Source of the DNA: Clostridia bacterium
GTDB taxonomy: Bacteria; CBDUZB01; JAGLHV01
Length of the DNA: 20,000 bases
Assembly (NCBI GenBank): GCA_030637025.1
Contig: DAOVVV010000006.1
Location: forward strand, 56,750 to 76,749
Reading direction: 5' to 3'
Shown piece after piece: positions 1 to 20,000 of this stretch (positions within the stretch are counted from its first letter, which is position 1; the number at the start of each line of letters is the position of its first letter). Under the pieces are notes generated by a model that saw only the letters and a list, made by a program, of their open reading frames with translations, was not told the DNA's origin and searched no databases. The position numbers and the translations under genes were made by a program.

Positions 1-1
1 T

Positions 2-484
2 AAAGCTAAGAAACAAATTGAGGTGAAGGCAAAAAAGAAAGAGTGGAACTTAGAAAACCGAGAGAGAGCGGCTATAGCCCTGGAATTTGCAGTAAGAAGA
101 GGTGTGCCGGTAAGCCATGTTGGAAATGTTGTAGAAGAATGTATTGGGAATGGTTTATCCGGAGAAGATACTTTACTGGTAGGAATAGTTTTATCCGAAG
201 GGGTTGATAAAGGAACTAATTTTAAAACTATGGGTAGCCAGGTTGTAAAAAAAATCAGAGCAGGCTATAAGGGGAAAAAATTAGCCAATGAAATTCGTGT
301 TATGATTCAAACTAGACACAGAGCCAGAATGGAAGCAAAAGAAAAGAAAATGGAAAAGCTTTTATATAAAGAAAAAATTAAGCAAGAGGAAAAAGAAGAG
401 AAATTCGAGAGGCCGGAAAGCCAGGGATCCAGTGATGCTCCCGGAGGCAGGTCAGGTGGAGGGAGAGGTAAAGGCAAAAAATAA
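2..484 (+). CDS. Hypothetical protein, 5'-truncated by the window edge; charged helical region and Gly/Lys/Arg-rich tail
   Basis: The frame of ORF 23..484 is open back to position 2 (KAKKQIEV...), so the real start probably lies upstream. A terminator follows. No family motif recognised. Confidence 0.7.
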   Translation, partial: KAKKQIEVKAKKKEWNLENRERAAIALEFAVRRGVPVSHVGNVVEECIGNGLSGEDTLLVGIVLSEGVDKGTNFKTMGSQVVKKIRAGYKGKKLANEIRVMIQTRHRARMEAKEKKMEKLLYKEKIKQEEKEEKFERPESQGSSDAPGGRSGGGRGKGKK

Positions 485-538
485 TATTCAACCTAAGCCA
501 AAAAGATAAAAAGTCAGAGTTATATATTCTATAGTATA

Positions 539-594
539 ATTGCAGTAGTCCGTTATTAAGTAATGGCGGATTACTGCAATTTTTATTTCCTTTT
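539..594 (+). terminator. Rho-independent terminator
   Basis: Arms attgcagtagtccgttatta (539-558) and taatggcggattactgcaat (561-580) pair with G-U wobbles, followed by ttttatttcctttt. Confidence 0.8.
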
Positions 595-661
595 CAGTAT
601 GAGTCATCATATAAAACTGGTACCCCTTATATGAAACAGACGAATGAATGGGATTTTTTTC

Positions 662-708
662 TTGACAAACATATGAATAAATGTTAATATGTTAATATGT
701 TAATATGT
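662..708 (+). promoter_or_regulatory. Sigma70-type promoter overlapped by an ArsR/SmtB-type operator
   Basis: TTGACA (662-667), 17 bp, TG-n-TAATAT (685-690). The imperfect palindrome ACATATGAATAAATGTTAATATGT (669-692) resembles SmtB/CzrA boxes. ATGTTAAT is repeated 3x (681-704). Confidence 0.75.
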
Positions 709-734
709 ATATAAATTAAAGAAAGAGGGTAAAT

Positions 735-1073
735 ATGGAAAAATTTATTAAGTTATTTAGTGCTTTATCGGATGAAACCAGATTGCGTATTTATTTGCTG
801 CTATTAAAGGGAAAACTATGTGTTTGTGAATTGATAAATATTTTAGATATGGAACAATCAAGGATTTCACATAGTTTAAGAATTTTAAAAGAAGCAGGGT
901 TAATTAATAATCAACGGGAAGGAAAATGGATTATTTATTCGGTAAATCCAAAAATGATTAAGAACCAGATAATTCAAGGACTGAAAAAAGATGTAAGCTT
1001 GACCGGTAAGGACTTGCAGAAGTTAGCTAAATGTAAAAAAGAGAACATAAGAGAAAAGTGTGGAACAAAATAA
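735..1073 (+). CDS. arsR: ArsR/SmtB family metalloregulatory repressor
   Basis: FSALSDETRLRI...LCVCEL...QSRISHSLRILKEAGLI...REGKWIIYS: winged HTH with the alpha3 CVC metal/As motif. Confidence 0.92.
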   Translation: MEKFIKLFSALSDETRLRIYLLLLKGKLCVCELINILDMEQSRISHSLRILKEAGLINNQREGKWIIYSVNPKMIKNQIIQGLKKDVSLTGKDLQKLAKCKKENIREKCGTK

Positions 1074-1104
1074 TAAATTTAAAATTGAGAAAGGACTATG
1101 AACG

Positions 1105-2277
1105 ATGAAAGAGAGATATAAATTTTTATTGATTCTATCCATTTTTTTAGCAGCGTATTTTATTCCTTTTGCCAATGTTAAAATTCAGACTGCCTTGATG
1201 GAATCTTTTTTAATGATACAGGAATATGCCAGAGAACACGTTCTGCTCTGTCTTGTTCCTGCTTTTTTTATTGCCGGAGCTATTGCCAATTTTATCAGTC
1301 AGGGTGCGGTTATAAAATATTTTGGCAATAAAGCCAATAAAGTATTAGCGTATTCTATAGCTTCGGTTTCAGGTACAATCTTGGCAGTTTGTTCCTGCAC
1401 GGTATTGCCTCTTTTTTCCGGTATTTATAAGAGAGGTGCAGGGATAGGGCCGGCAACGGCATTTCTTTATTCAGGTCCGGCGATTAATGTGCTGGCAATT
1501 ATTTTAACTGCGCGTATTTTAGGATGGGAACTGGGTTTTGCCCGGGCTCTTGGCGCTGTTATTTTTTCTATAATTATCGGATTGAGTATGCATTTTATTT
1601 TCTATAAAGAAGAAAAAAACAGAAATGCCAACCAGAACCTGGCTATTCCGGAGGAGGAGAAAGAATTAAGGCCTTTATGGAAAACGACTTTTTATTTTGC
1701 AATAATGGTTGCAATCCTTATTTTTGCCAATTGGACCAGGGATGAATCAATAAAAATCTGGCAGGCAATTTATAATATAAAGTGGGTTATCACGGGAAGT
1801 TTACTGGTTATTTTAACCGGGATGCTTTATAAATGGTTCAAAAAAAAGGAACTAAAAGAATGGACATATTCGACATGGGGATTTGCCAAACAAATATTGC
1901 CATTTCTTTTTGCAGGAGTTTTTGTTGCCGGGTTTTTATTAGGAAGGCCCGGTCATCAGGCATTAATACCTGCTCAATGGATAGAGAAATTAGTCGGTGG
2001 GAATAGTTTGGGGGCTAATTTTATTGCCTCTATAGCAGGAGCTTTAATGTATTTTGCCACTTTGACGGAAATACCCATACTTCAGGGATTGCTGGGGGCA
2101 GGGATGGGTAAAGGCCCGGCCTTAGCGCTTTTGCTGGCAGGTCCGGCCTTAAGTTTACCCAATATGCTGGTAATAAGGAATGTTATGGGAACGAAAAAAA
2201 CACTGGTATATATTTTTCTGGTAGTGGTTATGGCTACATTTAGCGGGATGATTTTTGGTTTTTTATTTGAAAGTTAG
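1105..2277 (+). CDS. ArsP/DUF318 family permease
   Basis: Polytopic membrane protein with AVCSCTVLP, AFLYSGPAIN, YFATLTE and LLAGPALSLP motifs; lies directly after arsR. Confidence 0.85.
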   Translation: MKERYKFLLILSIFLAAYFIPFANVKIQTALMESFLMIQEYAREHVLLCLVPAFFIAGAIANFISQGAVIKYFGNKANKVLAYSIASVSGTILAVCSCTVLPLFSGIYKRGAGIGPATAFLYSGPAINVLAIILTARILGWELGFARALGAVIFSIIIGLSMHFIFYKEEKNRNANQNLAIPEEEKELRPLWKTTFYFAIMVAILIFANWTRDESIKIWQAIYNIKWVITGSLLVILTGMLYKWFKKKELKEWTYSTWGFAKQILPFLFAGVFVAGFLLGRPGHQALIPAQWIEKLVGGNSLGANFIASIAGALMYFATLTEIPILQGLLGAGMGKGPALALLLAGPALSLPNMLVIRNVMGTKKTLVYIFLVVVMATFSGMIFGFLFES

Positions 2278-2310
2278 AATAAAAAAATTGAAATATAAGG
2301 AGAAAAAGTA

Positions 2311-2544
2311 ATGAAAATTGAAATTTTAGGGACCGGTTGTCCCAAGTGTAAAAAAGTAGCCGAGCATACAGAGCAGGCAGTAAAAGAATCAGGGATTGAG
2401 GCAGAGATAGTTAAAGTAACGGAGATTGCAGATATTATGAAAAGGGGAGTAATGCTTACTCCTTCTTTGGCTATCGAAGGGGAAATTAAAAGTAGCGGTA
2501 AAATACCCAGCGTGGAAGAAATTAAAAAGTGGTTGAAGAGGTAG
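2311..2544 (+). CDS. Small redox-active disulfide protein (MTH895-like thioredoxin family)
   Basis: MKIEILGTGCPKC...GVMLTPSLAIEGE; 77 aa; AAGGAG RBS; common partner of ArsP permeases. Confidence 0.9.
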   Translation: MKIEILGTGCPKCKKVAEHTEQAVKESGIEAEIVKVTEIADIMKRGVMLTPSLAIEGEIKSSGKIPSVEEIKKWLKR

Positions 2545-2589
2545 TTTAAGGGAGATTATTTTGGTAGAAAAAATAAAAAGGAGAAAAAA

Positions 2590-3183
2590 ATGGATTATAA
2601 AATATCAAAAAAAATTTCCTCCCTGCTAATAACTGGCACATTGTTTTTTTTAATGGGATGTAGTAAGAGGGAAGAAGGAACCGGTCAAGAAAAAGCAGAT
2701 TCAAATGTAAAAATATTACAAGGAGAGATTATAGAGGAAAAAGAAGAAGTTGTTACCAGCGGTATATCTGAGGAATTTCTCCGGGAAAAGACAGACAATA
2801 AAACAGAGGCAACAGAAAGAAAAGTGGATAGGGTAAAGCAGGAAAATCCGGGAAAAGAAACTAAAAATGAAATAAAACAGCCTAAACAGGAGAAAGAAGA
2901 CATAAAAGTTACTTTTATAGAATTGGGATCAATAAAATGTATTCCCTGCCGGATGATGGAGCCGATTATAGAGGAAATTAAAGAGGAATATGCCGGACAG
3001 GTGAAAGTAATTTTCTATGATGTTTGGACTGCGGAGGGAAGACCTTATGCCCGGAAGTATAATATCAGAACGATTCCTACACAGGTATTTCTGGATAAAG
3101 ACGGAAACGAATATTTTAGACATCAAGGGTTTTTTGCTAAGGATGAGTTGATTGAAGTTTTAAAGAAGGAGGGAGTCAAATAG
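2590..3183 (+). CDS. Lipoprotein with C-terminal thioredoxin domain
   Basis: Lipobox LMGC, charged linker, then ELGSIKCIPC...IRTIPTQVFLDKDG...RHQG thioredoxin fold. Confidence 0.85.
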   Translation: MDYKISKKISSLLITGTLFFLMGCSKREEGTGQEKADSNVKILQGEIIEEKEEVVTSGISEEFLREKTDNKTEATERKVDRVKQENPGKETKNEIKQPKQEKEDIKVTFIELGSIKCIPCRMMEPIIEEIKEEYAGQVKVIFYDVWTAEGRPYARKYNIRTIPTQVFLDKDGNEYFRHQGFFAKDELIEVLKKEGVK

Positions 3184-3884
3184 TGCTCAGAACCATGTTT
3201 GAGTGGTTATCCAATGCTCTTCAATCAGGGCCGATTATTGCGATAAGCGCGTCTTTTATCTGGGGTGTATTAAGTATATTGTTAAGTCCCTGTCATCTGG
3301 CCAGCATTCCTTTAATTGTAGGCTTTATTGACGAACAGGGTAGAATATCTACCAAAAGAACATTTCTTATAGCCACGCTTTTTTCTTCAGGTATCTTAAT
3401 AACTATTGCTGCAATAGGTTTAATCACCGGCCTTTTGGGAAGGATGCTGGGGGATATAGGCCCTTATGGTAATTATTTTGTTGCGATAATTTTTGTTATC
3501 GTAGGCTTTCATCTTTTAGAGATTATTCCTCTTCCTTTTTTTGGAAAATCAGGTCAACCTGCATTCAAGAGAAAAGGCTTATTGGCTGGGTTTATACTGG
3601 GTCTCGTTTTTGGTATTGCCCTGGGTCCTTGTACTTTTGCCTATATGGCACCGATGCTGGGTGTTGCCTTTAAAGTAGCATCGACACAATTTTTTTACGG
3701 AGTGACATTGTTATTTGTTTACGGTATTGGTCATTGTTCGGTAATCATTTTTGCCGGAACCTTTACCGGGGTGGTACAACATTATTTAAACTGGAATGAG
3801 CAATCCCGGGGAGCAATAATTCTTAAGAAAATATGCGGGATATTAGTCATTTTAGGGGGAATATATTTAATCTGGAGTGCTTAA
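3183..3884 (+). CDS. ccdA: CcdA/DsbD-like transmembrane electron transporter
   Basis: Conserved Cys motifs LSPCHL and LGPCT, about six TM segments; start overlaps the thioredoxin stop codon. Confidence 0.88.
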   Translation: MLRTMFEWLSNALQSGPIIAISASFIWGVLSILLSPCHLASIPLIVGFIDEQGRISTKRTFLIATLFSSGILITIAAIGLITGLLGRMLGDIGPYGNYFVAIIFVIVGFHLLEIIPLPFFGKSGQPAFKRKGLLAGFILGLVFGIALGPCTFAYMAPMLGVAFKVASTQFFYGVTLLFVYGIGHCSVIIFAGTFTGVVQHYLNWNEQSRGAIILKKICGILVILGGIYLIWSA

Positions 3885-3938
3885 AGAAGGTTGGTTATTA
3901 TTAAAAAAAACTAAATATTCAGTAAGAGGGGGAAAGAT

Positions 3939-4211
3939 ATGGATTGGAAAATATTTACGGCAACCTTTGGAGCAATATTTTTGGCGGAACTGGCAGATAA
4001 GACCCAGTTAGTGGGGATAGGAATGTCTGCAAAATCAGGAAAACCATTAACAGTATGGTTGGGGTCTATATCAGCATACATAATTGTAACCGCCATTTCC
4101 GTATTAATCGGTGCGACATTTGGAAAATATATAAAACCGGAATTGATACGATATGTAGGAGCTTCAATATTCATTGTAATCGGGATGTTAATGTTTTTGG
4201 ATAAGATTTAA
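3939..4211 (+). CDS. TMEM165/GDT1 (UPF0016) family protein, single-repeat form
   Basis: IFLAELADKTQL is a variant of the E-x-G-D-K-T motif; three TM segments, 90 aa. Confidence 0.88.
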   Translation: MDWKIFTATFGAIFLAELADKTQLVGIGMSAKSGKPLTVWLGSISAYIIVTAISVLIGATFGKYIKPELIRYVGASIFIVIGMLMFLDKI

Positions 4212-4266
4212 TCGTTTAAAAAAATATTAGATTTATTTAACTTTATCTTTCCTTGAAAATCAACTA

Positions 4267-4383
4267 CTCCGCAGCAAGCTGCGAGCCCCTTCGACTCCCT
4301 TCAAGGGAATTTATGCTGAGTAAAACGAAGTGCTCAGTATCAATTCGACTACAGAGTTTTTGTCAGCGTAGCTGAAAAACTCT
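4267..4383. repeat. Cluster of four hairpins, REP-like or structured element
   Basis: cgcagc-aa-gctgcg (4270-4283); tccct-tca-aggga (4296-4308); atgctgagta/tgctcagtat (4313-4340); agagttttt-g-tcagc-gta-gctga-aaaactct (4353-4383). TTCGACT is repeated at 4290 and 4344. Confidence 0.6.
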
Positions 4384-4469
4384 AAGTCTCATTAAATTAA
4401 ATTCTTTAAATTAGAGTAATTATAATTTAGCAATTGACATTGAAGAGGAAGATTAAGTAATATATTAAT

Positions 4470-5567
4470 ATGGAACAAATATATAAAATTGAAGAATATA
4501 AAGACACCCAATCCTTTAATAAATTATACAAGGATTTAATGGATCCGGTCTGGAAAAGTGGGTATGAAAAGCAAAGTATGACAGATATAGATGTTGATTT
4601 TTTAGAATGGATTTTAAATTCCTCCGGAAGCAATATTAAGTTTAATATAAAAACACAAAATAAAATAGTTAGTTTTATTGGCGGGTTTAGAAGAAAAGTC
4701 AGGTTTTTTAATCAGGAATTAGAAACCTACATAGGGGGATTGTTTTCGGTTCACCCGGAATATCAAAGGAAAGGGTTGGGGTATAGTCAATTTTTAGAAA
4801 TGGCTAGGGAAATGATAGATAAAAGAAAGTGTCCTTGTTTTTTTATTTATCTGGATAAAGGTCATTCCTCGACTTTGCTTTTAAAAAAATTTGTCCGAAA
4901 AGAAAATTATGGGGTAAAAAAACTGGCCACTTTTAATTTTTATGTAAAAATTTTAGATTTGGAAGAACTAAATCAATGTGAACCTTTAAAAGGTTATGAA
5001 AAAATATTTTTTTTAAAATCCTTTAAAAACTGGATAGAAAAAGTAAAAATCGATGAATCCTATTTCCCCAATATCAGTTTATTAAAAGAGAGCGATTTAG
5101 ATCAATGTCAAAAATTATTAAATTCATACGCAAGAGATAAAAAAATAAAGCTGGCCAGAATCTGGGATAAAAAAGAAGAGCTTTTTAGGCAACTGACATT
5201 CAAAAATAAAGCAGAAACATTAATATTTAAAAAAAACAATCAAGTTCAGGGAATTATAAATTATTATTATATGACTTTAAGAGGAAAAACAAATATTAAG
5301 ATTGCTGTTTTGGAAAATATTCATTTAAAATCATTAAGCCAAAACGAACAAAGATCTTTCCTTTCTTTTTATCTTAAACATATAAAACAGAACGGCTGTT
5401 CTGTCTCGATTGGTTGTAACTTCACCTATTTTGACCGAAAAGTCTTCCGGCATTTCCATTTTGTGCCATATCCCCGGTATATGCATTTTGTCGCTATCGG
5501 TAAAAAAGATTATTTATCAAAATTTAAAAAATTAAAAAAAGATGATATTTATTTTGACCTTAAATAA
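4470..5567 (+). CDS. Tandem-GNAT acyltransferase, N-myristoyltransferase-like architecture
   Basis: GNAT motif A FSVHPEYQRKGLG. A second GNAT-like half begins at LLKESDLDQCQKLLNSY. 365 aa, very AT-rich. Confidence 0.75.
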   Translation: MEQIYKIEEYKDTQSFNKLYKDLMDPVWKSGYEKQSMTDIDVDFLEWILNSSGSNIKFNIKTQNKIVSFIGGFRRKVRFFNQELETYIGGLFSVHPEYQRKGLGYSQFLEMAREMIDKRKCPCFFIYLDKGHSSTLLLKKFVRKENYGVKKLATFNFYVKILDLEELNQCEPLKGYEKIFFLKSFKNWIEKVKIDESYFPNISLLKESDLDQCQKLLNSYARDKKIKLARIWDKKEELFRQLTFKNKAETLIFKKNNQVQGIINYYYMTLRGKTNIKIAVLENIHLKSLSQNEQRSFLSFYLKHIKQNGCSVSIGCNFTYFDRKVFRHFHFVPYPRYMHFVAIGKKDYLSKFKKLKKDDIYFDLK

Positions 5568-5672
5568 GGATAAGAAAATGAATAAATAACCAAAAGAATC
5601 ATCAAGAAAGAAGGGAATTAAATCAAAGATAGCGTTTTATTGATTAAGAAAAAGCCTAAAAAGGAGAGCTAA

Positions 5673-6263
5673 ATGAATATCAAAATTATTTTATTTCTTG
5701 TTTTTTTGGGTGTTTTGATTTTAAGTGTGCCTGTTATAATTGTCTTACTTTTTTATGATTCTTTAATTAAATCCGAAGAGCAGGTAAAAGAAGCTTGGGT
5801 AGGGGTGAAAGGAGTATATCAAAGGAGATTAGATTTAATCCCGGATTTGTTAGAAGTAGTAAAAAATTATGCCGGGAGTGAAGAAAAAACGTTACAAAAT
5901 GTTACCTATACTCGAGAAAAAGCCCGGAAAATGACGGAAAGTATTGACAGACCGGTTTTATCCAAAGAGGCAAAACTTAATGAATTTGTAGAACTTCATG
6001 ACAAGCTGGTTTCTGCTATAAAGGTATTATGGGTTTTACCAACGAAATACCCGGATTTAAAAAACGATGTACCTTTTTTTACTATTCGGCAGGAATTAGA
6101 TGAAATAGAAAATATAATTCCGCTGAAAATCAGGGAGTATAACAAAGAGGTAAAGAATAATAGTTTAAAAATTAGAAGTTTTCCCTCAAATTTAATTGCC
6201 TGGGTATTTAAATTTAAAGAGAAAAGTCATATTAAAGTAAAAGAAAAGGAATCGGAGGCATAA
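5673..6263 (+). CDS. lemA: LemA family protein
   Basis: N-terminal TM, then EQVKEAW...YQRRLDLIPDL...YPDLK...YN...FPSNLIA. Confidence 0.9.
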   Translation: MNIKIILFLVFLGVLILSVPVIIVLLFYDSLIKSEEQVKEAWVGVKGVYQRRLDLIPDLLEVVKNYAGSEEKTLQNVTYTREKARKMTESIDRPVLSKEAKLNEFVELHDKLVSAIKVLWVLPTKYPDLKNDVPFFTIRQELDEIENIIPLKIREYNKEVKNNSLKIRSFPSNLIAWVFKFKEKSHIKVKEKESEA

Positions 6264-6347
6264 CCGGGGAATTCGTTTGATTTTTATTTACGCCTTACCG
6301 GGTTCGTTTACCAGTATACCGGTAGCTAATTTTATTAGGAGGAAAAA

Positions 6348-6534
6348 GTGAAAAAAATAATATCTCTTGCAATAATTTTGATTCTTTTTTCATGTAATAT
6401 TTTTTTTGCATCTTCTAGTGGAGGTGTGCCTAAACCCTTCTGTAAAATTTCAAAGTAGTAAACTTTCAACTTATTCTTATACATTGGTTTTAAAAGAAGA
6501 TGGAACAATTGAAATTATAAATGTAACAAAATAA
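6348..6534 (+). pseudogene. Decayed remnant of an exported-protein gene, possibly the TPM-domain partner of LemA
   Basis: AGGAGG RBS, GTG at 6348, signal-peptide-like MKKIISLAIILILFSCNIFFASSSGGVPKP, stop at 6458. A shifted frame continues PSVKFQSSKLSTYSYTLVLKEDGTIEIINVTK to a stop at 6534. Confidence 0.45.
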
Positions 6535-6662
6535 AAATCTTAACAAAGCACAAGGAACATTTCTAGTTAATCTTTTTTTCCCTTTCCTGAAGAAAAAAAT
6601 TCAGCCTTAGTTTTAAAATTTGAATTTAATAAAAGGGTATTTGCTGAGTTTAATAATAATTC

Positions 6663-6699
6663 TTGACAAATAATTATTATTAAACTATAATGATTATTG
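6663..6699 (+). promoter_or_regulatory. Consensus sigma70 promoter with overlapping Per/Fur box
   Basis: TTGACA (6663-6668), 17 bp, TATAAT (6686-6691). CTATAATGATTATTG (6685-6699) resembles the Per box TTATAATnATTATAA. Confidence 0.8.
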
Positions 6700-6721
6700 T
6701 TTAATAATAGGGAGAAAATTT

Positions 6722-7144
6722 ATGAAAAACATGCAGGAGAGATTAAAAGAGAAAAAGGTTGTTTTAACTCCTCAGAGATTAGCTATTGTAGACTTTCTCC
6801 AGAGGAGTAAAATCCATCCTACAGTAGAAGATATTTATAATAATCTTAAAAAGAAATATCCTACTATGTCCTTAGCTACTGTTTACACTAGTTTAGAAAT
6901 TCTTAAACAGGCAGGAGAAATTCAGGAACTTACTATTAGAAAGGAAAAGATTTGTTTTGATCCCAACCCTAAAACACACCATCATTTTTTTTGCCGGGAA
7001 TGTCTAGAGGTTTTAGATGTTGACATTAGTTGTCCCCTTGCTCGCCAGGGATCAGTGGAAGGACATAAAATTGAAGAAGTGCAAGCATATTTTTACGGTA
7101 TCTGTTCTATTTGTCTTAAAAACAAAAGAAGGATGAAAGAGTAA
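6722..7144 (+). CDS. Fur family regulator, PerR-like
   Basis: TPQRLAI...HPTVEDIY...SLATVY...HHHFFCREC...CSIC, with two CxxC Zn motifs; Per-like box upstream. Confidence 0.9.
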   Translation: MKNMQERLKEKKVVLTPQRLAIVDFLQRSKIHPTVEDIYNNLKKKYPTMSLATVYTSLEILKQAGEIQELTIRKEKICFDPNPKTHHHFFCRECLEVLDVDISCPLARQGSVEGHKIEEVQAYFYGICSICLKNKRRMKE

Positions 7145-7201
7145 AGGAATAAAATAAATGTCAAACATTTTGGACATTATTTTTAATAAAAGGAGGAAAA
7201 A

Positions 7202-7513
7202 ATGAAAGTAGAGGAATTTATTAATTCTTGTGTGGATCATGGTTATCATTGGTATCAAGGAAAGCACGAAGGTAAAGATGGGTATTTTGTTGGGAGTGAA
7301 GAATTAAATACTGTCGCTCATTACCAGGTTGAAGCCATCCAACAAAATGACTGGCCAATTTTGGAGAGTCAAATAATCCAGGGAAAAAAAATTCATCATA
7401 TTTCCCGGGTGGTAGGCTATTTTTCACGCATTGAAAATTGGAACAAAAGTAAACAGGGAGAGTTGCAGGACCGGCAGAAAGGGAATTATCGGGTAGGGCA
7501 GGAAAAACCATAG
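7202..7513 (+). CDS. Stand-alone protein with the class III RNR (NrdD) C-terminal glycyl-radical motif
   Basis: ISRVVGYFSRIENWNKSKQGELQDR matches the NrdD RxxGY...WNxxKxxExxDR terminus. AGGAGG RBS. Only 103 aa, with no catalytic barrel or CxxC Zn ribbon. Confidence 0.8.
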   Translation: MKVEEFINSCVDHGYHWYQGKHEGKDGYFVGSEELNTVAHYQVEAIQQNDWPILESQIIQGKKIHHISRVVGYFSRIENWNKSKQGELQDRQKGNYRVGQEKP

Positions 7514-7549
7514 TAAGCCTAAAAATAGTTAAAAGAGAAATATCCTGAT

Positions 7550-7856
7550 TGTGGATATCTTTATCAAGATAAAGTTGTCCGGAATAAATTTCCTGTGAGT
7601 AGTTATCCACAAGCCTGTTTTGAATTACTTGACTTAAATTATGGAAACTCCTTATTATATAAAGACAATTTGAAGTTTTTGCTGTTATAAAAAAACACAA
7701 AAACGGTTAAATTTCAGAGTGAATAAAAGGGTTTTTATTAATGAGAGCACGGTGTATAAGTTGTGGACAATGTGTGGATATTTGTCTCAGAAAGATATTA
7801 TATCCGGATAAAAAACTAAAAAGTGGAAGGTTACTGATTAATCCTTATGTGATAAA
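7550..7856. promoter_or_regulatory. DnaA-box cluster (candidate oriC or DnaA titration/regulatory locus)
   Basis: Perfect TTATCCACA at 7603-7611. One-mismatch reverse boxes at 7550, 7718, 7751, 7762 and 7773, the last three phased at 11 bp. Weaker boxes at 7561 and 7803. Lies in an AT-rich ~470 bp intergenic gap. Confidence 0.65.
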
Positions 7857-7980
7857 TTTCGGGGATAGGAATATATTTGTTCCCAGAGCGCGGTTAAGAT
7901 TCTTTAACCTTTTTGCCCAAAGGAAAACGGAATGAAATAATTATTTTGACATTAAAAAAAGTACAGGAAAGGAGTAAAAT

Positions 7981-8145
7981 ATGCTTTTAAAAATTATACT
8001 GGGTGTAATAATAGGAGGATTAGTGGGTTCAGTGGTTGGTTGGGGACTAAAGTGTTCCGGGGGATCTTGTCCTTTGACCTGTAATCCCTGGGGAGGAGCG
8101 ATAACCGGAGTGTTGATTGGTTTACTAATAGTTTTGGGTAAATAA
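7981..8145 (+). CDS. Small Cys-containing membrane protein, DUF6132-like (not in the ORF track)
   Basis: AAGGAG RBS; MLLKIILGVIIGGLVGSVVGWGLKCSGGSCPLTCNPWGGAITGVLIGLLIVLGK (54 aa): TM, C-x4-CP-x3-P, TM. Confidence 0.8.
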   Translation: MLLKIILGVIIGGLVGSVVGWGLKCSGGSCPLTCNPWGGAITGVLIGLLIVLGK

Positions 8146-8230
8146 AAAAATAGCTCTTCTCCTCTCTAACAAAAGCAAGGTGATAAGTTTTAGATGGAAG
8201 AACGTTAACTGATATTATTAGAAAAAAAAG

Positions 8231-8260
8231 TTGACAAAAGCAATGACTCAAATGTATTAT
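8231..8260 (+). promoter_or_regulatory. Putative sigma70 promoter for the cysK-nifS operon
   Basis: TTGACA (8231-8236), 18 bp, TATTAT (8255-8260). Confidence 0.55.
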
Positions 8261-8346
8261 ATTAAAAGAATAGAGATTATTTTTATCACTAAAAGGGAAT
8301 GAGTAAATAAGAAAATTTAGTAGATAAGAGAAAAATTGGAGAAGGA

Positions 8347-9306
8347 ATGCAAAAGGAAATAAGTTCTGATTCGAATAAGACTAAAGTTGCCAATAATCTA
8401 ATTGAGCTGGTGGGAAATACCCCCTTAGTAAAATTAAACAGAATTGCTAAAAATATGGAAGCACAGATTATGGGAAAACTGGAATTTTTTAATCCCTGTG
8501 GCAGTGTGAAAGACCGTATCGGAATAAGTATGATTGCAGCAGCAGAAAAAAAAGGTTTGCTCCGGACAGATTCTGTAGTGGTGGAGCCAACCAGTGGAAA
8601 TACAGGGATTGCTTTAGCGTTTGTTTGTGCAGTCAAAGGGTATAGATTAATTCTTACCATGCCGGACACAATGAGTATGGAACGAAGAAAAATGCTGAAG
8701 GCTCTGGGAGCGGAAATAGTTTTAACCCCGGGCATTGCCGGAATGAAAGGGTCAATTGATAAAGCAGAAGAAATTGCTAGAAAGAATAATAAAGCATTTG
8801 TTTTACAACAATTTAAAAATCCGGCTAATCCCCAAATACATCGGGAGACTACCGCTTTGGAAATATGGAGGGATACCGGGGGAAAGGTAGATATTTTGGT
8901 TTCAGGGGTAGGAACCGGAGGAACTATTACCGGTATAGCTGAAGTACTAAAAGAAAAAAAACCACAATTTAAAGCAGTTGCAGTGGAGCCGGCAGATTCC
9001 CCGGTTTTATCCGGAGGAAAAGCAGGGTCGCATAAGATTCAGGGAATTGGGGCCGGATTCATTCCGGATGTTTTAAATCAAAATATTATTGATCAAATAA
9101 TCAAAGTAACTAATGAGCAGGCGATAGAATGTACCGGAAGACTGGCTAAAGAAGAAGGAATATTTGCCGGGGTTTCTTCCGGGGCAGCAGTGCATGCAGC
9201 AATCCAAATAGCCAAAGAAAAAGAAAATAAGGAAAAACTAATAGTTGTTATTCTTCCTGATTCCGGGGACCGGTATCTTTCTACGGAACTTTTTGGAGGG
9301 GAATAA
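8347..9306 (+). CDS. cysK: Cysteine synthase A
   Basis: [11 protein letters not shown] (PLP Lys), [35 protein letters not shown]. Confidence 0.96.
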
Positions 9307-9377
9307 AAAAAACGAGCAAGTAAGAGAGAGGAAATAAAGCTAAGAAAGAAAATAAATAGTAAAAACGGAGAATTCGG

Positions 9378-10547
9378 ATGAAAAAGATATATTTAGATCA
9401 CAATGCTACTACTCCTACCCACCCGGAAGTAGTTAAAGCAATGTTACCTTATTATACAGAAATTTACGGCAATGCCTCCAGTTTTCATCAGTTTGGGCAA
9501 CAAGCACGAAAAGCGGTTGAAGAAGCAAGAGAAAAAGTCGCCGATTTTATTGGGGCCGATGCCGGTGAAATATTTTTTACCAGCGGTGGAACGGAGGCGG
9601 ATAATTTTGCTATTAAAGGAATAGCTTATGCAAATCAGGCTCAAGGAAAACATATCATAACTTCACAGATAGAACATCTTGCAGTTTTAAATCCTTGCAA
9701 ATATTTAGAAAAACAGGGGTTTAGGATTACATATCTTCCGGTAGATAAACATGGTTTGATTAATCCGGAAGAAGTAAGAAAAGCAATAACCGATGAAACA
9801 ATTCTTATCAGTATTATGCAGGCCAATAACGAAACAGGAACAATTGAGCCCATTGCTGAGATTGGAAAAATAGCTAAAGAGAAAGCAATTTATTTTCATA
9901 CAGATGCAGTTCAGTCCGCAGGTAAAATTCCGGTAAAGGTGAAAGAATTGAATGTGCATTTAGTTTCTTTATCCGGGCATAAACTTTATGGGCCCAACGG
10001 TATGGGAGCCCTTTATATTGCTAAAGGAACAAGAATTCAGCCTTTGATGCTGGGTGGACACCATGAGAAAAATAAACGGGCAGGAACAGAAAATGTTCCG
10101 GGAATTGTTGGCTTAGCTAAGGCCGTAGAAATTGCCCAAACTACCGGGGAAGAAGAGGCAATTCGTTTAACTAATTTACGAAATAAATTAGAAAGTCTTA
10201 TCCGTGAAAAAATAGAAGATGTTTATTTAAATGGGCATCCTGAAAAAAGACTACCCAATACTTTAAATATGAGTTTTGAATTTATAGAAGGAGAATCGAT
10301 AATACTCAACCTGGATATGAAAGGTATAGCTGTTTCCAGTGGTTCAGCCTGTACCTCCGGTTCTTTAAATACTTCCCATGTTTTGAAAGCAATGGGAATA
10401 GAGGCGGCAGTTGCTCAAGGGTCAATAAGATTTAGTTTGGGAAAGGATAATACAGATGAAGATATTGACTATGTGTCGGAAGTTTTACCGGAAATTGTAT
10501 CCCGTTTACGGGCAATGTCTCCGCTTTATAAAAATAAAAAGGAATAA
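9378..10547 (+). CDS. nifS: Cysteine desulfurase NifS/IscS
   Basis: YLDHNATT, FTSGGTE, HTDAVQ, SGHKLYGP, SSGSACTS. Confidence 0.96.
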   Translation: MKKIYLDHNATTPTHPEVVKAMLPYYTEIYGNASSFHQFGQQARKAVEEAREKVADFIGADAGEIFFTSGGTEADNFAIKGIAYANQAQGKHIITSQIEHLAVLNPCKYLEKQGFRITYLPVDKHGLINPEEVRKAITDETILISIMQANNETGTIEPIAEIGKIAKEKAIYFHTDAVQSAGKIPVKVKELNVHLVSLSGHKLYGPNGMGALYIAKGTRIQPLMLGGHHEKNKRAGTENVPGIVGLAKAVEIAQTTGEEEAIRLTNLRNKLESLIREKIEDVYLNGHPEKRLPNTLNMSFEFIEGESIILNLDMKGIAVSSGSACTSGSLNTSHVLKAMGIEAAVAQGSIRFSLGKDNTDEDIDYVSEVLPEIVSRLRAMSPLYKNKKE

Positions 10548-10556
10548 GTAAAAAAG

Positions 10557-11474
10557 ATGAATAATCTATCCCTGGTTGAAAAAATAATGAAGTTAAAAGA
10601 AAAAAGAAAAGCTGTTATTCTCGTTCACAATTATCAGCGGCCGGAGGTACAGGATATTGCCGATTATCTTGGAGATTCTTTAGAGTTGAGCCGGAAGGCA
10701 GCACAGACGGATGCGAAAGTAATTGTTTTTTGCGGAGTCCATTTTATGGCTGAGACAGCCGCAATTCTTTCACCGGATAAGACGGTATTAATGCCGGATA
10801 TAAATGCCGGATGCCCTATGGCGGATATGGTGAATGCAGAAAAAGTTAAAGAATTAAAAAGAAAACATCCTGAAGCAGCGGTGGTTTCATATGTGAATAC
10901 AACAGCGGAAGTAAAAACAGAATCGGATGTTTGCTGCACTTCGGCAAATGCCACAGAAGTTGTAAAATCAGTGAAGAGCAGGGAAATAATTTTTCTTCCT
11001 GATAAGTATCTGGGCCATTATGTTTCCTGCCGAACAGGCAAAAATTTAATATTAGTTAATGGGTACTGCCCTGTCCACCTCAAAATTTTAGCTCAGGATA
11101 TAAAAAGTAAGAAAGAAAAATATCCCGGGGCGGAAGTACTGGTACATCCTGAATGTATTCCGGAGGTCATTGCTCTGGCGGATAAAACCCTTTCTACAAG
11201 CGGGATGTGCAAATATGCGAAAGATTCTAAAGTGAAAGAAATGATTATTGGTACAGAGGTAGGGATAATCTATAGGCTGAAAAAAGAAAATCCGGACAAA
11301 AAATTTTATCCTGCTTCGGAAATAGCAATATGTCCGAATATGAAACTTAATAATTTAGAGAAAGTTTTATGGGCATTGGAAGATATGAAATTTGAGGTAA
11401 AGGTGGAAAAAGAGACCAGAATAAAAGCAAAAAAGGCAATTGACAAAATGCTTCAATTTAGTAGAATAAATTAA
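10557..11474 (+). CDS. nadA: Quinolinate synthase
   Basis: HNYQ, GDSL, FCGVHFMAE, GCPMA, YVNT, CPVH, HPEC, CPNMK. Confidence 0.96.
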   Translation: MNNLSLVEKIMKLKEKRKAVILVHNYQRPEVQDIADYLGDSLELSRKAAQTDAKVIVFCGVHFMAETAAILSPDKTVLMPDINAGCPMADMVNAEKVKELKRKHPEAAVVSYVNTTAEVKTESDVCCTSANATEVVKSVKSREIIFLPDKYLGHYVSCRTGKNLILVNGYCPVHLKILAQDIKSKKEKYPGAEVLVHPECIPEVIALADKTLSTSGMCKYAKDSKVKEMIIGTEVGIIYRLKKENPDKKFYPASEIAICPNMKLNNLEKVLWALEDMKFEVKVEKETRIKAKKAIDKMLQFSRIN

Positions 11475-11489
11475 TTAGAGAGGGTGGTT

Positions 11490-11870
11490 ATGCAATACAG
11501 TGAAAAAGTAATGGAACATTTCCGTAATCCCAGAAATGTAGGAGAATTAGAAAATCCCGATGGTATTGGTCATGTGGGCAATCCTGTTTGCGGAGATGTT
11601 ATGGAATTGTATATTAAAGTTAAAGAGAATATAATCATTGATATAAAATTTAAAACATTTGGTTGTGGTGCTGCTATAGCTACCAGTTCAATACTTACGG
11701 AACTGGTTAAAGGGAAAAGCATTGAACAGGCACTAACAATATCTAATAAAGCAGTTGCCGAAGCCCTGGGTGGTTTACCCCGGATAAAAATGCATTGTTC
11801 TGTGCTGGCTGAAGATGCATTAAAGTCAGCTATTGATGATTATTATAATAAACAAGTAAAAAATAAATGA
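11490..11870 (+). CDS. nifU: Fe-S scaffold NifU/IscU (ATG 11490 preferred over GTG 11484)
   Basis: YSEKVMEHFRNPRNVG, GNPVCGD, FGCGAAIA, KMHCS. Confidence 0.95.
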   Translation: MQYSEKVMEHFRNPRNVGELENPDGIGHVGNPVCGDVMELYIKVKENIIIDIKFKTFGCGAAIATSSILTELVKGKSIEQALTISNKAVAEALGGLPRIKMHCSVLAEDALKSAIDDYYNKQVKNK

Positions 11871-11913
11871 TAGAAAAAAGGGGATAATATTAATAGCTGA
11901 GGAAGGTGACAAT

Positions 11914-12084
11914 ATGGGAAAACTTTTTTATCAAAATAAAAAACAGGTAATAAAAACAGGGGTTAGTTTTGGCTCGGTTTTAGCCATTGTTATTTCCTGG
12001 TCGGTGAATGAATCAATTATCTGGGCAATAATTCACGGTCTTTTATCCTGGATTTATGTAATTTATTTTGCTTTTATCAGGTAA
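11914..12084 (+). CDS. Small membrane protein, 56 aa (not in the ORF track)
   Basis: GAGGAAGGTGA RBS-like sequence; MGKLFYQNKKQVIKTGVSFGSVLAIVISWSVNESIIWAIIHGLLSWIYVIYFAFIR. Resembles a conserved uncharacterised two-TM family (GxSFG..LA..ISWS...SI.WA..HG..SW.YV.Y). Confidence 0.8.
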   Translation: MGKLFYQNKKQVIKTGVSFGSVLAIVISWSVNESIIWAIIHGLLSWIYVIYFAFIR

Positions 12085-12214
12085 TAGGTAATATTATTAG
12101 CAATAAAAGCTAATGCAGCAAATCGCAGGACAAAAAAAGAAGAAAGATATAAAAAATGGTTGGAGAGAATAAAAGAGAACCGGGTAAATTCTTAATGTAA
12201 ATACTGGAAAAACT

Positions 12215-12679
12215 ATGAATAAAACAAGAGGTTTAGGTTTTTGGATTCTTATTAGTATAGGTATATTATTGTCAATAATGTTTCTATTCGGACAAACACT
12301 GTCTTTATTTAATTATGATTTAACCGTATCACTTGGATTGCAAGAATCCGTAGAAGAAGTCGGTGAAATAGGTGTAGCTTGGGCTAAAGGCTTCGCATTT
12401 GGAGATACGGTGTTATATCTTCCACTCTTATTAATTGGAATAATTGGATTATTGAAAAGAAAAAAATGGGGTGTTTATTCAATGTTTGGCAGTTTAGCAA
12501 TCACAGTATACTGGCCAATTGTTAGCTTGTTCTCAATTTTTGCCGGTAAAAACAATATAAACCTAAATCCTGATAAATTTATTTCCTATTCAATAATTCT
12601 TCCCTTGATTGCTATTTACGGTTTATGGGGGATGTGGTTTTTGTACAGAAATAGAACGGATTGTAGCAAAATAGGGTGA
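12215..12679 (+). CDS. Hypothetical four-TM membrane protein
   Basis: 154 aa, four hydrophobic segments, GFAFGDT motif; no function recognised. Confidence 0.75.
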   Translation: MNKTRGLGFWILISIGILLSIMFLFGQTLSLFNYDLTVSLGLQESVEEVGEIGVAWAKGFAFGDTVLYLPLLLIGIIGLLKRKKWGVYSMFGSLAITVYWPIVSLFSIFAGKNNINLNPDKFISYSIILPLIAIYGLWGMWFLYRNRTDCSKIG

Positions 12680-12769
12680 TGGAGTAGACGTGGTTCACAT
12701 AGAGAATAGCAAATAGCTAATGTTTTTAATAAAAGATTAGTTGTTGAATTGAAATAACTGAATGTTAAA

Positions 12770-13219
12770 ATGTTCCAAAACAGAAAGAGATACCCCATGA
12801 TGTTTCCAAAAAACAATCATAAACTTAGAGAAATTTTTAAAAAAGCAAAAATGCCTGAAATTTCTGAGTTTAGCGGCGAATATTTTGTTGATATGTTAAC
12901 CATTCTTCCCAACCTAAGAAAGTTTTCGCACCGCAAATTTTTTTATAAACAAAAGGATAAGGTTTTGGGGTACAATATTCTTTTTACCAATAAAGTCTGG
13001 GGCCATTTTTTTTTGGAAGAAGGTATTTGTAAAGAAATAGATTCATCAGGAGTAATAGTCATAAATTACAAAAGAGGAGAAAATGGGTGCATTTCTAATA
13101 GAATAATAGATTATGTGAAATGTATAGAAGAAAATAGTTTATATCTTGGGCGGTTTAATTATTTGTTATTAGGAAAACTCCGTTTTTCAGGATATTTTTC
13201 TTTATCAAAAATAATTTAA
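12770..13219 (+). CDS. Hypothetical beta-rich protein (start may be 12798 or 12801)
   Basis: Aromatic-rich ORF filling the gap before hydA (GEY...GYN...WGHF...INY...IIDYV...YLGRF...GYFSL). Confidence 0.7.
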   Translation: MFQNRKRYPMMFPKNNHKLREIFKKAKMPEISEFSGEYFVDMLTILPNLRKFSHRKFFYKQKDKVLGYNILFTNKVWGHFFLEEGICKEIDSSGVIVINYKRGENGCISNRIIDYVKCIEENSLYLGRFNYLLLGKLRFSGYFSLSKII

Positions 13220-13236
13220 ATAGAGAAAGTAAAAAA

Positions 13237-15030
13237 ATGAATAAAGAGATAGGTTTAACTATTGATGGACAGAAGGTGAGAATTTCTGAAGATAATACTA
13301 TTTTAGCTGCGGCTAAAAAAATAGGGATAATTATTCCTACTTTGTGTTATCATCCGGATCTTAAGGTAAACGGAGTTTGCCGCATTTGTGTGGTAGAAAT
13401 AAAAGGAAGAAATAAGCTGGAATGTGCTTGTTCCACTCCGGTAGAAGAAGGCATGGAAATATTTACTCATACCCAGAGAGTACTTAAAGACCGGCGGATG
13501 AATTTAGAACTAATCCTTTCTTCCCATCCTACAGATTGTCTTATTTGCATTAAAAACGGAAATTGCGAATTACAGGATTTAGCTATCCGGTTAGGTATTA
13601 GAGAAGAGTTACGTTTTCCACACCATATAAAAGAGGGACATCGGGATAATACCTCTGTTGCTTTAAACATTGATTCGGAAAAATGTATTGCCTGCGAAAG
13701 GTGTGTTTATATTTGTAGTGAAATTCAAAAAGTAAATGCATTAGCGATGTTGGAAAGAGGTTCCAAAGTTTATGCTGCGGCGAAACCGGATTTACTTCAC
13801 AGTCCTTGTGTTAAATGTGGACAATGCACTTCGTACTGTCCTACAGGAGCCATTTATGAAGAAGAACACACCCAGGAGGTATGGGAAGCACTTAACAATC
13901 CGGAAATGGTTGTCGTTGCCCAGATTGCTCCCTCGGTAAGGGTTGCTTTAGGTGAAGAATTTGGTTTGCCGGCGGGGACTTCCGTTACGAAAAAAATTTA
14001 TACTGCACTGAAGTTATTAGGTGTTGACTATGTGTTTGACACTAATTTTGGTGCGGATTTAACTATTATGGAAGAGTCATCGGAGTTTATCAAAAGATAT
14101 AAAGAAGAAAAAGACAGACTTCCTCTGATTACCAGCTGTTGTCCTGCCTGGGTTGATTATTTAGAAAAGTTTTGTCCTGAATTTATCGATAATTTCTCTT
14201 CGGCAAAATCTCCTCATCAAATGTTGGGGGTAATGGTAAAAACCTACTGGGCGGAAAAAATGAAAATCCCCAAAGAAAAAATATTTATGGTTTCCATCAT
14301 GCCCTGTACGGCAAAAAAATATGAAATACTTCGCTGTTATGATATGTTTTCTTCGGGGGTGCAGGATGTAGATGTTACTATTACCACCCGGGAATTTGCC
14401 AGGGTTATTAAACAAGCGGGAATTGATTTGGTTAATCTTCCCGATGGAAAAGCGGATGCTCCTTTGGGTATTTATTCGGGAGCAGGTTTAATCTTTGGAG
14501 CCACCGGAGGAGTAATGGAAGCGGCTTTGAGAACCGCTTATGAATTTATTACCGAAAAAGAGTTGTCTAATATTGATTTTGAAGCGGTGCGTGGCTTACA
14601 GGGAGTAAAAGAAGCAGAAGTTGAGATAGGTAGTAAAAAAATAAAAGTTGCTGTTGCGCACGGCCTGGGTAATGTAAAGTATGTCCTGGACCGGGTCGCA
14701 GAGGGAAAAAGAAAAAATCAATTGCCCTATCATTTTATAGAAGTAATGGCTTGTCCCGGAGGATGTGTCGGCGGTGGGGGACAACCTTATGGCGGTTTGG
14801 AAATAAGGGAAAAAAGAGCCGGGGCAATTTACCGGGAAGAAAAAGAGTTGACTTTTCGTCAATCGCATAAGAATCCGTATATTAAACAGTTATATAAAGA
14901 ATATTTAGGAGAACCTTTAGGTGATAAAGCCCGAAAGTTACTGCATACACAATATTACGACCGGCCCCTTTACGGAGGAGACGAGTTTTCCTGCCCTTAT
15001 AAAGATAGGTTAAGAGTAACCAAAGGATAA
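13237..15030 (+). CDS. hydA: [FeFe] hydrogenase catalytic subunit, group A, with N-terminal F-clusters
   Basis: H-cluster motifs TSCCPAW, MPCTAKKYE, EVMACPGGCVGGGGQP. N-terminal 2Fe-2S (IPTLC..CRIC..C), His-ligated HxxxCxxC and two 4Fe-4S motifs. Confidence 0.96.
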   Translation: MNKEIGLTIDGQKVRISEDNTILAAAKKIGIIIPTLCYHPDLKVNGVCRICVVEIKGRNKLECACSTPVEEGMEIFTHTQRVLKDRRMNLELILSSHPTDCLICIKNGNCELQDLAIRLGIREELRFPHHIKEGHRDNTSVALNIDSEKCIACERCVYICSEIQKVNALAMLERGSKVYAAAKPDLLHSPCVKCGQCTSYCPTGAIYEEEHTQEVWEALNNPEMVVVAQIAPSVRVALGEEFGLPAGTSVTKKIYTALKLLGVDYVFDTNFGADLTIMEESSEFIKRYKEEKDRLPLITSCCPAWVDYLEKFCPEFIDNFSSAKSPHQMLGVMVKTYWAEKMKIPKEKIFMVSIMPCTAKKYEILRCYDMFSSGVQDVDVTITTREFARVIKQAGIDLVNLPDGKADAPLGIYSGAGLIFGATGGVMEAALRTAYEFITEKELSNIDFEAVRGLQGVKEAEVEIGSKKIKVAVAHGLGNVKYVLDRVAEGKRKNQLPYHFIEVMACPGGCVGGGGQPYGGLEIREKRAGAIYREEKELTFRQSHKNPYIKQLYKEYLGEPLGDKARKLLHTQYYDRPLYGGDEFSCPYKDRLRVTKG

Positions 15031-15123
15031 ATGCGCTTGTAGTTGTCTCGTTTATTTACCCGCCAATCTGTAAGGAAGATGAAGTTCATCAATAAAATTC
15101 AAATACCTGAGGAGCGAATTTTT

Positions 15124-15717
15124 ATGAAATTAAAATTGCCGCATTTTTTACTGATGACCTATATAATATTTTTTATTTCCCTGGCAATAAACCCTTATGA
15201 TAGAGCAGTCTGGTTTGCGGAAAATCTGCCTATAGTAGGAATAGTTGTATTTTTGGTTTTTACCTATAAGAAATTTCCATTTTCAAACTTATCGTACATT
15301 ATGATGAGTGGTTTAATATTTTTGCATACACTGGGCGGGCATTTTACTTTTGAAAGAGTACCCTTTGATTTTATAACTGATTTTTTTGGGTTTGAAAGAA
15401 ATCATTTTGATAGAATTGCTCATTTTAGCGTGGGATTTTATGCCTTTCCAGTGGCGGAGTATCTAAACAGGAAAAATCTTGTAAATTCAAAATTACTGAT
15501 GGCTTTATTCGGTATATTATCTATTTTTACAGTTGCAGCAATTTATGAAATTATTGAATGGATTTATGCGGTAACTGCCAATCCTACTGCAGGAATAGCA
15601 TTTTTAGGAAGTCAGGGAGATATCTGGGATGCCCAAAAAGATATGCTTGCTGATGGTTTAGGAGCAGTTCTATCCGCTATAATTTTCTTAAAAGTTAATA
15701 AAGTAACGAAAAAATAA
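15124..15717 (+). CDS. DUF2238/YjdF family membrane protein
   Basis: PYDRAVWFAEN, LHTLGGHFTF, RNHFDRIAHF, YEIIEW, FLGSQGDIWDAQKDM. GAGGAG RBS favours ATG 15124 over TTG 15043. Confidence 0.88.
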   Translation: MKLKLPHFLLMTYIIFFISLAINPYDRAVWFAENLPIVGIVVFLVFTYKKFPFSNLSYIMMSGLIFLHTLGGHFTFERVPFDFITDFFGFERNHFDRIAHFSVGFYAFPVAEYLNRKNLVNSKLLMALFGILSIFTVAAIYEIIEWIYAVTANPTAGIAFLGSQGDIWDAQKDMLADGLGAVLSAIIFLKVNKVTKK

Positions 15718-15738
15718 GAAAAGTAATATGAACTGGGT

Positions 15739-15957
15739 ATGTTAATAAAAATCATGAAAGATAGAAAAATTTGCCGATGGTTTGAAGTGTGTCCTCTTAA
15801 AAAATTTTACCAGCAAAAGAAAATAAATAAACAGTGGATTGAAGATTACTGTCAGGGGGATTATTCAAAATGTGTCAGGAAAAAAATGGAAGAAGACAAC
15901 TTATATCATCCGGACAATATGATGCCGGACGGAACACTGGATGAAAGTTTAAAATAA
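15739..15957 (+). CDS. Small four-Cys protein (start may be 15754)
   Basis: C-x5-CP...YC-x6-C-x-R...PDNMMPDG pattern, suggesting metal binding. Confidence 0.7.
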   Translation: MLIKIMKDRKICRWFEVCPLKKFYQQKKINKQWIEDYCQGDYSKCVRKKMEEDNLYHPDNMMPDGTLDESLK

Positions 15958-15993
15958 AAGAGATTTAAAGCCTTTTGCAAAAAACAATATTTT

Positions 15994-16090
15994 GTCATTC
16001 CGCACTTGATGCGGAATCTATAATGTTTTTAAGTATCAATAGATTCCTGCTTCCGCAGGAATGACCCCCCTTAAGGATTGGCGGGCAGGC
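15994..16090. repeat. Paired REP-like palindromes (GTCATTCC...GGAATGAC type) plus adjacent GC-rich unit
   Basis: GTCATTCCGCACTTGATGCGGAATCTA (15994-16020) and inverted partner TAGATTCCTGCTTCCGCAGGAATGAC (16040-16065), each internally palindromic; followed by CCCCCTTAAGGATTGGCGGGCAGGC. Confidence 0.8.
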
Positions 16091-16154
16091 AATAAAGATA
16101 AAAAGCTATTTTGCATAACTCTAAAAAAAACTTATTTAAAGGAGGAAGAATAAA

Positions 16155-16421
16155 ATGCCGACATACGGATATAAATGTGAAAAATGCGGTTATGAATTTG
16201 AAGAATTTCAGAATATTACAGCTCCAGCGATAGAAAAATGTTCCCAATGTGACGGAGAAGTAAAACGCGTGATTGGAACAGGAATGCAGGTTATTTTTAA
16301 AGGTTCGGGATTTTACGCAACGGATAACAAAAAGAGTGCTTCCACAGGTGGGACATGTTGTGGCAGAACCGAACGATGTGATAAACCACCCTGCTCCGAT
16401 ACTGAAAATTGTAAGAGATAA
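16155..16421 (+). CDS. FmdB-family zinc-ribbon protein with Cys-rich tail
   Basis: MPTYGYKCEKCG...CSQC...VIFKGSGFYATD; tail TCCGRTERCDKPPC; GGAGGA RBS. Confidence 0.92.
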   Translation: MPTYGYKCEKCGYEFEEFQNITAPAIEKCSQCDGEVKRVIGTGMQVIFKGSGFYATDNKKSASTGGTCCGRTERCDKPPCSDTENCKR

Positions 16422-16504
16422 TGTGGGAGAGGGAGAAGATGAGAGCAAACAGCTCAATTCTTCAAGGATTTGGGAGTATGAAATAGTCCACAGACAAAAA
16501 CTAC

Positions 16505-16682
16505 AGTTATAAGTTATTAGTTATAAGTTATAAGTTGAAAAAAATTAAAAGACTGCAAATAGCAAATGGCAAATAGTATTAATAATTAGTCATAAGTAGT
16601 CAGACAATAGTCAAAAAGTAGTCAAACATAGTTTATGACAATGTATGACACGAACGAAGTAAGTATATGACTATTTGTGACA
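16505..16682. repeat. Heptamer tandem repeats followed by helically phased TAGTCA/TGAC repeats
   Basis: AGTTATA x4 (16505-16532); GCAAATA/G x3 (16555-16575); TAGTCA at 16587, 16597, 16608, 16619; TGAC(T)A at 16636, 16646, 16668, 16678. Confidence 0.7.
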
Positions 16683-16772
16683 TAGTATTTATGATGGGAG
16701 TTAGGGGGATTTATTTCGGATTTAGGTTCCTCTTAAACAAATTATTAATATTTAAATCTAAAAATTAAAGTG

Positions 16773-16801
16773 TTGACAAAAGGCACACATTGTGTTACAT
16801 T
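16773..16801 (+). promoter_or_regulatory. Toxin-antitoxin promoter with palindromic operator; probably leaderless transcript
   Basis: TTGACA (16773-16778), 17 bp, TG-n-TACATT (16796-16801). ACACA-T-TGTGT palindrome at 16785-16795. ATG is 8 nt after the -10 box with no SD. Confidence 0.75.
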
Positions 16802-16809
16802 AAAAATAG

Positions 16810-17106
16810 ATGAAATATTATACTTGGGATAACAAAAAGAATGAAAAATTAATTACTGAACTAAATATTTCTTTTGAAGAAATAGTATTCTATATTGAAA
16901 AAGGTTGTTTACTTGATATTTTAAAGCATCCAAATAAAAAAAAGTATGAAGGACAGTACATTTTTGTGATTCGGGTAGAAGATTATGTTTATTTAGTGCC
17001 TTTTGTTGAAAATGAAAGAGAGATTTTCTTGAAAACAATTATTCCTAGTAGAAAAGCTACCCGTAAATATTTGAAAGGAGGGGGAAACGATGGCCAAAAC
17101 GAATAA
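16810..17106 (+). CDS. BrnT-like type II toxin
   Basis: WDNKKNEKL...ISFEEI...HPN..KY.GQ...YVYLVPFVE....IFLKTIIPSRKAT; overlaps the downstream antitoxin. Confidence 0.85.
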   Translation: MKYYTWDNKKNEKLITELNISFEEIVFYIEKGCLLDILKHPNKKKYEGQYIFVIRVEDYVYLVPFVENEREIFLKTIIPSRKATRKYLKGGGNDGQNE

Positions 17107-17413
17107 AGAAGAAAAAGAAATTATTGAATCTTACGAAAAAGGAGAATGGCAGTCAATAAGAAGACCAAAAGAAAAATTGCAGCAGTATAGAGCTTATGCG
17201 AAAGCAACCTTTAAAAAAAATAGAAGAATAAATATAAGGATATCCACAAAAGATATAGAAGAAATCCAGAAATTAGCGATGGAAGAGGGTCTTCCTTACC
17301 AGACGCTTATAACAAGTATTCTGCATAAATATATTACAGGGAAGCTTAAATTTTCAAATCAGGGGAGTAGGGTAAAAAATAGTAAAAGGGCATGCACGCC
17401 AAAAGAAAAGTAA
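17090..17413 (+). CDS. CopG/BrnA-like ribbon-helix-helix antitoxin
   Basis: EEKEIIESYEKGEW...RINIRIS..D...I...A.EEGLPYQTLITSILHKY. Confidence 0.85.
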   Translation: MAKTNKEEKEIIESYEKGEWQSIRRPKEKLQQYRAYAKATFKKNRRINIRISTKDIEEIQKLAMEEGLPYQTLITSILHKYITGKLKFSNQGSRVKNSKRACTPKEK

Positions 17414-17460
17414 GGGAACAGTTATAAAAATATTAGTAAATTAAAAAGGAGGAGTAAATT

Positions 17461-17622
17461 ATGTCTATCGTATCGGAATCGGAGTATAAAGGGAATGCCA
17501 TGTTGGTCATTAAGAACGATGAAGAGGATAAATACCCTTTTCAATTCGGATTAAGAAAGGCCAGGCTGATACTGGAGAATATTGAAGAGATTAAGAAATT
17601 CGTGGAAAAAAACGAGAAGTAA
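17461..17622 (+). CDS. Small soluble protein, 53 aa (not in the ORF track)
   Basis: AGGAGGAG RBS; MSIVSESEYKGNAMLVIKNDEEDKYPFQFGLRKARLILENIEEIKKFVEKNEK; followed by a strong hairpin. Confidence 0.8.
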   Translation: MSIVSESEYKGNAMLVIKNDEEDKYPFQFGLRKARLILENIEEIKKFVEKNEK

Positions 17623-17643
17623 CCTTTAGAAATTCACAAAGGG

Positions 17644-17678
17644 ATAATAACCACCCTTCAAGGGTGGTTATTATTATT
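17644..17678 (+). terminator. Terminator-like hairpin
   Basis: Perfect 14-bp inverted repeat ATAATAACCACCCT-tca-AGGGTGGTTATTAT, 21 nt after the stop codon. Confidence 0.7.
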
Positions 17679-17694
17679 AAAGAGGTTTATATTG

Positions 17695-17730
17695 ACGCAG
17701 TTATATTACTTAGAAGTAGTATAACTGCGT
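17695..17730. repeat. 16-bp-arm inverted repeat
   Basis: ACGCAGTTATATTACT-taga-AGTAGTATAACTGCGT, one mismatch (G-U compatible). Confidence 0.75.
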
Positions 17731-17791
17731 AAGGAAAAAACATTAACTTATTATCTTAAGACCATTCCCTATTGTCCACCGCCCAAAAAAC

Positions 17792-17875
17792 TTGACACTA
17801 ACTCCCCTTTTTTTCTACAATACTGTAGTGTAGTTTTCTGAAAATAGAGTAACCAGATAATATATAATGTTATGG
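17792..17875 (+). promoter_or_regulatory. Pc-like promoter and attI-like cassette insertion point
   Basis: TTGACA (17792-17797), 18 bp, TACAAT (17816-17821). Core GTTATGG (17869-17875) is complementary at 6/7 positions to the inverse core CGATAAC that ends the first cassette. Confidence 0.55.
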
Positions 17876-17885
17876 TAGAAATTAA

Positions 17886-18167
17886 ATGAAAAAAAATAAA
17901 AATTTTTGCCCGATATTTTGTTTAATAACGCTTATTTCATTTGCTATTGCTGCTACTACTGTCATGCCTCCGATTCCACTATGGTGGAAAATATTATCTT
18001 TTATAGCTTTTGTTTCTACAATTCTGTGCTCAGTCCTTTGTATAATCTTTGGCATAATCCAATTTCAAAAAACACAATTAAAAAATAAAATTATAAATTC
18101 TCTTTGTATTGGGGTTATATCTGCGTTATGGCTGTGGTTCTTTATTGCATATATACAAAATCGATAA
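17886..18167 (+). CDS. Cassette 1: hypothetical three-TM membrane protein
   Basis: 93 aa, hydrophobic; the TAA stop lies inside the attC inverse core. Confidence 0.75.
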   Translation: MKKNKNFCPIFCLITLISFAIAATTVMPPIPLWWKILSFIAFVSTILCSVLCIIFGIIQFQKTQLKNKIINSLCIGVISALWLWFFIAYIQNR

Positions 18168-18231
18168 CAAGTCAATGCACCTAACCGTAAAACGCTGCGC
18201 GTTTTTCGGCAGGTGATTTTCAGCGTTATAA
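18162..18231 (+). mobile_element. attC site 1
   Basis: R'' CGATAAC, L'' region ATGCACCTAACC, inner stem CGTAAAACGC/GCGTTTTTCG, L' region GGCAGGTGAT, R' GTTATAA; 70 bp. Confidence 0.88.
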
Positions 18232-18248
18232 TAATGGAATAAACAAAA

Positions 18249-19334
18249 ATGAATAAAACTATCAAGAAAATCAGACTAGAAGATTTAGGCTATAGCAAAT
18301 TCTTTAAAGATAACCAAAGGTCTACTATAGACAACAACCTGATCCCAGCCCTAATTATCGCAGAACATAAGGAATTGTATGTTTTAAGAAATGAAACATC
18401 CGAATTCTCAGCAAAAATAACAGGAAAAATGATGTTTACGGCTTCATCCCGAGAAGATTATCCGGCAGTTGGTGATTGGGTTTTAATAGTAATCCTTGAT
18501 AAGAAACACGCCATTATTCGTGAAATACTGCCGAGAAAAACAGTGTTGATGAGGAAAGCGGCAGGTAAATCGGATACACAGATAATTGCTTCAAATATTG
18601 ACACAGCTTTTATTATTCAGTCCCCTGATAGAGATTACAATTTAAATAGATTTGAAAGATATTTTTCATTGGCAGAATCCGGAAACATAAAACCGGTAAT
18701 AGTTTTAAATAAAACCGATTTAATATCTGAATCAGATCTAGAAATAAAATTAGCTGAAATAAAAGATAGGTTCAGGAACACTAAGATTTATGCAACAAGT
18801 ACCATTACAGGGAAAGGTGTTGCTGACTTTAAAAAAAATATTAAACAAGGGGTTACATATTGTTTTCTTGGTTCTTCTGGTGTGGGGAAATCTTCCATTA
18901 TAAATATGCTTATAGGTGGAAATTTAATTGAAACAGGAGAAATAAGTTCCTATACAAATAGAGGTAAGCACGTTACCACACACAGAGAACTTTTTATATT
19001 AGAGAACGGTGGCCTTTTGATTGATAATCCCGGAATGCGTGAAATAGGATTATTAGACTCAGGAGCAGGGATAAAAAACGTTTTTTCTGAGATTTATGCT
19101 TTGTCAAAAAAATGCAAATTCTCAGATTGCACCCATATAAATGAACCGAACTGTGCTGTCTTAGCAGCTATCAACTCAGGCGTTTTAGATAAAAGTAAAT
19201 ATGATAACTATATTAAGCTTTTAAAGGAAAATGAATATAATACTATGACGAAGCTTGAAAAAAGAAAAAAAGACCGTGATTTTGGGCAGTTTATTAAGAC
19301 AGCAAAAAAGCAAATAAAGAAATACAAAGTCTAA
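18249..19334 (+). CDS. rsgA: Cassette 2: ribosome small subunit-dependent GTPase A
   Basis: PAVGDWV OB-fold, NKTD (G4), GSSGVGKS (G1), GKHVTT (G2), DNPG (G3) in circularly permuted order; CKFSDCTH..EPNC Zn finger. Confidence 0.95.
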   Translation: MNKTIKKIRLEDLGYSKFFKDNQRSTIDNNLIPALIIAEHKELYVLRNETSEFSAKITGKMMFTASSREDYPAVGDWVLIVILDKKHAIIREILPRKTVLMRKAAGKSDTQIIASNIDTAFIIQSPDRDYNLNRFERYFSLAESGNIKPVIVLNKTDLISESDLEIKLAEIKDRFRNTKIYATSTITGKGVADFKKNIKQGVTYCFLGSSGVGKSSIINMLIGGNLIETGEISSYTNRGKHVTTHRELFILENGGLLIDNPGMREIGLLDSGAGIKNVFSEIYALSKKCKFSDCTHINEPNCAVLAAINSGVLDKSKYDNYIKLLKENEYNTMTKLEKRKKDRDFGQFIKTAKKQIKKYKV

Positions 19335-19397
19335 CAAATCGTTGCACCTGACATTTGTCCGCTTCGCGTAAAAAGCAGGTGAGTTCAAGCGTTCGGT
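19329..19397 (+). mobile_element. attC site 2
   Basis: R'' GTCTAAC, AAATCG, TTGCACCTGAC ... GCAGGTGAG, TTCAAGC, R' GTTCGGT; 69 bp, same CACCT/AGGTG stem as attC1. Confidence 0.88.
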
Positions 19398-19475
19398 GAT
19401 ATATAGATAACTTTTTCAGAACTATGGTTGATAGCTTATGAACATTTAATTTGCCATTGAAAAGGAGAATCTGTT

Positions 19476-19973
19476 TTGCTTGTTAGTTTTGCCAGATCCA
19501 AGATGATCAGAATAGCGTTATCAACTTTTGCGGCTTTATTGATTCTTTGGGCGAGCTGTATCAGGGCCGAAGAGAAAGACCAACTGTCATACCCGGAATT
19601 GGGGATCACTACTTCCTCCCTTATTATACATCCTAGCATAGGTTACTGGTGGGGCCGAACAGGACTTCGATTTACAGGGATGTATTTAAACAAGGACCAT
19701 CACGAGTTCCATCTCAATATCGGCTATGGGTTATATGACTCAGAGAAAGTGCAGCATAGTATCAACCTTTTAACAAGCTGGGTTGCTGGTAGTGATCCAG
19801 GTGCAGATTACAGGTATGGGGCAACAGGTATAGCATATAGTCTTAATTACAGGGGGTTCTTTTTTGAAATAGGGCTTGCGCGGCCATGGAGAGATGACCT
19901 TGGCAACCTTGCTAATGATCCTGTTGTTCCCTGTGGCTATTGGGGATATATACATCGCTTTAGGCCAGAGTAA
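19476..19973 (+). CDS. Probable cassette 3: exported beta-strand-rich protein (small beta-barrel-like)
   Basis: AAGGAG before TTG 19476 (alternative ATG 19503); signal peptide; alternating aromatic/Gly strands ending YIHRF; higher GC than its neighbours. Confidence 0.75.
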   Translation: MLVSFARSKMIRIALSTFAALLILWASCIRAEEKDQLSYPELGITTSSLIIHPSIGYWWGRTGLRFTGMYLNKDHHEFHLNIGYGLYDSEKVQHSINLLTSWVAGSDPGADYRYGATGIAYSLNYRGFFFEIGLARPWRDDLGNLANDPVVPCGYWGYIHRFRPE

Positions 19974-20000
19974 TTGATAATCACCGTTTTGAAATAAAGA

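Follow-up and report, generated by a model that had tools for sequence, protein, structure and literature searches.

Oxygen destroys glycyl-radical enzymes by cleavage at the radical glycine. The anaerobic ribonucleotide reductase NrdD, which anaerobes of the kind studied here need for their DNA precursors, is cut by O2 at its radical Gly. Some glycyl-radical enzymes work with small additional polypeptides, as benzylsuccinate synthase does with its beta and gamma subunits and 4-hydroxyphenylacetate decarboxylase with HpdC, and in these cases it is the large subunit that retains the radical Gly.

A different kind of small protein serves pyruvate formate-lyase (PFL). According to two sources (PMC13450708 and PMC8683613), GrcA (YfiD) rescues PFL that has been cleaved by O2, the N-terminal half of YfiD is disordered and its C-terminal half structured, and Y06I of phage T4 is a phage-borne GrcA homolog. 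Section 5.3 of the first source, a 2026 review, gives formate lyases as the only enzymes with known spare parts and leaves it to future work whether other glycyl-radical enzymes have them (PMC13450708). Our search of the openly accessible literature found no report of a spare part for NrdD or of an NrdD radical domain that stands alone, acts in trans, or is separately encoded. The accessible parts of two surveys of the ribonucleotide reductase (RNR) family (PMC9669993; bioRxiv 10.1101/2022.04.23.489257) likewise make no mention of a stand-alone NrdD radical domain.

The window, by which we mean the whole 20,000-nt stretch of DNA that was analyzed, carries a small open reading frame (ORF) that encodes such a domain. 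The ORF occupies 7202..7513 on the + strand and specifies a protein of 103 aa. The ribosome-binding site read from the sequence, AGGAGG at 7191..7196 (+), lies 5 nt ahead of the ATG, which bears out the strong ribosome-binding site described in an earlier note on this DNA. Residues 1 to 60 (7202..7381, +) form a compact alpha-beta3-alpha2 domain that belongs to no named family, and residues 61 to 103 together with the stop codon (7382..7513, +) make up the glycyl-radical tail, which is matched by Pfam NRDD. The sequence RVVGY at residues 69 to 73 provides the C-terminal RxxGY glycyl-radical motif, and the radical glycine, Gly72, is encoded by the GGC codon at 7415-7417, inside SRVVGYFSRIENWNKSKQGELQDR. 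An ORF of 159 aa on the opposite strand (7221..7700) was treated as spurious, since conservation is seen in the + frame.

Several profiles place the tail at the very end of NrdD. Residues 62 to 93 align with positions 531-561 of the 562 positions in Pfam NRDD (26.6 bits against a cut-off of 26.2; E 3e-6), and the protein matches positions 548-580 of 581 in TIGR02487, where the score of 28.4 bits compares with a cut-off of 326. Four other NCBIfam NrdD models match the small protein with their own C-terminal ends. BLASTP against the NrdD of the same genome aligned residues 57-99 with residues 761-803 (27 of 43 identical; E 2e-17) and found no match between the N-domain and that enzyme. These results agree with the proposal in the earlier note that the last ∼40 residues are a class III RNR glycyl-radical terminus. 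PF01228, the PFL-type glycyl-radical domain, did not match the small protein, and a Pfam scan at E ≤ 1 returned NRDD alone. Absent from the protein are the catalytic alpha/beta barrel with its finger-loop cysteine(s), the match being confined to NRDD positions 531-561, and the four-Cys Zn ribbon, with no CxxC ahead of the Gly motif anywhere in the 103 aa. Because it has neither barrel nor Zn ribbon, the small protein is not an NrdD; the ∼60-aa N-domain stands in their place, as had been described. Comparison of the 31 tail codons common to the small gene and the genome's own nrdD revealed 9 identical codons, 17 synonymous differences, and 5 nonsynonymous differences, with 26 residues identical. 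The codon differences rule out a recent duplication of the 3' end of nrdD, and the many synonymous ones mark the two tails as old paralogs kept by selection rather than an enzyme and its recent fragment.

What kind of domain is the N-terminal half? AlphaFold2, run with 65 homologs, predicted a helix, three strands, and two helices for residues 1 to 60 with pLDDT values of 88-92; the tail was modeled at 50-65, which is low confidence for the protein alone. A Foldseek search of the PDB with the N-domain gave no match at E ≤ 0.001. VIA-align placed it closest to HicA-like small alpha/beta folds, with a best Z of 5.7 in a range that is common for chance arrangements. Alignment with hhalign against the NrdD profile gave a probability of 0.1% and thus no likeness to any part of NrdD. 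In the ESM Atlas, residues 1-64 reached a best score of 0.80 with unnamed clusters of ∼100 aa that carry NRDD and are partly viral, which we take as a lead only. A search for longer proteins holding the N-domain in fused form found none, although this is weak evidence.

The small protein has many relatives. A first protein search returned 42 matches, 13 of which are full-length relatives (98-114 aa; 34-80% identity). When one genome was scanned for each species, 434 stretches were confirmed; of the best 80 of these 434, 61 contain an ORF no longer than 160 aa that joins this N-domain to the tail, 2 are longer called frames with the same ending, and 17 are ordinary NrdD ends. The carriers include Omnitrophota, Elusimicrobia, Auribacterota, UBP3, many Planctomycetota, and one archaeal bin. 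When a profile built from 65 members was compared with 1.84 billion cluster representatives, 1008 of them passed E ≤ 0.001 and 618 passed E ≤ 1e-10; almost every one of the 150 best matches is 95-165 aa long and aligns from end to end. The common pattern is an N-domain of ∼60-75 aa with F6 and W51, followed by an RVVGY...NWNKSK tail, in a total of ∼95-165 aa, and the protein from the window fits it. R69, G72, Y73, W80, N81, K84, G86, E87, L88, and R91 are invariant in 65 of 65 family sequences, and F6 and W51 of the N-domain are nearly so. Across six same-genus pairs, dN/dS was 0.066-0.186 and was low in both halves of the protein. The full-length homologs under purifying selection that the earlier note had called for therefore exist in number, and the small protein, rather than being a fragment, is a member of a large unnamed family that combines a new ∼60-aa N-domain with an NrdD tail.

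We then asked which enzymes in the same genome could work with the small protein. The assembly (2.36 Mb in 77 contigs, 97.8% complete) has a single full-length NrdD, an 804-aa protein encoded on contig 31, with an ATP cone and a four-Cys Zn ribbon (CEQC...CQFC). This NrdD has its own RVVGY tail and ends in ...SRVVGYFSRIQNWNKSKKGELKDRRKGNYSVAG. An NrdG-type activase is also present (TIGR02495, 186 bits). The earlier note had reported that the 20,000-nt window itself holds neither nrdD nor nrdG, which is correct, and had considered that the small protein might be the obligate subunit of a split enzyme; since NrdD keeps its own Gly tail, the enzyme is not split in this genome. No PF01228 or PFL-type glycyl-radical enzyme was found in the 97.8%-complete assembly, and in the absence of any other such enzyme NrdD and NrdG are the only plausible partners of the small protein.

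Do other carriers also keep the radical glycine on NrdD? We read the NrdD C terminus in 64 genomes that carry the small protein (65 rows). The end was readable in 56; in the other 8 it fell at a contig end or no NrdD was found. NrdD kept the radical Gly in its RVVGY tail in 18 of the 56 readable carriers and had lost it in 38. The Gly-less NrdDs are intact frames of 790-845 aa that retain the Zn ribbon and every catalytic position found invariant in an alignment of NrdD (A3). At four of these loci (L040, L045, L046, and L047) the genes run in the order nrdR, Gly-less nrdD, small gene, nrdG, with a thioredoxin-like gene between the small gene and nrdG in L046. In genome G007, 1.8 kb separates nrdD from the small gene, which adjoins an NrdG-like gene. 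The NrdD of G089 still has its tail, in which RLDSY replaces RVVGY (Gly to Ser). In a quick IQ-TREE phylogeny of the NrdD core (58 rows, tails excluded), the Gly-less state required 6 changes, at least 5 of them forced by well-supported branches, and Gly-bearing forms were basal to the Gly-less groups.

From the Gly-less NrdDs in 38 of 56 readable carriers and the nrdR-nrdD-small gene-nrdG operons, we infer that the small protein works in trans with the NrdD core. It could then supply the radical in trans wherever it occurs and would have to do so where NrdD has no Gly. Because NrdD has lost its own Gly in many lineages, the small protein would be the only radical-bearing subunit there, the sole carrier of the NrdD radical Gly in a two-component enzyme. 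Taken together with the selection on both halves, these data make it very probable that the small gene is genuine and under selection and that its product carries the NrdD radical glycine in trans. They also qualify the spare-part proposal of the earlier note: as the sole Gly carrier in most carriers, the small protein cannot have repair as its general role.

A sample that was not selected for the small protein points in the same direction. Among 121 Planctomycetota genomes, each ≥90% complete, an NrdD of the same subclass with Gly occurred in 22, of which 6 carry the small protein, and a Gly-less NrdD of the same subclass occurred in 6, of which 5 carry it; no small protein was found in the remaining Gly-less genome (G148). 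Because these genomes are kin, we give the counts without a test. The tail of the small protein was also closer to the NrdD tail of its own genome (0.753) than to those of other genomes (0.693), a difference that 0 of 10000 permutations reached and that is confounded by kinship.

Members of the family are also borne by phages. Among uncultivated viral contigs in IMG/VR, 90 stretches were confirmed and 80 of the 90 examined: 67 encode a small protein of this family (called ORFs of 84-225 aa), 6 are full NrdDs, 4 are mini ORFs consisting of one CxxC and the tail, and 3 failed the motif filter. An NrdD, detected by profile, lies within 5 kb of the viral small ORF at one locus only (L192). The neighbors scanned at 35 viral loci included portal, terminase, capsid, Mu F-like, and nucleotide-metabolism genes. 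A copy lies in a Mu-like prophage as well (L030), and the second copy of G007 sits between Mu-type portal and F genes. PHROGs held no family for the 6 members tried, and tblastn of the small-protein family against GenBank phage records gave no match.

Gene neighborhoods differed with the state of NrdD. The Gly-keeping set comprised 19 loci, counting the clade of the window (13 rows, one of them with its NrdD unread). At 16 of these 19 loci a redox, stress, or iron gene is no more than two genes away from the small gene, and 3 are without stress neighbors. Rrf2-family regulators accompany the small gene at 8 of the 19 and Hcp is nearby at 3; ferritin, NifU, cysteine synthase, a 4Fe-4S protein of 240-280 aa, and Rex are among the other neighbors. 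At none of the 19 does an nrd gene sit beside the small gene. In Gly-less lineages, by contrast, the small gene lies in an nrd operon at 5 loci, and at the Planctomycetota Gly-less loci it sits amid unrelated housekeeping genes with no conserved neighbor; no redox, stress, or iron gene was found beside it at those Planctomycetota loci that were scanned. On the evidence of neighborhood, such a split would be expected if the small protein were a conditional spare part in some lineages and a constitutive subunit in others. Linkage to redox and oxidative-stress genes, as anticipated in the earlier note, is thus borne out across 16 of the 19 loci, whereas linkage to PerR is not conserved: a Fur/PerR gene stands beside the small gene at 1 of the 19, the window. 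In two relatives from the same genus the small gene is flanked by reverse rubrerythrin, desulfoferrodoxin, and rubrerythrin, in a third by Rrf2 and rubrerythrin, and other members of the clade mostly have Rrf2.

In the window, the regulator is encoded just upstream. A Fur-family, PerR-like protein of 140 aa (6722..7144, +; PF01475, 89 bits) contains two CxxC pairs, CREC and CSIC, which correspond to the structural Zn site of the Fur family. PerR models rank first among the Fur-family models for this product, although the scores fall below their cut-offs (PerR NF052545, the best NCBIfam model, 124.1 bits against 180; NF047406, 78.5 bits against 200). Ahead of the gene is a sigma-70-type promoter, TTGACA-17-TATAAT (6663..6691, +), that agrees with the consensus at 12 of 12 positions. 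Two Fur/Per-box-like palindromes, ATAATNATTAT, lie at 6670-6680 in the promoter spacer and at 6687-6697 over the -10 hexamer. The window holds no matches besides these 2, against an expectation of 0.23. Across the 2.36-Mb genome the single motif is not enriched (47 matches against ∼39 expected from base composition), and this promoter is the one place where two copies fall within 40 bp of each other. A scan of the genome with ATAATNATTAT for a PerR regulon, judged by eye, showed no recognizable stress gene downstream of the 47 matches. We regard the two palindromes as putative operators. The gap between the PerR-like gene and the small gene is 57 bp, and no terminator-like site was found on the + strand from the promoter to the end of the small gene. 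On this basis, the small gene is probably cotranscribed with the PerR-like repressor from one strong, operator-covered promoter. The arrangement given in the earlier note, with the small ORF 57 bp behind a PerR-like gene whose promoter carries a Per-box-like site, therefore stands, with the PerR assignment resting on best-ranking models that score below cut-off. Within 4 kb downstream in the window are cysK, a class V aminotransferase gene, nadA, and an IscU-like gene. A 64-aa ORF (7741..7935) was considered as a remnant of the 240-280-aa 4Fe-4S protein that neighbors the small gene in relatives and was rejected when tblastn gave no match.

Since NrdD keeps its own Gly in this genome and the small gene is probably cotranscribed with a PerR-like repressor, we read the small protein here as a conditional spare part. 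We consider it reasonably likely that it is a stress-linked replacement for NrdD cleaved by O2, analogous rather than homologous to GrcA. Peroxide or oxygen stress would inactivate the PerR-like repressor, and transcription of the small gene would rise. NrdG, the radical-SAM activase, would abstract hydrogen from Gly72 in the flexible tail, and the N-domain would dock on NrdD. The tail of the small protein could then enter the NrdD barrel in place of the enzyme's own and hand the radical to the catalytic cysteine, so restoring NrdD molecules whose tail O2 had cut off at the radical Gly. Both the induction by oxidative stress and the repair of cleaved NrdD are suggested by gene neighborhood and by analogy. 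Counting against the spare-part reading are the PerR scores below cut-off, the lack of genome-wide enrichment of the single box, the PerR-like neighbor that only this genome has, the sole-carrier state in most carriers, the Gly-less genome G148 in which no small protein was found, and the 3 Gly-keeping loci that have no stress neighbors. The stub and Zn ribbon left on a cleaved NrdD may also need displacing before another tail could enter.

Could NrdD instead use either tail as a matter of course? The small protein would then be a regular alternative radical subunit that raises or tunes the radical-loaded pool, for example during redox shifts, with no cleavage involved. Its apparent role as constitutive carrier in 38 of 56 readable carriers is in keeping with this, as are the 6 of 22 Gly-bearing Planctomycetota that have the small protein without documented stress neighbors. 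Nevertheless, the redox-sensing repressors and O2/ROS defense genes at 16 of the 19 Gly-keeping loci, where nrd genes never adjoin the small gene, speak against it, and an intact tail in cis would compete with the tail in trans for one pocket. For these reasons we think this explanation unlikely.

A position behind a peroxide-type repressor would also suit a brake or decoy that acts in times of stress, soaking up NrdG, for which a free flexible tail is an easy substrate, or plugging the NrdD barrel without turnover and thereby shutting down or shielding the radical enzyme under oxygen. Against this, none of the 65 sequences departs from the radical motif, and the lineages with Gly-less NrdD, whose genes are intact and whose catalytic and Zn residues are conserved, need a competent small protein. 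A brake is thus improbable. Further still from the evidence is a decaying, functionless duplicate of the 3' end of nrdD. That the likeness to known proteins is limited to the last ∼40 residues might suggest decay; however, orthologs with a conserved N-domain are spread across several phyla, dN/dS is 0.07-0.19, 17 of the 31 tail codons differ synonymously from those of nrdD, and the ribosome-binding site is strong, all of which leave this reading with hardly any probability. The spare part for cleaved NrdD is the reading that we retain for the genome of the window.

A broader scheme would join the two forms of the family. We propose tentatively, with slightly less than even confidence, that the small protein is a detachable radical cofactor of class III RNR caught in a ratchet that is still in progress. 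A spare part encoded in stress operons for an NrdD with its own Gly, as it may still be in the clade of the window, would have let the cis Gly disappear from NrdD at least 5 times, with a Gly-to-Ser form as an intermediate, giving a two-component RNR whose radical resides on a 100-aa subunit; phages would carry this piece alone to re-arm or take over the host NrdD. The small protein may be the first repair part known for class III RNR, and its family offers a concrete and widespread spare-part candidate for the anaerobic enzyme. It also supplies natural controls, in that lineages where NrdD cannot carry the radical alone can be set against lineages with both carriers. If the scheme is true, a two-subunit architecture would be added to the class III RNRs, the restart of DNA synthesis in strict anaerobes after exposure to oxygen would be explained, and phages would have a new auxiliary gene.

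How does the small protein compare with the systems already described? With NrdD it has in common the RVVGY...NWNKSKxGELxDR tail, in which 27 of 43 residues are identical to the enzyme of its own genome, and it differs in having no Zn ribbon, no catalytic barrel, and an unrelated N-domain. Like the beta and gamma subunits of benzylsuccinate synthase and HpdC, it is a small extra polypeptide alongside a large glycyl-radical enzyme; unlike them, it bears the radical Gly itself. Like Y06I of T4, it has phage-borne relatives (at 67 of the 80 IMG/VR loci examined), but the enzyme tail that has been copied is that of NrdD and not of PFL. The closest parallel is with GrcA/YfiD. Each is a small stand-alone protein that duplicates the radical-Gly C terminus of a large glycyl-radical enzyme. 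In each case the gene is separate from that of the cognate enzyme, which keeps its own Gly (here the 804-aa NrdD), and the activase of that enzyme presumably activates the small protein too. The two are not homologous, however: the tail here is NrdD-type (Pfam NRDD), whereas that of GrcA is PFL-type (PF01228). The halves are also reversed, with a folded N-domain and a flexible tail here and, in YfiD, a disordered N-terminal half and a structured C-terminal half (PMC13450708; PMC8683613). Because its tail is NrdD-type and its folded half N-terminal, the small protein is not a member of the GrcA/YfiD family. Its putative target is a class III RNR and not PFL. The spare-part principle is already known from GrcA, and what is new is the enzyme served, the protein family, and the obligate two-component form.

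Just downstream of the gene for the small protein (the 103-aa ORF with the NrdD glycyl-radical tail), the window carries on the forward strand a row of genes encoding cysteine synthase, a class V aminotransferase (NifS/IscS-like), quinolinate synthase NadA and an IscU-like NifU_N protein (8347..11870), followed by a gene for an FeFe hydrogenase (13237..15030). Further along, at 16810..17413, a 98-aa BrnT-like toxin ORF overlaps with a 107-aa ORF that comes after it. The former matched the Pfam family BrnT_toxin with an E value of 1e-7 and 32.6 bits, under the cut-off of 34.5 bits, and no family match was found for the latter. The two ORFs are a possible toxin-antitoxin pair.

There is also a second type of stand-alone NrdD tail, 50 to 85 aa long, in which only a single Zn-ribbon cysteine pair (CxxC) precedes the Gly tail. 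This type was represented by ten proteins (P0014, P0016, P0017, P0020, P0024, P0025, P0030, P0033, P0034 and P0036) and by four viral loci (L183, L208, L220 and L227); its members include proteins labeled as archaeal (Aenigmarchaeota, Heimdallarchaeota) and others located on viral contigs. These tails could be another split form of the enzyme or another spare part. In P0035 (174 aa), the CxxC-plus-Gly tail is N-terminal and is followed by ∼110 more residues.

The small protein itself was also observed in other settings. In P0103 (802 aa), a single called frame joins it to a DNA polymerase of family A that has a 3'-5' exonuclease domain. Genome G007, whose own NrdD lacks the radical Gly, carries a second, 97-aa copy on contig 6 (L030), flanked on one side by a Mu-type portal gene and on the other by a Mu F-like gene; this copy therefore lies inside a Mu-like prophage. 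In the archaeal bin G077, the small protein is encoded on a 2.3-kb contig (L052), and its tail is unlike that of the bin's NrdD (L114), which belongs to another subclass (RVVGYLRPVANWSDGK...); this contig may be mis-binned or viral. On four viral contigs (L199, L213, L238 and L240), phage NrdD frames span 1200 to 1680 aa, and the matches to the NrdD profile are split into three or four separated pieces, probably by inteins.

The NrdD of G089 (L133), a genome that also carries the small protein (L093), reads RLDSY at the position of RVVGY, with Ser substituting for the radical Gly in a tail that is otherwise still recognizable. It resembles an intermediate stage of cis-Gly loss. In G151, a genome in which NrdD was not found, the homolog of the small protein (L172) is decayed and lacks the RVVGY motif.

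In the Gly-less NrdDs from Planctomycetota genomes (L125, L128, L132, L134 to L139 and L146 to L162), the C-terminal tails show conservation of their own, with the pattern ..GI.RIDETE..W.R.A.AEL.R.E.., and many of them terminate in a cysteine pair. This terminal pair is reminiscent of the C-terminal cysteine pairs by which class I and II RNRs are re-reduced. The former radical tail may have acquired a new role.
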